DNA of 63,754 nucleotides from the NCBI GenBank assembly GCA_964476245.1, contig CAYYYW010000005.1, positions 1 through 63,754 on the forward strand, in the 5' to 3' direction. The position numbers and the translations under genes are program-made. The notes beneath the pieces were generated by a model that was not told the origin of the DNA, made no database searches, and saw only the letters and a program-made list of their open reading frames with translations. Positions 1-63,754 of this stretch are shown piece after piece (the first letter of the stretch is position 1; each line of letters starts with the position of its first letter). Source of the DNA: an uncultured Gammaproteobacteria bacterium (lineage in GTDB: Bacteria; Patescibacteriota; Microgenomatia; UBA1406; HO2-37-13b).

Positions 1-51
1 AACTTGAATAAATTCCTGCATAAATTTTTCGCGGATGTTATACTTTTACGT

Positions 52-1077
52 ATGAAAAATAGAATAAAAACATTTGTAATTGTCCTTATTTTGATAATAA
101 TCGGTTTTGTGGTATATAAAAATTTTTTCTCACCGAAAATTAAAAAAATTGAATCAGCAAAAGTAAAACGTGGAGATTTGGAGGAAAAATTAATCATTTC
201 CGGGAAAATTGACGCCGAAGAAAAAGTTATTTTACGCTTTCAATCCTCTGGTCGTTTAGCTTGGGTGGGAGTAAAAGAAGGAGACTATGTTAAAAAATAC
301 CAGGGGATTGCCTCTTTAGACAAGAGGGAGCTTAAAAAAACTCTAGAGAAGTATCTTAACGGTTATGTTAATGAAAGATATGATTTTGAACAAACCCACG
401 ACGATTCTTGGCAAGAACAATATGCTTTAAGTGACGGTCTTAAAAGAGAAGCAGAAAGAATCATCAAAAAATCTCAAAATGATTTAAACGACGCCGTATT
501 AGATGTAGAATTACAAAGTTTATCTTTAGAATACGCTAATCTTTGGACGCCGATTGAAGGTTTGGTCGTAAGGGTTGACAATCCTTTTGCCGGCATGAAT
601 ATTACCCCAGCCCAAGCGGAATTTGAAATTATTAATCCTCAGACGGTTTATTTTTCAGCTTCGGCGGATCAGTCAGAGGTGATTGAATTAAAAGAAAGTA
701 TGATTGGTGACTTAATGCTAGATCCGTATCCCGAAAAAACATTAACTGGGAAAATCAAAAACATTTCTTTTATACCAAAGGCAGGGGAGACAGGGGCGGT
801 TTACGACATAAAATTTATTTTCGAAGAAGACAATCTTAACTACAAGCATAAAATTGGCATGACTGGCGACTTGAGTTTTGTCACTAAAAAAATAAAAGAT
901 GTTTTATATCTGCCAATTAAGTTTGTGAAAAGCGAGACGGGGAAAAAATATGTTAATGTGGTAAAAAATGGCCAGAATGGTCAAAAGACTAAAGTTTTCA
1001 TAACTACCGGCGTGGAAGTTGATGATTTGGTAGAAATTATTTCCGGACTTTCTAAAAACGATACGGTTTATGATTAA
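52..1077 (+). CDS. Efflux-pump periplasmic adaptor (HlyD/MacA-type membrane fusion protein)
   Basis: ORF 4..1077; N-terminal TM anchor FVIVLILIIIGFVV. Its stop overlaps the ATG of the downstream ABC ATPase (ATGATTAA). ATG at 52 preferred to TTG at 4. Confidence 0.7.
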   Translation: MKNRIKTFVIVLILIIIGFVVYKNFFSPKIKKIESAKVKRGDLEEKLIISGKIDAEEKVILRFQSSGRLAWVGVKEGDYVKKYQGIASLDKRELKKTLEKYLNGYVNERYDFEQTHDDSWQEQYALSDGLKREAERIIKKSQNDLNDAVLDVELQSLSLEYANLWTPIEGLVVRVDNPFAGMNITPAQAEFEIINPQTVYFSASADQSEVIELKESMIGDLMLDPYPEKTLTGKIKNISFIPKAGETGAVYDIKFIFEEDNLNYKHKIGMTGDLSFVTKKIKDVLYLPIKFVKSETGKKYVNVVKNGQNGQKTKVFITTGVEVDDLVEIISGLSKNDTVYD

Positions 1078-1741
1078 ACTTCAGAATATTTACAAAGAGT
1101 ATAAATTAGATGGTGAAGTTTTTATTGCTCTTAACAACATTGTTCTAGAAATAAAAAAAGGTGAATTTACTGCCATTGCTGGTCCGTCTGGATCTGGAAA
1201 ATCAACCTTAATGCATACGATCGGACTGATAGATCATCCTTCCAGGGGGCAAATATATATTGAGGGGAAAGATGCTTTAAAGTTAAGTGACGATCAACTT
1301 TCCGAATTAAGAAATGGATTCGTCGGTTTTGTTTTTCAGCAATTCAATTTAATCAACAAGTTAACCGTCTTAGAAAATATTCTTTTACCCTCAATTTACA
1401 TTAGGAAAAAAATCAACTTTGATCCACAAGAAAAAGCCCTATTTCTTATGAAAAGATTTGGTATAGAGAATAAAGCCAATTCTTTTCCGAATAAAATTTC
1501 TGGCGGAGAGCAACAGCGCGTTGCTATTGCTCGGGCATTAATTAACAATCCAAAGATTATTTTAGCTGACGAACCGACGGGCAATTTGGATACAAAAACA
1601 GGGGAAAAAATTTTAGATCTTTTGGAGGAATTAAATCGAAAAGACGGAATCACCGTTATTGTTGTTACTCACGAGAAACATGTGGCTGACAGGATGAAAA
1701 GGAAGATTTATATAAGGGACGGGGAGATAATAGGAACTTAA
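1070..1741 (+). CDS. ABC transporter ATP-binding protein (MacB/LolD type)
   Basis: Walker A GPSGSGKST, ABC signature ISGGEQQRVAIARAL, Walker B IILADEPT, H-loop VTHE. Confidence 0.92.
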   Translation: MIKLQNIYKEYKLDGEVFIALNNIVLEIKKGEFTAIAGPSGSGKSTLMHTIGLIDHPSRGQIYIEGKDALKLSDDQLSELRNGFVGFVFQQFNLINKLTVLENILLPSIYIRKKINFDPQEKALFLMKRFGIENKANSFPNKISGGEQQRVAIARALINNPKIILADEPTGNLDTKTGEKILDLLEELNRKDGITVIVVTHEKHVADRMKRKIYIRDGEIIGT

Positions 1742-1747
1742 AAATAT

Positions 1748-2950
1748 ATGAAATATTTTCTTTTTATTTTAAAGTCCGCTTTTGAGGATTTTCGACGTAA
1801 TAAGCTACGGACGTTTTTGACGTCTTTAGGAATTCTAATTGGGGTTTCCTCGGTTGTTCTTATGATTGCTTTTGGATTAGGCCTCAAGAAATATATCAGT
1901 AACCAGTTTGAAAGTTTAGGGGCAAACCTTATGTTTGTTATTCCCGGAAGCAAGAATACTTTTTTAAGAGGCGGGGGAATGATTGGTGGCATAAAATTTG
2001 ACGACAAGGACATCAGTAAAATAAAAAGAGTAAAAACAATTAGTCATATTGCTCCAATTTTTGCGAAATCCGGGGCTTTAATTAAAGTTCGTGAAAAAAT
2101 TGAAGTGGCTGAGATTTTAGCCTCAACCGAGGAGATTGTTCCTATTATGAATTTGGAACTTGAGGAAGGACGATTAATGGAGAAAAAAGACGCGCAAAAA
2201 GGCAGCAAAATTGTCATGCTTCATAAGTCTTTGGCAGAAAAATTATTTAGCTCCGCCAGCGAGGCGGTTGGTAAAAATATTGTTAGTGAAGAACAGAATT
2301 TTAAGGTAATCGGGGTTTTAAAATCTAAAGGTGGAGGAGGTCTTGGAGGCAGTAGTTTAGATGATCATATCTACATTCCTTTTAAAGCTTCGTATTCTTT
2401 TAACCCAGACAAGAAATTCTTTGGGATATATTTTAAAGTAGAGGACAAAGAAGTTATTCCCGAAACAAAAGAAGAAGTGAAAAAGGTTTTATTAAAAAGA
2501 TATGATGAAGACGATTTTAGCATTATGGAGCAAACAGAACTAATGGAAACAATTTCTTCAATTTTTTCAATTATCAATGTTGTTTTGGTCGCCATCGCCG
2601 CAGTTTCTCTTGTTGTTGGAGGGATAGGAATTATGAACATTATGTATGTTTCGGTAATTGAAAGAATCCGAGAGATTGGGATAAGAAGGGCCATTGGGGC
2701 GACAAAAAACGATATTCTTTTTCAATTTTTAGCTGAATCAGTGATTCTATCTTTATTGGGCGGATTTCTTGGCCTTACGATTTCTTTCGTGGTGGTTTTT
2801 TTTATTCAAAGTTATTTCCCAGCATATATTGATTTAACATCAATCTTAATCGCTCTTGGCGTTTCATCAGCTATAGGTATTATTTTTGGCGTTTTACCAG
2901 CTAAAAAAGCAGCGGAACTTTCTCCAATTGAAGCGATTCGTTATGAATGA
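1748..2950 (+). CDS. ABC transporter permease, FtsX/MacB family
   Basis: 400 aa: TM1, large extracytoplasmic domain, three C-terminal TMs. Motif GIMNIMYVSVIERIREIGIRRAIGA. Completes the adaptor-ATPase-permease operon. Confidence 0.88.
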   Translation: MKYFLFILKSAFEDFRRNKLRTFLTSLGILIGVSSVVLMIAFGLGLKKYISNQFESLGANLMFVIPGSKNTFLRGGGMIGGIKFDDKDISKIKRVKTISHIAPIFAKSGALIKVREKIEVAEILASTEEIVPIMNLELEEGRLMEKKDAQKGSKIVMLHKSLAEKLFSSASEAVGKNIVSEEQNFKVIGVLKSKGGGGLGGSSLDDHIYIPFKASYSFNPDKKFFGIYFKVEDKEVIPETKEEVKKVLLKRYDEDDFSIMEQTELMETISSIFSIINVVLVAIAAVSLVVGGIGIMNIMYVSVIERIREIGIRRAIGATKNDILFQFLAESVILSLLGGFLGLTISFVVVFFIQSYFPAYIDLTSILIALGVSSAIGIIFGVLPAKKAAELSPIEAIRYE

Positions 2951-2978
2951 GATAAAATCATCTAGCAATCTATTATCC

Positions 2979-3356
2979 GTCATCCTGAACGAAGTGAAGG
3001 ATCTAGCGAAGCGTAGATGATAAATCTTTAAACTTAGGATTTTCAATTTTGATAAGATTGATCTTTTTACATCTTTTCCAGCCTTTGATTTTCTTTTCAA
3101 CGATAATGGCTTCTTCGGGCGTGGTAAATTCTTCAAACCATACTAGTTTATATAAACGGTATTTATTAGTAAATGAATTATCAATTACTCCGTTTTTGTG
3201 TTCCTGGATTCTTCTTTGAAGATTGTTTGTTATTCCAGTATACAAAACAGTATTTTCGTAGTTGGCGATGATATAAACAAAATAACTTTTATTCATTAGT
3301 AATATTTTACGCTACGCTAGATTCTTCGTCGTCACTTCGTTCCTCCTCAGAATAAC
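2979..3356. mobile_element. GC-rich palindromic element carrying a GIY-YIG gene in its loop (occupied copy)
   Basis: Arms 2979-3015 and 3308-3356 are imperfect reverse complements. The same arms are joined by a 3-nt loop at 7655-7748. Confidence 0.45.
3003..3296 (-). CDS. GIY-YIG nuclease family protein (UPF0213/YhbQ-like)
   Basis: 97 aa; YFVYIIANYENTVLYTGITNNLQRRIQEH matches the GIY..YIG..R..E pattern. The stop codon lies inside the left palindrome arm. Confidence 0.85.
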   Translation of the reverse strand: MNKSYFVYIIANYENTVLYTGITNNLQRRIQEHKNGVIDNSFTNKYRLYKLVWFEEFTTPEEAIIVEKKIKGWKRCKKINLIKIENPKFKDLSSTLR

Positions 3357-3358
3357 AA

Positions 3359-4228
3359 TCAAGTTGGTTGTTGACACATCGGGCAGAAAAAGCTGCTTCT
3401 CCCTCCCTGTTTGATTCTTTTTATTGGAGTTTTACAAATAAGGCAGGGTTCATTTTCTCTTTGATAAACTTTAAAATGGGTTTGATATGAGCCTCTGCTA
3501 CCATTAGGCTTAATATAAGCCTCATCTGCGCTTGTTGAACCTCCGTATTTTATTCCTTGTTCAATAACTTTTTTGATCGTTTGATAGAGTTTGGCAACTT
3601 CTAATTTACTAAGAGATTTAGATTTTTTTAAAGGATGAATCTTTGCTAAAAACAAAGCTTCATTAGCGTAGATGTTGCCAATACCGGCAATTTTTTCCTG
3701 ATCTAATAATAAAAGTTTAATCGGTTTGCTAGTTTGTTGAGTAATTATAGTTAAGTACTCAACTGTAAATTCATTAGAAAGGACGTCAATTCCCTGTGGT
3801 TTTTCTGGTTGATCGGTTATTTTTATCCAGCCAAATTTACGCATATCGTTGAAAAATAAGCCGCTACCATCGGAAAAGGCAAAAACCACTCTGGTGGTTT
3901 TTGAAGGCATTTTGGTTGTCTTGGTAAAAGGAATAACGTCTTTAAAAACTGAGTTTTTAAGATTGTTTGTATAAAGAATTTCGCCGGTAAGTTTAAGATG
4001 AATATTTAAGAACTTATAGTTGGCGAGTTTACGAGTTAACGGGTTAACGAGTTTAAAAACAAGAATTTTTCCAAAACGTTCGATAGAAACAATTTTTTTA
4101 CCGACGACATCTTCCTTTTTACCAATAAATTGCTTTTTTTCCAAAATTTTAATGTCTTTTATCGTCTTTCCAATAATTTTAGGTTTTAACTGGAGACGGA
4201 TTGTTTCAACTTCGGGAAGTTCGGGCAT
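3359..4228 (-). CDS. mutM: Formamidopyrimidine-DNA glycosylase
   Basis: N-terminal catalytic MPELPEVE; C-terminal zinc finger CLICKTPIKRIKQGGRSSFFCPMC. Confidence 0.92.
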   Translation of the reverse strand: MPELPEVETIRLQLKPKIIGKTIKDIKILEKKQFIGKKEDVVGKKIVSIERFGKILVFKLVNPLTRKLANYKFLNIHLKLTGEILYTNNLKNSVFKDVIPFTKTTKMPSKTTRVVFAFSDGSGLFFNDMRKFGWIKITDQPEKPQGIDVLSNEFTVEYLTIITQQTSKPIKLLLLDQEKIAGIGNIYANEALFLAKIHPLKKSKSLSKLEVAKLYQTIKKVIEQGIKYGGSTSADEAYIKPNGSRGSYQTHFKVYQRENEPCLICKTPIKRIKQGGRSSFFCPMCQQPT

Positions 4229-5366
4229 TTTTATTTAAAGACTGTCGTTCTTGAAAGACAGTCTTTATAAATTTAAAAATATTTTCCTTAAATTTTTCTT
4301 CAGAAAAGTTTTCGGCAGTTTTTCGGGCAGACTTTTTCATCTTAATAAATTCTTCTTCTTTTAAACTTTCAAACTTTTTAACCTTATGAACTAACGAGTC
4401 CTCATTTAATTGGTTAAATAAAAATCCATTTTGTCCGTCTTTTATATGTTCAGGAATACCGCCGTCACTGTAAGCAATTACTGGTACTCCGTAACCCATG
4501 GCTTCTGCCGGGGCAATACCAAACTCTTCATCAGCGGCCGAAAACAAAAAGGCTTTAGCTTCAAGATATAATTGGGTTAATTTTTCATCAGGAAGCTCTC
4601 CTAAAAATTCTACTTTTGGTCCCGCTATTGATTTTAAATATTTTTCATCCCGACCGGCGCCAACGATTTTAAGATTTAATTTCATTTTATTAGCGGCTTT
4701 TATCAAAATGTCAATGTGTTTGGCCCGAGCGAGACGGGAAACGGTTAGATAAAAGCTTGAAGGTTTGAAGGCTTGAAGGTTTGAAGGTTTTTTAGGAATA
4801 CTAACTGGAGGATAGATAACGATAGAATCACGGCGGTAGAATTTTTCAATCCGTCTTTTTGTTTCTTCTGAATTGGCGATGAAACAATCAACTCTTTGAG
4901 ATGAAAGATAGTCCCACAATCGCAAACCATGGTTAACTAGGTGACCATAAATTTTAATCGGCCAATATTTTTGCCACTCAATCGCAGTCTCATAATAATA
5001 AAGCGAACGGGGCGGATGATGAAGGTAACAAACATGAACAGTTTTCGGCCGGGTAATTACTCCCTTTGACATGTAGGAACCTGAAGAGGAAATAACCAAA
5101 TCATAATTTGAAAAATTAAAAGGTTCCCAAAGCAAAGGGGTAATAAAACGAAGAGGGGAATAGAGTTTTTTTAAAAAAGGAATTTTATCTGCCCAGGAAG
5201 TGATAATTTGCCAATTTTTAAATTTTTCGGCATGAGAACCTAAAGTTTTAGGATTGTAGAATGAGGTATAAACGTCGGCTTCGGGAAAAATTTTCTTAAG
5301 AGTGACTAATACCCGCTCCGCCCCCCCAAATTCTTGCAATTGATCGTGAACAATAGCGACTTTCAT
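4206..5366 (-). CDS. Glycosyltransferase family 4 (GT-B fold)
   Basis: EEFGIAPAEAMGYGVPVIAY region and GAGRDE linker. The 3' end overlaps the mutM start by 23 nt. Confidence 0.8.
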   Translation of the reverse strand: MKVAIVHDQLQEFGGAERVLVTLKKIFPEADVYTSFYNPKTLGSHAEKFKNWQIITSWADKIPFLKKLYSPLRFITPLLWEPFNFSNYDLVISSSGSYMSKGVITRPKTVHVCYLHHPPRSLYYYETAIEWQKYWPIKIYGHLVNHGLRLWDYLSSQRVDCFIANSEETKRRIEKFYRRDSIVIYPPVSIPKKPSNLQAFKPSSFYLTVSRLARAKHIDILIKAANKMKLNLKIVGAGRDEKYLKSIAGPKVEFLGELPDEKLTQLYLEAKAFLFSAADEEFGIAPAEAMGYGVPVIAYSDGGIPEHIKDGQNGFLFNQLNEDSLVHKVKKFESLKEEEFIKMKKSARKTAENFSEEKFKENIFKFIKTVFQERQSLNKNARTSRS

Positions 5367-5388
5367 TTTATGTATTATACTGTAAGAT

Positions 5389-6171
5389 ATGAGTGTTTTA
5401 AACGCCTTAATCTTGGGAATAGTTGAGGGACTAACCGAGTTTTTGCCGATTTCTTCAACCGCTCATCTTATTTTTGTTAGCAAGTTATTAAAGATTCATC
5501 AAACAGAGTTTCAAAAATTTTTTGAAGTCTTTATTCAATCAGGAGCAATTTTAGCCGTCTTAATAATTTACTTTCGTCATTTATTAACTCATAAAAAGAA
5601 CTTAAAAAATATTGTTGTTTCTTTTTTTCCAACAGCAATCATTGGGTTTGTTTTTTACAAAATTATTAAAAATATCTTTTTTGAATCTTATCTACTTATT
5701 GTTTTTATGATGTTTTTTGTTGGGTTTGTATTTTTTACAGTGGAGCTTTTGGTTAAGAGAAAAAAATTAAGACTGCAAAAATCAGTGAACAATATTACTT
5801 ATAAACAAGCAATAATTATCGGGCTAGGGCAGTCTTTAGCCATTGTTCCCGGTGTTTCTCGAGCCGGAGCAGTGATAGTGACAATGATGTTTTTGGGTTT
5901 CAGGCGAGACGAAGCGGCTTTATATTCTTTTCTTTTAGCTGTTCCGACAATTTTTGCCGCCTCTGCTTTTGATCTTTTAAAAACAAATTTTAGCTTGGTT
6001 TTTAATTCGCAAAATTTATTTTTTCTGATAATCGGATTTTTAACTTCGTTTATAAGCGCCTTTTTTGTAATCCGCTTGTTTATTAATTACCTGCAGAAAA
6101 ATAGTTTAGTAGTCTTTGGTTGGTATCGGATTATTGTTGCTGGTATTTTGATTTTAGCTTTTCTAAACTAA
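5389..6171 (+). CDS. uppP: Undecaprenyl-diphosphate phosphatase
   Basis: GIVEGLTEFLPISSTAHL and PGVSRAGA motifs; polytopic membrane protein. Confidence 0.9.
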   Translation: MSVLNALILGIVEGLTEFLPISSTAHLIFVSKLLKIHQTEFQKFFEVFIQSGAILAVLIIYFRHLLTHKKNLKNIVVSFFPTAIIGFVFYKIIKNIFFESYLLIVFMMFFVGFVFFTVELLVKRKKLRLQKSVNNITYKQAIIIGLGQSLAIVPGVSRAGAVIVTMMFLGFRRDEAALYSFLLAVPTIFAASAFDLLKTNFSLVFNSQNLFFLIIGFLTSFISAFFVIRLFINYLQKNSLVVFGWYRIIVAGILILAFLN

Positions 6172-6272
6172 GAATAGGATTTGCGCATTCTGTTATTAAT
6201 CTGTTATTAAATCGTTATATGGTGAATATTTTTGGCTATATATTAAATAGGGTCGGTGAGGCGGAGTATGAA

Positions 6273-7634
6273 ATGGAAAAAGATTACCAAGGAGCGCCTT
6301 TGCGGATTTTTGCCGAAGAAGGATTATTAAAACAGATGGATGAGGCGGTTTTTATTCAGGGAAAAAACGTGGCTCAACTTCCGGGATTGGTTGGACCGGT
6401 ATTAATCATGCCCGATGCTCATTCAGGCTATGGAGCGCCCATCGGCACAGTTTTTGCTATGGACTCTAACCATGGTTATATTTCTCCCGGCGCAGTTGGA
6501 TACGATATAAATTGCGGGATGAGATTAATAAAAACTAATCTTTGCCATGAAGAAATAAAACCTCACTTAGAAAAATTAGTCAACATGCTTTTTGACTACG
6601 TACCGCCCGGTCTCGGAAGACGTGGATTTTTAAAAGTTAATAAAAAGGAATTAAAGCAATTAGTTGAGGAAGGCGTTCCTCATCTTATTAAAAAAGGCAT
6701 CGGCTGGGAAGAGGACATTTCTCGCATAGAAGAGCAAGGTAAAATTCAAGATGCTGATTTTTCTTGTGTTTCTAAAGAAGCGGCTGATCGCGGAATTAGT
6801 CAATTGGCTACCTTGGGCTCGGGCAATCATTATCTGGAAATCCAAGTGGTTGAGGCGATTCTTGATCAAGAAAAGGCAAAAGAGTTGGGTATTTTTAAAA
6901 AAAATCAAATCACAGTTATGATTCACTGTGGATCAAGAGGTTTTGGTCATCAAGTTTGTAGTGATTATTTAAGGATTTTTGAGAAACATAGGTCTGAATT
7001 CAAAATTGCCTTGAGTGATCGGCAGTTAGTTTCTGCTCCTCTTTATTCTTCACCGGCAAAACATTATTTTTCCGCCATGGCGGCCGCGGCCAATTTTGCC
7101 TTTGCTAATCGGGAAGCAATAACTCATAAAATAAGAATGGTATTTGAAAAAGTCTTGGGAAAAAAAGCTCAAACCTTAGGAATGAAGTTGGTTTATGACG
7201 TGGCTCATAATATTGCTAAATTTGAGCAACATCAGATTCCTAAGTCTAAAAAACAAGGAAGATTTTTGATTCATCGAAAAGGAGCTACTCGTTCCTTTCC
7301 TAATCTACCGGTAATTATCGGCGGATCAATGGAAACAGGTAGTTACCTTTTGATTGGAACTCGCGAAGCGGCGACAAAATCATTCGGGTCAACCGCTCAC
7401 GGCTCCGGCCGAACCATGTCTCGGGCAAAAGCCAAAAGGATTGTTTGCGGAGACAAGCTTTGGCAAGAAATGAAAAATAAAGGTATTTACGTAAAATCTG
7501 TCTCTTCTGCTGGTTTAGCTGAAGAAGCCGGCTTGGCTTACAAAAACATCTCCGATGTGATAAAATCGATTGATGCGGCTGGTCTTTCTAAACCAGTTGC
7601 CTATTTAAGACCGATCGGGAACATTAAAGGATAA
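6273..7634 (+). CDS. rtcB: RNA 3'-phosphate/5'-OH ligase RtcB
   Basis: MPDAHSGYGAPIG, GYDINCGMRL, GSGNHYLEIQ, HCGSRGFGHQ, HRKGATR, STAHGSGR. ATG 6273 follows GGTGAGGCGGAG. The 6120 start in the ORF track would overlap uppP. Confidence 0.9.
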   Translation: MEKDYQGAPLRIFAEEGLLKQMDEAVFIQGKNVAQLPGLVGPVLIMPDAHSGYGAPIGTVFAMDSNHGYISPGAVGYDINCGMRLIKTNLCHEEIKPHLEKLVNMLFDYVPPGLGRRGFLKVNKKELKQLVEEGVPHLIKKGIGWEEDISRIEEQGKIQDADFSCVSKEAADRGISQLATLGSGNHYLEIQVVEAILDQEKAKELGIFKKNQITVMIHCGSRGFGHQVCSDYLRIFEKHRSEFKIALSDRQLVSAPLYSSPAKHYFSAMAAAANFAFANREAITHKIRMVFEKVLGKKAQTLGMKLVYDVAHNIAKFEQHQIPKSKKQGRFLIHRKGATRSFPNLPVIIGGSMETGSYLLIGTREAATKSFGSTAHGSGRTMSRAKAKRIVCGDKLWQEMKNKGIYVKSVSSAGLAEEAGLAYKNISDVIKSIDAAGLSKPVAYLRPIGNIKG

Positions 7635-7654
7635 TAGGAGTTACGCAGTAAATT

Positions 7655-7748
7655 GTCATCCTGAGCGTTAGCGAAGGATCTAGCGAGCGAAGCGAGCGTA
7701 ATTACGCTTTCGCTAGATTCTTCCCCCGCTAAGCGGGGTCAGAATGAC
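7655..7748. repeat. 94-nt GC-rich palindromic element (empty copy)
   Basis: gtcatcctgagcg..ggatctagcgagcgaagcgagcgta / att / tacgctttcgctagattcttc..gtcagaatgac. Contains the inner hairpin ccccgctaagcgggg. Confidence 0.75.
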
Positions 7749-7788
7749 AGTGTGTAGGTCTTGAAGATAAATTTAACTTGTTTTAATT

Positions 7789-8259
7789 ATGTACAACAGT
7801 CCAACATGCGGGCAACTTGATATTTTAGCTATGAAAAAAAGAATAGTTTCTTACATGACGGAAATAAAAGAGGCTAAGTATAAAATTATTGTTGGTTCCG
7901 ATTCACAAAAATTAAAAAGCGGGAGCTATGATTTTGTTGTTGCTATCGCTATCCATCGTGTAGGCGCTGGGGGTATATATTTTTGGAAACGAGAAATAGT
8001 CAATAAAAAAATGGGTTTAAGACAAAGAATGTATCAAGAAGCAATTTTGTCACTGCAATCGGCCGAAAATGTCTTTGAACTATTTCGTGAGAACGGAATT
8101 GCTAAATATGATATTGAAATTCATGTGGACATTGGCCGCGGTGGTGAAACTCGTGTAATGATTACGGAAATTGTTGGTATGGTTCGCGGAAGTGGCTATG
8201 ATGTAAAAATAAAACCATATGCTTTTGGAGCTTCAAAAGTTGCCGATCGTCATACCTGA
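7789..8259 (+). CDS. YkuK-like RNase H-fold protein (DUF458 family)
   Basis: YNSPTCG start, IIVGSDSQ, AIHRVGAGG, HVDIGRGGETR, KIKPYAFGASKVADRHT. Pattern matches B. subtilis YkuK from memory. Confidence 0.7.
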   Translation: MYNSPTCGQLDILAMKKRIVSYMTEIKEAKYKIIVGSDSQKLKSGSYDFVVAIAIHRVGAGGIYFWKREIVNKKMGLRQRMYQEAILSLQSAENVFELFRENGIAKYDIEIHVDIGRGGETRVMITEIVGMVRGSGYDVKIKPYAFGASKVADRHT

Positions 8260-8292
8260 AAATCCAAAATCACAAATCTTATTTTAAATTTG

Positions 8293-9339
8293 TTATTCAA
8301 GGTATTCCTTGGCATTTTCTCCATTAACTATAAATTGTGTTCCTTCACCATTGACAAATTTAAAAGCTGTTTTACGGACAACTGTTTCTACATAACGCTC
8401 AACGCTTCTTATTCCTGGATCGTAGCCTGATAGACGGGCAATTTTTTGCCAGACGATATCGTCTACTACCAAATTTTCTGAAGATAGTCCGCTTTCTTGC
8501 AAAAGCCTAGGAAGAACATAGCTTTTGGCAATGGTGATTTTTTCTTGATCGGTGTATGAGGGCATTTGAATAACCTCCAATCGATCCATTACCGCGGTGG
8601 AAATATTAGTGGTGTTGTTGGCGGTAGTAATAAAAACAACAGAAGATAAATCAAAAGGATAATCAATATAATGATCAATAAAATTGGTGTTTTGTTCCGG
8701 ATCCAAAAGTTCAAGAAGAACTCCCATTATTGCTCCTTTGGCTTCGGGTGACACTCGGTCAAGTTCATCAAGAAGAATAACGGGATTTTTACTATTAACT
8801 CTTCTTAAAGCTTTAATGATTTGTCCTGGTTCAGCTTCGGGTTGCACTTTTGATAGTCCTCGCAAATCCAAAGCAGATGATAAACCACCAAAGGGAACCC
8901 GAACGAATTTTCTTCCAAGTGTTTCAGCCACCGATTTAGCAAAAGTAGTCTTTCCAGAACCAGCCAATCCAACAAATAATAAAATAGGCGCGTGAAAAGA
9001 TTCAAGTTTTAAGCGTTGTTTCTGAAGAATTAAGATGGATAGATATTCTAAAATTCTTTTTTTAACCGACTCTAATCCAAAATGATTTTTATCCATAATT
9101 TCTTTGGTTTTTTTTATATCAAGTAGGTCTTCTGTTTTATTTATCCAGGGAAGTGAAGTAATCCACTCAATATATTTAGAGATAATTTCCAGTTGATTTA
9201 AATTACCACCGTATTTTAAAGATAACTGTATTCGTTCAATCTGAGCTTGAACCTTCTCGAAAAGATTGGTTGGTAAATTGGCGTTTTTTACCTTCTCTTC
9301 TAATTTTTGAACTTCCAAAAAAGGCGTTTGATTATCCAT
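8293..9339 (-). CDS. Lon-like AAA+ ATPase module without LAN or S16 protease domains
   Basis: LPWINKTED..HFGLESVKKRILEYLS, Walker A GLAGSGKTT, Walker B ILLDELD, GIRSVERYV. The ORF ends where the Lon protease domain would begin. Confidence 0.7.
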   Translation of the reverse strand: MDNQTPFLEVQKLEEKVKNANLPTNLFEKVQAQIERIQLSLKYGGNLNQLEIISKYIEWITSLPWINKTEDLLDIKKTKEIMDKNHFGLESVKKRILEYLSILILQKQRLKLESFHAPILLFVGLAGSGKTTFAKSVAETLGRKFVRVPFGGLSSALDLRGLSKVQPEAEPGQIIKALRRVNSKNPVILLDELDRVSPEAKGAIMGVLLELLDPEQNTNFIDHYIDYPFDLSSVVFITTANNTTNISTAVMDRLEVIQMPSYTDQEKITIAKSYVLPRLLQESGLSSENLVVDDIVWQKIARLSGYDPGIRSVERYVETVVRKTAFKFVNGEGTQFIVNGENAKEYLE

Positions 9340-9391
9340 ATGTTATCCCGCTAAGCGGGATCCTATAATATTTAGCAGACGAAAATACCTC

Positions 9392-9420
9392 TTGACAATT
9401 TCACTATCCTTTGCTATATA
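9392..9420 (+). promoter_or_regulatory. Sigma70-type promoter upstream of groES-groEL
   Basis: TTGACA (9392-9397), 17-nt spacer, TATATA (9415-9420); about 75 nt upstream of the groES ATG. Confidence 0.45.
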
Positions 9421-9496
9421 TTAAAGCACAAAATTTTTTATTCTACAATATGTAATGTAATAAAAAAATTATAAGTTTATTTTTTATGTTTAAATT

Positions 9497-9817
9497 ATGA
9501 AGATTAAACAAAACCTGCCTGCCGGCAGGCAAGGCATAAAACCACTTTTCGATTATATATTGGTTAAACCTCTCCAGCAAGAAGAGGTAAGGCCATCAGG
9601 AATAGTTCTTCCCGACACAGTTAAAGAAAAACCTCAAGTTGGCCAAGTAATGGCAGTTGGCCCAGGCGCAATGAACGATGATGGCAAAATTTTACCGATA
9701 TTGATTAAGGTGGGTCAAAAAGTTTTATATAAAAAATGGGGCGGTAACGAAACTAAAGTTGGTTCTGAAGAATGGCTTTTAATTGAACAAAAAGATGTTA
9801 TGGCAATTGTAGATTAA
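9497..9817 (+). CDS. groES: Co-chaperonin GroES
   Basis: IKPLFDYILVKP..SGIVLPDT..GQVMAVGPG..; about 13-aa N-terminal extension before the canonical I+PL start. Confidence 0.9.
   Translation: MKIKQNLPAGRQGIKPLFDYILVKPLQQEEVRPSGIVLPDTVKEKPQVGQVMAVGPGAMNDDGKILPILIKVGQKVLYKKWGGNETKVGSEEWLLIEQKDVMAIVD
9516..9531. repeat. Perfect 16-nt GC-rich palindrome inside groES codons 7-12
   Basis: tgcctgccggcaggca, encoding LPAGRQ. Confidence 0.85.
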
Positions 9818-9853
9818 ATGTTTCGACAGTTATAATCGTTATAAATTTTATAA

Positions 9854-11500
<1,647 letters not shown>

Positions 11501-11526
11501 AACGATTTTTGTTAGAGATTAACTTT

Positions 11527-11559
11527 AAAAAGCCCTCTAGACATGAGGGCTTTTTATTT
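11527..11559 (+). terminator. Rho-independent terminator after groEL
   Basis: Stem agccctc/gagggct, 7-nt loop, followed by a T-run. Confidence 0.7.
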
Positions 11560-11593
11560 GTTTTAGCTTTTTAATATAATTAATTATCATTAT

Positions 11594-12217
11594 ATGTTGA
11601 CGATTGGCGAAATTCTATTAAGGGAAAGAGAGGAAAAAAATTTAACTCTTGAGGAGATTGAAAAAAAAACTAAAATACGAAAAAAAAACTTAGAAGCGGT
11701 TGAAAAAAGCGACTGGAAAAAGTTTCCCTCAAAAACATATATTATTGGAATAATTAAAACTTATGGCAAATTTTTAAGTCTTAACGAAGACAAGTTAATT
11801 GCTTTTTTCCGTCGTCAATATGAAAAGAACGAAGAGATTAAATTTAAAGAAAGAGTTAACAAAACCCATTTAACTCCGGAAACAAAAAAAATTTTTAAAA
11901 TATCAGTCTGTTTTATTTTACTTATTTTTTCATTATATTTTGGTCATCAACTAGTTGTTTATTTTTCTCCGCCGAAAGTGGAAATAATTAGTCCAAAAGA
12001 GACAGTTTTTAAAAGAGAAAGCAAAATAAAATTAATTGGTAAAACAGAAAAAGAAGCAATCATCACCGTAAATGGCGAAAGAGCATATCAGAACAAAGAT
12101 AATGTTTTTGAAATTACCATACCTTTGTTTAAACAGAGAAATGAAGTTGTTATAGAAGTGATTGGCGCTAATGGACGTAAAACCATTATAAAAAAAATTT
12201 TTAGGAAGAAAAGCTAG
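11594..12217 (+). CDS. RodZ-like HTH membrane protein
   Basis: N-terminal HTH (IGEILLREREEKNLTLEEIEKKTKIRKKNLEAVE), one TM segment, C-terminal extracytoplasmic domain. Confidence 0.55.
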   Translation: MLTIGEILLREREEKNLTLEEIEKKTKIRKKNLEAVEKSDWKKFPSKTYIIGIIKTYGKFLSLNEDKLIAFFRRQYEKNEEIKFKERVNKTHLTPETKKIFKISVCFILLIFSLYFGHQLVVYFSPPKVEIISPKETVFKRESKIKLIGKTEKEAIITVNGERAYQNKDNVFEITIPLFKQRNEVVIEVIGANGRKTIIKKIFRKKS

Positions 12218-13185
12218 TGTTTAATCTTTTTCCACCAATTTTTATTCTTAATATACCACTGAATAGTTCTGGTTAGTGCTTCTTCAAAATTGTATTTTGG
12301 TTGCCAGTCTAGTTCTTGATTAGTTTTACTCCAATCGATCGCATATTTTCGGTCGTGTCCAGGTCTGTCTTTTACAAATTCTATCAAGCGCTCATCTTTT
12401 TTCATAATTTTTAAAACTTTTTTAATTATTTCAATATTGGAAATATCATCGGTCAAACCACCAATTAAATATGTTCCTCCTATCTTTCCTTTTTGCAAGA
12501 TCAGCTCAATCGCCCGCACATGGTCTTCAACAAACAACCAATCACGGACATGTAAGCCATCACCGTAAATAGACACTTTTTTCTCTTCAATAATATTAGT
12601 GATGGCTAAGGAAAGCAGCTTCTCCGGGAACTGAAAAGGACCGAAGTTGTTAGAACAGTTTGAAATAGTTATTGGTAAGCCATAAGTCAGGTGATAAGCT
12701 CGAACTAAATGATCTGAGGCGGCCTTTGACGCAGCGTAAGGACTACGAGGATTGTAAGGGGTTTTATCATTGAATTTTTCTTTTGAGTTTAGTTCTAAAG
12801 CGCCAAAAACTTCGTCAGTTGAAATATGATGAAATCTTTTTATATTGTTCTTTAATGCCGACTCTAAAAGCGTATAGGTACCTAAAACATTAGTGGTGAT
12901 AAAGGGAGCCGGATCTAAGATGGAACGATCAACGTGACTCTCGGCCGCAAAATGGATAACTATATCAACCTTTCTTATTAATTCATCTACCAGTCTTCTG
13001 TCACAAATATCACCCTTTGCAAATTGATAGTTTTTGTTATTTTCAATCGATTTTAGATTTTCAAGATTTCCAGCGTAAGTTAATTTATCAAGATTAACAA
13101 TAAAGTCTTCGGGGTGATGTTTCAGCCAATACAGAATAAAATTGGAGCCGATGAATCCGGCACCGCCGGTAACTAAGAGTTTCAT
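12214..13185 (-). CDS. rfbB: dTDP-glucose 4,6-dehydratase
   Basis: TGGAGFIGSN Rossmann motif, catalytic YAASKAASD, 323 aa. Confidence 0.9.
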   Translation of the reverse strand: MKLLVTGGAGFIGSNFILYWLKHHPEDFIVNLDKLTYAGNLENLKSIENNKNYQFAKGDICDRRLVDELIRKVDIVIHFAAESHVDRSILDPAPFITTNVLGTYTLLESALKNNIKRFHHISTDEVFGALELNSKEKFNDKTPYNPRSPYAASKAASDHLVRAYHLTYGLPITISNCSNNFGPFQFPEKLLSLAITNIIEEKKVSIYGDGLHVRDWLFVEDHVRAIELILQKGKIGGTYLIGGLTDDISNIEIIKKVLKIMKKDERLIEFVKDRPGHDRKYAIDWSKTNQELDWQPKYNFEEALTRTIQWYIKNKNWWKKIKH

Positions 13186-13321
13186 AAAGATATTTTAACA
13201 CAAGATCCTTACAGGTTAAAAGATTTTATTAACAAATCAACAAAAATTAAGTTATCTCGAATAAAGCAAAAACTTAATCAATACATAAATTGATATATAA
13301 AATATTATTTTTATACATTAA

Positions 13322-13347
13322 ACTACAATGATTTGAATCATTGTAGT
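13322..13347. promoter_or_regulatory. 26-nt palindrome (operator candidate) upstream of rfbB
   Basis: actacaatgatt-tg-aatcattgtagt. On the minus strand its centre gives TTCAAA, followed by 16 nt and TATAAA. Confidence 0.4.
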
Positions 13348-13364
13348 TGTAACACAAAAATAAT

Positions 13365-13811
13365 TTAAAATACTTTTTGACGTTCTATGCGATTTTTATA
13401 AAGCTCCTTTTTTGATTGTTCCCAATTTTTACCAGGAGCTGAGGCTATCAATTCTTCAACCGCGTCAACAATTTCTTCCCAAACTTTTTTCATTTCTTCG
13501 TTCTTTTTAATTTTTGAAATGATATTTTTTAATCCTACACCTTTGTTTTTAAGCCAGAGGGAAACATTACCTATGGTTGCCAAACTTACCTTTAACACAT
13601 CACTAATTGTTCTGTAGTTATAATTATTAAGAAGCATAAAAGCGATAGAAAATCTTTTTGAGAGCATAATTCTTTCGGTCGGAGTGAATAAATCTTCAAG
13701 AAACGAAGTCGCTGATTCTTTTGAATTGCAACTAACAATTGCTGAAACAAAAAGAAAAAAAATTCTCTGCTTAGTTTTATCGTTAAGGTATCGTCTTGAA
13801 ACCTGTGCCAT
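13365..13811 (-). CDS. TrpR/YerC-YecD-like DNA-binding protein
   Basis: LFTPTERIMLSKRFSIAFMLL..YRTISDVLKVSLATIGNVS matches the TrpR-related HTH pattern. Confidence 0.6.
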   Translation of the reverse strand: MAQVSRRYLNDKTKQRIFFLFVSAIVSCNSKESATSFLEDLFTPTERIMLSKRFSIAFMLLNNYNYRTISDVLKVSLATIGNVSLWLKNKGVGLKNIISKIKKNEEMKKVWEEIVDAVEELIASAPGKNWEQSKKELYKNRIERQKVF

Positions 13812-13844
13812 AATATTTGATACTATTTTATATATTTAACCCAT

Positions 13845-13860
13845 AATGATTCAAATCATT
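13845..13860. promoter_or_regulatory. AATGATT-N2-AATCATT palindrome overlapping the putative -35 of the TrpR-like gene
   Basis: aatgattcaaatcatt. On the minus strand: TTGAAT, 16 nt, TATAAA, then ATG at 13811. Confidence 0.45.
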
Positions 13861-14011
13861 GAGAATTTTAATTACAATTATGTCTTAATATCTAAAAGCA
13901 GATTGTCTAGATTTTCAATAAAATTTCTATGAAATTTGAAACTAAGTAATTTTCTGGCTTCTTTAATTGAAACCCATTTATACTCCGTGTGCTCAAAGCT
14001 TAGATTAAATT

Positions 14012-14338
14012 TTAAATTTTTTTTTTAAGTTTGCAAAGATAAACAAACAAAACTAAACCAAAACTTTCATCTCCAACAGGAATTTTAAGATTAGATATTG
14101 AAGCATCAAATAATCTAACTATTTTAACGTCTTTTCCTTCTATTCCCAATTCTTCCTTAACCTCTTTCCTCAAACTTTCTTCCGGAATTTCTCCGATTTT
14201 AATTCTTCCTCCTGGAAGATCCCAATGAGCAGAACAATTACCCTTAAGTTCTTTTGAATTCGCTTTTAAGATAAGAATTTTGTTTTCATCATTTAAAATT
14301 AATGCTTTTGTTCCAACGTGAAATTTTTGTTCATTCAT
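14012..14338 (-). CDS. Nudix hydrolase, truncated by a frameshift at an A10 run
   Basis: Nudix box GGRIKIGEIPEESLRKEVKEELGI. ATG 14338 chosen (MNEQKF). The missing C-terminus (EHTEYKWVSIKEARKLL..) is in the -1 frame down to 13878. Confidence 0.75.
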   Translation of the reverse strand: MNEQKFHVGTKALILNDENKILILKANSKELKGNCSAHWDLPGGRIKIGEIPEESLRKEVKEELGIEGKDVKIVRLFDASISNLKIPVGDESFGLVLFVYLCKLKKKI

Positions 14339-14339
14339 G

Positions 14340-14774
14340 TTATCTAAAATATCCTGCCGGGGGTTCTTCTGGGTCTTTTTTGAGACCGATATATTCAATG
14401 TTTATAACGTCTAAATTATTAATTCCTTCTTCTTTAAAAAATTTAACAACTTGATCTTGGGCTTCTAATTTGGACTGATTATAAAAAACAATAATTAGAT
14501 CGGTTTTGGGGCGATAATCTAAAACAACATCCTCAAATTCGTATCCGTTTATAAGTTTGTTTTTTATAGTTGATAACTGAAGATTTTCGTCTGATAGTGT
14601 TGGGGTAGGCGTTATTCTTTTTTGAATAATAACCTTCGTGGGTAAAAGCGTTTCTGTTGGAGATATATTCTCATTACCCCCTTTTTTTCTTGATGAGAAA
14701 GATAAAATAACCAGAAGGAGAAACAAAAAAATAAATATAAATGCACCTAATAAAAGATTTTTTTTATTCCACAT
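14340..14774 (-). CDS. Hypothetical membrane-anchored protein
   Basis: 144 aa, N-terminal TM LLLGAFIFIFLFLLLVILSF; no recognisable motif. Confidence 0.5.
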   Translation of the reverse strand: MWNKKNLLLGAFIFIFLFLLLVILSFSSRKKGGNENISPTETLLPTKVIIQKRITPTPTLSDENLQLSTIKNKLINGYEFEDVVLDYRPKTDLIIVFYNQSKLEAQDQVVKFFKEEGINNLDVINIEYIGLKKDPEEPPAGYFR

Positions 14775-14812
14775 GTATTTATTGAAAAATTTAAATTTTA
14801 AATTTTAAATTT

Positions 14813-15634
14813 TTAGTTTGTATTATAGTACCACCAAACATATCCGCAATAAGTTTTATTTCCTAGTCGCGCATAAGCAACGGTGCAATCGCCATAATAT
14901 CTTCTTGCTGCTCGATTGACCTGGTCTTCTGTCCATCCTGTTGAAGATGTAGCCTGACTGTCAGTTTTGAGTTTTTTGGCTGCGGCTCGTATATTATCTG
15001 TTAAATTGCATGGGTCTCCAGAGCCATAACTGGACCAGGCGTTAGGGCAGCCACCCTTGGTATTAAGACACGTTCCTTTCCAACAACAATTAGGACATAA
15101 TGAACTACCGGAATTATCTGTCCCAATTGTCATTTGCATCGGTCCGGTCGCCGAACAAACATTAGGACCACAACCGGGAATTACTTTTCCAGCTTCAGAA
15201 TACTCTTTTACTTGATCCGGAGTTAAATTGAAGGTTGAAGGCATTTCAATTTGCATCACTGCCTCAAGAATTAAAGGTGGAACACCGACTTGGTTACCCA
15301 CTTCTTGAAAAATATCCCTTAAAGACGTAAAAGCTGGTCTTGGAGTTGATGGCGAACTAGAGTCCGGTGTAGGACCAGCGGGAGAACCAGTGATAGAGCC
15401 AGGAGGAGAGTTGGAATCAGAATCGGTAATAGAAGGCATGGTAAGAAAAATTTCTAAAAGTTTTTTAATAATTACTATTGCTTCGTCTGGAGTAGGAGTT
15501 GGTTCTATTAGAGAATGTTCTTCTGGTTGGGTTTGAGAACGTATTTGATTACGAGTTCCCGCAACTATCAAAATAAATAATCCGCATATTAAGATTAAAT
15601 TAAAAAGTTTTTTTATCGACAGTTTTTTGTTCAT
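14813..15634 (-). CDS. Secreted Cys-rich protein, possible lysozyme-like/lytic transglycosylase domain
   Basis: Signal anchor, P/S-rich linker, then LEAVMQIEM..GPMQMT..RYYG, which resembles the SLT E..GLMQ..AYN pattern (weak). Confidence 0.4.
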   Translation of the reverse strand: MNKKLSIKKLFNLILICGLFILIVAGTRNQIRSQTQPEEHSLIEPTPTPDEAIVIIKKLLEIFLTMPSITDSDSNSPPGSITGSPAGPTPDSSSPSTPRPAFTSLRDIFQEVGNQVGVPPLILEAVMQIEMPSTFNLTPDQVKEYSEAGKVIPGCGPNVCSATGPMQMTIGTDNSGSSLCPNCCWKGTCLNTKGGCPNAWSSYGSGDPCNLTDNIRAAAKKLKTDSQATSSTGWTEDQVNRAARRYYGDCTVAYARLGNKTYCGYVWWYYNTN

Positions 15635-15666
15635 ATCTTGTTAAGTATAATCAATTTTTTTCTTAG

Positions 15667-15695
15667 TTGACAAATATTTTTTTATTGTTCATAAT
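15667..15695 (+). promoter_or_regulatory. Sigma70-type promoter of the Hsp100 gene
   Basis: TTGACA (15667-15672), 17-nt spacer, CATAAT (15690-15695). The ATG at 15702 is 7 nt after the -10. Confidence 0.45.
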
Positions 15696-15701
15696 AATAA
15701 T

Positions 15702-18700
15702 ATGGCAGGCGTTTTTGATTTTTTAAAAAAACAACCAACAGATAATAACCAAAGAGATCAAGATGTTTCTTCACAGCAAGTTGTTAGCCAAACAACAACT
15801 GAAGAACAAACCACAACCGGTTCTCAGTCTTATTCTGGTATTGGAAATCCTCCTCACGGCCAAGCCTACTCAGGAATTGGCAACCCACCCCAAGGACAGG
15901 CTTACTCTGGCATCGGCAATCCACCTCAAAGAATTGTCAGCAATCAGCAATCGGCAACCCTTCCGCCATCATCTGCGGCTCATATTTCTGGCGGACAGGT
16001 GAGTAATCAGCCAAAAACTGATCAACCGGTAACTGAAAACAAACAACAGAAAACCGATACTTTATCTTCAAATATTGACCAGAAAAAAAGAGGAGAACTT
16101 GATTTAATGACCCATTTAACCCAAAGATCAAACCGTGTTTTTATTGCTGCTCAGGCAAAAGCTAAAGAACTCCAAAGTGAATTTGTTGATAGTGAGCATA
16201 TTTTGCATGGACTATTGACGGATCCGGAGATTTATAAATTTTTTACAGAAACAAAAATTCTTCCCCAAATAATTGAGGAAGAATTGGCAAAAATTTATAA
16301 AAAGGGGGAGTCAAAGGTTCCTCCACAATTTTCACCCAGAGTTAAAAGAATTCTTGATAGATCGCTAATAGTGGCGCGAAAATTGGGTTTTGATTTTATT
16401 TCTCCCGAGCATATTCTTTTGTCGTTATATGAAGAAGGAGAAGGACTCGGGGCTCGCATTTTAACCAAATTAGGATTAAAAAAAGAGGATTTAAACAAAA
16501 AAATTATTGGTAAAAAAGAGGGGTTTGAAAAACAAGCTGCCGCCGAAAGCAAAAAAAGCACGCTTGAACAATACACGATTGATTTAACAGATAAGGCCGC
16601 GCAAGGACTGCTTGACCCAGTGGTTGAGCGTTCAGACGTTGTTGAAAGGGTAATTCACATTTTATCAAGAAGAACCAAAAATAATCCATCTTTGGTTGGT
16701 GAAGCTGGTGTGGGCAAAACTGCTGTTGCTGAAGGACTAGCTCAGAAAATTGTTAAAAAAGAAGTTCCTGAACCGTTACTAAATAAAAAAGTTCTCCAAC
16801 TTGACTTAATGAGTCTTATAGCCGGAGCCTCGCACCGTGGAGAGTTTGAAGAAAGAATGAAAAATTTAATTGAAGAAGTAAAGAATTCCCACGGGCAAAT
16901 AATTTTATTTATTGACGAAATACACAATCTTGTTGGCGCCGGTGCAGGAGGAGAAGGCGCTTTAGATGCCTCAAACTTTCTAAAACCATCCTTGGCTCGA
17001 GGAGAACTTCAAGTGATTGGTGCCACTACCTTAACCGAATACCGAAAATATATTGAGAAGGATCCCGCTCTTGAGCGAAGATTCCAACCAGTTTTAGTGC
17101 CCGAACCAACAGAAGAACAAGCCATTAAAATGCTAAAAGCCATAAGGGACAAATATGAGGCTTTTCATCGGGTAAAAATCCCCGATGAGGCGGTTGAATC
17201 AGCGGTAAAACTTTCCAAGCGTTATGTGGGAGACCGATTTTTGCCGGATAAGGCAGTTGACCTCATTGATGAGGCTGCTTCGGCCGTGCGGCTTCCATTG
17301 ATTTCTTTACCAGAAGAAATCCGTTCCGCTGAAGAAAGAATTAGCCAATTAAATCAAGAGGTTAAAGAGGCAGATAAAGCTGGCAACAGGGTAAAAATAA
17401 ATATCTTAAGGCCAAAAATTGAAAACTTAGAAATAAAATTAAAAGAAAAGCAGGAAGAATATAAGACTAAAAAGGGGCAAACCACTTCTTATGTTACTTC
17501 AGAGGTTATTAAAGATGTGGTTTCCCGCTGGACCGGTATTCCTGTTTCTAAAATCGCCGAGTCTGAAGTTGAGAAATTGGTCAAATTAGAGGAAATTATG
17601 CATCAACGACTTATTAATCAAGAAGCGGCTGTTTCTTCAGTGGCGGAAGCGGTAAGAAGAGGTCGAGCCGGTCTCAAATCAAATCAAAGACCAATTGGGA
17701 GTTTTGTTTTTCTAGGTCCTACGGGAGTTGGTAAAACAGAATTAGCCAAAACTTTAGCGGAAATTCTTTTCGGTCAAGAAGAAGCAGTTACCCGCTTTGA
17801 TATGACTGAATATATGGAAAGACATGAAGTGGCCAAACTTTTAGGAGCGCCCCCCGGCTACGTTGGTTATGAAGAAGGGGGAAAACTAACTGAGGCAGTT
17901 CGTCGTCGGCCCTATTCGGTTGTTCTTTTTGATGAAGTAGAAAAAGCTCATCCTGACATCTTTAATATTTTGCTTCAGATTTTAGACGACGGTCGGTTAA
18001 CAGATAATAAAGGACATACCATCTCTTTTAAAAACACTGTTGTTATTTGTACTTCTAATATTGGCACAGGTTTAATCCAAGACGAAATCTTAAAAACTGG
18101 AAAGGCCGAAATTGAAGAACCGCCAATATTGTCAACCTATGCCTTTTCTCCCCGTGGAAGGGAAATTTTAACTATTATGGGGAAAATCTTTGAAAGGGAG
18201 GCGGGCTCGTGGAAAGGTCAAGCGCTCCTTGATTATTTTTCCGGACAAAAAATTGAATCGGAAGACGAAAAACAAGACGAGATAGATTTTCCCATCCAGG
18301 GTTTTGATACCCATAGTATGTCAGCGAAAGGAATGGAAATTATTACCAAAAATGATAACCTTTTTTACCGTACTTCAACAACGCAAAAAATTTGGAAAAT
18401 GACTAATTTAATTGATTATTTCAAAAACGGCATAGTAATCAATGCCCTTCCTGATGCTCCCGAACAACAATTACCAACGGCAAAACTTAAAACCCAAGCT
18501 TTCTCACCGGATGAATGGGAAATTGTTACGCTAAAAGATAGATTCTGGCGAAGGAAGGAAGGTGATAATAATTGGCAAACTGGTTACTTAAAAGATTATT
18601 TTAAAGATCAAGTCATAAAAGAATCGCAAAAAGAACTCGCGTCTGAAGAAAAAGACCAAGTTTTAAACAGTGATTTAAAACCTAAATCAAACGAAACCAA

Positions 18701-19592
18701 TAAAAAATCAGCTGGGATTGTTTTTCCCATGAATTATTGGGATGTTCACACTTTCTCCCCAGACGGAAAAGAATTTATTATTTGCGGTGATAAAATTTGG
18801 ATTAAAAACCCGAATGAAAAACAGTGGTTGCCAACAAATTTAGCAGATTATTTTGGCAAGGATTTTCCCTTGGAAAAAGAGCTTGGAGAAAAGAAAAAAA
18901 TAGAAGAGGAATTAGACAAAAATCAATACCAAAGAATTAAAAACAAAGTAACAGATGAATTACGGAAGTTTTTCCGACCGGAATTGATTAATCGTTTTGA
19001 TGAGGTGATTATCTTTGAACCATTAAAATATCAACACATGCTTAAAATTGCCGATCTTCAGATGAAGGCTTTAAAAAAACTATTAGAGGAACAAAGCATA
19101 GGTCTTTTATGGACGGAAGTGGCGGTGAAGGAGATTGCTCGGGTTGGTTTTGATCCGATTTATGGAGCAAGGCCACTAAGAAGAGCTATTCAAAAATTGA
19201 TTGAAAACCCAATTTCCACTCTTATAATTCAACAAAAAATCAAAGAAGGTGATCAAATCGTGATAGACTTTGATGGAGAAAACCTTGTCTTTAATATAGA
19301 AAAGGTTGAGATGGTGCCTATTGATAACTTAACCCAAAAAGCCGTAAAAAATTATTTCTGTGAAAATTGCGGTAAGAGTTTTCAGACATTAACCGTGTCA
19401 AATAGCACTGTTGTTTGTCCTAAATGCGCTTCAAAAGATATTCAAGAAGAACTAGAACATAAAGAAGAAAAAATGGAACCCAAAGAAACAAAAAAAGACA
19501 AGGTAATTACTTCAGAAAAACCAGAAAAACCGGCGGAAACTAATCAAAATATTAACAATGATATTTCTCATCAACAATTCGCCAGTGTGTAA
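15702..19592 (+). CDS. ClpC/ClpB-family Hsp100 AAA+ unfoldase with large NBD2 insertion, N-terminal extension and C-terminal zinc ribbon
   Basis: Clp_N repeats (aa ~136-270). NBD1 has [17 protein letters not shown]. Short ClpC-like coiled coil. NBD2 has [20 protein letters not shown], then [18 protein letters not shown]. 1296 aa against about 810-870 for typical members. Confidence 0.85.
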
Positions 19593-19598
19593 TCAATT

Positions 19599-19949
19599 AT
19601 GGCTCTAAACTATACTTCTATTGATGTTGAAAAACTTAGTCAAAAGGAGGGGAATCGGTTAAACTTCTACCTATTGCTTGTAGTTACATTTAGTGCGGCT
19701 TTTTTAGCTGTTCTTCTTTTTATCTTAATCCAGAAAAAAATACATCCAACGGCTCCGACGAAGATAGAAAATCAAATTAAAGTACCTTCTCCAACGATTG
19801 TTGAAATAATTGATAATATTCCAACTCTTCAAGAAGCATCTCCTACGTCAATTATTGAAACAACCCAACCAGCCACATCATCCCCAACCATTATTGCTCC
19901 AGACGAAACAACTCAATCAGCTAAAATTGGTAGCGATTCAGCTCAATAA
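19599..19949 (+). CDS. Hypothetical membrane-anchored P/T/S-rich protein
   Basis: 116 aa, one TM (FYLLLVVTFSAAFLAVLLFILI), low-complexity tail. Confidence 0.5.
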   Translation: MALNYTSIDVEKLSQKEGNRLNFYLLLVVTFSAAFLAVLLFILIQKKIHPTAPTKIENQIKVPSPTIVEIIDNIPTLQEASPTSIIETTQPATSSPTIIAPDETTQSAKIGSDSAQ

Positions 19950-19955
19950 ACTATT

Positions 19956-20624
19956 ATGTTTCAGTTTGTAATATTGCTTTTCCAAAACATTCTTCTTTTT
20001 TTTTTATCACGGCGGACAACCAATAAACTTTTCCAATTCTTAAGAATTTTTATAAAAAAAGAAAGGATCGTTTTCTGGATAATTTCTCTTCTATATTTCC
20101 CGGGGACAATTCTTCATGAAATGAGCCATTTCCTTACGGCCACAATTCTTTTTTTAAAAGTAAAAGATATAAACATATTTCCTGAGATTAAAAAAGATTA
20201 TATTAAACTTGGATCTGTCCTCTACGAAAAAAAAGATTTTGTAAGGGGTTTTGTTATTGGGATTGCTCCGTTTTTTGCCGGAATTTTCTTTTTTTATTAC
20301 CTTTCTATTTTTAATTTGTTTCCTTCAGTCAACTTTTTTCAAAATCTGATCTTTTTATACTTAATTTTTGCCGTTTCATCAACAATGTTTTCATCAAAAC
20401 AAGATTTGGTTGATTTTGTTTTTATTATCCCTTTCATTATCTTTATGGCAGGGGTTTTTTATATTTTTCAGATTAATCTTGACTTTATATTAAAAGATCA
20501 AAAAGCATTAATTAATTTGTTAGAATTTTTAAAAGAGGTTAATTTTTACTTATTTGTTTCGTTATTGGTCAATCTAGGATCAATTATTATTATAAAATTT
20601 CTGACTATTTTAGCGAAAAAATGA
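19956..20624 (+). CDS. Polytopic membrane protein with HExxH motif (putative zincin, DUF3267-like)
   Basis: GTILHEMSHFLTA adjacent to a TM segment; 5-6 TMs. Confidence 0.5.
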   Translation: MFQFVILLFQNILLFFLSRRTTNKLFQFLRIFIKKERIVFWIISLLYFPGTILHEMSHFLTATILFLKVKDINIFPEIKKDYIKLGSVLYEKKDFVRGFVIGIAPFFAGIFFFYYLSIFNLFPSVNFFQNLIFLYLIFAVSSTMFSSKQDLVDFVFIIPFIIFMAGVFYIFQINLDFILKDQKALINLLEFLKEVNFYLFVSLLVNLGSIIIIKFLTILAKK

Positions 20625-20665
20625 TCCTTCGGCAGGCTCAGGATCATAATGAGTGAAATCGAACT

Positions 20666-20992
20666 ATGAAAACATATTTGGCTCAATGCATCAAAATTGC
20701 CGGGGAAGAAATTTGTGGCCCTATTTCTACCTCACCGGGTGAAGAAATTAATATTGCTTGGATTATAAATAAATTGATTGCTTTTGTTTTTCCCTTATCT
20801 GGTATTTTATTGTTTTTTTTCCTTGTCTGGGGTGGCTATGATTTTTTGTTGTCTGCCGGAAACCCTGAAAAAATAAAATCGGGTCAGGCAAAAATGACCA
20901 GCGCAGTTGTAGGCTTCATTCTATTAACTGCTTCTTATCTTCTTGTTCGGTTAATTTCAATGATTTTTGGATTGGGAGGCGGAATACTTTAA
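20666..20992 (+). CDS. Small two-TM protein resembling TrbC/VirB2-type T4SS pilins
   Basis: 108 aa; TM - SAGNPEKIKSGQAKM - TM layout typical of the CPR T4SS_pilin family (from memory). Confidence 0.4.
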   Translation: MKTYLAQCIKIAGEEICGPISTSPGEEINIAWIINKLIAFVFPLSGILLFFFLVWGGYDFLLSAGNPEKIKSGQAKMTSAVVGFILLTASYLLVRLISMIFGLGGGIL

Positions 20993-21085
20993 AATATGGT
21001 AAAATACTCCACGCCTATGCAGAAGTATGTTTGTCCCAAACTTATAACTTATGTTATTGATATTAGTCTGATTGTTTTAAGTTAG

Positions 21086-21113
21086 CCCCCGATTAAATCG
21101 GGGGATTTTTTTT
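21086..21113 (+). terminator. Rho-independent terminator
   Basis: cccccgat-taa-atcggggg followed by T8. Confidence 0.7.
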
Positions 21114-21121
21114 ATCTTAAA

Positions 21122-22456
21122 ATGTTTATAGGAGCTAAGAATGTGGAAACAATTATTCTTTCGGTTGGCGGAAGTCTCGTCGTTCCTAATGGAGGAATAG
21201 ACGTTGATTTTTTAAAGAAACTTAATCAATTTATAAGAGCTCAGGTAAAAAAAAGAAAGCGCTTTTGTATTGTTGTTGGTGGTGGAAAAACAACACGACA
21301 CTATCAAAACGCAGGCAAAGCTGTTATCGGGAAAATTACTAACGAGGATTTGGATTGGCTTGGCATCCACTCCACCAGAATGAATGGGCATCTTTTAAGA
21401 ACAATTTTTCAAGATATTGCCCACCCTCGGATTATTGAAAATTATGAAAAGAGACTGCGCAACTGGAAAGAATCTATAGTTATTGGCGCCGGTTGGAAAC
21501 CGGGTTGGTCTACCGACTATGACGCGGTTGTTCTAGCTCGAGATTATAATGCCTCGGTTCTCATTAATCTTTCCAATATTGATTGGGTTTACGATAAGGA
21601 TCCGGCCAAATTTAAAGATGCTCAACCTATTAAAAAAACCACCTGGGATTATTTTGAAACTCTTGTTAAGAATGAATGGGTGCCGGGAATTAATGCCCCT
21701 TTTGATCCAATCGCCACGCAATTGGCAAAAAAATTAGGAATAACGGTAATTGTCACCAACGGAAAAAACTTTAAAAATTTAGAAAATATTCTTGAAGGGG
21801 AAGGTTTTAAAGGCACGGTTATTACCCCTTTTAAAATTGATGCCTCGTTTTATGACCGGGATTATTTTGAGGGTAAAAAAGGAGAATATCGGTTGTCTTA
21901 CACAAAGTCTTTCATGGGTAATTTAATTCAAAACATAGTTAATTTTTATCGGGCCTTATGCATAAAAACTGTTATCAATCCAAAAAATTGTCTTGACGTT
22001 GGATGCGGCACTGGAAAATTAGTTCATTATTTAAGAATGTTGGGAATAGAGGCCTATGGCATAGAAATATCACCATATGCTTTGTCAGAGGCAAAAAAGG
22101 AAGTAAAACCATATCTTAAATATGGCGATATTACGAAAATTCCCTACCCTGACAACAATTTTGACCTAGTTTCAACTTCTGATGTTTTAGAGCATATTGA
22201 GAGAGCAAAATTAAAAAAAGCAGTTGAGGAGACTGTCAGAGTCTCAAGAAAATGGACTCTTCATAAAATTTATACATTGGAAAATTCTTGGATTACTTTT
22301 TCTCACGGAAAAGATTTTTCTCATCTTTCCGTGTTGAGCAGGAGTTTTTGGTTAAATATGTTTAGAACGATGGAGAACATTTCCGTGATAAGGAAATTCT
22401 TCTTTAAATTACCTTCATTTTTTGAAACGAAATTTTTGTTGAAAAAGAAACAGTAA
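21122..22456 (+). CDS. Fusion of archaeal-type UMP kinase and class I SAM-dependent methyltransferase
   Basis: aa 1-~230 show the amino-acid-kinase fold (SVGGSLV, VVGGGKTTR, GWKPGWSTD). aa ~285-390 show LDVGCGTGK..DLVSTSDVLEHI. GTG 21143 behind AGGAG is an alternative start. Confidence 0.7.
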   Translation: MFIGAKNVETIILSVGGSLVVPNGGIDVDFLKKLNQFIRAQVKKRKRFCIVVGGGKTTRHYQNAGKAVIGKITNEDLDWLGIHSTRMNGHLLRTIFQDIAHPRIIENYEKRLRNWKESIVIGAGWKPGWSTDYDAVVLARDYNASVLINLSNIDWVYDKDPAKFKDAQPIKKTTWDYFETLVKNEWVPGINAPFDPIATQLAKKLGITVIVTNGKNFKNLENILEGEGFKGTVITPFKIDASFYDRDYFEGKKGEYRLSYTKSFMGNLIQNIVNFYRALCIKTVINPKNCLDVGCGTGKLVHYLRMLGIEAYGIEISPYALSEAKKEVKPYLKYGDITKIPYPDNNFDLVSTSDVLEHIERAKLKKAVEETVRVSRKWTLHKIYTLENSWITFSHGKDFSHLSVLSRSFWLNMFRTMENISVIRKFFFKLPSFFETKFLLKKKQ

Positions 22457-22459
22457 TCT

Positions 22460-23515
22460 ATGATTCTTAAAAAAATTACTATTACGAACTTCCGTAATTT
22501 TGATAATTTTGTTTTTTGTTTTAGTCCTTCTTTAACAATTATTATCGGAAAAAACTCTATTGGCAAAACCAATCTTCTTGAGGCAGTTTATTTTTCACTT
22601 AAGAGTCGTGGGTTTCGTGAACAAAAAGAGGAAGAATTAATAAATTACGATAAAATAAAAGCGGATGTTCAAATAGAGTTGGCGGAGCAAAAAGAAGAAA
22701 CAAAATTGAAAATAAACATTGAAAAGAATGATCCACCGGCTAGCGGGGTAGTCAAAAATTGCTTTGTTAATAAAATCAGGAAAAAAAGCTATCAGTATCT
22801 TTTGGAGAGTTTACCTGTGGTAATTTTTTCTCCTAATTTTGTCTATGTTATCGAGGGTGAACCGGGAGAAAGAAGGAGCTATTTTGATATTATTATTGCC
22901 ATTTTTGACATTGAGTACAAAAAAAGACTAGTTAATTACGAAAGTGCCTTGAGAAAAAGAAATAAAATATTGGAATTAGAAAAAAATATTGAAAAACTGA
23001 AAGAAGATTTGGAATTCTGGGATGATTATTTAATTGAGCAGGCAAACTACATAGCGATGAAAAGGCAAGAATTAATAGATTTTTTTAACAAACATAGACA
23101 AGTTGATAGTAAGAACTTCAGCATTGATTATGTAAAAAACGAGTTCTCCCGGGAGACTTTGGATAAAACATTTAAAAAACAATTAATTCTTAAAAAAACC
23201 CTAATTGGTCCCCAAAGAGACGACTTTATAATAAATATTAAGACTCCGAGCGGTTTTAAAAATGTTCACAAGTTCGGTTCAAGAAGCGAGCAGCGACTAG
23301 CTCTTTTTTGGTTGGTTTTAAATGAAATTAATCTTTATCAGGAAATACTAAAAAAACGTCCGCTTGTTCTTTTAGATGACGTTTTTTCCGAACTTGACAT
23401 AACCAATAAAGAACTTGTTTTAAAACTGATTAAAAAATATCAAACAGTAATTACTACAACGGAAGAAAATATTTTAAGCCTTGTTGATATGCCGCATACG
23501 ATAATTAATCTGTAA
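22460..23515 (+). CDS. recF: DNA replication and repair protein RecF
   Basis: Walker A GKNSIGKTN, GPQRDDF, signature GSRSEQRLA, Walker B LLDDVFSELD. Confidence 0.85.
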   Translation: MILKKITITNFRNFDNFVFCFSPSLTIIIGKNSIGKTNLLEAVYFSLKSRGFREQKEEELINYDKIKADVQIELAEQKEETKLKINIEKNDPPASGVVKNCFVNKIRKKSYQYLLESLPVVIFSPNFVYVIEGEPGERRSYFDIIIAIFDIEYKKRLVNYESALRKRNKILELEKNIEKLKEDLEFWDDYLIEQANYIAMKRQELIDFFNKHRQVDSKNFSIDYVKNEFSRETLDKTFKKQLILKKTLIGPQRDDFIINIKTPSGFKNVHKFGSRSEQRLALFWLVLNEINLYQEILKKRPLVLLDDVFSELDITNKELVLKLIKKYQTVITTTEENILSLVDMPHTIINL

Positions 23516-23545
23516 CTATTCCATGTCTTAACAATAAATTTAGGT

Positions 23546-23571
23546 GTATCAATGTATCGATACATTGATAC
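23546..23571. repeat. Perfect 26-nt palindrome
   Basis: gtatcaatgtatc|gatacattgatac, with no loop and no following T-run. Confidence 0.85.
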
Positions 23572-23619
23572 GTGTAATTCAGAAGTCTTTTGATTTAATT
23601 TGATAAAATATTAGAGACT

Positions 23620-23663
23620 GGAGGGTTGGCCGAGCGGTTTAAGGCGCTGGTTTCGAACCCGCC
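23620..23663 (+). pseudogene. tRNA-like fragment (acceptor 5' strand + D-arm + TTCGAA-containing segment)
   Basis: ggagggttggccgagcggtttaaggcgctggtttcgaacccgcc. It has no 3' acceptor strand. Confidence 0.4.
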
Positions 23664-23672
23664 AAAAATTTA

Positions 23673-23708
23673 GGAGAGATGCCGGAGTGGTTTAACGGTC
23701 AGGTTTCG
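23673..23708 (+). pseudogene. Truncated 5' half of tRNA-Ser(CGA)
   Basis: 34/36 identical to the first 36 nt of the intact tRNA at 24051. Broken inside the anticodon, resumes as aaaaccgt at 23751-23758, then ends. Confidence 0.6.
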
Positions 23709-23748
23709 TCACGGGATAAACCCGTGACGCCCCGAGTTAATCTCGGGG
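23707..23748 (+). other. Two back-to-back GC-rich stem-loops inserted in the tRNA fragment
   Basis: cgtcacggg-ataaa-cccgtgacg and ccccgag-ttaat-ctcgggg. Confidence 0.6.
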
Positions 23749-23776
23749 CGAAAACCGTAATTTGTATTTAAAGAAT

Positions 23777-24043
23777 ATGTTTTATTATGTATATATTTTA
23801 CTTTTAACTAATAAAGATATTTATACAGGTTATAGTAAAGATTTAAAGCAAAGAATTAAAAATCACGAACAAGGAAAAGTAGAATCAACAAGAAATTTTA
23901 AACCAGTGAAATTAATACATTACGAGGCTTATATAGATAAGAGCGATGCCAAAAGAAGAGAAAAATTTTTAAAATCAAGTGATGGTAAAGCATTGCTTAA
24001 AAGACAGTTGTCAACTCTACTAAGTAAGTTAGAGTTAAAATAA
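23777..24043 (+). CDS. GIY-YIG nuclease family protein (UPF0213/YhbQ-like)
   Basis: MFYYVYILLLTNKDIYTGYSKDLKQRIKNHEQG. ATG 23777 preferred to TTG 23762. Confidence 0.85.
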   Translation: MFYYVYILLLTNKDIYTGYSKDLKQRIKNHEQGKVESTRNFKPVKLIHYEAYIDKSDAKRREKFLKSSDGKALLKRQLSTLLSKLELK

Positions 24044-24050
24044 TTTGATT

Positions 24051-24137
24051 GGAGAGGTGCCGGAGTGGTTTAACGGTCAGGTCTCGAAAACCTTGAGAGT
24101 CGAAAGACTCACGCGAGTTCAAATCTCGCCCTCTCCG
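24051..24137 (+). tRNA. tRNA-Ser (anticodon CGA), class II with long variable arm
   Basis: Acceptor GGAGAGG/CCTCTCC, D-stem CCG/CGG, anticodon loop CTCGAAA, variable arm GAGTC-GAAA-GACTC, T-arm GCGAG-TTCAAAT-CTCGC, discriminator G. CCA is not encoded. Confidence 0.9.
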
Positions 24138-24185
24138 CATCCTGGAGAATTAGACTATAACGGTTTTGAAATCTTAATAACACTT

Positions 24186-24989
24186 ATGACCTCAATTAAT
24201 TTCAGAAATATCACAGAAGAAGTGGAATATAAAAGAAAAAGAATTACGCGTATTCTGGTTGATACAAAAGATAAGCTTACTCATTTAGGAACAGGTTTTT
24301 TCATTTCAAATACTGACATCTTAACAAATTCTCATATGGTTTTTGGCATGGGTTTAAAAAAATTAGAAACTTTTCCGGATTTCCACAAGACTAATCAAGA
24401 TGAGGATAAGATTATTAAGTACTACAAATTAATAACAACACGATCAGCTATTGAACTTGTCGATAAAACAAAAAAAGCGGTTTTTTTAAAACACATAGAC
24501 ACAAAATACGACATAGCAATTCTAAGATTAAGTAATGGACACAGCTATGATAATTATTTTGAACTGAATATCAAAAATGATATTAATTATGGAGATGATA
24601 TGCAATTTTGCGGTTATCAAACTGCTCCCTATATTGAGCCAATAAATTGGCCGTTTACATATAACACTGGAAAAATTTCAGCGTTTCCTAATACATATAT
24701 TGAGGGTGAAAGATATCCCCATCTTCAAATTAATAGTATTAACTTAGGTGGTAATAGCGGAGCTCCTTTATTTAAAAAATTAGAAAGAAAACCTATTGGC
24801 ATTATTAATGGAAATCAAAAGTGGGGAAATGATAATATGGCCTTCGTAAAAGACGATGGAAATATACAGAAAGATTCTTTCAGAGTTCCATTAAGTATAG
24901 CTTATGCTAGCTCTTTCAAAACATTGATTTCAAAATCGTCTATTTTTAAAACATACACGGACAAGTTGATAAAAAGTTATAAGGACTAA
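24186..24989 (+). CDS. Trypsin-like (S1/Trypsin_2) serine protease, no signal peptide
   Basis: Triad contexts TNSHMV, YDIAILRL, GGNSGAPLF. ATG 24186 chosen because the 24045 start runs through tRNA-Ser. Confidence 0.7.
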   Translation: MTSINFRNITEEVEYKRKRITRILVDTKDKLTHLGTGFFISNTDILTNSHMVFGMGLKKLETFPDFHKTNQDEDKIIKYYKLITTRSAIELVDKTKKAVFLKHIDTKYDIAILRLSNGHSYDNYFELNIKNDINYGDDMQFCGYQTAPYIEPINWPFTYNTGKISAFPNTYIEGERYPHLQINSINLGGNSGAPLFKKLERKPIGIINGNQKWGNDNMAFVKDDGNIQKDSFRVPLSIAYASSFKTLISKSSIFKTYTDKLIKSYKD

Positions 24990-25063
24990 TGGGTTCCAGA
25001 CTCGAGTGCTCCGCAGAGTAATTTTAAGAAGCATTTCGCTTTTTCCCCGGCTTGGTAAAAATA

Positions 25064-25807
25064 TTAAACATACTTACCCAGAACCTCGTTAAATTTTATT
25101 TTTAATATATCAATCAGTGTTTCAATTGAGTCTTTCAAGAAATTAACTCTTCTTGTTTCCGCATAATGCCATAAAACCGGTACTTCCTTAATCTGGTAAC
25201 CCATTTTTTTTGCTAAATACAAAAATTCAAGATCAAAGCCGGCGGAGACAGATGGCCCGTCAATCATTTTTCCAACTTTGAATACTTTTAAGTTTTCGAC
25301 TATTCTCATTGCCGCCTTCTTTTTAAAAATTTTAAAACCACATTGTGTATCGCGGATTCCGCCAAGATTAATAAATAAGTCGCGGATTAAAATAAATCCC
25401 TTAGCCATGATTTTACGGATTAAAGGAGCTCCTTTTCTTATATTGTTTCTTGAGCCAATAACAATGTCGTATTTATCGATGAAGCTTAGTAGTTTATTCA
25501 TTTCTGTAATTGGTGTCGCTAAATCAAAATCAGAAAAGGCAATTATGTCACCTTCTGCTTTCTTAATTCCTTCAATGACAGAAATTGCTTTTCCTTGGTG
25601 AGGTTTTTCTATTAATCTTAGTTTATTGTTAACCTTAAGGTATTTGTCTTCGATTAAGTTTTTAGTTTGGTCGTCCGAACCATCGTCAACGACAATAATC
25701 TCCCAACTAAAATCTTTATTTTTAAAATACGAAAAAACCTTATCTAAAGTTCCTTTTTTAATATTTTCTTCCTCGTTATAAGCGGGGAGTATTAATGATA
25801 GTTTCAT
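25064..25807 (-). CDS. Glycosyltransferase family 2 (polyprenyl-phosphate sugar transferase-like)
   Basis: LPAYNEE, VVDDGSDD, FSDFDL (DxD). Confidence 0.85.
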   Translation of the reverse strand: MKLSLILPAYNEEENIKKGTLDKVFSYFKNKDFSWEIIVVDDGSDDQTKNLIEDKYLKVNNKLRLIEKPHQGKAISVIEGIKKAEGDIIAFSDFDLATPITEMNKLLSFIDKYDIVIGSRNNIRKGAPLIRKIMAKGFILIRDLFINLGGIRDTQCGFKIFKKKAAMRIVENLKVFKVGKMIDGPSVSAGFDLEFLYLAKKMGYQIKEVPVLWHYAETRRVNFLKDSIETLIDILKIKFNEVLGKYV

Positions 25808-27251
25808 GAATTAATTTGTATATTTTAACATTGTTAACCATCCACGTCTCTGCTATTTTGTTGGGGGCAAAATAGGCGATGTCCCATTGAGGATCGCCGA
25901 TTGGTTGGCATTTTTCTTCGCAAATAACAAAAAGTTCATCTGTTTTTTCAAGACTGTCTTTTTCAATCGGTTTTTTTCCCCAAATTTCCAAAAAATACCG
26001 GTAAGTACTGTCAGAATATTTATAAGGCAGGAAAGTGGTGGTAAATTTTTTAGAGCTGGTATTTTTGTATATAATCTCCCCGATCTTTCTTGCTTTGGTA
26101 ATCTGGTTTGAGCCTTTTTGGGAAAGGAAATAGTACCCTTTAGAATTAAAAAATATAAAGACGCTTAAAAAAAACAACATCAGAAAATTGCCGAAAAGAG
26201 AAGTGGTAAATAAGGACAAAAAATGGGCGATTATTACATAATATAAAGGATATAAGACTCCGAAATAATGAGGGTGTTTAGGCCCGCCATATAAAGAAGT
26301 TCCCAATAATAAGAAAACAAAAAATATAAACACGATTCTTAAATTCCCCCTTTTTCGTATTAATAACAAAAACGTAATCAATAGGGCGCCTAAAAAAGCC
26401 ACTAAAAAAATTTTGTTTATCTGAAGATTAAATGTAAATCGATTAAGACTTTCAAACGTCAATATTAAGCTGCTTAATTTATTTGTGGCCATGTTCCCTG
26501 AATTTTTAAATAAGTTGATGAAATTTTTGCTGTTTAAAAAATTATGCCTCAGGTCAAAAATTAAAAGCGGTAAGGAAAAAAATAAAAAAGAAAAAAACAT
26601 AATTATTCGACCTGTCCATCGAACTTGCCAATTCGGCGGGAAAGGCGGGATAATCGAAACGATAATCATGGGCGGAATTAAAAATAAAGCCAGATAATGA
26701 AGCTGAAGACAAAAAGACAGAAAAGAACCGGTCAAAATAAAATATAAAATCCTTTTAGTTTCTAACGCTTTGATCAAAAAATAAATTGTTAAAAGAGTAA
26801 AAAGCGGCAGCAGGTTTGGGTTCCAAGAAAATCGTGAGAAATCTATTAGGACGGAGGAGAAAGTAATTAAAACGGTTGAAATTAGAGCAGTTTTTTTATT
26901 AAAGAGATTTTTAACGACAAAATAATTTATCAGTAAATACAAAGAAGAAAAAAAAGCTACGCCAAAAGCTAAACCTACAGGATTGAACTTAAAAATCAAA
27001 AGCCAAGGAGCAATAAAATAGTAATAAAAAGGACCAAGATAAACTTGTCCTACCGAAGTTGGTGGGCCGATGGCGGGTAAATGTTCCAGTGTTAATATTC
27101 TCTTGATAATTACAGCGTCTCTTCCTTGGTCGCCTAAAAAAGTAACAAATTCTCCCAATCGATAGAATCTTAGGAAAACGCCTATTAAGAAGGTAAGAAA
27201 AACCACAGGGACATATTTATCTTTGAAAATATTTTTTATAATTTTTTTCAT
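25776..27251 (-). CDS. ArnT/PMT-like (GT39/GT83) polytopic glycosyltransferase
   Basis: 491 aa, more than 10 TMs, first-loop motif FYRLGEF..FLGDQGRD. Overlaps the GT2 gene by 32 nt. Confidence 0.7.
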   Translation of the reverse strand: MKKIIKNIFKDKYVPVVFLTFLIGVFLRFYRLGEFVTFLGDQGRDAVIIKRILTLEHLPAIGPPTSVGQVYLGPFYYYFIAPWLLIFKFNPVGLAFGVAFFSSLYLLINYFVVKNLFNKKTALISTVLITFSSVLIDFSRFSWNPNLLPLFTLLTIYFLIKALETKRILYFILTGSFLSFCLQLHYLALFLIPPMIIVSIIPPFPPNWQVRWTGRIIMFFSFLFFSLPLLIFDLRHNFLNSKNFINLFKNSGNMATNKLSSLILTFESLNRFTFNLQINKIFLVAFLGALLITFLLLIRKRGNLRIVFIFFVFLLLGTSLYGGPKHPHYFGVLYPLYYVIIAHFLSLFTTSLFGNFLMLFFLSVFIFFNSKGYYFLSQKGSNQITKARKIGEIIYKNTSSKKFTTTFLPYKYSDSTYRYFLEIWGKKPIEKDSLEKTDELFVICEEKCQPIGDPQWDIAYFAPNKIAETWMVNNVKIYKLIHETIINTPRL

Positions 27252-27256
27252 TTTAA

Positions 27257-28090
27257 TTATTTTTTAAGATGATATCTTAATATATTTAGTGTGCTTTTTG
27301 GTTGGGATCTGAATACGTTATGCTCGGCTTCTTTAATAATGATAGGATTTTTAATCAAGTTTTTCGAGGTCTTTAAAAGTTTGTCGTTGGCTCCATAGAT
27401 ATAGATTGCTTCATTCCCGAGTTTTTTTAATAGCCTGGGCATTTGTAATTCGATTTCTTTGTATGGATCCAGATCAACTAAAGCGTGTGTATCGGTTGTT
27501 TCTAACTCTTTCAAAAGTTGCGTATTTCTTTTTTTATCGGCGGCACCAATAACATCTCTTAAAAGTGGAATAAGTATTTTACTTCTACCCCAGACAGTTG
27601 ATCCCAAAATTCTTTTTATCCAAACTGGTATCAAACTGGCTTTCTTTAATTTTTTACTACTAATTATTAACGGCATCCCTATTAAAATTAATTTACCATT
27701 AATGCCTCCTTTAGAAATTGCTTTAACGGCTACAATCGTCCCTAATGAAAAAGCAATAATTGGTGCTTTTTCCAACAGAGCATTTTTAATAAAGAGATGA
27801 AAAGCTTCAGAAAAAAGCTCGGTGTTGTGTATTTGATTGTTTACGGCTTCTGATGCTCCAAATCCAGGTAAATGAGGAAGATAAACTTTGTAGTATTTGG
27901 CAAGTTCTTTTTCAAAACCTTTCCAAGGATTACTTATCATTGAGCCATGCAACAAAACGATTGCCGTTCCTTTTCCTATGATTGAATAGCTCATCTTTGA
28001 GCCTTTAAAGACGTAGGTTTTATTTTTAGGCAGAAGGCTTCTAGATATTTTAAAAGATTGAAACATAGTGATTGTAAATGTCTTCCTCAA
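27257..28090 (-). CDS. Alpha/beta hydrolase
   Basis: IVLLHGS, nucleophile elbow AFSLGT, C-terminal EAEHNVF. Start uncertain (alternative Met at aa 33). Confidence 0.7.
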   Translation of the reverse strand: MRKTFTITMFQSFKISRSLLPKNKTYVFKGSKMSYSIIGKGTAIVLLHGSMISNPWKGFEKELAKYYKVYLPHLPGFGASEAVNNQIHNTELFSEAFHLFIKNALLEKAPIIAFSLGTIVAVKAISKGGINGKLILIGMPLIISSKKLKKASLIPVWIKRILGSTVWGRSKILIPLLRDVIGAADKKRNTQLLKELETTDTHALVDLDPYKEIELQMPRLLKKLGNEAIYIYGANDKLLKTSKNLIKNPIIIKEAEHNVFRSQPKSTLNILRYHLKK

Positions 28091-28221
28091 AACCAGATAG
28101 CCAAGTTGAGCAATTTGAAGAATTACCCTAATATTTTATCAAAAACATTCAGGATTAGTATATTGCGCTAAGGTAAAAATTGCCTATGATTTTTTTCAAA
28201 TAAAGTTCTAACCTTGACAAG

Positions 28222-28908
28222 TTACTCTGATGGAGCTATACCGTAAATAATCACTTCCGTCCCTGAATTGTCATTTGTGGCAGCAATGCTATTCTTGCCT
28301 TGTAAGTCTGGCTTGGCCCAATAGTAAAGCAATTTTGCGTCTTCAGTCCTCATATTAATACAGCCGTGGGACATCGGATGACCAAAATTGTTATGCCAAT
28401 ATGTTCCGTGGATGCCAAACCCACGCCATTTAGGAACATTTTTATTGTAGAAAAACATGGTATAAGGAACATTAGGAAGATAATAATATGTTCCCAAAAT
28501 TTTTGAACCGCCAGTCATTAAAGTATATCCCAGTTTAATCCAGATACGGAAATTGCCCGTAGGGGTCCTGCCCCATTTTCCAGAAGAAATAACAAAATCG
28601 TAAATTTTTTGGCTATCCTCGTAAGCATAGAGTCGTTGATTAGTCAAATCTACCTCAATTCTTTTAGGCTCAACGTTTTCACCTAAAATTAATTCAGACA
28701 ATTCCTCTTTTTTTAGAAATGACGGTAAACTAACCAGTTGGTTGTCGAAGAAAGCTTTTATCTTCGTTGGATCAAGTTCACCCGTTAAGACATTAATATT
28801 AATTGTTCCTTGGGGTGACAGAAAACCTAAAAAATTAGTTTTGATAACGAACAATGAAACGATTATTAACAAAAAGCCGACAATGAGAATTGTCCACCAT
28901 TTTTTCAT
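28222..28908 (-). CDS. L,D-transpeptidase (YkuD domain)
   Basis: GIHGT..HPMSHGCINM catalytic motif; N-terminal TM anchor. Confidence 0.85.
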   Translation of the reverse strand: MKKWWTILIVGFLLIIVSLFVIKTNFLGFLSPQGTININVLTGELDPTKIKAFFDNQLVSLPSFLKKEELSELILGENVEPKRIEVDLTNQRLYAYEDSQKIYDFVISSGKWGRTPTGNFRIWIKLGYTLMTGGSKILGTYYYLPNVPYTMFFYNKNVPKWRGFGIHGTYWHNNFGHPMSHGCINMRTEDAKLLYYWAKPDLQGKNSIAATNDNSGTEVIIYGIAPSE

Positions 28909-28961
28909 TATTTTATTATAGATTTTGCCAGCAAAATTACCCTCAAATGTAATTAGATATT

Positions 28962-29813
28962 CTAACTGACCAACAACAATCCAATAAAACTAGCGATTGC
29001 TCCTAGTAATTTTTGCGGTAGATAATCTCTCTCTTTTAAAAATATAATCGCCAATAAAACAGTAATAATTACACTAGTTAAGTTAGCTGAAACAACCTGT
29101 GAAGAATTGCTGGCTTTTTGCAAGGCAGAGAAGAATGTAATTGCCGAGACAGCATAGAAAATACAAAGTAAAGACATTTTTGCCAACAATTTGCACTCTA
29201 AAAAAGCCTTCATTTTTTTAACGGTATAGGGATACAAAAGCACTATTAGAAAAGCAGGAATAACAAAAGCTAAAAACACATACGGATAAACTGTAAAAGA
29301 TTTTAGGAGGAAACGATCATTAGTATTGGTGAAACCGAACAACATAGCGGCCAACAATGCCGTCACCTCTTTTTTGGAAAATTTTAGTTTTGCTGATTTG
29401 ATATTTACCAGAACAACACCCAAAAGAATAAAAAAGGCCCCCAATGTTTGACGGGAAGAGAGTTTTTCTTGAAGAAATAAAAATGAAGCTAAAATAGTAA
29501 ACAGCGCTCGACTGGCAAAAATGACAGTAAATCTTGACGCCTCAATCGACTTTAATGCTTGAAATATAAAAACATTACCAAAGCCGTAGAGCAAAGTCAT
29601 TAAAACCAAATTGAAGATAAGCGGCCTGATATTGGGAAAAGACATATCACTAAACATGAAACCAAAAACCCCAACGAAAAGACCGGTAAACAGCTGAAAA
29701 AATATGGAATAAGTCTTCGGGTCGCTTTTATCTTCTTTAAGAAGAATTCTTTGGAGTAAAATAGAAATTGAATAAAGGAAAACGCTGATAAGAATTAAAA
29801 CTTGCCAAGTCAT
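28962..29813 (-). CDS. EamA/DMT family transporter
   Basis: 283 aa, about 10 TMs in two repeated halves. Confidence 0.75.
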   Translation of the reverse strand: MTWQVLILISVFLYSISILLQRILLKEDKSDPKTYSIFFQLFTGLFVGVFGFMFSDMSFPNIRPLIFNLVLMTLLYGFGNVFIFQALKSIEASRFTVIFASRALFTILASFLFLQEKLSSRQTLGAFFILLGVVLVNIKSAKLKFSKKEVTALLAAMLFGFTNTNDRFLLKSFTVYPYVFLAFVIPAFLIVLLYPYTVKKMKAFLECKLLAKMSLLCIFYAVSAITFFSALQKASNSSQVVSANLTSVIITVLLAIIFLKERDYLPQKLLGAIASFIGLLLVS

Positions 29814-29820
29814 ATTTTTT

Positions 29821-30558
29821 TCATTTCAAACTATACCCACCATCAACTATTAATATCTCCCCGGTAATATAACTGGCCTCATCTGAAGCTAAAAATAAAA
29901 TTGCTTTGGCAATTTCTTCAGGTTTGGCGATTCGCTTTAATGGCGTTTGCTGTCTAAAAAATTCTATTAATTCTTTGCCTGCGTCTTTAGTCATGTCGGT
30001 CATGACATTGCTTGGAGCTACTGCATTAACTCTAATTTTTGGAGCCAGTTCTTTAGCAAAAGATTTAGTTATGGTTATAAGACCGCCTTTAGCTGAAGTA
30101 TATGCGAGAACTGGAGCGGCGCCTAAAAAACCGTAAACCGAAGTGAGATTTACAATAGAACCACCTTTATTTTTAAGCATTAAAGGAGCAACCTCTTTTA
30201 TCATTAGCCAGACACTTGTTAAATTAACGTCGAGCGTCTTGTGCCAAGTGTTTATATCTGACTTCCAATTACCCGGTCTTAAAATCTCTCCAGCATTATT
30301 TATTAAAATATCAATTTTGCCGAATCTCTTAATTGTCTCACTAACTAACCTTTTTACATTGCTTTCTTTTGAGACATCAGCTTGAACCAACAAGGCGTTA
30401 GTTCTTCCAATTATTTGAACTACTTTTTCTGCCTCTTTTTTATTACTTTTATAGTTAACAACAATATTTGCCCCTTCTTTAGCAAAAAGAAGAGCCGTAG
30501 CTTTTCCTATTCCCCGTGAAGAACCAGTAATGATGGCAACTTTATTTTTTAATCTCAT
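29821..30558 (-). CDS. SDR family oxidoreductase (FabG-like)
   Basis: TGSSRGIG, NNAG, YTSAK. Confidence 0.85.
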   Translation of the reverse strand: MRLKNKVAIITGSSRGIGKATALLFAKEGANIVVNYKSNKKEAEKVVQIIGRTNALLVQADVSKESNVKRLVSETIKRFGKIDILINNAGEILRPGNWKSDINTWHKTLDVNLTSVWLMIKEVAPLMLKNKGGSIVNLTSVYGFLGAAPVLAYTSAKGGLITITKSFAKELAPKIRVNAVAPSNVMTDMTKDAGKELIEFFRQQTPLKRIAKPEEIAKAILFLASDEASYITGEILIVDGGYSLK

Positions 30559-30624
30559 GTTTTCTTAATATTGATTACCAACGCTTTATTTTAACATAAA
30601 TTGTGTCCTCTTCTGTTTGGGGTT

Positions 30625-30951
30625 TTAACGCGTGGTGAGAATAAAAACAATTATAAGAAGAGTAAAAAGAAAAAGCCATCCGGTTGTATAAATGACAAGT
30701 TTTATCGCTTGATTAGTTTGCTTCTTTTGCCAAAGCAAGATAGCCGGGTAACCTAAAGTTAAAAGAGCGCAAATAAGAGCAGACGTGCTAAAAAGAATTA
30801 GAAAAAGAAGCGGCCCCAGATAATTAGGCGCTTTCCCAAACCACTTGTTCCCACGCCAAAAAAGAAGAGCGATCAAACTACAATAACTTGTTAAAGCAAA
30901 AGCTTGTAACAAAGAAATTAATCCTAAAGAAAAGTTTTTATTTTTTTCCAT
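30625..30951 (-). CDS. Hypothetical small membrane protein
   Basis: 108 aa, 3-4 TMs, no motif. Confidence 0.5.
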   Translation of the reverse strand: MEKNKNFSLGLISLLQAFALTSYCSLIALLFWRGNKWFGKAPNYLGPLLFLILFSTSALICALLTLGYPAILLWQKKQTNQAIKLVIYTTGWLFLFTLLIIVFILTTR

Positions 30952-30979
30952 ACTTGTTCTGATATTTTAACACATTATC

Positions 30980-31675
30980 TTAAGCTTTCTTTTTTAATCT
31001 TTTCTGCACTGCCTCGCTTTCCAGTTCCCGAATGGCATCGGCCGCAATCCAGCGGGCCGCTTTAGAATTTATCTCAAGAATCTCTTTGGCTGTTTTTATG
31101 GCCGCTTTATTCAAATTAATATTCTTTTTCCCAATATTTCTTAGGGCCCAGTTGACTGCTTTTCTGACAAAATTTCGCTCGTCAGTCGCCCCCTCTTTAA
31201 TTATAGAAAAAAAACCCGTGAAGAATTCATCAGCAGATTGCTTGTTATACCAGGCAAGACAAGCTATAAGAGCGAAAGCCGTTCGCTTGACAAACTCCTC
31301 TTTTCGTTTTGACCATTGTCTGATTTTTTCCAAAACAAAAGGGGTTTTTTCAAAAAGATTCATACATAATTGGTCGCAGACATCCCATGAGTCAATATCC
31401 TTTACCCAGTTTTCCATTTGCTCGTTGGTAACCATTTTTGGGTCATCAATCATCCCCGCCAGAATCATCGCCTCGGCAATTCCCGTTTCCCAAAGTTTAA
31501 TTGCTAATTGATGGTTTTTACCTATTTCTTTGGCCATTTTTCTTAAGGTAGGAATAGCCACTCCCAGCCTTTTTTTTCCTTTCATTCCATATTTAGCCAT
31601 CCCGGCTAAATTTTCCGGTTTGGCTTTAGATTGTAGTTCGTCTAAAATGTCTTCTAATGAAACTTTATTATCCAT
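30980..31675 (-). CDS. DNA alkylation repair protein (AlkC/AlkD-like HEAT-repeat glycosylase family)
   Basis: NLAGMAKYGM..LGV..PTLRKMAKEIG..WVKDIDSWDVCDQ pattern of PF08713-type proteins (from memory). Confidence 0.7.
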   Translation of the reverse strand: MDNKVSLEDILDELQSKAKPENLAGMAKYGMKGKKRLGVAIPTLRKMAKEIGKNHQLAIKLWETGIAEAMILAGMIDDPKMVTNEQMENWVKDIDSWDVCDQLCMNLFEKTPFVLEKIRQWSKRKEEFVKRTAFALIACLAWYNKQSADEFFTGFFSIIKEGATDERNFVRKAVNWALRNIGKKNINLNKAAIKTAKEILEINSKAARWIAADAIRELESEAVQKRLKKKA

Positions 31676-31691
31676 AGTTTATTTTGTCTAA

Positions 31692-32396
31692 TTATATCTT
31701 AAGCCTACTCGTATCTAAATTAATCCCCGCCGCTTTTATAAACTTAGCATGTTGTTGGGTTATTTGTTTTACTTCTTTAATGGCTCCTTTTTCCCCTCTT
31801 TCTTCAAGCGCATGGATAAGCCTATTGGTGTAAGGAATAAAACGAATCTGTAAGATACTGTTTATTTCTTTGGAAAATTGCGGCAGCCTCTTACCAAAAG
31901 TTAAAGCAAAGTGGTTGCCTTGTAGGTTGTCAATCCACTTTGCCAGCAAAATTTCCAGTTTCTCAATTTTTTCTACTTCCCCCTCAAATTCATCAAACCA
32001 CCCGAGCAATTCTCTCTTTATCTCTGGTAATTGTTGGCTTAATTTCTCCACTCCTTGTCTCTCCGCCATTTTATCATCTGCCGCTCCCTTTATTTTTTGA
32101 TATAAAGAAACGTCGCCTTTATCGGTTTCTCCTAAGTCATGATTTAAAAGAATTTCGTAAACCTCCATTGAATTTACCAAGGAATCAAGTTTCGGACATA
32201 TTCTTCTTAGAAGAAACCAAAACTCCATCGCTGCCCAAGCATGACCAGCTATAGATTCTACTTTCCCCTGGTCAAATGCATGTTTAAAGTAGGGAGTATC
32301 TCGCCATCTGTTTTGCCAATTGCCTTTGTAGGCTTGAGATAACAACTTATACATTCCTATTATTAATTTTTCAGTTTTTTTCTGTCGTGTCTTCAT
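31692..32396 (-). CDS. HD-domain phosphohydrolase (YfbR-like 5'-deoxynucleotidase family)
   Basis: GHAW..LLNHDLGETDKGD metal-binding pattern. Confidence 0.6.
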   Translation of the reverse strand: MKTRQKKTEKLIIGMYKLLSQAYKGNWQNRWRDTPYFKHAFDQGKVESIAGHAWAAMEFWFLLRRICPKLDSLVNSMEVYEILLNHDLGETDKGDVSLYQKIKGAADDKMAERQGVEKLSQQLPEIKRELLGWFDEFEGEVEKIEKLEILLAKWIDNLQGNHFALTFGKRLPQFSKEINSILQIRFIPYTNRLIHALEERGEKGAIKEVKQITQQHAKFIKAAGINLDTSRLKI

Positions 32397-32562
32397 GTCC
32401 TAATTATATATCATTTTTTGCTGTGTCCTTCCGTAGTCCCGCTAAGCGGGACGAAGGAGGATAAAATTAAAGCAGAGTGGTATACCAAACAAACTCAGGA
32501 TTATTTTTAAAGGGAACGCAAGATTCGCAAAATAGCTAAAATGTGACAGCGAAGCAACTAAA

Positions 32563-33000
32563 TTAACGCGTAGAGACAAGACTTTTTCCTTTACTTTGCA
32601 TTACTAGGGAAAGCAATAGAGTGGAAACGCGTGAATCTGAAAATAAATCATTTTGAACATAAATAAGTCCACGGGCAGTAATTATAACTTGGGTATTTGG
32701 AAGCTGCAATTCAATGTTGGTAGGAACTAGGGCAGTTGTGCCATTTGGAAATAGCTGAAGATCACCGAATTCAATTAAATCTACTACTCTTTCATTTGGA
32801 TTCCATCGACCATATAATGGTAAAGTATTTGGTCCAGAGTGAATTAGATTGCAACGATAAGGTAAGGGTAGTTTTACTTGTAGTCCATGCCAACGCGCAT
32901 CATCAGGCCATTGACCGAATAATGAGCACTTAATTAGAGATGGAACAGCAAGTTCGGGATGAAGAATACTCATCTTTGGATTTTCGTTTGAATAAACCAT
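32563..33000 (-). CDS. Hypothetical protein
   Basis: 145 aa. LFPNGTTALVPTNIELQLPNTQVIITARG weakly recalls the dUTPase/dCTP-deaminase beta-barrel, but later motifs are absent. Confidence 0.4.
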   Translation of the reverse strand: MVYSNENPKMSILHPELAVPSLIKCSLFGQWPDDARWHGLQVKLPLPYRCNLIHSGPNTLPLYGRWNPNERVVDLIEFGDLQLFPNGTTALVPTNIELQLPNTQVIITARGLIYVQNDLFSDSRVSTLLLSLVMQSKGKSLVSTR

Positions 33001-33083
33001 GAAATATGTTGTTATTATACCAAGATTTGCTTATTTATTAAGGGTTTTTTTCTTATTAACTTTTTATTATGATCATATTTTAC

Positions 33084-33163
33084 AACCGCGGTGGTTACGG
33101 TTATTGTCATAAAACAAAATATGTGTTTTAACTGTTGCTAAGGTATCCGCAACCCCTGCGGTT
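33084..33163. repeat. Complete palindromic copy of the CCGCGG repeat family
   Basis: aaccgcggtggttacgg (33084-33100) ... ccgcaacccctgcggtt (33147-33163); the arms match 14/17 as reverse complements. Confidence 0.7.
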
Positions 33164-33278
33164 GAATTACTGAAAATCTATTTCCTTGATGGTGAAGGAT
33201 TTTTTAGATGTGGTGGAAATGAAAGCTTTACGGGGCAGGGGAGAGGAAATAAAGAGACTGTAAACTCAACCAACATTG

Positions 33279-33911
33279 CTATTTAACCGCTTGAATTAAA
33301 GAAACATGAAGCCAAATTTTACTCTCTTTAATTTGCTTAAAACCTGCTTGTTTAACAAACTGCGGAATTTTACCCTCATAGTTATCTTTTGTATGTTCGA
33401 AAAGATTTTGAATTGAAGCTATTTTAGCTAATATCGGATTTTTAGGTCTGGAAAAAACTACCAAATAGCATCTACCTTTTGGCCTCAAAACTCGATACAT
33501 CTCTCTTAAGGCTTGTTTCTTGTATTCAGTAGGCAGGTGATGAAGGGTAAGACTACACCAGACGGCGTTAAAAGAGTTATCCTTAAATGGCAATTTCTCA
33601 GCTAAAGCAGCACAAAAATTGATATTCAATCGTCTTGCTCTTGTTTTTTTCTTAGCAATATCAAGTATTTTAGAGTCAGCATCAATACCATAGAGTTTTA
33701 CTTTAGGGTATCTAGAATTCAAGAGAATTAAATCCTCTCCTGTTCCACAACCCACATCAAGAATCTTCCAGTTGTTTTTTAATACTACTTGACTAAGTAT
33801 CTTTTCATGAAGCTTCTTTCGTGAACCAAATGTACCTCCCAAATCGTAGAGAGGCGTCAAGAAGCTTAAGAGTAGTGCTGGTTTAAATTTGTATTCTGTT
33901 TTAACAGCCAT
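33279..33911 (-). CDS. Class I SAM-dependent methyltransferase
   Basis: Motif I ILDVGCGTG; LRPKGRCYLV. Confidence 0.85.
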   Translation of the reverse strand: MAVKTEYKFKPALLLSFLTPLYDLGGTFGSRKKLHEKILSQVVLKNNWKILDVGCGTGEDLILLNSRYPKVKLYGIDADSKILDIAKKKTRARRLNINFCAALAEKLPFKDNSFNAVWCSLTLHHLPTEYKKQALREMYRVLRPKGRCYLVVFSRPKNPILAKIASIQNLFEHTKDNYEGKIPQFVKQAGFKQIKESKIWLHVSLIQAVK

Positions 33912-33926
33912 TTTGACTTATTTAAT

Positions 33927-34295
33927 TTATTCCTTTATCATTCGCCACTGTTTAAACATCGTGCATAGGCCTTTTTTATTAAGCCTAACCAAAAACACTC
34001 CGTCAAATTTTTGGCGTTTGTCTTTGGGTAGGGTAGTGCGTGAAACTTCCCAATGGATTAAGCCCAAGTTTCCTTTGATCATCAAGACATCATAATTAAA
34101 AGTAATGTCTTTTTGATTGTGAGGTACAACTTTCCACAATTTGACTACTTCCTCCCAAGACCTACAAGGTTCAGAAAAAGGAGATTCATAATATTCAACG
34201 TCTTTGCTCAATGTAGACAAAGCTCCTTTTGGGTCCAAATCAGCCCATGCCTTTAAAAATTTTTCTGCCCAAATACTAAAATCTTTTTTTGTCAT
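33927..34295 (-). CDS. NTF2/SnoaL-like fold protein
   Basis: 122 aa with an alpha+beta cone-like pattern (FLKAWADLDP..VEYYESPF..). Weak call. Confidence 0.4.
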   Translation of the reverse strand: MTKKDFSIWAEKFLKAWADLDPKGALSTLSKDVEYYESPFSEPCRSWEEVVKLWKVVPHNQKDITFNYDVLMIKGNLGLIHWEVSRTTLPKDKRQKFDGVFLVRLNKKGLCTMFKQWRMIKE

Positions 34296-34309
34296 AATTA
34301 AACCCCTTT

Positions 34310-35005
34310 TTATCTAGGAAATGCTCCGTTATTTATATCAACACAAATGCCATTGATATACTCAGGACAGTCAGTTGCCAACCAATAAATCGTTTCAGCA
34401 ACTTCCTCAGGCTTGGCAAATCGGCCTGTGTAAACCAGTTTTTTTAATCCTTCCTTTCTCTCTTTTGGAATTGTTTTTAACAAATCTGTCTCTACCGGTC
34501 CTGGAGCAACAGCATTAACAACTATTCCTTTACCTCCCAGCGCTTTAGCAAAACTCTTAGTCATGTTAATCACTCCAGCTTTAGTAATCCCATACCAAAC
34601 ATCTGGATGACCAATTTCTCCAGCAATTGAGGCGACATTAATAATCCGACCAAACTTTTTTTTCAGCATGCTTTTAGAAAATTCCTTTATAAGGGCTACA
34701 GGAGATTTGATGTTGACTGACAAGATTTCTTCAACTTTTTCTTCGGGATAATTATCAAAAGGCAAGGCATGCATTATTCCAGCATTATTAACTAAAATAT
34801 CAACTTCACCGATTTTGTTAGCCAACTCTACAATCTTGATGTGATTTTTTAAGTCAAATTCTATTAATTTGAGGTTTTGGTGCTTAATCTTAAGAGTAGA
34901 AAAATCCCTAGCTACAACAATTACTTCATAACTATTGGCAAGAAACTTTTTTGTAGTTGCTAAACCTATCCCTTTATTCCCGCCTGTTATTAAAACTTTT
35001 TTCAT
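34310..35005 (-). CDS. SDR family oxidoreductase
   Basis: TGGNKGIG, NNAG, YGITK. Confidence 0.85.
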   Translation of the reverse strand: MKKVLITGGNKGIGLATTKKFLANSYEVIVVARDFSTLKIKHQNLKLIEFDLKNHIKIVELANKIGEVDILVNNAGIMHALPFDNYPEEKVEEILSVNIKSPVALIKEFSKSMLKKKFGRIINVASIAGEIGHPDVWYGITKAGVINMTKSFAKALGGKGIVVNAVAPGPVETDLLKTIPKERKEGLKKLVYTGRFAKPEEVAETIYWLATDCPEYINGICVDINNGAFPR

Positions 35006-35006
35006 C

Positions 35007-35369
35007 TTATTCTGCCCCCTTTCTTATGTTCTCAATCACCTGTCTAATATCTCCCTCAAAATGCCAATAAGTTAAAGATTGTTTATCAAAAGGGTTTGCG
35101 TGAATATGCCAAACACCTTCAGGTTTAATCTGTAATTTATCTCTTTCGTTAAGTCTATAGTTTCTGCCTTTTAGACTATCAAATAGAACCATTACACAGC
35201 TTCCTTTTACCTGGGTTAAGTTTTCAATCCCTCCCCAACGATTATGGATGGTTAATGAGGAATGGGGTTTAAGCTCAAGATAACCCACGCTTTCCTTCCT
35301 GGTGGACTCACCTAAATAAAAAGCTCCTTGTTCTATTTCAATTTTTTGGCATTTTTTTATATCATACAT
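35007..35369 (-). CDS. Cupin-fold protein
   Basis: 120 aa, beta-rich, H..W..H-containing segment (LTIHNRWGG..WHIHANP). GGAGG sits 7 nt before the ATG. Confidence 0.4.
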   Translation of the reverse strand: MYDIKKCQKIEIEQGAFYLGESTRKESVGYLELKPHSSLTIHNRWGGIENLTQVKGSCVMVLFDSLKGRNYRLNERDKLQIKPEGVWHIHANPFDKQSLTYWHFEGDIRQVIENIRKGAE

Positions 35370-35514
35370 AATTAACCTCCCATTCTTTCCGCAAATTCTT
35401 TTGAATTGATTTTTGTTTTCTTCATTTTCTTTATTTTACCTCAAACCAAAACCTATATTGAAGCAAATACAGTAACTCTTGATATACTGGTCATCTGTTT
35501 CTCAAGATTTATTC

Positions 35515-35928
35515 CTAACGCCAGCTTTCTTTGTTTCTATACATCCAGCTAGTGATATTTCCTTTTTCGCACCACTTAATGGCTTTTTGGATTTCGTATT
35601 TGCATAGATACTTATCATAATTGCACCTGTTTTGTTCTGGTATGGATTTGTCTAACTCATAAAGAAAAAGTAGGGCTTTTTTGTCTGCTAATTGACCTAA
35701 TGCCCAGATGGCAGAATTTCTGGCTCTGAATGTGTTATTGTCTGATTGAATATATTTAATCAAGGAGTCAACACAGTCCTCTTTGTATTCGTTTTGAGCT
35801 CTTAAACATACAGCCTTGACATCTTTGTAAATCACAAAAAAAGAGCAGACGAGAAGTGTCAAAACAAGAATAGAAATAGAAATAACTGAAACAAAAATTA
35901 TCCTTTTTGGATTTATCCTTTTCTTCAT
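35515..35928 (-). CDS. Membrane-anchored HEAT-repeat protein
   Basis: TM anchor, then RARNSAIWALGQLADKKALLFL, a HEAT-like repeat. Confidence 0.5.
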   Translation of the reverse strand: MKKRINPKRIIFVSVISISILVLTLLVCSFFVIYKDVKAVCLRAQNEYKEDCVDSLIKYIQSDNNTFRARNSAIWALGQLADKKALLFLYELDKSIPEQNRCNYDKYLCKYEIQKAIKWCEKGNITSWMYRNKESWR

Positions 35929-35980
35929 ACTAAATATATTTTATCAATAATTACCAAATTTACAATTTGCAACGCTTTAC

Positions 35981-35997
35981 AACCGCGGGGGTTATGG
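35981..35997 (-). repeat. CCGCGG-family repeat, minus-oriented half copy
   Basis: aaccgcgggggttatgg, followed by ttgttgttctgacaatttaaat, which resembles the other copies. Confidence 0.6.
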
Positions 35998-36284
35998 TTG
36001 TTGTTCTGACAATTTAAATCACTTGACTAATTTTATCTATGCCCCTTCGCCCCGCTAAGCGGAGTTACGGTTTACACCTCATAGCGCATTTCGCGCGACG
36101 TGGTGTGGGTGTATACCACTTTTGCAAAATCAAAGCAGAGTGGTATAAGCCTTACTTATGCTTATTAAACATCTGTCCCGTTTTTTTCTGAAAGAATTTA
36201 AGGTAGATGATGGGAAGAATGCCAACGTGGTAATAATAATAAAACAAAATGTTGCTCTGAAATATTCATATTAACGATTATATT

Positions 36285-37748
36285 TCACTGATAAACCAAT
36301 CTTCCTTCTATCTGCCGGTATGAGTTTGGGTGGTTACGAAAATATTCCTCTAAAACTTCTTGGGCTGAAGTAGTGATTAGTTTGGTCTTGCCAGAAGCAG
36401 TTAAATCCTCTTGACTGATGTTTAGGTAAGCTTTGGCGTTTCCGAAATGATAATTTTGCAGGCAGATGGTGTAAAATGAAGTATTGGAAATCGGCACGTC
36501 ATCGATATCTAAAGATATCAGTTTCCGCTCTTTGTCTGAGTAAATTGCCTTTACTTTAGCGTTTATCTGATAACATTCTCCTTCGCCGTCGCGGTTCTCC
36601 GGTCTCATTATATGGTTAAAAATTTGTTTTAGTTGAGCGCCAGTGATAGTAAACCTCGTTAAAGTATCATCGTAGGGAAAACAGGCGAGAAAATCCTTTA
36701 AGGTGACAGCCGGTCCTAATTTTTTTACCCGGATCGAACCACTGCCCACCAACATTACATCGCATTCAGCCCGTTCGGCAAATACGTCGGCAATGAAATT
36801 TCCTAAAGTCGTCTCCATCTCCCGTTGGGGGTGGGTTAACTCTATGGCTAGTTTACAAATAAGAGCACTATATTTTTTATCCACTTGACTCTTAAATGAA
36901 TTGATAAAATCTTCCAATTGTTTATCTGGTTTAGCTATCTTTTCATTAATGGGAATTAACTGCCATTTATAGTTAACGATGGAGTTGGTGTCGTCGTCAA
37001 CAGCAATGTCGAAGCGACCGATCTGGTCGGTGCCGACGCCGGCTTGGGCAATAAGAATGTTATTAACTTTCGCTGGTTTATCAAGAATTGTATGCGAATG
37101 ACCGCCGATGATCATGTCTACGCCCCATTCCGGTTTAAGAAATTTTGCTAGTTCGATATCCGATTCATAACCTATATGAGTTAACAAAATCGTCAGGTCA
37201 ATATCGTCATTTTTATAAGCATTACAGATTCTGCCAACCTCTTTTCCTGCCTCAGCTAAAGTGACAAAGCTACCAATGAGTTGATCTTGCTTAATCGCAT
37301 CCATAATTTTTTCGGTGATGATACCGGTAAAAAGAATGTCGAAACCAGCCTTTTTGATAATTAAGTAAGGCAACATTAACCTTTTGTGATTTTTGCGAAT
37401 ATAGAGATTGGCATTGACGATTGGGAAATTAGCCACTTTCTCCAAAAAAAGAAGGTGGGGCAGACCATAATCTATTTCGTGATTGCCTAAAGTCACCACG
37501 TCTGGAGCTAACCAATTCATAATCTCCATTGTTGACAAACCTTTCCATTCGGTATCGATAAGCGACCCCTGAAGCATATCACCGGAGATCACATACAGAA
37601 CATTTTCTTCTTCTTTCCTAACCTTGTTAATATACCCTGAAAGAAGAGCTAAACCACCGATTAATTCCTTTTTCCCTTCTTTAATCTCTGCTAGAAAATC
37701 TCCATGCATGTCATTGGAGTGGAGGATAGTGAATTTTTTTGTTTTCAT
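36285..37748 (-). CDS. Bifunctional metallophosphatase/5'-nucleotidase (UshA family), no signal peptide
   Basis: DMHG, GDMLQG, GNHEID, GGHSH plus the C-terminal 5'-nucleotidase domain. ATG 37748 chosen because the 37820 start overlaps the upstream gene. Confidence 0.85.
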   Translation of the reverse strand: MKTKKFTILHSNDMHGDFLAEIKEGKKELIGGLALLSGYINKVRKEEENVLYVISGDMLQGSLIDTEWKGLSTMEIMNWLAPDVVTLGNHEIDYGLPHLLFLEKVANFPIVNANLYIRKNHKRLMLPYLIIKKAGFDILFTGIITEKIMDAIKQDQLIGSFVTLAEAGKEVGRICNAYKNDDIDLTILLTHIGYESDIELAKFLKPEWGVDMIIGGHSHTILDKPAKVNNILIAQAGVGTDQIGRFDIAVDDDTNSIVNYKWQLIPINEKIAKPDKQLEDFINSFKSQVDKKYSALICKLAIELTHPQREMETTLGNFIADVFAERAECDVMLVGSGSIRVKKLGPAVTLKDFLACFPYDDTLTRFTITGAQLKQIFNHIMRPENRDGEGECYQINAKVKAIYSDKERKLISLDIDDVPISNTSFYTICLQNYHFGNAKAYLNISQEDLTASGKTKLITTSAQEVLEEYFRNHPNSYRQIEGRLVYQ

Positions 37749-37756
37749 AAACTTAG

Positions 37757-38311
37757 TTAAGGGCCGGTTGCCAACTCGGCAATTTTCCAAAAATCTCCTT
37801 CTTTTATCAATGTTATCCAACGAATGTTTGGGTTATCTCCCCAGCCATAATAAGGAATTGGGGCATTGGCGGCTTCTGAGGAAACATAAGCCTCCAGAGT
37901 GACTTTATAACTATGTTTATCTTGACTCCAGCTTTCTTTCATTGACGGCTCAATACTCATGACATTAATTGACTTAATCGCGTCAAAATGAACTCCCCAG
38001 GTTTGTTTCGTTGAATCATCACCAACTGCATTGTTATTCATCATCGCAATTGCTTCCGGGATTCTCTTTTCGTTGATCAGATTAAAAAAGGTGCGAATTA
38101 TGTCTTCTTCAGTCGGAAGCGGCACAGAAGAAACCTGCTGTTTTTGTTGTTCTGTGGGTCGTACCGTTGCCCCCTGCTCTACTCCAGGGGTGGGGGTGAT
38201 GTCGGTGGTGGGGCGTCCGGCTCCGGCAAAAAACTTGACTGTTGTGAACGCACCAACGCCAACAGTCAAAACAATTACCAATAAAAAAATAAGAGAAAAC
38301 CCTTTTTTCAT
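37757..38311 (-). CDS. Hypothetical secreted/membrane-anchored protein
   Basis: MKKGFSLIFLLVIVLTVGVGAF signal anchor. ATG 38311 chosen. Confidence 0.5.
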   Translation of the reverse strand: MKKGFSLIFLLVIVLTVGVGAFTTVKFFAGAGRPTTDITPTPGVEQGATVRPTEQQKQQVSSVPLPTEEDIIRTFFNLINEKRIPEAIAMMNNNAVGDDSTKQTWGVHFDAIKSINVMSIEPSMKESWSQDKHSYKVTLEAYVSSEAANAPIPYYGWGDNPNIRWITLIKEGDFWKIAELATGP

Positions 38312-38334
38312 ATTTTTTACCAAATAATTAATAA

Positions 38335-41300
38335 TCAAGAAATTTTTTTCGGCCAAAGAGAATCTTTTTTCTTTCTAACTTTATTAACTACAAAAATTAC
38401 CAGCTTTTTCAAAAGATTAAATGTTAGTTTAAGTCCTCTAATTATCAAACCTGCTGTTTTTTTAATGATAGTAACTACCGCCTTGTTAAATTTTCTAATA
38501 AAATTGGAATTTCTATACTTTATTTCTACAAAAGCTATTAGAGCTAAAATTATCCCAAAGCCAAAATATTTAAACATCTTGGAATAGTCTTTTGATATTT
38601 TATAATTATCCTTTTCATCAATTTGAAGTTTATTTCCCTCAGAAATTACTATTTTTTGTTTATTGAAGACGGTTCCAACTTCGCCATCCTGGACAGAAAC
38701 CAAAATTGCGCCGTTTTTAGTTTTTATAGTGTAATCAGTATGATAGTTTTTAACTAGAACGTATTCATTCTCGGGAAGCTGATTATTGTAATAGGCGAGT
38801 AGTTTTTCTTCGAAAAGATCAAGGTCGTAAACTTTTATCTTTAATAAAACCATCTCGATTGGTTGAGTAGCGTGAATCTGGGCTTGTCCATAAATAACTA
38901 TTGGGGTTCCGTCTCTTTGAGTAAATATTGTCTCGGGTGAAAACGTAATGGATCCAAAATTAGTACTGAAGGTTACTCTTTTCTTGGCTCTAAACATTCG
39001 GGTTTCGATACCAAACCAAGGTCTGGCATAAGTGTCTTGAAAAGTTAAAGTTCCATTTTTGTATTCGCATATTTCAAGATCCCCCACCCAATCTTCTCCC
39101 TCTTCGGCGCCGCTTAGTTCATCAGGATTGTATTCGGTATCATAAGAGCCAATTTTGTAGTAGGCCAGTTTTTCTCCTCTTACAGCTAAAAAGTAGATGC
39201 CTTTGTCGTTTGCGGCGACACGAAAAACATTCTTGTAGGCAAATTCAGGTGTTACATCGGCTCCACTTTTATCAAACACTTTTAAGGCCATCCATTCTCC
39301 GCCGGCACTTCCGGTGGTAGCAATAGCATACTCTCCGCCGACCGAAACAGCGGCGCTGATAGATGTTGAATGTCGGTCTAAATTATTTGTCCAGCTTCCA
39401 TCGGGGGAAATATAGTTAAGGGCATCGTCGCTACGAATAATCACAGTGGCGTCATCAAAACTGGTATCAATAACCCGGCTGACGCCTTTTAGATCAACCA
39501 CTTTACTTAGGTCCTCGTTTTTTAAGCTTCTTATACATTGACCGCCTTTACATCCGCCTATAAAATTATTATTCTTTAAAAAGAACATAGCCTCATTCAC
39601 CGAATAAGTTTGGGGGTTGGTGAATTTTTCGAGTCCCTCAATTTCGGCTCGGGTGAATTTGTAAAGAGAGCTGTTCATAAGTTGATAAGCATAAATGTAG
39701 GATCCGTCCGGGGAAACTTCCATAAAAACACCTTTCTTTTTCTCCATGGTGGTATTGTTGTATTCTTGGCCCGAAGCATTGAAAAGTTTGACTATTTTTT
39801 CTGCTTTTGTTGAGCTAAAAGTTCCCGGATTTACCATAAAACCAACCGTTCTTCCATCATATGAAGCATCTAAACCAGTCACTTGCTGGCCGGTTGTTGA
39901 GGGAACATCAACTACTCTAATCTCGTTTCCGCTCTCTGGAGTTATGAAATATAATTTTCCGGAATTGGGCCTATTTATGCTGGTATACAGAACCAGCAGC
40001 TTACCATCCTTGGTAAAAGTAGCGTTTGATGTCCAATTTCCTTGGGGCATTTCCTTTTCCCACAATAATTGAGGGGTGTGGATAGTCAAACCCTGGTCAG
40101 TTTGTCTTCCCAAAAGTTTTTCCATGATAAGTTCTACATTCTGTTCCGGGGCCGTTAACACGATACTCATTGACGTAGCGTAATACCCTGGAATAGATAA
40201 ATTAAATTCATATTTTCCGGGTTGGATATCTTCAAAAGACCCCTCACCTTCAACATGAAAAGGGTGGCTATATTTTTGATTGGAAGCGGTAACATCTCCG
40301 GTTAAAAAGTGACCGTGTCTATCTTTAATTTTTATATTCAACAAAACAGGCTCATCCTGAAGGATAAAATTGACTCCGGTATGTAAAAGACCCGGAACAT
40401 CGCAATATGTTCTTATATCATTTCCGGGGTTAAAACTCATTTCTACTTCCTGGGTTTGGGTTTGAGTATAGTCAGGATGGGAGACAGTAATTGTTAGTTT
40501 TCCCAGTTGGCTGATGCCGCCGAAGGAATAATTACCAAACCTATTTGTAGTCGTATTTTGGCCGTTGCTCAAGGTTACAGTAGCCCCCTGAACATTTTTA
40601 TCGTCCAAATTTTTAACACGGCCGGATATCATGCCCGCGTACAGGGGTATTTCAAAGGAAGTTGTTCTTTTGCCGCCGTACGGGTCTTCGACAATAAGGG
40701 TGTAGTTCTTTCTGGAGGTGCAACTTCCGCTACCGTTGGAAACGTCGACAATAATTTCATGATCAAAATTTGCTGAACTTAAACCCGGGATCATGTTTTC
40801 CATTTCGTGGAATGTGGTATCTCCCGGCTTGTATTTTCCCTCGTACCATTTTAAAACTGCATTTCCTTCTTCTTCACCGAGATTTTTTATCTTAACGTTG
40901 ACTGAGAAATCGGTTAATGTATTGTGGCCTATATTTACTTGAACATCTTCAAACTCAAATTTTGCCGGAGTTGGCCGGTTATCAATTTCTAAGACATAAG
41001 AGTTATCCAACTCATTGGATTCCGGTATAAATTGGGACGGATCAACAACTAAGACAACTTTTGTCAGTTCATTAGCCGGAGGATCAAAAGGTATGGTTTT
41101 TTCCCAAACCGGTGGTACATAATGCTTGTCGGCATCCGACTTAAGCCAACCTAGATAACTAGAGACATTGCTTTCGTCAATGAGAAAGTCCAGGGCCACA
41201 TCACCAAAAGTCGGTGGTAATCCTTGTCGCGAACCCCAAAAAAGCAGTTCGGGAATTGTCTCGTTGAAGAGCATCCCCCGCCCGGTTACAATGCCGTCTC

Positions 41301-41859
41301 TATTGGGCGTAGATCCCCAATTGGCCTGGACATCAATATCCCAGGCATAGCCCCGGCCGTTATTGATAACTCTAAAGGTTAAGGTTTTCGCTACTTTGTC
41401 ATAATAGATCCCGTGAAAGTAATTTGAAAAGGGACTTCCCACACTTAAGTTAGGGGCATACAAAAGCGGATTATAATCGCACGCCGCTTTGCAAGAATTT
41501 AGCTGAGGAACAATGCAATCTTCGATGATGGGTTTACAAACAAACATGGTTTTGAAAACATCCGCCAGATCGACAATTATGGCAGGCGAATTTTTCATAG
41601 CCAAGCTATAAGCGGCTTTGATGAAAGAAATTGCTTTTATAACAAGACTTCCGGTACCTGTCGAACAGGTTTGTATGACCATGTCATAGCACATATCCCC
41701 AACCCAATAGAATTTATAGGCACCGCATTCCGAATAACATCTTGCCTGCTGTTGGGTATCGAAGTTGGTATCGGCAAAAGTATGTCTTGGGAATACAAAA
41801 AAAGAAAGGGTAACTAACAAAAGGATACTAATTCTTTTAGTTAATAAGGCTTTATTCAT
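38335..41859 (-). CDS. 1174-aa surface protein (Cys-rich N-domain, CARDB-like, two carboxypeptidase-regulatory-like domains, beta-propeller-like region, C-terminal TM anchor)
   Basis: Signal peptide; NVKIKNLGEEEGNAVL (CARDB-like); ISGRVKNLDDKNVQGATVTLSNG..FGNYSF (CarboxypepD_reg-like); C-terminal TM FGFGIILALIAFVEI. Confidence 0.6.
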   Translation of the reverse strand: MNKALLTKRISILLLVTLSFFVFPRHTFADTNFDTQQQARCYSECGAYKFYWVGDMCYDMVIQTCSTGTGSLVIKAISFIKAAYSLAMKNSPAIIVDLADVFKTMFVCKPIIEDCIVPQLNSCKAACDYNPLLYAPNLSVGSPFSNYFHGIYYDKVAKTLTFRVINNGRGYAWDIDVQANWGSTPNRDGIVTGRGMLFNETIPELLFWGSRQGLPPTFGDVALDFLIDESNVSSYLGWLKSDADKHYVPPVWEKTIPFDPPANELTKVVLVVDPSQFIPESNELDNSYVLEIDNRPTPAKFEFEDVQVNIGHNTLTDFSVNVKIKNLGEEEGNAVLKWYEGKYKPGDTTFHEMENMIPGLSSANFDHEIIVDVSNGSGSCTSRKNYTLIVEDPYGGKRTTSFEIPLYAGMISGRVKNLDDKNVQGATVTLSNGQNTTTNRFGNYSFGGISQLGKLTITVSHPDYTQTQTQEVEMSFNPGNDIRTYCDVPGLLHTGVNFILQDEPVLLNIKIKDRHGHFLTGDVTASNQKYSHPFHVEGEGSFEDIQPGKYEFNLSIPGYYATSMSIVLTAPEQNVELIMEKLLGRQTDQGLTIHTPQLLWEKEMPQGNWTSNATFTKDGKLLVLYTSINRPNSGKLYFITPESGNEIRVVDVPSTTGQQVTGLDASYDGRTVGFMVNPGTFSSTKAEKIVKLFNASGQEYNNTTMEKKKGVFMEVSPDGSYIYAYQLMNSSLYKFTRAEIEGLEKFTNPQTYSVNEAMFFLKNNNFIGGCKGGQCIRSLKNEDLSKVVDLKGVSRVIDTSFDDATVIIRSDDALNYISPDGSWTNNLDRHSTSISAAVSVGGEYAIATTGSAGGEWMALKVFDKSGADVTPEFAYKNVFRVAANDKGIYFLAVRGEKLAYYKIGSYDTEYNPDELSGAEEGEDWVGDLEICEYKNGTLTFQDTYARPWFGIETRMFRAKKRVTFSTNFGSITFSPETIFTQRDGTPIVIYGQAQIHATQPIEMVLLKIKVYDLDLFEEKLLAYYNNQLPENEYVLVKNYHTDYTIKTKNGAILVSVQDGEVGTVFNKQKIVISEGNKLQIDEKDNYKISKDYSKMFKYFGFGIILALIAFVEIKYRNSNFIRKFNKAVVTIIKKTAGLIIRGLKLTFNLLKKLVIFVVNKVRKKKDSLWPKKIS

Positions 41860-41911
41860 TTCGCACTTATATTATTGAACATTTTTTCCTCTGAGTCAAT
41901 ATTCTAATGTC

Positions 41912-41954
41912 TTTTGATAGTTAGTATTACTTAATACAAATTTTTGATAGTTAG
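41912..41954. promoter_or_regulatory. Two direct 13-nt repeats in a divergent intergenic region
   Basis: ttttgatagttag at 41912-41924 and 41942-41954, spaced 30 nt start to start. Confidence 0.25.
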
Positions 41955-41992
41955 CTTTATTATTATTAAACTCAGCAAGAAACTACGTATCT

Positions 41993-42062
41993 AAAATCAA
42001 GCAATAAATAAAGCAGATTGTATGTTTTAATTGTTACAAAGCCATCCGTAATCCCCGCGGTT
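41993..42062 (+). repeat. CCGCGG-family repeat, 70-nt long form, plus orientation
   Basis: 63/70 identical by hand alignment to 62834-62903; ends ..ccgtaatccccgcggtt. Confidence 0.75.
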
Positions 42063-42111
42063 ATGTTAAATTCGATTGCGCAATGATTTAGATATGGTTA
42101 TAATAAATAAC

Positions 42112-42906
42112 ATGAAGAAATTACTGATTCTTTTGATAATCTTTGCTATTTTTGGTCCTGTTTTTATTCTCGGCTACCTGGGTTTTATCCCTGGTTTGTC
42201 AACCTTGCTTGGTGCCAACAGACCGCGTGATTTAGGGATAAAATACACCCAGGATGATTTAAAATCGTGCCGATCTAAAAGCCACGTTGAATATACGAGC
42301 TTGCCGGATAGTTCTTCTTCCTCGCAAACTCGCCAATTTTCCGGTCAGAGAGAAGTTACGGCTGAATTTACTTCAACGGAAATTACTGCTACCATGAATA
42401 ACCAACCTTGGCACTTCTGGCCTTATCAAAATGTCCAAGTTAAATTCAATGCCGACGGCTCGGGAGAAATTTCCGGCGCTTTAATTAAAGAAAGAATCCC
42501 AAGCTATGCCGAAACCATAGGTATTCCTAAAGAAGCGGCTGATTTTGCCATGAAATTTTTACCGGCCAAGCCGGTATTTTACGTAAAAATGAAAGCCGCC
42601 TTAACCGATAACAAAGTCTCCGTTTTTGAACCTCAAGCTCTACAAATTGGTCGGCTACCGATGCCTTTATCTCTTTTTCTGTCATTTAAAGGGCCGCAAC
42701 TTATTAACGCTGCTTTTGCTCAGGATATAGGAGAAATGTCACAGGAGTTATCAAAAGTTCAAAATAAAAAGGCGTTGATAATAGGCTATATCAACAGTCG
42801 TCTTTCTTCTGCTTTTGGAAATTTTTATGCCAAAAAGGCTTATCCTGGTGAAAATAAATTGTTCTTTGAAGGTATTTTATCCGAAAAAATCTCTTATACT
42901 CCTTAA
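42112..42906 (+). CDS. Hypothetical membrane-anchored protein
   Basis: MKKLLILLIIFAIFGPVFILGYLGF anchor. ATG 42112 preferred to the 42076 start. Confidence 0.5.
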   Translation: MKKLLILLIIFAIFGPVFILGYLGFIPGLSTLLGANRPRDLGIKYTQDDLKSCRSKSHVEYTSLPDSSSSSQTRQFSGQREVTAEFTSTEITATMNNQPWHFWPYQNVQVKFNADGSGEISGALIKERIPSYAETIGIPKEAADFAMKFLPAKPVFYVKMKAALTDNKVSVFEPQALQIGRLPMPLSLFLSFKGPQLINAAFAQDIGEMSQELSKVQNKKALIIGYINSRLSSAFGNFYAKKAYPGENKLFFEGILSEKISYTP

Positions 42907-42964
42907 TCTAAAATCAGTTTCATTCAACCTGTCAGGTTAGTTTTCGGGTTATGGCGGAATTCTA

Positions 42965-43492
42965 CTATTGTGGTATCCCTGATATTTTTTCAAATAGGGC
43001 ACCAAGGTCCTTAAATTTGACATCGGTCGGCGGATTGAAAACCGAGTCGGAAAACACCGCTGTCCGGCAGAACTGTTTCTCTTTTTCCAGATTGTTAACG
43101 ATTTCCTCCGAGCTTAACCCTTTGTCTTTATTCATCTGTAAGGGCATGATTACCCCTTCTTTTTTATCTACATCCCAACTCCAGAGTTTATTGTCTTTAA
43201 TAATAGCGCCACTTTTGGTTTTTCCAGTCCCCGAGCTGTCAACCCTTATGGTTGTCCCTTTAATATAGGCAACGGTCTTAGTTTTGTCAGTTTTATATTC
43301 ACATTTAAGGCTTAATGACTTTGATATGGCATCTCTAATTGAATCAAAAACACCCTCTTTTTTTTCACCAGGTTTTTTTTCAGTAGTAACGTTCACGCCT
43401 GGTTTGGTGGTGTAGTTACGACTGACAAACATAATGGCGCCCACAGCTAAAACAACAAAAATAATTATTATTATTGGTGATATCTTTTTCAT
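42965..43492 (-). CDS. Hypothetical membrane-anchored protein
   Basis: 175 aa, N-terminal TM IIIIIFVVLAVGAIMF. Confidence 0.5.
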   Translation of the reverse strand: MKKISPIIIIIFVVLAVGAIMFVSRNYTTKPGVNVTTEKKPGEKKEGVFDSIRDAISKSLSLKCEYKTDKTKTVAYIKGTTIRVDSSGTGKTKSGAIIKDNKLWSWDVDKKEGVIMPLQMNKDKGLSSEEIVNNLEKEKQFCRTAVFSDSVFNPPTDVKFKDLGALFEKISGIPQ

Positions 43493-43673
43493 CCTGTCTC
43501 ACCTCCTTTGATTTTTCTATTTTAACATAAATTGGGTCGGGTTTTTAAAAAGGTACACCTGTTCAATTAAGAGAAATGGATTTAAACCCCACTTAGAAGA
43601 TTAAAGCAATCCATTGCGCTCCAGAGGTGATAAAAACTTAATTCTCTTAAACTGTGTATGATAAAATGAACAA

Positions 43674-44321
43674 ATGATTAAAGCAATCTTATTTGATTTG
43701 GATGGCGTTCTTGTCAACACCCTTCCTTTATATATTAAAGCCTATGATCGGGCACTTAAAGAACAAGATTTTACTTTTAGTAAAAAAGAAATCGTCAAGA
43801 CTTGTTTTGGAAAAACTGAAGAAACAATCTGTAAAAATTTAGGCATACCTAACAGAACTGAACAGTTTAGAAAAACATATTTTATTGGTGTAAACAACCA
43901 TTTCAATGAAGGGAAATTATTTAATGGCGTTTTGGAAATCTTGAATTTATGCATTGAAAGACAAATGAAATTAGCCATTATTAGTTTTGCTTATAGATGG
44001 TATGTAGATAAAATGGTAAAAAGATTTAATTTTGATAAGTACTTCAAAATTATTATTGGCTTTGACAATGTTAAAAAGGCAAAGCCTGATCCCGAAGCCG
44101 CGGTTCTTGCATGTAAACGATTTAATATTACGCCGTCCGATGCAGTTGTAATAGGGGACAGTAAAAGTGATATTCTTATGGGAAAAGCGGCAGGATGCAA
44201 GACGGTTTTATTTTACGCAAAGGGATACGACTTGTTTTACGATTTGAAAGTACTTAAAGAGAGTAATCCCGATAAAATCATTAAGGATTTTAAAGAATTG
44301 AAAGAGTTTCTATTAAACTGA
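43674..44321 (+). CDS. HAD-superfamily hydrolase (phosphoglycolate phosphatase-like)
   Basis: Motif I LFDLDGVL, motif IV GDSKSD. Confidence 0.85.
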   Translation: MIKAILFDLDGVLVNTLPLYIKAYDRALKEQDFTFSKKEIVKTCFGKTEETICKNLGIPNRTEQFRKTYFIGVNNHFNEGKLFNGVLEILNLCIERQMKLAIISFAYRWYVDKMVKRFNFDKYFKIIIGFDNVKKAKPDPEAAVLACKRFNITPSDAVVIGDSKSDILMGKAAGCKTVLFYAKGYDLFYDLKVLKESNPDKIIKDFKELKEFLLN

Positions 44322-44333
44322 TAAAATACTCCT

Positions 44334-44816
44334 ATGATAACCTGTGTATTCGAAAATAATAATAAAACTTCTTTGCGGCATGTAACAGTTAACGCGATCG
44401 TTCTAAAAGACAATCAAATACTTCTGGGTAAAAGAGGAACTCTAAATGGCAAACCAATACTTGAATCAGGTAAGTGGGGTTTATTGGGAGGATTTTTTGA
44501 TAGAGATGAAAATCTGGCCCAAGCAGTAAAACGTGAAGTAATGGAAGAAAGCGGTTGGGAAATTAACAATCTTCAGTTGTTGCAAATTAATGATAATCCT
44601 AATAGGCCTAGAGAAGACAGGCAAAACGTTGATATAATTTTTATAGCAAAAGCAGTAAAACAAGTTAAATCTTCGGACGAGGAAGTTAAGGAATTAAAAT
44701 GGTTTGATTTAGACAAACTTCCTCCTAAAGAATTAATTGCCTTCGATCATGGAGACAGCATAGATTTATACCTAAAACACCTCAATGAGAAAATGACATT
44801 ACCAATAGTGGGTTAA
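44334..44816 (+). CDS. Nudix hydrolase
   Basis: Nudix box GGFFDRDENLAQAVKREVMEESG. Confidence 0.85.
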   Translation: MITCVFENNNKTSLRHVTVNAIVLKDNQILLGKRGTLNGKPILESGKWGLLGGFFDRDENLAQAVKREVMEESGWEINNLQLLQINDNPNRPREDRQNVDIIFIAKAVKQVKSSDEEVKELKWFDLDKLPPKELIAFDHGDSIDLYLKHLNEKMTLPIVG

Positions 44817-44831
44817 GAAGTAATAGATTTA

Positions 44832-45152
44832 TTAGAAAAAATGCTTTTGTAGTTCGATAAGATCTTTACATCTATATTTTTTACATTCCTTGCAGTTTTT
44901 TATCTTTTTCTCAAAGCCGCAGTTTCTTATTTTACATCTTTGACAGTATAGATATATTGGTCCATCTGATAAACATCCATTGCAGTTTATATCCTCTGGT
45001 TTGATTGGAGATCTTCCACGATTATCTTTTCTATATCTTTCGTTCCACTCTTCAGCTGTCTTTTTTCTTAATTTGTCATCATTGTTTTTTGTAGCAATAT
45101 AAGCATCGCAAGTACTACAGTCTAACCTGCACATGGAAGTATATTTTTTCAT
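44832..45152 (-). CDS. Cys-rich DUF3795-like protein
   Basis: 106 aa with CxxC-type clusters (CRLDCSTCDAY.., CNGC, CQRCKIRNC, CKECKKYRC). Confidence 0.45.
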   Translation of the reverse strand: MKKYTSMCRLDCSTCDAYIATKNNDDKLRKKTAEEWNERYRKDNRGRSPIKPEDINCNGCLSDGPIYLYCQRCKIRNCGFEKKIKNCKECKKYRCKDLIELQKHFF

Positions 45153-45481
45153 AATAAGTTTTTTATTTTTTGTAATTTAACCCTGTTTCTTTTAAAGGCA
45201 TCTTCCATCACTTTTGATAGACTGATGTTGTATTTATTTGCCAGTTCCATCAAAGTAAATAAAACATCTCCTAGCTCTTCTTCGATATCCCCATGATCTG
45301 CTTGTGCTTTTTCACCACTTCCTACTTGTCTATCTCCTTCTTTGACAGTTATAGCTTCTCCAAGTTCTCCCATTTCTTCAACCAGATGGATATATTGAAG
45401 ATATACAGACCAGTTGAAATTGAACTGTTTAACTAATTCTGCTACTTCTTTTTGATATTGTTCTAAGGTTTTAGTATTCAT
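45149..45481 (-). CDS. MazG-like nucleotide pyrophosphohydrolase
   Basis: EEMGELGEA ... EELGDVLF metal-binding helices. Start overlaps the downstream gene by 4 nt. Confidence 0.8.
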   Translation of the reverse strand: MNTKTLEQYQKEVAELVKQFNFNWSVYLQYIHLVEEMGELGEAITVKEGDRQVGSGEKAQADHGDIEEELGDVLFTLMELANKYNISLSKVMEDAFKRNRVKLQKIKNLL

Positions 45482-45600
45482 AATTTTCTACCTTTATTCT
45501 ACTAAAAAAACGTAATTTTTGATAAAGATGATCTTGAAAAATAAGAAGGCCATTGTCATAATCCTATCAACCTATTATTGATGTTACACAACTACACAAC

Positions 45601-45617
45601 AACCGCGTGGGGTACGG
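45601..45617 (-). repeat. CCGCGG-family repeat, minus-oriented half copy
   Basis: aaccgcgtggggtacgg, 12 nt beyond the stop of the EEP gene. Confidence 0.6.
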
Positions 45618-45629
45618 CTATTGCTTTAA

Positions 45630-46454
45630 CTATTTAATCCCAAATTCTAATAATAATGGAAAATGGTCAGAAACATCAGAATCTATAACTTCAAATTTTT
45701 TTGTTTTAATCTCTTTACTAATAAATATATAATCAACAACATTTCGTTCTGTTGCGCTAAGTTCATTTGATTTGGGTCTAGTGCGCCCAATGTTATATTC
45801 ATCGACTAAACTTCTGAAATTATCTTTCAGAAGTTTTATTGATTCAGTGTTGGGAAATAAATTAAAATCTCCGCAAATGAGTGATGGATAAGCAACTTCA
45901 GATGCTAAATGAGTCAATTTTTGACAAGCTGATTTTGTACGGGTAGTCCCTTGTTTATTTTTTGACCATATACCATGATAGTTAAGAATTCTTAGTTTCT
46001 GAAAACTATTTATCTCAATATCAGCAATTTGTACCATTCTCGGTTCTTCTCCCGGATGATCCGACACATATTCCCAATCTGTCATATACGAAAAATGACC
46101 TTGTACAAAAACACTCACGCCTTGTAAAATTTTAAATCTACTCTTAATATAATTTCCGTATTCTATGAAACCTCCGAAGTCATGCTGAAATATTTTCTTA
46201 CCATGAAAATTGTTTTGTCTAAAATCCCTTAAACTCCAGTTAGGAGCATAAAAAGAATAAAATAATTCTGGAGTGGCTTTATCAATAGCGCTTTTAGAGA
46301 CAAAAGAATCTAGAGCAGAATCATCAACTTTCCTTGTTGCTTCCTGTAAACAAACAATATCAGGATTTATTTTTTTAAGGAATTGAATAAGTTTCTCATT
46401 ATTTTCATCAAAAATAGAAACGTTTAATGAGAGTAATTTAATTGATTTGTTCAC
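45630..46454 (-). CDS. Endonuclease/exonuclease/phosphatase (EEP) family protein
   Basis: LSLNV.., DIVCLQEA, C-terminal SDHFPL. Confidence 0.8.
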   Translation of the reverse strand: MNKSIKLLSLNVSIFDENNEKLIQFLKKINPDIVCLQEATRKVDDSALDSFVSKSAIDKATPELFYSFYAPNWSLRDFRQNNFHGKKIFQHDFGGFIEYGNYIKSRFKILQGVSVFVQGHFSYMTDWEYVSDHPGEEPRMVQIADIEINSFQKLRILNYHGIWSKNKQGTTRTKSACQKLTHLASEVAYPSLICGDFNLFPNTESIKLLKDNFRSLVDEYNIGRTRPKSNELSATERNVVDYIFISKEIKTKKFEVIDSDVSDHFPLLLEFGIK

Positions 46455-46534
46455 AAGAATAATTATATCAAGGACTCTAAAAAATTGTCCTGAACTTGTT
46501 GAAAGATTTCAAAATCTAATATGTTTCACCCATT

Positions 46535-46672
46535 GAAGTCCCGCTGAGCGGGACGAAGTTGGGGATAGAATGGTTTGATAGGCTTACCATCTTTTCGAGC
46601 TCCTTGAGTCTGAGCGTAGTCGAAGGATTATTATCCTGAGTGATCCGCCAGCTGGCGGAGAGTCGAAGGACA
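46535..46672. repeat. Cluster of GC-rich palindromic units
   Basis: gtcccgc-tga-gcgggac; tctgagcgtagtcgaaggat; atcctgagtgatccgccagctggcggagagtcgaaggac. Confidence 0.65.
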
Positions 46673-46686
46673 AACGAAAAAAAGAC

Positions 46687-48054
46687 TTAAGAAATTCTTT
46701 CAAATTTAGCTAAAAAGTGTCCTAATAGTGGAGGCGCATAAACTTTTTTAAGACCCTTTATTCTTTTGCGCCGCTGGTAAATTTTTATTAGACTGTCAGC
46801 TACGTAATCCAGATGATTGTTTGTATAAACTCTTCTAGGGATTGCTAATCTTAATAGATCTAATTTGGGTAAAATCATTTTCCCCGTTTTTTTATCTAAC
46901 TCACTAAAACATGATGTCCCAAGTTCTACTCCCCTGACACCTGACTCTATATATAACTCAACTACTAAGGTTTGTGAAGGAAATTGAGCTTGGGGAAGAT
47001 GGGCAAAGAATTTTTTACCATCAATAAAAACGGCATGACCACCCACCGGATTTACAGTGGGAATGCCCGCCTGATTAAGTCTTTTCCAGAGATACTTTAC
47101 CTGTGCATGTCTATATTCTAGATAGCTTTCTCTTGTTGACTCTTGTAGCCCGATGGCCATGCTGGCTAATTCTCGACAAGCCAATCCGCCATAAGTCGGA
47201 TAGCCTTCGGTGATGACTAACATGTTTCTAATCTTTTCAAAAATCATTCTGCTGTTGGTGGCTACTAATCCCCCAATGTTGGTCAAAGCATCCTTTTTCC
47301 CACTAAAAGTGCAGCCATCGGCAAAAGAAAACATTTCTTTGACAATCTTTGTTATATCTTTATTTTTATAACCTTTTTCTTTAATCTTGATAAAATAAGC
47401 GTTTTCCGCAAATCTGCAGGCATCAATAAAAAATGGAATTTTATATTTTTTTGCTATGTGACTTGTTTCCCTAATGTTTTCCATGGAAACAGGCTGACCG
47501 CCAACCGTGTTGTTGGTGATTGTCATCATTATCAAGGTGACTTTGTTTCTATTTTTTTTGACAAAACTCTCAAGCTTTTCCACGTTCATATTTCCTTTAA
47601 AAGCAACATCTTTGCTTGGGTTGTAAGCATCTTCTATCACAAAATCGCGGGGAATCCCACCAACAAATTTAACGTTGGCTTGAGTGGTATCAAAATGTGA
47701 ATTGTTCAGTACCATCTGTTTGGGTTTTACTATTGAAGAAAAAAGCAGATGCTCACCAGCCCGTCCTTGGTGGACAGGGACAAAATATTTAAATCCAAAA
47801 AGTTCGTGGACAACTTTTTCAAGCTGATAATAACTATTGCTGCCAGCGTAAGCTTGCTTGGTGGTCAACATCGCCGCCCATTGTTTATCACTCATAGCGC
47901 TTGTTCCGCTATCGGTCAATAAATCAATATAGATATCATCGATCTTTAACTGAAAAACATTATATCCCGCCTGTTTAATTAATCTTAGCCGTTCCGGTTT
48001 AGTAGATAAACTTATTTCCTCAACCATTTTAATTCTGAAGGGTTCTGGTTGCAT
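46687..48054 (-). CDS. Tryptophanase/tyrosine phenol-lyase family (beta-eliminating lyase)
   Basis: EPFRIKMVE.., DLLTDSGT, PLP-lysine context SGKKDALTNIGG. Collinear with E. coli TnaA as recalled from memory. Confidence 0.9.
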   Translation of the reverse strand: MQPEPFRIKMVEEISLSTKPERLRLIKQAGYNVFQLKIDDIYIDLLTDSGTSAMSDKQWAAMLTTKQAYAGSNSYYQLEKVVHELFGFKYFVPVHQGRAGEHLLFSSIVKPKQMVLNNSHFDTTQANVKFVGGIPRDFVIEDAYNPSKDVAFKGNMNVEKLESFVKKNRNKVTLIMMTITNNTVGGQPVSMENIRETSHIAKKYKIPFFIDACRFAENAYFIKIKEKGYKNKDITKIVKEMFSFADGCTFSGKKDALTNIGGLVATNSRMIFEKIRNMLVITEGYPTYGGLACRELASMAIGLQESTRESYLEYRHAQVKYLWKRLNQAGIPTVNPVGGHAVFIDGKKFFAHLPQAQFPSQTLVVELYIESGVRGVELGTSCFSELDKKTGKMILPKLDLLRLAIPRRVYTNNHLDYVADSLIKIYQRRKRIKGLKKVYAPPLLGHFLAKFERIS

Positions 48055-48223
48055 TCCTCAATTTTATCACAAAAAATCCCAGTTGAATTATTTGGCTTCG
48101 CCGATGCTTGCTTTCTTCCTCCACAGACGACAAAATAAATGCACGTTTTGATAATTTACCCCAGCACCAGAATGTCCCGTGCGTTAGTACGTGGAATGAA
48201 TGGTTTTCGAGCGGGCATTCGGC

Positions 48224-48293
48224 GCGGGGTTTCGCACTCTGAATGCCCGAAGCGGCTGATGCCCCGACCGTAAGGTCGGGGAGTGCTTCACTT
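48224..48293. repeat. 70-nt repeat, copy 1
   Basis: 69/70 identical to 59798-59867. Contains the hairpin ccccgacc-gtaa-ggtcgggg. Confidence 0.85.
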
Positions 48294-48311
48294 AATATAG
48301 AAATCTAAATC

Positions 48312-48923
48312 TTATAAAAAATGCTTTTGTAGTTCGATAAAATTTTTACACCTATCTTCTTTTTGCATTTTTTTAGCTTTGAAAAAAACAATTAAACTGT
48401 TTTTGTATTGATAAAGAGTATATTTTTCCAAGACCTTTTCAAATATTTCTATCCATTTTTCTTTGGTTGGCACATGACCAGCGTCAAATAACCAGTGATG
48501 TAAATCTAAACAAGGCTCGCATATAAAAATATATTTAAAGTTTTTTACTACCTTTTTGAGTGTTTTTTCTTTATCATAGGCATGATGAAGTGAAAAAGTA
48601 AACGTAGCCATTTCACCTTGTGGAAATTCACCATTGAAATCAATCTTTTGTACTTTAAATCCTTTCTTTTTTACTCTTTCTAGCATATATTTATTTCGAT
48701 CGCATGCTATTATCTCTTTTGGTTGAAAAACTTTCTGTATTCGGATACTATTCCCTCCATCACCGCAGCCTAAATCGTAAATACTTTTATGGAAAAAGTC
48801 CTGTGGTATTTTTGATTTAATAAAGTCAAATAATGGATCGTGAAAACGATTATATAGACAAGGAAAGAATCTGTAGCCTATTTTTTCGACGAACAATTCT
48901 CTTATTTTTGCATTTAAGTTCAT
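48312..48923 (-). CDS. Class I SAM-dependent methyltransferase with a DUF3795-like C-terminal tail
   Basis: Motif I IYDLGCGDGGN. The last ~18 codons (..RCKNFIELQKHFL) match the 3' end of 44832-45152. Confidence 0.8.
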   Translation of the reverse strand: MNLNAKIRELFVEKIGYRFFPCLYNRFHDPLFDFIKSKIPQDFFHKSIYDLGCGDGGNSIRIQKVFQPKEIIACDRNKYMLERVKKKGFKVQKIDFNGEFPQGEMATFTFSLHHAYDKEKTLKKVVKNFKYIFICEPCLDLHHWLFDAGHVPTKEKWIEIFEKVLEKYTLYQYKNSLIVFFKAKKMQKEDRCKNFIELQKHFL

Positions 48924-48961
48924 TGTGTTATTTTATCAAAAAGGTTGTAATCAATGCTCTT

Positions 48962-49055
48962 GTCCTGAGCTTATCGAAGGATTTGAAGATTATTATCCTG
49001 AGAGAGCTCTTCGATTTTACTCAGGGTAAGCTTCGTGAGTCGAAGGACAAACGAA
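48962..49055. repeat. Cluster of GC-rich palindromic units
   Basis: gtcctgagcttatcgaaggat .. atcctgagagagctcttcg .. gagtcgaaggacaaacgaaag. Its end is homologous to 46621-46680. Confidence 0.65.
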
Positions 49056-49073
49056 AGAAAGATTGAGGCAGAT

Positions 49074-49178
49074 TTATTTAATACAAGCTCCGTCCAGACA
49101 ACCACTAGGACAATCATAAATCATTTTTCCTGGAACATAGTTTCCGCTTCCGGTGGGGCTTTCATAACCACATTTCAT
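49074..49178 (-). CDS. 34-aa Cys-containing small ORF (orphan copy of a surface-protein module); may be a remnant
   Basis: MKCGYESPTGSGNYVPGKMIYDCPSGCLDGACIK. Its tail matches ..ISIYCPAGCLDDVCRN in the 50710-53997 protein. Not in the ORF track. Confidence 0.25.
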   Translation of the reverse strand: MKCGYESPTGSGNYVPGKMIYDCPSGCLDGACIK

Positions 49179-49289
49179 TTACTTGTGCCTTAGAGCCTGT
49201 ACATTCATGGCTTAAGTGTCAAAAAATGGGTCTGAATTAACTACTTTAAATTGATATAATACTCCAAAGTTAAAATTTCATTTATTTAA

Positions 49290-49637
49290 TATGATATTGA
49301 CCGGGAATTATATTCAGCCAGCTTAAATAAAGCAGATGAAGGTGATAAAAGTTCTTGGCTTGAATATTTTACTGATGGGGTAAAGTACTCTCTTCAGAGC
49401 GTGCTTGGAAAAATTGAAACCGGATTATCAAAATTACAATTTGATCTAAGACCAACAACAAGAGAACAAGACGTTTTAACTTTAATCCAAAAATATCATC
49501 AACTAACTTCAGACAACGTAGTTAATGAACTTAAAATTAGCAGGCAGCAGGCTCATAAACTTCTTAAATCATTGGTGGAAAAAGGCTTATTGAAGAAAAA
49601 AGGATCGACAAAGAATAGTTATTATGAATTAAACTAA
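49290..49637 (+). pseudogene. 3' remnant of a Fic/DOC-family gene (C-terminal wHTH part only)
   Basis: The frame is open from 49290 (..SSWLEYFTDGVKYSLQS..) into ORF 49401-49637 (wHTH-like). No HPFxxGNGR Fic motif and no ATG. Confidence 0.5.
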
Positions 49638-49661
49638 AACCCACTTGACTTGTTGATCTTT

Positions 49662-50276
49662 TTATTGGGTAAATTTGAACGAGTCAACAATTTGCTGTAG
49701 TGTTCCTTTGTTCAGACGCCTTATTTCAGAATTCCACAACCCCCAGCTCAAGCGGTACACATTTCCGTTACGATATATGTATATTGAAGTATCAATTCCT
49801 CCCTCATCATTTTCTTTTTCCAATACGATGGCTGGTTCATCGGAAATGGTTATGCTTTTTTTACTAAAACCTTGACTTGATAGACTTTGAATTTCAGCAT
49901 TGGTTTCCAAATTCTCGCCTGGGTCCTCAAGTGAAGAAATCTCTATTGAGATCTCGTTACCCACAGGATCAAGATTCTCATCAACATTTGAAAGTCTAAT
50001 TGTTGCCGGCGGAGGGGGATTATATCCTGTCTTATGGAAAAACCAATGAGCTGGGTAGTTTATTTTATAATGATACTTTGGATTAACATATTCTTGCCAA
50101 GAAGGGCTTTGATTATTGGCTGCTGATGGAATGATTGATGGAACCGGCATATTTGCCGGTCGTTTTGAAGAGTAATAATAGTACGCCGTTCCTCCTGCGC
50201 CCACCAATACCGCAGCAATAACTATGGCAACAACAGGAATAAAACCTTTTCGGTATTTTTTAAGATTACTATTCAT
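49662..50276 (-). CDS. Hypothetical membrane-anchored protein
   Basis: 204 aa, TM IPVVAIVIAAVLVGAGGTAYYYY. Confidence 0.5.
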   Translation of the reverse strand: MNSNLKKYRKGFIPVVAIVIAAVLVGAGGTAYYYYSSKRPANMPVPSIIPSAANNQSPSWQEYVNPKYHYKINYPAHWFFHKTGYNPPPPATIRLSNVDENLDPVGNEISIEISSLEDPGENLETNAEIQSLSSQGFSKKSITISDEPAIVLEKENDEGGIDTSIYIYRNGNVYRLSWGLWNSEIRRLNKGTLQQIVDSFKFTQ

Positions 50277-50682
50277 TTAATAATTTCAAATTTATAATTG
50301 TTACTGTGTCTCCTTTTTTATTTCCTTCAACATGAGCCCTTAAACCATTCTCAAACTTTTTTTCACTACAGATTTGCTCGCCTTGACCATAATCACATTG
50401 ACTACGATTATTAAAATCAAGCATCACCTGCAAAACCGGGGCGCCGGGTGCTTCATAAATAAACTTCCAAGCCATTTCCTCGTTCTCTTCTTTTTGGACA
50501 ATAACGCCATCTTTAATGAAGTTGGCGGATTGTTCCGGAATAAGAGTCGCCATCGTTTTTTTTACATCACCTGGTTTTTTAAAAAGATCAGTTGACTGGC
50601 CAGTATTCGGGGGGAGTTTACTAATTCGATAAATACCGTAACCAATGACGATTATCACCAAAATAACAAAAATTTTTTTCAT
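50269..50682 (-). CDS. Hypothetical membrane-anchored protein
   Basis: 137 aa, TM IFVILVIIVIGYGIY. Overlaps the next gene by 8 nt. Confidence 0.5.
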   Translation of the reverse strand: MKKIFVILVIIVIGYGIYRISKLPPNTGQSTDLFKKPGDVKKTMATLIPEQSANFIKDGVIVQKEENEEMAWKFIYEAPGAPVLQVMLDFNNRSQCDYGQGEQICSEKKFENGLRAHVEGNKKGDTVTIINLKLLNE

Positions 50683-50709
50683 ATCAAATCACCCCCCCCT
50701 TTTTTTTGT

Positions 50710-53700
50710 CTAATTACAATCGTCCTCATAATATCCAAGGCAATAAAACGTAGTTCCTCGCAGTCCTCCAATTCCTGTTTCCGGATCGCATTGACTGCAA
50801 TAAGAACAGACGTTGGAAAATTCTTGTATGTCCAGTCTTTCTTTTCCGTTGTCAAAAACCAATCTTGTGTTTCCACAAACTGTATTTTTTGGTTGATTAT
50901 CACAATTCATACTTGAGTTATATACGTCAGAAGTACATTTGGTAAGACTTTGTTCAGCATTAATTAAAGAAAAAGAGTTTAAAAAACATTTTTCCGTTTG
51001 TTCGTTTTTGTCCTTAAGATCGTCTGTTATAAAAATCGACGAACTCAAAAGATAATAAATATCATTCTTTTTAAAGTAATACATTTCCGAGCGATGCTTG
51101 CACGAGGTTGAGTTTTCGTCAGTTTGGCTGCTGCAAGCCATTTCTGTTTCGTCAATGTATTTTTCAACATTTGTTAATCCTTTAAATTCAACAGTGTCTT
51201 TTACCTGGTTGCCGGTATTGTTTTCAAACCACATGCCATAATTTTCGTCAGTTTTAAGATCATAGGTTGAAGCTAAAATTTCAAATCGGGATATTTTATA
51301 TTTCGGATCGATTTGTTCCTCTGGTCTTGTTGTTGAGACTAAACTTCGGTAAGTTAGATTATCAGAGCTCCACTCGTCTATTGAAGTATCAGTCCATCCC
51401 GTTGGGATTTTAAATGAAAAACCAAATTTATCACTTTTATATTCTTGCCAATCACGGGTACAATCGTCGGTAATGGTAACTGAAGGAGGTTGTTGTCCTC
51501 CTCGCGTCTGACTGGCAGCGGAAACTAAACGATAACTGACATAATAATCACCAACGTCTTTATTGATATGTTTTGTCAAAGGCGAAGAATTTTTAGACCC
51601 ATCTTCATAATAAGAAAGATTGGCAGAGCCGCGGAACGAATAACTATCCGGAAAACTAAACATCCCACTAGCCAATTGACTGTCTTTGTTTGTTCCTGTA
51701 TCTAAAGAAACCAAACCAGAAGAACGGTTTATTACACAACCAAAAACTCCAAGATGGGTATCTTGACCAGCTTCCACAGGCTGGCCGTTTTGATAGGGGT
51801 AACAAAATGAAATCGGATTATATCCGCTTGCGGTAATCTCAAATCTTGCCATACCGGAAGAACCGGGAAACACAGCTTGAGGCAGCTCACCAAATTCAAC
51901 ACCGCCACTTGCTTTACTATTAAATTGTCTTTCTGTTAATAATAAATTGTCTGAGTCATATACTTTAATATTAACGCCTACGCCATTCGGGTCCAGCCTA
52001 CTGCCATTTTCCAATACTTTCGTAAGTTGCACCCAAAGCTTAACATTACCGCTATTGTTCAATTTGTCTATAAACGGAACCAGATAATTACCCGGGATAT
52101 GTTTTGTATGAAGAATGAATTGGTTGGCAAACCAATCATCAAAAAATATACCTTCCGCTATTGGTTTAACGCTTTTGGCAATATTTGGTATTTTATCTTT
52201 TAGATTTTCATCTATGGTTTGGCTGTACAAAACATTATTAAACCTGACAAAAAATTGATCGTCATTTATGTAGAGTTTGTACAATGCAGTTGCGGCAAGG
52301 GCTGAAGGTCCCGGATTAGCAGGATAAGAAAGACTCTCCATGTTTCCATTGACAGTCGCCCAAGCGGGATTTTGACCTGTCAGCTCATAAAATGGACATT
52401 TTATTCGCAGGTTTCCATCTTTTTCAGGCTCAAAAAGTTTAATATAAATATCTTTTGAAAGAAGATCTCTCATTCCTATTTCCCAGTTAAACGGCATATA
52501 AAAGCTTAAATCATCATGAACCGCCGCCATTATTAACCAGGTTATCAAAGACTGATTTCCTATTGAATGGCTCTGAAGAACTATTTCATTAGTGCTGGCA
52601 TTGTAATAATTATCATCTCCTATTTTCATACTCACGCTAATTTGAGCATAAGCATGACCATATACCTCATTTATCTTTCTATAAATTTGACCAACGTCAG
52701 CGCTTAAATCCCTGCCGGTTTCAGCCTGATATTTTTCCTTTATATCGCCGATATAACGAAAGCTTAGGTCTCCGCTGTTTCGGCAAACATCATCTAAACA
52801 ACCGGCCGGGCAATAGATGCTTATTGTCTTAGATTTTTTTCCGTCCGAATCACAGACAGCCTCGATTAAGTTTGTCCAGTTTTGACAGCTATCCCAAATG
52901 ACTTTATCATCAGAATGACCTGAAGCAGGTCTAACATAGCCTCTAATATATTTGTCTTCTCCATCAGAATCAAAACACGACTGGTAACCTGTTGGTGTTG
53001 GAGGGGGCGGGTTGGTTGGGGTTGGAGTAAGTGGTTGATTCAAACAAACGCTGTCTTGACATCCATTTTCACAGCGAAAAGCCTCCCAAACAGGCAGTCC
53101 ATCCTCACAATAACCTTCCAAAAGTCTACAAAAAAAATCTGAACAACTATCAACGAGTTTTCCTGTATAAACAGAATAACAACTGTCTTCGTAAGTGGTA
53201 TTCCACCAGGTTGTGACGCCTTTTGTAAACAGTTTTTTCCCGCCGTCAGAATCAATACAGGGATAATTTGTTGGGGTTGGGGTAGCTGAAGGCAAAATTA
53301 TAGGCGTTGATATTGGTTTTTTTGTGGGTATTGGTGTTGCGGTAGAAATAGGTTCATCATAAGGGGTTAAACAACGCCCATTTCTACAATTATATGTACA
53401 TACTGTTCGCTGGAGCGTACACAACTGTGTTCCCCATTTATCACAATAATATTGGTCAATTGAAATTTGATCAGAAGTACATGCATCTTCAATCTTTTTT
53501 TCTACATCCTGACAAACACCTTTATAATAGATGTCTTGTGTTGGATCATTGTCAGTACAAGGTTCGGGGGTGGGTGAGGCTTGCCCGGAACGTGATTTGT
53601 CACTTCCTGTTGGTACATTTTGTTCCCCAACATTTTCTTCAGCAGATTTCTGTTCCAAATCAGGCAAGATCGGTTTCCCGTTTTGTGTCAAAACAATAAC

Positions 53701-53997
53701 AACCGGTGTGTCTGGTTTCTCTACAGATGATGTTGAAGTAATTTTTGCCGAAAGAATAGTATTTATTTTTTCATCAAGCTCTTTTTGTTGTTGAACGGTT
53801 AGATTGTTAAGGTCTTCCTTTTTTATGCTTTTGGGCAATTCAACCGCATAGGTGCTTCCTAGAAAAGCGCTTGGTTTACTAAAGATAAATTTATTTAGTA
53901 AAAAATATCCTACGACGCCAAAAACTGTTATCATAAATAGAAAAATAGGTATTTTTACACCAGCAGGACAAGAAGAAAAAAATTTTTTCAACATCAA
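50710..53997 (-). CDS. 1095-aa surface protein with three Cys-rich modules and P/T linkers
   Basis: N-terminal TM. Modules at aa 147-210, 247-319 and 341-406 follow C.D.DG..KG..D.C..C..C..GC.d.vC. PTPT linkers and a Cys-rich C-terminus. Confidence 0.6.
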   Translation of the reverse strand: MMLKKFFSSCPAGVKIPIFLFMITVFGVVGYFLLNKFIFSKPSAFLGSTYAVELPKSIKKEDLNNLTVQQQKELDEKINTILSAKITSTSSVEKPDTPVVIVLTQNGKPILPDLEQKSAEENVGEQNVPTGSDKSRSGQASPTPEPCTDNDPTQDIYYKGVCQDVEKKIEDACTSDQISIDQYYCDKWGTQLCTLQRTVCTYNCRNGRCLTPYDEPISTATPIPTKKPISTPIILPSATPTPTNYPCIDSDGGKKLFTKGVTTWWNTTYEDSCYSVYTGKLVDSCSDFFCRLLEGYCEDGLPVWEAFRCENGCQDSVCLNQPLTPTPTNPPPPTPTGYQSCFDSDGEDKYIRGYVRPASGHSDDKVIWDSCQNWTNLIEAVCDSDGKKSKTISIYCPAGCLDDVCRNSGDLSFRYIGDIKEKYQAETGRDLSADVGQIYRKINEVYGHAYAQISVSMKIGDDNYYNASTNEIVLQSHSIGNQSLITWLIMAAVHDDLSFYMPFNWEIGMRDLLSKDIYIKLFEPEKDGNLRIKCPFYELTGQNPAWATVNGNMESLSYPANPGPSALAATALYKLYINDDQFFVRFNNVLYSQTIDENLKDKIPNIAKSVKPIAEGIFFDDWFANQFILHTKHIPGNYLVPFIDKLNNSGNVKLWVQLTKVLENGSRLDPNGVGVNIKVYDSDNLLLTERQFNSKASGGVEFGELPQAVFPGSSGMARFEITASGYNPISFCYPYQNGQPVEAGQDTHLGVFGCVINRSSGLVSLDTGTNKDSQLASGMFSFPDSYSFRGSANLSYYEDGSKNSSPLTKHINKDVGDYYVSYRLVSAASQTRGGQQPPSVTITDDCTRDWQEYKSDKFGFSFKIPTGWTDTSIDEWSSDNLTYRSLVSTTRPEEQIDPKYKISRFEILASTYDLKTDENYGMWFENNTGNQVKDTVEFKGLTNVEKYIDETEMACSSQTDENSTSCKHRSEMYYFKKNDIYYLLSSSIFITDDLKDKNEQTEKCFLNSFSLINAEQSLTKCTSDVYNSSMNCDNQPKNTVCGNTRLVFDNGKERLDIQEFSNVCSYCSQCDPETGIGGLRGTTFYCLGYYEDDCN

Positions 53998-54117
53998 TAT
54001 TCACTATAACATAGAAAATAAAAATGTCAAAATTTGTCATCCATGGGTGATAAGGAGTGTGTTCTCTTATTCAGGAATAGAAAGGTTGAGATAAGCATAA
54101 ACGAGGTCATTTCTATA

Positions 54118-54852
54118 TTACTGTAAATTGATCAATCGCCTTAGAAAACTAAACAATAAGTATAAAAAACTCTTTTTTTCTTCTGAATTATCGTTTGTAT
54201 TTCTAACGGGAATAATAGGAGTAAGTTCTAATATTGGATCCAATGCTTCTTTTTCTTTCAAAAATTTATTCGGATCATACCATTTTTTCCCAACTTGACT
54301 AAGAGAACTTTCGTGTCCTCTAAAATAAAGGCCAACTCCATTATATACTCCAAAATGCAGATGTTTTCTCTCTTTAGATGTTTCACTGCTAAATTGTTCT
54401 CCTAAAAAGGTCAATATAATAGGATTATTTTCTACTGTTATACGATCTCCAACTTTAATTGAAAGGTTTTTAATCTTAACATGTCCATATAAAACTGTAG
54501 CGTTTTCATTATCAAGCTCTTCTAATATAACTCCTCCATAGCCGGAAAGCGTTCCAATATAAGTAATTATTCCGGAAGACATGGCATATACCGGGACCTT
54601 TTTCTCAATTTCATTAGAAAATACCTCCAAATCAACCGCAGTATGATAACCATAAAATTTGTTATAGGGAAATAATTTTTCTTTTCCTCTATAAAAATTG
54701 TCGTCAATAAATTCTCCAAACCCTTTTATCGTTTGTCGTTCATAATATTTATCCATAGGGTAATACCATTTGGCATATATATTCTTAGGCAAAAACAAAA
54801 AAAATGAAGATAGCGCTAAAAAAAACACACTTATTTGTATAATCTTACCCAT
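54118..54852 (-). CDS. M23 family metallopeptidase
   Basis: HTAVD (HxxxD) and HLHF (HxH); signal anchor. Confidence 0.8.
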   Translation of the reverse strand: MGKIIQISVFFLALSSFFLFLPKNIYAKWYYPMDKYYERQTIKGFGEFIDDNFYRGKEKLFPYNKFYGYHTAVDLEVFSNEIEKKVPVYAMSSGIITYIGTLSGYGGVILEELDNENATVLYGHVKIKNLSIKVGDRITVENNPIILTFLGEQFSSETSKERKHLHFGVYNGVGLYFRGHESSLSQVGKKWYDPNKFLKEKEALDPILELTPIIPVRNTNDNSEEKKSFLYLLFSFLRRLINLQ

Positions 54853-54909
54853 ATTACGAAATATAACAAAAATTTCACGCTTTCATTTATTAATGATAAA
54901 ATTTTTACT

Positions 54910-55923
54910 ATGTCTAAACGAATTACATTATCATTCATTTTAATACTGGTTGCTCTTTTAATGGTTATTGTTGGAACAATTATTAAAAAATCTTCAAAGA
55001 ACAATGTTGTTTCTCCTCGACGCTTGACAGAAAATGACACTAATGTTCAAGAACTGCCAGTATTTATTGAGTCGTTACGGAAAAGAAATTATCCTGCAAG
55101 CGAGATAGCAATCGAGGAGACATTAACATCAGGGGTTAATTATCAACGACATATTGTGTCCTATAAATCGGATGGGTTGAAGATCTACGGACTACTAACA
55201 ATACCAAATTCATCAAGACCGTCAAATGGTTATCCGACGATCATATTTTTACATGGATATGTTTCTCCTAAAACATATATTACAACCAATGATTATATTG
55301 CCACTCAGGATGGTTTAGCCAGGAGCGGATTTATTACTTTTAAACCCGACTTGAGAGGACATGGAAAATCCCAAGGAGATGCAACAGGCGCTCATTTTTC
55401 GGAAAGCTACGTAGTTGATACGTTAAACGCACTATCGGCATTAAAAATTGATAAAGATGTTGATTCAAAAAGAATAGGTATCTGGGGGCATTCAAACGGA
55501 GGTGAAATCGGACTTAAAGCCATGGTGGTATCCAAAGAAATTAAAGCGAGTGTATTTTGGGCCGGTGTTGTTGGAAGTTTTCAAGACATGCTTGAAACAT
55601 ACAATTCTCGCATCCCTTTCATGAGGAGAAACGCGCCTGATCTAGTTGTCAAATACGGTAGCCCAAGCGCCAATCCAACTTTTTGGAACAAACTTGACCC
55701 TTACTCATCTCTTGATGACATCTCAGGCCCAATTCAACTTCATCATGGGACAGCAGACAGCAGTGTACCAATAGAATTGTCAATCCATCTTAAAAATGCA
55801 TTGGAAAAAGAAGGAAAAAGAGCAGAGCTGTATAAATATAATGGAGCCAATCATAATTTTAATGGAGATTCATTTGCTACGGCTATGCAAAGATCAGTAG
55901 ATTTTTTTAAAAAATATCTTTAG
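54910..55923 (+). CDS. Alpha/beta hydrolase (S9/dienelactone-hydrolase-like), membrane-anchored
   Basis: IFLHGY, nucleophile GIWGHSNGG, C-terminal GANHNF. ATG 54910 preferred to the 54835 start. Confidence 0.75.
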   Translation: MSKRITLSFILILVALLMVIVGTIIKKSSKNNVVSPRRLTENDTNVQELPVFIESLRKRNYPASEIAIEETLTSGVNYQRHIVSYKSDGLKIYGLLTIPNSSRPSNGYPTIIFLHGYVSPKTYITTNDYIATQDGLARSGFITFKPDLRGHGKSQGDATGAHFSESYVVDTLNALSALKIDKDVDSKRIGIWGHSNGGEIGLKAMVVSKEIKASVFWAGVVGSFQDMLETYNSRIPFMRRNAPDLVVKYGSPSANPTFWNKLDPYSSLDDISGPIQLHHGTADSSVPIELSIHLKNALEKEGKRAELYKYNGANHNFNGDSFATAMQRSVDFFKKYL

Positions 55924-55950
55924 AAATTGATTTTGTTAGGTTAATTTTCT

Positions 55951-56064
55951 TTATCTTTTTTTCTCTTTTTTTTCTTCATTATTACAACACTTTTCTTCAT
56001 TACGATGGCAGTCGCAGTCGCATTGACAACAACAGCAACAACAGCATTTTTTGTGGTGTCCCAT
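55951..56064 (-). CDS. 37-aa poly-Cys small ORF (metallothionein-like composition)
   Basis: MGHHKKCCCCCCCQCDCDCHRNEEKCCNNEEKKEKKR, 12 Cys. Lies 36 nt downstream of and co-oriented with 56101-56853. Not in the ORF track. A 27-aa ORF exists on the opposite strand. Confidence 0.3.
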   Translation of the reverse strand: MGHHKKCCCCCCCQCDCDCHRNEEKCCNNEEKKEKKR

Positions 56065-56100
56065 AATCTTTATCAGCCCCTTTATTAATATATTAATTTA

Positions 56101-56853
56101 TTACTTAGCAAATAACTTAAATAACCATCCAAGCAAACTACTTGATTGCTCCTCAAGAGCAATTTTGTCTTGGAGGGCAGTGTTTTGTTCAGTTAACGCC
56201 TGAATTGTTTCCTGAACCATAGCGATGCTATCTTGATTGATTAATTGATTTTTCAGTTGCTCAAGTTGTTGAATCCGCAGTTGGTTTTGTTCCATTTGCT
56301 TTTTTACATTCTTCAAAGCTTGATAGTTTGGTCCTATTAATGATTTCAACAATCCGCCTCTGTTGTCAACTTTCCCTAACTCTGTTTGTGTCTGATCTTG
56401 GGCTTGTTTTTGCTCTTGTGCGATCTGTTTTATTTGCTCGTCGATACCACCCTGCGTTGTTTTAGTTGTAAGTAATTCCATTACCTTTTGAGAAACAATG
56501 CTCATGTTTTTTTTTGCTGTTTCACTTCTTGGTGATTCGTCCTTGGGCATGTCTTGAGTTTGACTCTCTTCGTCATCTCCTTGGGTTTCTTGCTCTTGAG
56601 TGTTGGTCTGAATTTTTAAATCTTCACCCGCATTTTTGGTTTTTACCTGATTCTGGTTTTGAACTTGGTTTCCTGTTGCAGAAGGAGATATCTGCAATTG
56701 CTGTTGTGTTTGGGTTTGTTGCTGGACTTTCTGACCAGTATTGGTGTTTTGGGCGCCTGCTTCATTATTTTTAGCCGCAAAAGCGGGCACAATTAAACCA
56801 AAAGCCAAAAAGACCGGAAGAATAAATATTAATTTTTTCATCAATAATTTCAC
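56101..56853 (-). CDS. Secreted Gln-rich coiled-coil protein
   Basis: Signal peptide ..LIVPAFA, then Q/N/T-rich low-complexity sequence and heptad-like segments. Confidence 0.5.
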   Translation of the reverse strand: MKLLMKKLIFILPVFLAFGLIVPAFAAKNNEAGAQNTNTGQKVQQQTQTQQQLQISPSATGNQVQNQNQVKTKNAGEDLKIQTNTQEQETQGDDEESQTQDMPKDESPRSETAKKNMSIVSQKVMELLTTKTTQGGIDEQIKQIAQEQKQAQDQTQTELGKVDNRGGLLKSLIGPNYQALKNVKKQMEQNQLRIQQLEQLKNQLINQDSIAMVQETIQALTEQNTALQDKIALEEQSSSLLGWLFKLFAK

Positions 56854-57093
56854 CTCCTTTCAGTTCTTTTATAACTATATCAAACATAAAGGAAGTTTGG
56901 AATCCTACGAAGAATAACAAAAAATGAAGTTATTTTTAATGTGTTTGGCGTGTCGGTTTTTGAAACACTTAGGCCCGTAGTTAAAAAAAGAACATAATTA
57001 ACTTTTCAGGCAATTATTTTATGTAAAATATTATTTATGAAAGTCATTCTTCCCATCCAACCCCGCAAGCCATAGCCCTGAGTTAAACGAAGG

Positions 57094-57110
57094 GGATTGA
57101 CATTGTTTAA
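57094..57110 (+). promoter_or_regulatory. 17-nt motif ggattgacattgtttaa, copy 1
   Basis: Identical to 58487-58503 and contains TTGACA. Confidence 0.3.
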
Positions 57111-57354
57111 ATGACGACGGTTAACTTTGCATAGCAATAACCTGTAATATATAATACTCATTCATAATATATTCAATTATCGCATTGAATCGCCTCGAGA
57201 ACCACTTCCCATTGAAGTTCATATATCCAGATCTTGTCGAGAAAACATAATCGGCGACGTTGATTTTAATAGAATTTTAAGTTTTGCTAATTATGATCGT
57301 GATTTTGATCCTGTTTTAATAACTAAGGTTGATGGTAGAAATGTTTTTTTTCCT

Positions 57355-58320
57355 TTGATTCAACCTTGGAGTTGCTATGATACCGTTGAAATTTCTGGTG
57401 CAGGATTTTTAGATTGGGGCGTAAGGAATAATGATAGATCACTCGTAATTGTTTCAAATCCTGGTCAGAGAAATATGACAATACAACCGCCATCTGCTCA
57501 AGCCGATAAATGTAAGATGAACACGACGATAGTTGTAGACGGAAAATCTGTTAATCAAACGTCCGAAGATCCATTAGGATCTTATACTGAAGAAAGGGCA
57601 AAGAAAAAATATAAAAATACAAAAAATATTTTTAATTTAATTGTAGATCATGATAGTCCGTTTTTAACTCCTTATCCGATTGCAACAATTAAATATCCAG
57701 GAATACCTGATGGTAAGGGTGGATGTCAAACTGCACTAGTAACTATCTGTCCAGCCAAAGGACAACGTATGAGTGACCCGATAATTAATTTTCTAAATTT
57801 CCTTGACGAAATTTCCGAAATCGAAGAAAGAAGTAAACAATTTCGTTTATTATATCCTAAATTATTTTTTGACGTATTAGTGAGATTGGGACAATCAACA
57901 AGATTTCTACATGATTATAATTTGTGCCATTATCAAATAACTCTGGGTAATGTTTCTCCACCACTAAATGGATTTCGAGATGGTCCTACAAGAATTTGTC
58001 TTTATGATTGGTCAACTCTTGAACAGACTGACACAACAGACCCTTCTTTAGCGAGAGCGACCGATATGGCTGGTCCTTTAATTAGTGTTACAGCTGTGTT
58101 AGATGGTTTTTATCGAGTCAATCATATACCTTTGGATATAATTGCATCCATGGGATATAGTTCTACTTTACACTATCTTGCTGGTTACTATTATATTGAT
58201 CCTAGACAATTAGAGAGACGACTTGCATTATCGCAAGATGAAAGAGTAGATTTATCTCTAGTAAAAAATGAAGAGATTGCTCCGTTTTTAAAAACCCGTA
58301 TCTTTCCCCTAGTTGAATAA
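57355..58320 (+). CDS. Hypothetical protein, weak protein-kinase-like motifs; 5' end unresolved
   Basis: TTG start in the track, but the frame is open back to ~57150 without ATG/GTG. Motifs: ISGAGFLDWGV, RFLHDYNLCHYQITLGNV, ICLYDWS. Confidence 0.45.
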   Translation: MIQPWSCYDTVEISGAGFLDWGVRNNDRSLVIVSNPGQRNMTIQPPSAQADKCKMNTTIVVDGKSVNQTSEDPLGSYTEERAKKKYKNTKNIFNLIVDHDSPFLTPYPIATIKYPGIPDGKGGCQTALVTICPAKGQRMSDPIINFLNFLDEISEIEERSKQFRLLYPKLFFDVLVRLGQSTRFLHDYNLCHYQITLGNVSPPLNGFRDGPTRICLYDWSTLEQTDTTDPSLARATDMAGPLISVTAVLDGFYRVNHIPLDIIASMGYSSTLHYLAGYYYIDPRQLERRLALSQDERVDLSLVKNEEIAPFLKTRIFPLVE

Positions 58321-58486
58321 GAAGTAACTTTTAAAATCCCACGAAGCCTCCTTTATTCTTGGATCTGCAATGGGTGAAAGCTGGCGGGCATAGACGGTGT
58401 TCGGACCTATTTTAAGGCTAATTATCTACAAATTCCCTTATATCCAAGTATTTGACTTACAAGATAATTTAAATCCCTGTCCATAA

Positions 58487-58503
58487 GGATTGACATTGTT
58501 TAA
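58487..58503 (+). promoter_or_regulatory. 17-nt motif ggattgacattgtttaa, copy 2
   Basis: Identical to 57094-57110; 112 nt upstream of the 58615 ATG. Confidence 0.3.
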
Positions 58504-58614
58504 TACTTAATAAAAGAATTATTACATCCTATTGAATTTGGAATAATAAGAAGGATATCAGAAATTGTATATATCCACTTGAAATATATTTGCCATATTT
58601 ATATTATAAATTAA

Positions 58615-59268
58615 ATGGTCGATTCTAATTTAACTTCTTATATCGGTAAACTGCGAGCTATGAATGTTTCTGATGAAACAATTAAGGAACAATTAGTTAA
58701 AAATAGTTGGCAAGAAACAGAAGTTCAAGAAGCATTATTACCCTCATCTCCATCAACGCAAACAATTCTTCCGCCCCCACCAGTTCCTAGATTTAGTATG
58801 TGGATTAGTTTTCAGTATGTATTGCTTTTTATAACGCTATGGATTTGGTCTATTTCTATGGGTAGTATCTGGAATTATGCAATTGATAAACATATACCAG
58901 ACAATCTTGCCAAAAGCACGTCTTATGGTTATATGAATGCATTTAATAGTACTTTATTACAGGGATATTTAGCTGCTATAGTTGTCGCGTACCCATTTTT
59001 TATTGGATTATTTATATCGTTAGATAAACAAGTTGGAATAAATCCAGGAGTTCGTAATATTAAAACCCGAAAGATATTAATGTACTTTACTATCATAGTC
59101 AATTTTTTATACATGATTGCAATGCTAATTACCACAGTCTTTGGTTTTTTGGGAGCAACAACTTCAACAAGAACAATTCCTCATTTACTTGTTAATTTAA
59201 TTATTCCAGGATCAATCTGTATGTTTATATTACAGGAGGTTCGCGAGGATCGTAAAACATCTGTATGA
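58615..59268 (+). CDS. Membrane protein (DUF5671-like) with small N-terminal helical domain
   Basis: NVSDETIKEQLVKNSWQETEVQEAL followed by 4-5 TMs. Confidence 0.45.
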   Translation: MVDSNLTSYIGKLRAMNVSDETIKEQLVKNSWQETEVQEALLPSSPSTQTILPPPPVPRFSMWISFQYVLLFITLWIWSISMGSIWNYAIDKHIPDNLAKSTSYGYMNAFNSTLLQGYLAAIVVAYPFFIGLFISLDKQVGINPGVRNIKTRKILMYFTIIVNFLYMIAMLITTVFGFLGATTSTRTIPHLLVNLIIPGSICMFILQEVREDRKTSV

Positions 59269-59678
59269 AAAAAAATAAAATCACCATGATTATTCTTTCG
59301 TTCATAGTTTTATCTACTGTCATTTATGGATTTATGGACGGGGGGTCTCCTCAAGCAGCTCGCAACAAACGGTTTGACGATACGAGAATTCAAAATGTCC
59401 AGACTATTAAAAATTGGGTGGGTTCATATTATCGTACAAATAAAGTATTGCCTCCCACTGTTATTGAAGCTTCTACAAGTTACAGTAGTGGAAATTCAAA
59501 AGTGCCATCTGATCCTGAAACAAATATTGAATATCAATATCAAATCGTTGGTAGCAAAGAGTATAAAATCTGTGCTACTTTCAGTACGAACACCATGAAT
59601 AATGCCCCTCAATACTTATTAGAATATTCGCATATATCTGGTTTTTACTGCTTTACGTTTAATGGGGATAAATATTAG
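59265..59678 (+). CDS. Membrane-anchored protein with pilin-like core motif
   Basis: TM, then ARNKRFDDTRIQNVQTIKNWVGSYY and ..PSDPE..YQY..YKICA. No G/F prepilin cleavage motif. Confidence 0.3.
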   Translation: MKKNKITMIILSFIVLSTVIYGFMDGGSPQAARNKRFDDTRIQNVQTIKNWVGSYYRTNKVLPPTVIEASTSYSSGNSKVPSDPETNIEYQYQIVGSKEYKICATFSTNTMNNAPQYLLEYSHISGFYCFTFNGDKY

Positions 59679-59797
59679 CCTCAATAACATTCTCTTATTC
59701 AACCCCGCAAGCTATGGTTATGAGTTCTTCGATCCTGCTTAGGATAAATTTAACGAGGGGCTATAGTCCTGAGCGAAGTCCCGCTGAGCGGGACGGT

Positions 59798-59867
59798 GCG
59801 GGGTTTCGCACTCTGAATGCCTGAAGCGGCTGATGCCCCGACCGTAAGGTCGGGGAGTGCTTCACTT
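59798..59867. repeat. 70-nt repeat, copy 2
   Basis: 69/70 identical to 48224-48293. Preceded by gtcctgagcgaagtcccgctgagcgggac units. Confidence 0.85.
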
Positions 59868-59944
59868 TCATTAAAGAGAATTATAGCAGATATGATATTT
59901 TCCCCTCTAAAAAGTCCTCGACGTTATATAATTGAGATACAATT

Positions 59945-60883
59945 ATGTTTATTGATGAAGCTGAAATAACGGTTCAAGGAGGTGACGGTGGATCCGGAAA
60001 GGTGGCTTTTTTTATTAATAAAAAAGGACCATGTGGCGGAAACGGAGGGAAAGGTGGAGATTTATATTTCATTGTAAACTCAAACGTTACTGATTTGAAA
60101 AAATTTAATAGAATTACTTTTTTCAAAGCTGAAAATGGGCAACAAGGCGGTTCAAATAGAAGAATTGGTGCAAACGGTAAAGATCTGTGTTTGCCAGTTC
60201 CTACAAACACGTCAATCATTGATAACAAAACCAATGAAGAAATTATTTTAACAGATGAATTCTCAAGTATTTTATTCTGTCGAGGCGGAGACGGTGGGTT
60301 TGGAAATGATGCGTTTAAAACTTCCACCAATCAAACTCCACGTTGCGCCACTCCAGGACAAAAAGGTCAAGAAAGAAATATTGCGCTTATTCTTAAATTA
60401 ATAGCTGATTTTGGTCTGATTGGTTTTCCTAACGCCGGAAAGAGCAGTTTGTTAAACGCACTAACCAATGCCAATGTAAAAACAGCCAACTATCCCTTTA
60501 CTACACTTGAGCCAAATCTTGGAGCTGTTAATGGCAAAGTCCTTGCCGATATTCCGGGTCTTATTGATGGTGCTTCAACCGGAAAAGGTTTGGGAATTAA
60601 GTTTTTAAAACATATTGAAAAAGTGTCATTGCTGTTACATTGTATTTCTAGTGAATCTGAAGACGTTGGAAAAGATTATAAAACAGTTGTTGAAGAAATC
60701 TCAAAATATAATAAGAATATTTTGTCAAAAAAAACTATCATTTTATTAACTAAAATAGATCTAATTTCTCAAGAAGTAATGAAAGAAAAAATAAAAATAT
60801 TAAAAAAACTAAACACTATAATATTCCCTATCTCCATTCATAATTGGGATTCTTTAGAACAATTGAAAAAACTTCTTAGTTAG
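59945..60883 (+). CDS. obg: GTPase Obg/CgtA
   Basis: Gly-rich Obg fold (GGDGGSG, GGNGGKGG, GGDGGFGN), G1 GFPNAGKSS, G3 DIPG, G4 TKID. Short C-terminus. Confidence 0.9.
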   Translation: MFIDEAEITVQGGDGGSGKVAFFINKKGPCGGNGGKGGDLYFIVNSNVTDLKKFNRITFFKAENGQQGGSNRRIGANGKDLCLPVPTNTSIIDNKTNEEIILTDEFSSILFCRGGDGGFGNDAFKTSTNQTPRCATPGQKGQERNIALILKLIADFGLIGFPNAGKSSLLNALTNANVKTANYPFTTLEPNLGAVNGKVLADIPGLIDGASTGKGLGIKFLKHIEKVSLLLHCISSESEDVGKDYKTVVEEISKYNKNILSKKTIILLTKIDLISQEVMKEKIKILKKLNTIIFPISIHNWDSLEQLKKLLS

Positions 60884-60919
60884 AAGGAATCTATTATAGA
60901 ATTTAAATGAATTATTGTT

Positions 60920-61570
60920 CTATTCCAGAACGTTAATTTTAACTGAAGTAACTGCTACTGGATCAACAGGCGCTGAGTTTTCTCCTGACCCCGGATTAGG
61001 TTTAACTGGGGCTTGTGCTATTTTATTAACCGTATCTATCCCCTGACTGACCTTGCCGAAAATAATATAGTTTTTAGGTAATTGATAATCCTGGTGCATG
61101 ATAAAAAACTGTGAGCCATTGGTATTGGGACCGGAGTTGGCCATGGCGACTGTTCCGCGAGTATATTCTCCTTCAAAGGGCTCATCATCAAATTGGTAAC
61201 CAGGGCCACCAGTACCATTACCTACGGGATCACCTCCCTGAATCATGAAACCATTAACAACACGATGAAACACCGTGTTGTTATAGAACCCCTTATTAGC
61301 TAAATAGACAAAGTTGTTTACCGTAATTGGGGTTTTATCTACATATAAGTCAATGACAATATCGCCCACTGTTGTTTTGAGAACGGCTTGATAAGTTTTA
61401 TTTTGGTCTATGCTTAACTTCGGCTGGGCTAAAGTTGGTTTTAAAGTAATCTTAGGGGTTAGTTTTTGAGAAGGTTCAGACTTCTTAATTTTTGACGGTT
61501 GAAAGACTAAATAAGCTAAGAGTAAAACCAGAAAAAATAAGAGTAAAATAATTTTGTTCGTCATGTTCAT
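60920..61570 (-). CDS. Cyclophilin-type peptidyl-prolyl isomerase, membrane-anchored
   Basis: FHRVVNGFMIQGGDP, GSQFFI; N-terminal TM. Confidence 0.9.
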   Translation of the reverse strand: MNMTNKIILLLFFLVLLLAYLVFQPSKIKKSEPSQKLTPKITLKPTLAQPKLSIDQNKTYQAVLKTTVGDIVIDLYVDKTPITVNNFVYLANKGFYNNTVFHRVVNGFMIQGGDPVGNGTGGPGYQFDDEPFEGEYTRGTVAMANSGPNTNGSQFFIMHQDYQLPKNYIIFGKVSQGIDTVNKIAQAPVKPNPGSGENSAPVDPVAVTSVKINVLE

Positions 61571-61624
61571 TAGTATAACAAATCAAGATTTAAACGTACA
61601 CAATCTCTGATTATAAGGATAAGC

Positions 61625-61782
61625 ATGAGAAAAAACGAAAAGAGTATTGGGCAAAACAGAAGGAAATTAACGGCAAGACTGCTAAACTGCACTTTGCCGA
61701 CGAGGAATACTATTTAACCTCAGAATACCTGCTAAAAGTGGTAAATAGCAAGCAACCTCGGGAGTTGATTGGATTGATTTAA
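61625..61782 (+). pseudogene. Frameshifted small ORF (52 aa if one A is added to an A6 run)
   Basis: ATG 61625 is followed by AGA AAA AAC. The -1 frame reads ..KKRKEYWAKQKEINGKTAKLHFADEEYYLTSEYLLKVVNSKQPRELIGLI with a stop at 61780-61782. Confidence 0.25.
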
Positions 61783-61904
61783 TACATAGAGAAATGGTGA
61801 TTTATCTCAAATAGATAACGGTAACAGTCTAAGCAACTCCCGAGGTTGACTACACCTTATAGTTTAAGGCTTTTACCAATCTCATAATATATAATTGACC
61901 TTAT

Positions 61905-62768
61905 ATGCCTTTTTATATATTTGCCTGGATAGCTTCATTTATATATGGCGTTGAGACCATCTTAATCAAAGCATTAAGCAAACACTCTGTAAAAAATCCT
62001 TGGTTATTAAATTATTTATGGGCTGCTGGCGGCGTGTTTTTTATTATTCCTTTGGCTTTCATTAAAAAAGCAGGATTTCCGGCAAGATGGGACATCATTA
62101 TTTATTCTGCTCTTGCTAATGCGATATTTTCCTTCACATACATGATTGCCCTTTCTAAAATTGACGTTTCTGTGTTTTCACCCCTTTTCAATTTTAAAAC
62201 CGTTTTTAGTGTTATTCTTGGGTTTATTTTTTTAAAAGAAATTCTTACACCAATTCAGATATTCTTCATCACTGTATTATTCCTTACTGGTTTTTTTGTT
62301 TCAATGGATGAAAAGTTTTCCATTAAGTCTTTTTTTAATAAGGCAGTTTTAATATTACTTTTTTCAGCTCTTCTTTATGCAGTATTTTCAGTTTTAATCA
62401 ATCAGGCCGTAGTTATTAATGGATACTGGACAAGCAATTTATGGGTAAGTATTGTTAATCTAATTTTTTTGTCCCTAACTTATCCGCTATTTAAGAAAGA
62501 TTTAAAAACATTAAAACTTGTGTATGCTTTACCGCTTGTAATTGTAGTATTGGCTGAAACAATAGGAAACCTCGCTTCAATAAAAGCTTTTTCGGAAAAT
62601 GTTGGTATATCTTCAGCAATAATTTCCGTACCTTTTTCGATGCTGATGGCGATTGGATTATCTTTTATTTGGCCAAATCTATTAGAAAAACACAAAATTA
62701 AAGTTTATGCAGTTAGAATCCTTTCAGCGAGCGTCATGATTTATGCAGCTCTTCAGTTATCTAGATGA
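61905..62768 (+). CDS. EamA/DMT family transporter
   Basis: 287 aa, about 10 TMs. Confidence 0.75.
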   Translation: MPFYIFAWIASFIYGVETILIKALSKHSVKNPWLLNYLWAAGGVFFIIPLAFIKKAGFPARWDIIIYSALANAIFSFTYMIALSKIDVSVFSPLFNFKTVFSVILGFIFLKEILTPIQIFFITVLFLTGFFVSMDEKFSIKSFFNKAVLILLFSALLYAVFSVLINQAVVINGYWTSNLWVSIVNLIFLSLTYPLFKKDLKTLKLVYALPLVIVVLAETIGNLASIKAFSENVGISSAIISVPFSMLMAIGLSFIWPNLLEKHKIKVYAVRILSASVMIYAALQLSR

Positions 62769-62833
62769 ATTATCCTCAAAGTTACTCGGAGCTTTTTTAT
62801 AAAATGACGATTATAATTCATTCGTTTGTATCG

Positions 62834-62903
62834 TAAAATCAAGCAATAAATAAAACAGATAATATGTTTTAATTGTTATAGAGCTATCCGTAACCCCCGC
62901 GGT
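62834..62903 (+). repeat. CCGCGG-family repeat, 70-nt long form, plus orientation
   Basis: 63/70 identical to 41993-42062. Followed by the tandem 13-mer gcggttgaattaa x2. Confidence 0.75.
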
Positions 62904-62923
62904 TGAATTAAGCGGTTGAATTA

Positions 62924-62991
62924 ACGGGTACAATTCTGTACCCGTCTGCGTCAAATTCTGCTTCTGGCTCTTGCGAAGCCAGGCGCAGAAT
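62924..62991. other. Two GC-rich stem-loops
   Basis: cgggtaca-attc-tgtacccg (62924-62943). aattctgc-tt-ctggct-cttgcga-agccag-gc-gcagaatt (62953-62991). Confidence 0.5.
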
Positions 62992-63119
62992 TGTGCCTGG
63001 CTCCCCCTAAAGGACTTATTCCACAACAAAGAAATTGAGTTTAATATTGACTTATCACAATTACAAAACACCTTAGAAGCACTGAAAATCTCAAAATTTA
63101 AACCTGTTATAATTACAGC

Positions 63120-63754
63120 ATGAACTCATCCAAACAACTTCCTAGTTTAAGAACCCTAAAAAAGCAGTACATCCAGAAACCATATGACACTATCGTTAAT
63201 GTTTATTTCAAAAAACACTTTGATGAAAAAGATTTTGATAAATATATTAATAAGTTTGCATCTCTGCTTCCAGAAAAAGCTAAGGTTTTAGATATTGGTT
63301 GTGGTCCTGGAGGTGAAACAAAAAAACTAGTAGATAAAGATTTTGACGTTGTTGGAATAGATATATCAGAAAAAATGCTGGAAAAAGCCCGCCAATCAGT
63401 CCCAAATGGTAATTTCAAATATATGGATATTATGGCACTTGATTTCCCTAATAAATATTTTGATGGCATCTGGTCAGCTAGGACTTTAATCCATATTCCT
63501 ACAGAACATCTTAAGAAAACCATTGCTGGTTTTAAAAAAGTATTAAAGCCAAATGGGATAATATGCTTAATTGTGCTTGGCGGCAAAGGTGAAGGAATTA
63601 AGCGAGAGTATTATGACCCAACGGGAAAAACTAGCTGCTTTTTTAAGTATTTTCAAAAAGGTGAGATAGACAAAATATTAGAAAAGATAGGCTTCACCGT
63701 TTTACAATCCGATAGTTTTACTATGGGTAAAGACAAAGAACCTTACTTCACAAC
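63120..63754 (+). CDS. Class I SAM-dependent methyltransferase (3' end beyond the window)
   Basis: ATG 63120; motif I VLDIGCGPGGE; open to the window end, so absent from the ORF track. ORF 63203-63586(-) is its antisense shadow. Confidence 0.75.
   Translation, partial: MNSSKQLPSLRTLKKQYIQKPYDTIVNVYFKKHFDEKDFDKYINKFASLLPEKAKVLDIGCGPGGETKKLVDKDFDVVGIDISEKMLEKARQSVPNGNFKYMDIMALDFPNKYFDGIWSARTLIHIPTEHLKKTIAGFKKVLKPNGIICLIVLGGKGEGIKREYYDPTGKTSCFFKYFQKGEIDKILEKIGFTVLQSDSFTMGKDKEPYFT

Follow-up and report, generated by a model that had tools for sequence, protein, structure and literature searches.

A predicted four-bladed hemopexin-like propeller inserted in the second AAA+ module of an Hsp100 protein of Patescibacteria

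Introduction

Hsp100 motors are usually sorted by what lies under their second ring: ClpA, ClpC, ClpE, and ClpX carry a ClpP-binding loop there, while ClpB, Hsp104, ClpG, and ClpL have nothing at this place. That an AAA+ module can accommodate a folded accessory domain protruding from the ring has precedents in the I-domain of HslU, located between Walker A and B, and in the M-domain of ClpB, located in the small subdomain of NBD1. A segment swap by Weibezahn and colleagues in 2004 reportedly made ClpB bind ClpP, and the insertion described below lies in that segment. For an engineered BAP/ClpP-loop segment after sensor-1 of NBD2, see PMC5540906.

Here, we analyzed an open reading frame (15702..19592, plus strand, as are all features below) in a stretch of DNA of 63,754 nucleotides, referred to as the window. 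It encodes a two-ring Hsp100 protein of 1296 amino acids with a domain of about 280 residues in NBD2, predicted to fold as a hemopexin-like propeller. In contrast to this insert, the HslU I-domain and the ClpB M-domain are helical, have other insertion points, and lie on a different ring face. Our literature search found no earlier description of a hemopexin-like propeller in NBD2 of an Hsp100 protein and no relevant work on Clp proteins of CPR bacteria, in agreement with the initial annotation of the locus, which had not recognized the architecture as a described one.

Results and discussion

According to Pfam and sequence alignments, the gene encodes a class-I Hsp100 protein with the order Clp_N, NBD1, short M-domain, NBD2 with the insert, D2-small, and Zn ribbon. 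Pfam matches comprise Clp_N, AAA, AAA_lid_9, AAA_2, and ClpB_D2-small, and the class-I Hsp100/Clp hallmarks are present, i.e. two AAA+ modules with Walker A/B, sensor-1, Arg finger, and sensor-2, plus D2-small. The Clp_N domain (PF02861; aa 139-280, 16116..16541) aligns to the N-domain of ClpC and is followed by NBD1 (aa ~287-535, 16560..17306; Pfam and ClpC alignment), which retains intact Walker A (GEAGVGKT) and Walker B (ILFIDEIH) motifs. The part of NBD2 that precedes the insert and ends with sensor-1 (aa 620-791, 17559..18074; Pfam and ClpC alignment) contains Walker A (GPTGVGKT), the pore loop GAPPGYVG, and a Walker B motif. Beyond the insert, a long return helix, delimited by the ClpC alignment and an AlphaFold2 (AF2) model, runs into the Arg-finger motif in the C-terminal part of NBD2 (18864..19016) and is followed by D2-small (PF10431; 19023..19265) with the sensor-2 motif GARPLRR. 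The AAA+ part of the model keeps the ClpB NBD2 fold, with a TM score of 0.87-0.93 on NBD2 of T. thermophilus ClpB. A C-terminal zinc ribbon, CENC-x17-CPKC (19359..19430), gives a weak Zn_ribbon_8 match; its CxxC...CxxC pattern occurs in 55 of 65 orthologues and also in insert-less orthologues.

The best full-length PDB sequence match is ClpC from the B. subtilis and S. aureus ClpC-MecA-ClpP systems (E about 1e-238), with which the protein shares the order Clp_N, NBD1, short M-domain, NBD2, and D2-small. The middle domain (17307..17501) is of the short, half-length ClpC type: residues 63-664 of B. subtilis ClpC align through it without a large gap. It comprises about 65 aa, compared to about 120-140 aa in ClpB, and the NCBIfam ClpB model TIGR03346 aligns in three stretches and scores 949 against a cut-off of 1232, which places the protein outside ClpB. 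The models for ClpK/ClpG align continuously over aa 127-803, yet with 742-750 bits they stay well below their cut-off of 1900, so that the protein does not belong to this family either. Like ClpG/ClpK and ClpL, it combines a short M-domain with the lack of a ClpP loop, features by which these disaggregases presumably act independently of ClpP and perhaps of DnaK; none of them is known to have an insert in NBD2, and the N-terminus of the protein, a low-complexity tail followed by a single Clp_N domain, lacks the extra N1 domain of ClpG. Differences from ClpC are the 282-aa propeller in place of the VGF ClpP loop, the additional zinc ribbon, a disordered N-terminal tail, and a His for Tyr exchange in the NBD1 pore loop. 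Its specific likeness to ClpC is confined to the short M-domain.

The exchange in the pore loop of NBD1, which reads SHR (His378) instead of KYR, is found in 48 of 48 orthologues, and threading mechanics may therefore differ from those of textbook ClpB and ClpC. The NBD2 pore loop GYVG is intact in 64 orthologues.

The boundaries of the insert were obtained by phmmer against PDB sequences, in which query residues 194-791 correspond to B. subtilis ClpC 63-664 and query residues 1074-1196 to ClpC 680-803. Thus, aa ~792-1073, about 282 residues (18075..18920), replace 15 residues of ClpC (665-679); ClpB has about 27-35 residues and no folded domain at this site. The alignment bears out the initial annotation in placing a four-repeat domain of ~270-280 aa between sensor-1 (TSN) and the Arg-finger helix of NBD2. 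The coordinates given there, 18099-18881 (aa 800-1060), fall inside the insert and are too narrow, and the four units do exist, each beginning about 10 residues earlier than noted. As delimited by the ClpC alignment, AF2, Foldseek, hhalign, and conservation, the insert consists of a conserved N-terminal linker (GK-x-EIEEP), the predicted propeller, and the start of the return helix.

Each repeat unit opens with (F/L)P-x5-(T/D)-H-x-FSP. Blade 1 (aa 806-850, 18117..18251) has a loop between strands 3 and 4 that is a hot spot for low-complexity loops in other species, and blade 2 (aa 862-911, 18285..18434) opens with FPIQGFDTH. A linker of 15 residues (aa 912-926, 18435..18479) joins it to blade 3 (aa 923-970, 18468..18611), which is connected to blade 4 (aa 1006-1054, 18717..18863) by a variable, low-complexity stretch rich in K, E, and S (18612..18716) that is predicted to be disordered and is missing from most orthologues. 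Comparison of family blade profiles with hhalign indicates that the four units of ~48 aa are homologous to each other (probability 96-98%, E 1e-9 to 1e-15), a similarity far beyond chance at the sequence level. The blades are conserved across 60 species, and the 15-residue linker is conserved to at least 95%. In the larger AF2 model, which covers the insert, NBD2, and the C-terminus, pLDDT drops below 50 at aa 911-918, i.e. at the start of this linker; such low model confidence is typical of a motif that would be ordered by a partner.

Modeled alone, the insert forms a closed four-bladed propeller (pLDDT 79.8, pTM 0.77), and in the larger model (pLDDT 87, pTM 0.80) the blades reach about 95; overall, pLDDT of the blades is 90-95. 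Each of the four predicted units consists of four strands and a helix. The best Foldseek matches are four-bladed hemopexin domains (MMP-1, cowpea CP4, and vitronectin) with TM scores of 0.65-0.73 on the target, whereas six- and seven-bladed propellers (Pizza, YCF48, PknD/NHL) align worse (0.27-0.40). These models indicate a four-bladed hemopexin-like β-propeller, the same predicted fold as in hemopexin, the C-terminal domains of MMPs, vitronectin, and the legume PA2/CP4 albumins, with four strands and a short helix per blade. The earlier idea that the repeats are propeller blades is thus supported, while the kinship to PD40/TolB that had been proposed with it has to be given up: the propeller has four blades, hemopexin domains are the closest folds, and there is no Pfam PD40 match at E up to 10.

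At about 10% identity to hemopexin-like propellers, the relationship is not visible in direct searches. Neither PF00045 (Hemopexin) nor another relevant Pfam family matches the insert at E up to 10, and its profile gives only chance matches to PDB sequences, none of them a hemopexin chain. Among 1.84 billion proteins, the insert profile recovers only 45; these include secreted DUF2961, GH39/42, and C39 enzymes from Beckwithbacteria and Dojkabacteria that bear the same blades. The repeats of these enzymes align with the insert in register over all four blades (hhalign probability 98.7%, E 1.7e-16). One of the secreted relatives (P0165) passes PF00045 with a score of 24.0 against a gathering score of 21.3, and hemopexin-domain proteins take all of the top five places when the secreted-enzyme repeat profile is searched against PDB, at E-values that are weak (0.009-0.5). 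Through these intermediate sequences, the insert is linked by homology to hemopexin-like repeats. Known hemopexin-like propellers are terminal extracellular modules, whereas the insert is cytosolic and nested within an AAA+ domain. Outside this insert, domains of the type are known in Patescibacteria from glycosidases and peptidases that are secreted.

A scan of genome collections with a trimmed insert alignment mapped the taxonomic spread of the domain: the insert is encoded by at least 100 GTDB species representatives, mostly Roizmanbacteria, and at 66 fetched loci it lies in one open frame with both flanking AAA+ motifs. The exact 1296-aa product is present on six independently assembled contigs, including JGI 3300028168 and Logan SRR8437217 and SRR8437218. 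A chimeric assembly, one of two ways considered at the outset in which the domain might be spurious, is therefore refuted; the other, a disordered segment lacking repeat conservation, is contradicted by the confident AF2 fold and by the conservation of the blades in homologues. More broadly, one might take the insert for a mobile element, for something akin to an intein, or for a functionless domain that is carried along neutrally. The insertion site is indeed an indel hot spot in Microgenomates, where relatives carry loops of 24-108 aa, and many database entries for the insert-bearing family are fragments. Yet intein motifs are absent from the insert, there are no repeats among the blades at the DNA level, and the base composition is native (GC 0.359 versus 0.385; GC3 0.316 versus 0.29) and does not suggest a recent foreign origin. 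Together with the strong conservation, including that of the invariant 15-residue loop, and the retention of the insert where the motor decays, this makes an artifact, mobile element, or passenger scarcely credible.

This retention is seen in one sub-lineage, in which ring 1 is missing and ring 2 is devoid of its catalytic motifs while the propeller is kept. The positional orthologue P0133 is without NBD1 and the M-domain, and its NBD2 is without pore loop, Walker-B Glu, Arg finger, and sensor-2; what remains comprises Clp_N, the four blades, and the Zn ribbon. The propeller thus persists when the motor decays and is independent of it. In a further sub-lineage, a second propeller is nested inside blade 1, in the loop between strands 3 and 4.

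The insertion point had been described as the position of the ClpP-docking loop. This holds for the position, which is shared with the (V/I)GF loop of ClpA and ClpC; it does not hold for the ancestry of the site. A (V/I/L)-G-(F/L) docking loop, as expected of a ClpC-type protein after NBD2 sensor-1, is lacking. An insert-less gene that keeps the gene order clp, pilin-like gene, pyrH, recF can be regarded as a positional orthologue. At the site, both such insert-less orthologues and the 46 closest relatives carry loops that are short or of low complexity, with a ClpB-like TSNIG-x-LIQ-E start and no (L/I/V)GF tripeptide. Likewise, as in ClpB and Hsp104, the post-sensor-1 segment of the protein opens with SN-x-G-x-x-LIQ and has no ClpP tripeptide. 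There was thus no functional ClpP loop for the propeller to displace, and these sequences suggest that the parent protein was probably ClpP-independent already before the insertion. In tblastn searches with an E. coli ClpP query, no clpP was found in the window, as the initial annotation had stated, or in 80 orthologous loci (1.16 Mb).

One might still suppose that the insert is an elaborated ClpP loop, docking through a conserved x-G-F/Y at the start of blade 2 (FPIQGFDTH), in which Gly is present in 52 and Phe or Tyr in all of 60 inserts; a few species (P0002) even have LGF. However, the residue before the Gly is mostly H, Q, F, K, or Y rather than L, I, or V, (LIVM)G(FL) occurs at no single column in more than 4 of 60 inserts, and P0001 lacks the xGF. 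It is moreover in register with YW of blade 4 and KL of blade 3, which marks it as a structural motif. Column statistics and blade register thus rule out a vestigial ClpP loop and, with the lack of the tripeptide in insert-less orthologues and of clpP in the related loci searched, make docking of ClpP by the insert very improbable.

Taken together, our best explanation, to which we assign a probability of about 0.5, is that the gene product is the resident Hsp100 unfoldase/disaggregase of Candidatus Roizmanbacteria (Microgenomates, Patescibacteria/CPR), that it is ClpP-independent, and that the propeller serves as a binding module at the exit face with the 15-residue linker as contact. The protein is a two-ring AAA+ motor with a middle domain of ClpC length that, lacking a ClpP-binding tripeptide, most likely works without ClpP like ClpB, ClpG, and ClpL, and into whose NBD2 one clade has spliced the propeller between sensor-1 and the Arg-finger helix. 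The insertion segment would face away from ring 1 and corresponds to the ClpP-loop segment of ClpA and ClpC, so that the assembled hexamer should, by positional homology, show a crown of six propellers around the channel exit. The propeller would provide a second interaction surface independent of the motor and may bind some non-ClpP partner or a further ring, with the exposed invariant loop between blades 2 and 3 as candidate contact element. Assigning the domain a protein-docking role in the cytosol extrapolates from extracellular relatives, whose probable ligands are glycans or cell-wall material; proteins of the hemopexin fold bind ligands such as glycans, heme, and polyamines.

A more specific version, possible but well short of likely in our view, is that a ClpP-less Hsp100 bears at its exit a dedicated docking ring built from the six propellers and that the invariant loop couples the motor to an unrecognized partner, for instance a peptidase other than ClpP, a machine in the membrane, or a second ring. 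If so, this would be a new way to couple a Clp-family translocase to downstream machinery, and in some lineages docking would have persisted after the decay of the motor. The propeller could instead receive substrates or adaptors and feed clients to the motor, like the Clp N-domain or the I-domain of HslU. Hemopexin domains of metalloproteinases recognize substrates, related blades occur on secreted hydrolases and are likely to bind substrates there, and the linkers beside the propeller are partly flexible; nevertheless, we consider a receptor role doubtful, given that the insertion point is opposite to the substrate-entry face of class-I Hsp100s, a Clp_N domain is already present, and an orthologue with a dead motor, unable to thread, keeps the propeller. 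Higher-order assembly, e.g. tail-to-tail stacking of hexamers in a resting state comparable to the storage assemblies of ClpC and ClpL, strikes us as unlikely. It would fit the dimerization of the MMP-9 and MMP-14 hemopexin domains (PDB 1itv is titled as a dimeric form) and the known resting-state decamers and tetradecamers of ClpC (9qqr, 9qcl), and the invariant exposed loop could be a self-contact; known Hsp100 resting states, however, rely on M-domains and not on NBD2, and the nested second propeller of some lineages would have to fit the same interface.

An exit-face binding module would suggest a third option for Hsp100 proteins, namely a built-in platform consisting of a folded, conserved propeller with predicted ligand-binding function across a bacterial lineage. 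The insert also shows how CPR bacteria, which have reduced genomes and an almost unstudied proteostasis, made a module of extracellular type part of a cytosolic machine. The propeller within a propeller within an AAA+ domain provides a clear natural example of predicted domain nesting on three levels, and the orthologue with a dead motor and a retained propeller represents a natural separation-of-function variant. In practical terms, the invariant loop offers a testable target, and structural work has a defined construct to start from.

The neighbouring genes, a T4SS-pilin-like gene, pyrH, recF, and a gene for an M50B-like membrane protein, have no clear functional link to the Hsp100 protein. 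The M50B-like HExxH protein just downstream was considered as a partner and rejected as not reliable, because it is found in only 38 of 64 loci and is absent beside the insert-less orthologue. In the disordered N-terminal tail, a YSGIGxP motif is present in 13 of 45 orthologues, and YSGIGNPP was for this reason dropped as a co-evolving ligand of the propeller; in the gene described here, three (Q)AYSGIGNPP motifs are encoded by a 36-bp tandem repeat with 2.9 copies (15825..15929), as detected by TRF.

A two-ring Hsp100 protein with an insert in NBD2

The Hsp100 ORF (window 15702-19592, + strand, 1296 aa) codes for a protein in which Pfam recognizes Clp_N (aa 139-280), AAA and AAA_lid_9 in NBD1, AAA_2 in NBD2 (aa 663-796), ClpB_D2-small (aa 1108-1188) and, with a weak match, a zinc ribbon (aa 1218-1247). 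NCBIfam scores were high, yet below every equivalog cut-off (ClpB, 949 vs 1232; ClpA, 720 vs 993; ClpK, 750, and ClpG, 742, both with a cut-off of 1900). The best PDB-chain matches in phmmer were ClpC of B. subtilis and S. aureus (E about 1e-238), and the middle domain has the length of that of ClpC (about 65 aa). Walker A and B are intact in both rings, as are sensor-1, the Arg finger, sensor-2 (GARPLRR) and the NBD2 pore loop (GAPPGYVG). In the NBD1 pore loop (window 16830-16838, aa 377-379), His replaces the canonical Tyr of KYR; the loop reads SHR in 48 of 48 orthologues and AHR or KHR in other Patescibacteria relatives.

The phmmer alignment pairs residues 194-791 with ClpC 63-664 without a large gap and resumes with residues 1074-1196 against ClpC 680-803. 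ClpC 665-679, a stretch of 15 residues that we take to be LKRNKYVGFNVQDET, containing the VGF ClpP loop, is thus replaced by about 282 residues (aa 792-1073, nt 18075-18920). Family alignment resolves this insert into four units of the form (F/L)P-x5-(T/D)-H-x-FSP-x-G-x-E ... W ... W ... L-x-DYF, whose profiles, each derived from 60 species, all match each other (hhalign probability 96-98%, E 1e-9 to 1e-15). No DNA-level repeat was found among the four units; the duplication is therefore old. A Pfam search of the insert returned no match.

The insert is predicted to be a hemopexin-like propeller

An AlphaFold2 model of the insert, based on an alignment with 12 database fragments, has a mean pLDDT of 79.8 and a pTM of 0.77 and consists of four units, each with four strands and a short helix; confidence is low only in two linkers, the N-terminal one and the variable one that joins blades 3 and 4. 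A second model, which spans aa 600-1260 from NBD2 through the insert and D2-small to the zinc ribbon and used a 68-row alignment, reached a pLDDT of 87 and a pTM of 0.80, with the blades near 95, and its AAA+ part superposes with NBD2 of T. thermophilus ClpB (TM 0.87-0.93). When the insert model was compared with the PDB by Foldseek, four-bladed hemopexin-fold proteins ranked at the top (E about 1e-7, TM 0.65-0.73 on the target), including proMMP-1, cowpea CP4, serum hemopexin, the hemopexin domains of vitronectin and MMP-2/9/13/14, and legume albumins. Six- and seven-bladed propellers fitted less well.

Profile searches led in the same direction. Only 45 of 1.84 billion representative proteins matched the insert profile at E <= 1e-3 (HMMER). 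Beyond Clp fragments, these were DUF2961, GH39/GH42-like and Peptidase_C39_2 enzymes with three to twelve blade copies each, the named ones from Candidatus Beckwithbacteria and Candidatus Dojkabacteria; one weak match (P0172, E 5.4e-4) is a protein of the eukaryote Diplonema papillatum. The enzymes are probably secreted, as they have N-terminal hydrophobic segments. Their blade consensus, vPt-nIDsAYfD--GgYTVIKGdrYWYR-----WytnTL-sAYy, resembles the hemopexin repeat, and one of them, P0165, scores above the Pfam Hemopexin gathering threshold (24.0 vs 21.3). A profile built from seven domains of this type matched only hemopexin, MMP-14 and gelatinase A in the PDB, at weak E values (0.009-0.5), and the insert alignment matched this profile with all four blades in register (hhalign probability 98.7%, E 1.7e-16). 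From the predicted fold and this chain of intermediate profiles, we conclude that the insert is a divergent, hemopexin-like four-bladed propeller, drawn from a domain pool that is used by secreted enzymes of Patescibacteria.

The initial annotation had recognized four repeats and compared them with PD40/TolB-type blades. The repeats are real and the predicted fold is a propeller, but the units begin about 10 residues earlier than it had placed them, and the PD40/TolB identity is rejected, since hemopexin folds head the Foldseek ranking and the profile chain leads to hemopexin.

Authenticity and distribution

Six contigs, assembled independently and from separate sequencing runs, each encode an identical 1296-aa protein, so that a chimeric assembly can be dismissed. 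In 66 of the loci fetched, the insert and both flanking AAA+ motifs share one open frame, with 257-563 aa (median 313) from anchor to anchor; a lone value of 939 aa came from a misplaced anchor and was corrected to 277 aa. The base composition of the insert is like that of the rest of the gene. The insert is no artefact. When one genome per species was scanned, 100 species representatives proved to code for it, most of them Candidatus Roizmanbacteria or bearing some other Microgenomates/Patescibacteria label; we take the label "uncultured Gammaproteobacteria" on many TPA records to be a placeholder.

The architecture is easily overlooked in protein databases. Most entries of the family (among them P0002-P0012) are fragments, some of which begin within blade 1, while the underlying DNA is often one continuous ORF (e.g. 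loci L018 and L055). For both insert-less orthologues examined (L081, L082), the annotation gives two adjacent genes.

The ClpP loop was absent before the propeller was gained

A query that joined NBD2, after excision of the insert, to D2-small and the zinc ribbon gave as its best matches proteins of 62-67% identity that have no propeller. At the insert site, P0013-P0020 (several labelled Roizmanbacteria) carry K/S/E-rich loops of 32-62 aa, relatives from Woesebacteria and Gottesmanbacteria low-complexity loops of about 80-108 aa, and other Patescibacteria ClpB-like segments of 38-43 aa. In all 46 relatives examined, the segment opens with the ClpB-like SN-x-G-x-x-LIQ, and none has a convincing (L/I/V/M)-G-(F/L) at the site; among 60 inserts, (LIVM)G(FL) never occurs in more than four at any one alignment column. 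On the evidence of relatives and inserts, the parent lineage was thus already without a ClpP loop. In Microgenomates this position is a hot spot for indels, and it was here that one clade gained the propeller.

A conserved x-G-F/Y opens blade 2. It is rejected as a ClpP tripeptide because the preceding residue is mostly H, Q, F, K or Y and because it is the counterpart of YW in blade 4 and KL in blade 3. No clpP was found in 1.16 Mb of orthologous loci or, as the initial annotation had stated, in the window. Its placement of the insert at the ClpP-docking loop holds for the position but not for the loop itself. BAP-ClpP entries 4d2q and 4d2x are among the PDB matches; in the engineered BAP variant, the ClpB segment at this site faces ClpP once it is given the loop.

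Conservation of the propeller

The blades show good conservation across the 60 species, whereas the linker that follows blade 1 and the one that joins blades 3 and 4 are of low complexity and vary in length. The N-terminal linker GK-x-EIEEP is conserved among inserts, and the 15-residue linker between blades 2 and 3 (aa 912-926) is at least 95% invariant. The start of the latter has a pLDDT below 50 in the larger model (aa 911-918); an exposed linker predicted to be poorly ordered, yet invariant, looks like a partner-binding motif.

Seven species (loci L036, L063, L070, L072, L074, L078 and L080) have double inserts of about 530-560 aa in the order b1a-[b1a b1b b2 linker b3 b4]-b1b b2 linker b3 b4. 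In these, the loop between strands 3 and 4 of blade 1 houses an entire second propeller, so that one propeller sits inside another and both inside an AAA+ domain.

In the positional orthologue P0133 (834 aa; L083:8001-10505 and L084:4992-7496, same synteny), NBD1 and the M-domain are gone, and NBD2 no longer has its pore loop, Walker-B glutamate (now FSDIE), Arg finger (GPELYYAFDE) or sensor-2 (GAHPLKH). Judging from these motifs, ATP-driven threading is almost certainly gone. P0133 retains Clp_N and the zinc ribbon along with the full set of four blades, and P0144 is a second degenerate orthologue. Selection therefore acts on the propeller even where threading has almost certainly been lost.

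Possible role of the propeller

The protein is a two-ring Hsp100 without a ClpP loop, with intact ATPase motifs and a conserved hemopexin-like propeller in NBD2. We are highly confident of what the parts are, and much less so of a docking role. The NBD2 segment that bears the propeller is the one facing ClpP in ClpA/ClpC; in a hexamer, six propellers would surround the channel exit and might serve as binding modules, with the invariant inter-blade loop as contact element and either a second ring or some non-ClpP partner as target. We give this combination a probability of about 0.5.

Other roles have to be weighed against such an exit crown. The propeller could instead receive substrates or adaptors, which we regard as unlikely, or form an assembly or resting-state interface, which seems somewhat less likely still; the former would have to accommodate the retention of the blades in P0133. 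Residual docking of ClpP is highly improbable in a lineage that had no ClpP loop to begin with. Equally improbable is an artefact or neutral passenger, given the identical contigs and the conserved blades.

Full-text literature searches yielded no Hsp100, and no AAA+ protein of any kind, described as having a propeller or hemopexin-like insert, in agreement with the initial annotation, and nothing on Roizmanbacteria Clp proteins. The motor is of a known kind; what is new is the architecture and the exit-face platform that it implies.

Further features of the protein and its gene neighbourhood

The C-terminal zinc ribbon (CxxC-x17-CxxC, window 19359-19430, aa 1220-1243) follows D2-small and is kept in 55 of 65 orthologues. 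It also occurs in insert-less orthologues and is therefore older than the propeller; we know of no C-terminal zinc ribbon in other Hsp100s. At the other end, a 36-bp tandem repeat (2.9 copies, window 15825-15929) encodes (Q)AYSGIGNPP three times in a disordered N-terminal tail. YSGIGxP recurs in 13 of 45 orthologues, as well as in the distant orthologues P0137 and P0154, and may be a short linear motif.

Downstream lie a 222-aa multi-pass membrane protein with a HEMSH motif (19956-20624, +; weak Peptidase_M50B match, 16.9 bits vs a cut-off of 26), a 108-aa T4SS-pilin-like membrane protein (20666-20992, +), a fusion of a UMP-kinase-like AA_kinase with a SAM methyltransferase (21122-22456, +) and recF (22460-23515). 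The order pilin-like gene, fusion, recF is kept in most orthologous loci. The M50B-like protein lies between the clp and pilin-like genes in 38 of 64 loci and is absent from the others, as it is beside the insert-less orthologue. On L081, a T4SS-pilin-like gene, pyrH and recF come after the clp gene that has no insert, just as in the window, which makes that gene a positional orthologue. The neighbouring genes indicate no partner. Upstream, a 347-aa AAA+ protein with a Lon lid and without a protease domain (8293-9339, -) adjoins groES (9497-9817, +) and groEL (9869-11500, +), which places the clp gene in a small neighbourhood of proteostasis genes, also seen in L083 and L084.

What the first reader, a model, noticed from the sequence alone, without database searches (positions are those of the whole stretch)
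23620..24137. GIY-YIG gene flanked by truncated tRNA-Ser 5' halves (broken in the anticodon) and the intact tRNA-Ser(CGA)
Three successive class-II tRNA 5' ends occur. (A) 23620-23663 has an acceptor strand, a D-arm and a TTCGAA-containing stub. (B) 23673-23708 is 34/36 identical to the start of the real gene. (C) 24051-24137 is the intact tRNA-Ser(CGA). Copy B is interrupted inside the anticodon (..caggtttcg|) by two GC-rich hairpins (23707-23748). It then resumes for 8 nt (aaaaccgt versus aaaacctt) and is replaced by the GIY-YIG ORF (23777-24043), which ends 7 nt before copy C. Copy A also ends at ttcgaa. Repeated breakage at the same anticodon-loop position, with a nuclease gene in between, points to site-specific invasion of the tRNA gene followed by duplication or repair. 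The other GIY-YIG gene in the window also sits in a structured DNA element.
Basis: partly seen in the sequence, partly recalled or inferred. Interest (0 to 1): 0.65.

Follow-up and report, generated by a model that had tools for sequence, protein, structure and literature searches.

The report
tRNA-Ser gene colonised by nuclease-hairpin cassette
A tiny nuclease gene and a 40-base double hairpin have lodged in front of this bacterium's serine tRNA gene, leaving two dead tRNA starts behind; it is one copy of a widespread cassette family that lives on tRNA genes and that I did not find in the papers searched.

Summary
Copy B (23673-23708) matches the start of tRNA-Ser(CGA) at 34/36. It is split at the anticodon by two hairpins, then runs on for 8 nt. 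An intact 88-aa GIY-YIG gene follows and ends 7 nt before the working tRNA.

Relatives show the empty state. In 8 genomes of the family recF is followed within 15-63 nt by tRNA-Ser(CGA), with no nuclease gene.

Copy A is not a decayed copy of the present tRNA. It matches at 37/38 a different tRNA-Ser(CGA) lineage that is intact in 11 other genomes of the order.

The 40-nt hairpin module is a discrete insert bracketed by a duplicated CG of the anticodon TCGA. In 4 of 5 related modules compared it lies in the opposite orientation. It is far better conserved than synonymous sites of the gene.

Of 162 homologous loci, 95 have a same-strand tRNA beside the gene. Fragment breaks fall in the D, anticodon or T loops. 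The insert repeats the 2 nt of the target in 20 of 31 cases.

This scan has already noted the same layout on other DNA (425 notes, about 360 genomes). I found no paper describing it. Closest known are Ssn nuclease/hairpin systems and phage SegB.

That the nuclease itself makes the breaks is inferred, not shown.

The parts
23591..23619 (+). Putative native tRNA promoter region (tttgataaaatattagagact), directly upstream of copy A
   Evidence: Resembles the sequence in front of tRNA-Ser(CGA) in the closest relative G001 (tttgatacaatatggatact) and in G019. The consensus promoter scan was not significant. Function is inferred.
23620..23657 (+). Copy A: 38-nt 5' part (acceptor strand, D arm, anticodon stem, loop up to TTTCGAA) of a different tRNA-Ser(CGA) lineage
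   Evidence: 37/38 identical to the intact tRNA-Ser(CGA) of G019. At most 3 mismatches to intact tRNA-Ser genes in 11 of 200 other genomes of the order. Its acceptor strand GGAGGGT cannot pair with the 3' end of C.
23658..23672 (+). Junction filler cccgccaaaaattta between A and B
   Evidence: No match to tRNA. A GC-rich start followed by an AT spacer resembles the fragment+ccctgt+spacer junction in L051. Origin unexplained.
23673..23708 (+). Copy B: 36-nt 5' part of the resident-type tRNA-Ser(CGA), ending at the CG of the anticodon
   Evidence: 34/36 identical to C. A population variant has G at 23679, giving 35/36.
23709..23750 (.). Double-hairpin module M: 40 nt plus a repeated CG. Hairpin 1 is 23709-23727; hairpin 2 is 23728-23750.
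   Evidence: Folds as two hairpins inside a closing helix, -24.9 kcal/mol, z -5.2. Single copy in this genome. Best match is the reverse complement of the L139, L145 and L125 modules (37, 37, 35 of 40) and the direct form of L146 (34 of 40). Bracketed as ttCG[M]CGaaaa.
23751..23758 (+). 8-nt continuation of copy B (aaaaccgt): rest of the anticodon loop and the 3' stem strand
   Evidence: 7/8 identical to C. A continuation of 5-9 nt after the module was seen in the 10 loci inspected by eye.
23777..24043 (+). 88-aa single-domain GIY-YIG nuclease gene
   Evidence: PF01541 at 57 bits. Nearest solved structures are UPF0213 proteins 1zg2 and 1ywl. Y4, Y6, Y16, G18, R26, H30 and E62 are invariant in alignment A1. 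dN/dS 0.10 against L125.
24051..24138 (+). Intact, presumably functional tRNA-Ser(CGA) (copy C)
   Evidence: ARAGORN. Rfam tRNA 50.6 bits. Acceptor stem fully paired. Anticodon arm shared with most relatives in the family.

Best explanation
The stretch is a resident tRNA-Ser(CGA) locus colonised, probably in two rounds, by a miniature cassette. The cassette has two parts: a 40-nt double-hairpin module and an 88-aa single-domain GIY-YIG nuclease gene.

Shown:
- The ancestral state is recF, a short spacer, then tRNA-Ser(CGA).
- Here about 430 bp lie between the old promoter position and the working tRNA.
- That DNA holds a 5' piece of a foreign-type tRNA-Ser(CGA) (A), a 5' piece of the resident type (B) split at the TCGA of the anticodon by the hairpin module, and the nuclease gene abutting an intact tRNA (C).
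- The hairpin module is a discrete unit bracketed by a repeated CG. It occurs in both orientations among relatives. Both it and the protein are under strong constraint.

Inferred:
- The nuclease recognises its hairpins, as Ssn nucleases do.
- It makes breaks next to them or in TCGA-type loops of tRNA genes, as SegB does.
- Rejoining or repair of such 2-nt-staggered breaks produces insertion, flipping, partial duplication and replacement of tRNA copies.
- Only products that keep one intact tRNA survive.
- The gene is expressed by read-through from the tRNA promoter.

I treat the cassette as selfish DNA rather than a host function. That too is inference.
For: Empty sites:
- 17 relatives keep recF followed by tRNA-Ser(CGA) on the same strand.
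- In 8 the gap is 15-63 nt. None has a GIY-YIG gene there.

Family behaviour:
- The genome has 12 small GIY-YIG genes. Five sit directly upstream of a tRNA, one downstream of a tRNA, one after the tmRNA, and one follows a tRNA-like fragment at a contig end.
- Of 162 homologous loci, 61 have a tRNA just downstream, 9 have one abutting the start codon and 25 have one 26-170 nt upstream. All are on the same strand.
- Fragment ends cluster at about positions 17-23, 34-41 and 55-71, which are the D, anticodon and T loops.

The module is an insert:
- In 20 of 31 distinct cases the insert ends with the same 2 nt as the target (CG, CA, CT, TG, GG). About 2-3 would be expected by chance.
- One hairpin family ends in CG at CG targets and in CA at a CA target (L163).

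Orientation:
- The window module matches the reverse complement of L139, L145 and L125 at 37, 37 and 35 of 40, against 27-29 in direct orientation.
- The tree requires at least 2 flips.

Constraint:
- Between L125 and L130 the ORF has dS 0.73 and dN/dS 0.086, yet the module plus aaaact is 49/49 identical.

Exchange of tRNA alleles:
- A-type is intact in 11 other genomes.
- In L125 an A-type tRNA is intact and is flanked by both ends of a resident C-type tRNA.
- The left junction there is at TCG^A of the anticodon loop. At the right junction the 3' fragment starts at the AATCC of a T loop, directly after a CG. This is the reciprocal of the present locus.

Horizontal spread:
- The nuclease is 60-69% identical across candidate-phyla classes. 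RecF is only 35-55% identical within the order.

Precedents:
- SsnA binds a hairpin as ssDNA and cuts a few nt away (PMC11893778).
- SegB cuts inside tRNA genes at RAWTSGAAC and drives tandem tRNA+segB amplification (PMC13096335).
Against: - No activity data exist for this protein.
- An intact TCGA-bearing tRNA always remains beside the gene, so a simple 'cuts the tRNA gene' model implies self-cutting.
- The module matches no published SRM pattern and is single-copy in this genome.
- 13 population contigs all carry the identical layout, with no empty or flipped variant. Nothing shows current mobility here.
- 67 of 162 homologues have no adjacent tRNA detected.
- The genome also has 2 serine recombinases, 2 tyrosine recombinases and 4 Y1-transposase-like matches that could act in trans.
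- A 2-bp shared core is also what serine recombinases leave.
- The 31 cases in the 2-nt count are not phylogenetically independent.
- An earlier check in this scan priced 'mobile because its own enzyme cuts tRNA genes' at 14/100.
Confidence: 0.55

Rival explanations
1. The hairpin modules are REP/MITE-like repeats moved in trans by another enzyme of the host, either a serine recombinase or a Y1 (RAYT-like) transposase. The GIY-YIG gene is a passenger or a hairpin-processing partner. The tRNA fragments are by-products of recombination at these repeats.
For: - The genome holds about 245 GC-rich hairpin clusters. With a 7-bp stem seed there are 260 hits, against 2 in a shuffled genome.
- It has 4 Y1_Tnp matches and 2 large serine recombinases.
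- A shared 2-bp core, and loss of polarity at a palindromic CG, is the known behaviour of serine recombinase sites (my own knowledge).
Against: - No recombinase lies within 2 kb of this locus.
- The module type co-varies with the nuclease clade.
- In the type-L loci inspected the module sits 6-90 nt from the nuclease start codon.
- This module type is single-copy in the genome.
Confidence: 0.2
2. The nuclease is a domesticated host gene, for example an Ssn-like control of incoming or replicating single-stranded DNA. It is placed in tRNA operons for strong expression. The fragments and hairpins are old scars and regulatory or recognition sites, and there is no ongoing mobility.
For: - Strong purifying selection on the protein and on the module.
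- The layout is fixed and invariant in 13 population contigs.
- SsnA has a host-level role in transformation (PMC11893778).
Against: - The distribution is patchy. Empty sites occur in relatives.
- Starred sister proteins sit at different tRNAs, and layouts change at least 13 times on the tree.
- Protein identity across classes is higher than for RecF within the order.
- Nested fragments come from different tRNA lineages.
Confidence: 0.15
3. The layout is a chance product of tandem tRNA duplication and decay, with unrelated hairpin insertion and an unrelated small gene.
For: tRNA genes do duplicate, and this genome is full of hairpins.
Against: - The same ordered layout recurs at 61 type-L loci with many different tRNAs.
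- Breaks occur only in loops.
- A matches a functional foreign lineage at 37/38 rather than a decayed copy of C.
- The module is conserved 49/49 while dS is 0.73.
Confidence: 0.03
4. The locus is a split or intron-containing tRNA: copy B plus downstream sequence is spliced into a working tRNA.
For: The insert sits in the anticodon loop, where tRNA introns lie.
Against: - B has no 3' half of its own.
- C is complete.
- No intron family matched in Rfam.
- B is decaying: A at position 7 breaks the acceptor pair and is polymorphic.
Confidence: 0.02

Closest known systems
Ssn nucleases with NTS/SRM hairpin repeats (SsnA of Neisseria meningitidis; Chenal et al. 2025, PMC11893778)
   Same: - Single-domain GIY-YIG protein of about 90 aa with the same catalytic Tyr, Tyr and Glu positions.
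- The gene lies next to GC-rich hairpins of 20-50 nt.
- Protein clade and hairpin type vary together.
- SsnA cuts a few nt from its hairpin, which fits the 5-9 nt of tRNA that always follow the module here.
   Different: - The hairpins here do not match the published SRM pattern.
- They lie on one side only, as a pair.
- They are single-copy in the genome.
- They are embedded in a loop of a broken tRNA copy.
- The paper never mentions tRNA.
- Nearest solved structures are UPF0213 proteins, not a shown Ssn member.
SegB, the free-standing GIY-YIG homing endonuclease in the T4/T6 tRNA gene cluster (PMC2330249; PMC13096335)
   Same: - A GIY-YIG nuclease gene sits among tRNA genes.
- SegB cuts inside tRNA genes at a TSGAA-type motif that resembles T loops.
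- It leaves 2-nt 3' overhangs.
- It drives tandem tRNA+nuclease repeats with truncated ends.
   Different: - SegB is a phage protein more than twice as long, with a DNA-binding part.
- It has no hairpin module.
- It leaves no nested dead tRNA halves.
- Here the host is a cellular genome of the candidate phyla radiation.
tRNA-targeting integrative elements (integrase-mediated att sites in tRNA genes)
   Same: - A tRNA gene is the landing site.
- A partial tRNA copy is left at one end and an intact tRNA is preserved.
- Crossovers are often in the anticodon or T loop.
   Different: - No integrase.
- The insert is only about 380 bp.
- The displaced piece is usually the 5' part.
- A hairpin module sits at the break.
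REP/BIME repeats with RAYT, and IS200/IS605 hairpin-guided transposition
   Same: Small GC-rich hairpins are recognised as DNA structure. The enzyme gene is flanked by its own hairpins.
   Different: - The enzyme here is a hydrolytic GIY-YIG nuclease, not an HUH transposase.
- A 2-nt target repeat is present.
- The targets are tRNA loops.

Membership tests
GIY-YIG nuclease superfamily | GIY-YIG catalytic domain detected above the curated threshold | tested here: met
   PF01541 at 57 bits against a cut-off of 22.6, residues 3-69. PDB hits to UPF0213 proteins 1zg2 (E 2.8e-7) and 1ywl.
GIY-YIG nuclease superfamily | Conserved catalytic Tyr (GIY), Tyr (YIG), Arg and Glu | tested here: met
   Y4/Y6, Y16-x-G18, R26, H30 and E62 are invariant in alignment A1. 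They correspond to the SsnA residues Y6, Y17 and E64 that were mutated in PMC11893778.
Ssn/SRM system | Single-domain protein of about 90-100 aa with no extra domain | tested here: met
   88 aa, with GIY-YIG as the only Pfam hit.
Ssn/SRM system | Gene flanked by SRM repeats matching HGTCWY..RNCYNB, typically on both sides | tested here: not met
   A regex of the published pattern gives 10 genome hits. None lies within 300 nt of any of the 12 GIY-YIG genes. Hairpins occur on the 5' side only.
Ssn/SRM system | The cognate hairpin is dispersed in many genomic copies | tested here: not met
   This module and both of its hairpins occur once in the genome. Other hairpin families are abundant.
Ssn/SRM system | Placement in the cd10448 clade | not testable with these tools
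   No CDD library is available. The nearest solved structures are UPF0213 proteins.
Ssn/SRM system | Site-specific cleavage of ssDNA only, next to the hairpin | not testable with these tools
   Needs biochemistry.
Free-standing GIY-YIG homing endonuclease (Seg type) | Presence/absence polymorphism at a conserved locus | tested here: met
   Empty recF-tRNA-Ser(CGA) sites in 8 relatives. This holds only between genera. There is no polymorphism within the species population.
Free-standing GIY-YIG homing endonuclease (Seg type) | Catalytic domain linked to a C-terminal DNA-binding domain | tested here: not met
   The protein ends about 20 residues after the catalytic domain, and there is no second domain.
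Free-standing GIY-YIG homing endonuclease (Seg type) | The enzyme cleaves the allele that lacks the gene | not testable with these tools
   Needs an in vitro assay on the tRNA-Ser(CGA) gene.
Integrase-borne tRNA-inserting element | A tyrosine or serine recombinase gene inside the element | tested here: not met
   The neighbours are recF and a trypsin-like protease. The recombinases of the genome lie on other contigs.
Transposon or MITE | Short target-site duplication flanking the insert | tested here: met
   CG[M]CG at this locus. The 2-nt repeat is present in 20 of 31 distinct cases and varies with the target. The cases are not fully independent.
Transposon or MITE | Transposase gene or terminal inverted repeats | tested here: not met
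   There is no transposase domain. The module is two separate hairpins, not terminal inverted repeats around cargo.
tRNA intron (group I or bulge-helix-bulge) | Insert flanked by both tRNA halves, giving a complete tRNA after removal | tested here: not met
   B has only 8 nt after the insert. No intron family matched.

The most novel reading that the evidence does not exclude
The 88-aa nuclease and its 40-nt double hairpin form a transposition system with no recombinase and no transposase. In this reading the nuclease makes 2-nt-staggered breaks at loop dinucleotides of tRNA genes (TCGA above all) and at the module borders. Host ligation or repair rejoins compatible ends. The module and the gene next to it can then insert, excise precisely, flip at the palindromic CG, and swap whole tRNA alleles between lineages. 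This would amount to restriction-ligation-like mobility aimed at the most conserved genes of the cell.
Probability: 0.2. Interest if true: 0.85.

Novelty: new variant of a known kind. Interest (0 to 1): 0.66.

Why it matters
If the cassette is what it appears to be, some of the smallest known bacteria carry a very small autonomous genetic parasite: about 300 bp of gene plus a 40-nt hairpin. It lives inside essential tRNA genes without killing the host.

It would explain nested tRNA fragments and mis-annotated pseudo-tRNAs in candidate-phyla genomes. It would point to horizontal replacement of tRNA alleles. It would also provide a set of tiny hairpin-guided nucleases with different specificities, which matter for single-stranded-DNA tools in the way the Ssn enzymes do.

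The 2-nt target repeat and the flipped module give concrete, testable predictions about the cut geometry.

Tried and rejected
- Rfam at a permissive threshold on 23400-24300. Only C is a tRNA, and a 17-bit chimeric A+hairpin match is noise. I dropped the idea that A or B are functional or intron-bearing tRNAs.
- The published SRM pattern. No hit near any GIY-YIG gene, so I do not file the locus as an Ssn/SRM member.
- Integrase-type island. No recombinase nearby.
- Model 'the cassette carries only the tRNA 5' half and the 3' half is resident'. It fails for the step from A to C, because the acceptor strand of A cannot pair with the 3' end of C. It also cannot explain moves between different tRNAs.
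- Simple inversion against compensatory drift of the hairpins. Direct alignment to L145 needs about 8 stem changes, whereas the reverse complement needs 1-3. I kept inversion.
- Looking for empty or flipped variants in the same species. 13 contigs are all identical except for one SNP.
- Promoter and terminator scan. Nothing above chance.
- L153 and L165 looked near-identical on the tree, but they are only 73.5% identical in DNA. I do not use them as evidence of recent transfer.
- I made no structure prediction, because the domain assignment was already unambiguous.
Full report
**1. What is in the sequence**

The window is contig C5 of a 1.135-Mb, AT-rich, 49-contig genome of candidate-phyla-radiation type.

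- ARAGORN finds one tRNA in the whole window, tRNA-Ser(CGA) at 24051-24138. Rfam's tRNA model scores it at 50.6 bits, and nothing else in 23400-24300 reaches the threshold.
- Copy B (23673-23708) is 34/36 identical to the start of that tRNA.
- After ...GGTTTCG come 42 nt (23709-23750) that form two GC-rich hairpins.
- The tRNA sequence then resumes for 8 nt: aaaaccgt, against aaaacctt in C.
- An 18-nt AT-rich spacer leads into an 88-codon ORF (23777-24043).
- The ORF's stop codon lies 7 nt before the intact tRNA.
- The ORF is a single GIY-YIG domain: PF01541 at 57 bits against a cut-off of 22.6. The nearest solved structures are the UPF0213 proteins 1zg2 and 1ywl.
- Copy A (23620-23657) has an acceptor strand, a D arm and an anticodon stem, and it ends at TTTCGAA.

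**2. The insertion is derived**

I took RecF, the gene just upstream, as an anchor and fetched its locus from 40 relatives. There is no genome of the same genus; the closest RecF is 55% identical.

- In 17 relatives tRNA-Ser(CGA) follows recF on the same strand.
- In 8 of them the gap is only 15-63 nt (L015, L016, L019, L021, L022, L026, L036, L041).
- In the four g8-genus loci with an uninterrupted gap (L027, L028, L032, L034) an unrelated reading-frame-like stretch of about 440-500 nt fills it.
- None has a GIY-YIG gene there.
- In the present genome the gap is 535 nt.
- Copy A starts exactly where the relatives' tRNA starts. It follows tttgataaaatattagagact, which resembles the closest relative's tttgatacaatatggatact.
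- One relative (L040) shows a 17-nt 5' fragment about 165 nt upstream of its intact tRNA and no nuclease gene. That looks like a scar.

**3. A and B have different histories**

*Copy B* differs from C at tRNA positions 7 and 33, and at one of the 8 continuation bases. I found 13 contigs in other samples that carry the identical nuclease. All have the same layout at 99.9-100% identity. One variant has G instead of A at 23679, which restores identity with C at position 7. B is therefore a recent copy of the resident tRNA's 5' part, and it is now decaying.

*Copy A* is only about two-thirds identical to B and C.

- It is 37/38 identical to the intact, syntenic tRNA-Ser(CGA) of relative G019.
- A pattern search over 200 genomes of the order found the A-type sequence, with at most 3 mismatches, in 11 other genomes from 10 genera.
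- In every one of those it is the start of an intact tRNA-Ser: nine with anticodon CGA and two with TGA.

*Copy C* has the anticodon arm CAGGTCTCGAAAACCTTG that most family members share, and it is most like the tRNA of the closest relative G001.

The acceptor strand of A (GGAGGGT) cannot pair with the 3' end of C (CCTCTCC). A is therefore a piece of another functional lineage, not a worn copy of C.

The reciprocal situation exists elsewhere. In G104 (L125, also metagenome L136 and L137) an A-type tRNA-Ser(CGA) is intact. A 67%-identical nuclease gene and the same kind of hairpin module precede it. The whole block lies between the two ends of a C-like tRNA: 5' GGAGAGGTGGCAGAGCGG...TTTCG and 3' AATCCCACCCTCTCCGC. 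The left junction is at TCG^A of the anticodon loop. At the right junction the 3' fragment starts at the AATCC of a T loop, directly after a CG. In G183 (L130, L138) the same block is again next to recF.

**4. The layout is a family trait**

*Within this genome.* There are 12 small GIY-YIG ORFs, 30-45% identical to each other.

- Five lie directly upstream of a tRNA on the same strand: Lys-TTT, Leu-CAA, Ser-CGA, Pro-GGG and Pro-TGG.
- One lies downstream of tRNA-Gln.
- One lies about 160 nt after the tmRNA.
- One follows a tRNA-Ser-like 5' fragment plus hairpins at the end of a contig.
- At C13 three nested 5' halves of tRNA-Leu(CAA) with three different acceptor strands precede the gene.
- At C14 and C16 the fragments are broken in the D loop and the anticodon loop by another hairpin type.

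*Across other genomes.* I collected 162 homologous loci from genome and metagenome collections.

- 61 have a same-strand tRNA 0-95 nt after the stop codon.
- 9 have one abutting the start codon.
- 25 have one 26-170 nt upstream.
- 67 have none detected.
- Where a fragment could be aligned, it ends at about positions 17-23, 34-41, or 55-58 (67-71 in the long tRNAs). These are the D, anticodon and T loops.
- In the ten loci read by eye (this one, C13, C14, C16, L044, L045, L046, L049, L051, L055) the hairpins are flanked on the ORF side by 5-9 more bases of tRNA.
- Mirror-image loci place the intact tRNA first and a hairpin-bearing 3' fragment after the gene (L049, L055).

On a protein tree the present gene groups with L125 and L130 (support 97/87). 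Starred sister pairs sit at different tRNAs, for example Gln/Leu, Asp/Ser and Thr/Arg. The three layouts need at least 13 changes.

The nuclease is 60-69% identical to copies in other candidate-phyla classes. RecF is only 35-55% identical within the order. That argues for horizontal spread.

**5. The double hairpin is a discrete, constrained insert**

This is the part that I did not find in earlier notes of the scan.

*A 2-nt repeat brackets the insert.* The 42 nt read ttCG[TCACGGGATAAACCCGTGA CG CCCCGAGTTAATCTCGGGG]CGaaaa. The CG of the anticodon's TCGA therefore stands on both sides. Over 31 distinct cases, the insert ends with the same two bases as the tRNA position before it in 20. About 2-3 would be expected by chance. 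Several failures came from my automatic parsing.

*The repeat follows the target.*
- It is CG in T loops and in Ser-CGA or Arg-TCG anticodon loops.
- It is CA in Leu-CAA anticodon loops (C13, L196, L163).
- It is CT in L181, TG in L201 and GG in D loops.
- The same hairpin family ends in ...GTGG-CG at CG sites and ...GTGG-CA at a CA site (L163). The dinucleotide is therefore target-derived.
- The cases are not phylogenetically independent, so the count is indicative only.

*The module occurs in both orientations.*
- The window's module matches the reverse complement of L139, L145 and L125 at 37, 37 and 35 of 40, against 27-29 in direct orientation.
- It matches L146 directly at 34/40.
- The tRNA fragment and the ORF keep their orientation throughout.
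- On the tree this needs at least two flips.

*The module is conserved far beyond neutral expectation.* Between L125 and L130 the ORF is 86% identical in DNA, with dS 0.73 and dN/dS 0.086. The module plus aaaact is 49/49 identical. Window against L125 gives dN/dS 0.10.

*The fold.* As single-stranded DNA, B plus the module folds into two hairpins closed by a helix between the anticodon-stem/loop bases of B and the 8-nt continuation. The energy is -24.9 kcal/mol, with z = -5.2.

**6. How it most likely works**

Shown: a derived insertion, a conserved module with a 2-nt target repeat, a nuclease under purifying selection, breaks confined to loops, tRNA alleles of different lineages at one locus, and one intact tRNA always preserved.

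Inferred, from two published precedents:

- SsnA is a 94-aa single-domain GIY-YIG protein. It binds its hairpin only as single-stranded DNA and cuts a few nucleotides away in the variable flank. It needs Y6, Y17 and E64 (PMC11893778). The equivalent residues are invariant here.
- SegB is the GIY-YIG endonuclease in the T4/T6 tRNA cluster. It cuts inside tRNA genes at RAWTSGAAC, a T-loop-like motif that contains TCGAA. It drives tandem tRNA+segB repeats with truncated ends (PMC13096335). It leaves 2-nt 3' overhangs (PMC2330249, abstract).

My best reading is this. The nuclease recognises its double hairpin and breaks DNA beside it, or at TCGA-like loop sites. Rejoining or recombinational repair of these breaks yields insertion, flipping at the self-complementary CG, partial tandem duplication, and replacement of tRNA alleles. 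Selection removes every product that lacks a working tRNA. Expression by read-through from the tRNA promoter is plausible, because A sits at the ancestral start site. It remains untested.

**7. Why I hold back**

- There is no enzymology.
- An intact TCGA-bearing tRNA always remains next to the gene. A plain homing model therefore implies self-cutting, unless cleavage needs the hairpin or single-stranded DNA.
- The module matches no published SRM pattern and is single-copy here.
- The species population shows no empty or flipped variant.
- The genome carries two large serine recombinases, two tyrosine recombinases and four Y1-transposase-like matches. About 245 other GC-rich hairpins are also present. 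A trans-acting enzyme could therefore move hairpins, and a shared 2-bp core with loss of polarity at CG is also what serine recombinases produce.
- An earlier check inside this scan priced the claim that these genes are mobile because their own enzyme cuts tRNA genes at 14/100. The 2-nt repeat, the flipped module and the SegB motif raise that somewhat in my view, to roughly one in three. They do not settle it.

**8. Comparison with what is known, and novelty**

- The protein is a member of the GIY-YIG superfamily.
- It works like an Ssn nuclease on paper. It fails two tested Ssn/SRM criteria: the pattern match, and repeats that are dispersed and flank both sides.
- It lacks the DNA-binding domain of Seg-type homing endonucleases.
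- It has no integrase, no transposase and no intron features.
- Four full-text searches found no paper that describes GIY-YIG/hairpin cassettes embedded in bacterial tRNA genes. The Ssn paper does not mention tRNA.
- The scan itself has met the same layout many times: 425 notes in about 360 genomes. This locus is one more copy.

I rate it a new variant of a known kind, namely selfish GIY-YIG nuclease elements and nuclease-hairpin pairs.

**9. Limits**

Relatives are all from other genera, so the timing of the events is unknown.

Noticed in passing
window 23546-23571: The perfect 26-nt palindrome GTATCAATGTATCGATACATTGATAC between recF and copy A is not unique. At least 12 further copies with 1-5 mismatches (core TGTATCGATACA) are scattered over other contigs. 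It looks like a binding site of a dimeric regulator. Its centre is also TCGA.
   Followed up: partly
genome contig C28:11320-11664 (not in window): A tRNA-Ser-like 5' fragment, GC-rich hairpins and a GIY-YIG ORF run off the contig end. No tRNA-Ser(GGA) is found in the assembly, so the missing tRNA probably lies just beyond this break.
   Followed up: no
genome contig C2:68017-68768: A GIY-YIG gene sits about 160 nt after the tmRNA gene, with GC-rich hairpins in between and after the ORF. The family therefore also uses the tRNA-like 3' end of tmRNA.
   Followed up: no
genome contig C3:28231-28310: Downstream of the intact tRNA-Lys(TTT), which has a GIY-YIG gene just upstream, lies a 3' pseudo-copy of tRNA-Lys. 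Its anticodon arm is replaced by a GTCCCGA hairpin and its T loop carries another insert.
   Followed up: partly
whole genome: About 245 GC-rich hairpin clusters in several families (GTCCCGACGTTACGTCGGGAC, TCCCGCTNAGCGGGA, CCTGCCTGCCGGCAGGCAGG, TCCGCCAGCTGGCGGA, GCCACGTCAAACGTGGC) in an AT-rich genome. With a 7-bp stem seed there are 260 hits, against 2 in a shuffled genome. There are four Y1-transposase-like matches.
   Followed up: partly
window 2979-3356: The second GIY-YIG gene of the window (3057-3284, minus strand) is of another subfamily. It has inverted GC-rich arms on both sides (gaacgaagtga.../...tcacttcgttc), like the copy at C1:57510. This is the Ssn-like arrangement.
   Followed up: partly
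L153:1136-1600 (metagenome contig Ga0190315_1013248): After an intact tRNA-Gln(TTG) with an upstream cassette, the unit ggttcg + double hairpin + aatcctgcccgggcaa + cataaa recurs at least twice in tandem (a third copy starts at the end of the stretch read). These are repeated hairpin-split 3' ends of the tRNA.
   Followed up: no
L051:1372-1792: A 64-nt direct repeat brackets the cassette next to tRNA-Ser(CGA). It consists of the 21 nt that end the GIY-YIG ORF, a 37-nt tRNA fragment and the first 6-7 nt of hairpin 1. It looks like more than one unit length of a tandem or circular form.
   Followed up: no
L196, L181 and contig C13 (hairpin modules): Between the two hairpins stands the complement of the target dinucleotide: CA..TG..CA and CT..AG..CT, and CG..CG..CG at CG sites. 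Each hairpin stem is thus extended by pairing with the target bases. Few cases; unexplained.
   Followed up: no
window 24186-24989: The gene right after the tRNA is a trypsin-like serine protease (PF13365, E 7.6e-13). Its start and any signal peptide were not examined.
   Followed up: no
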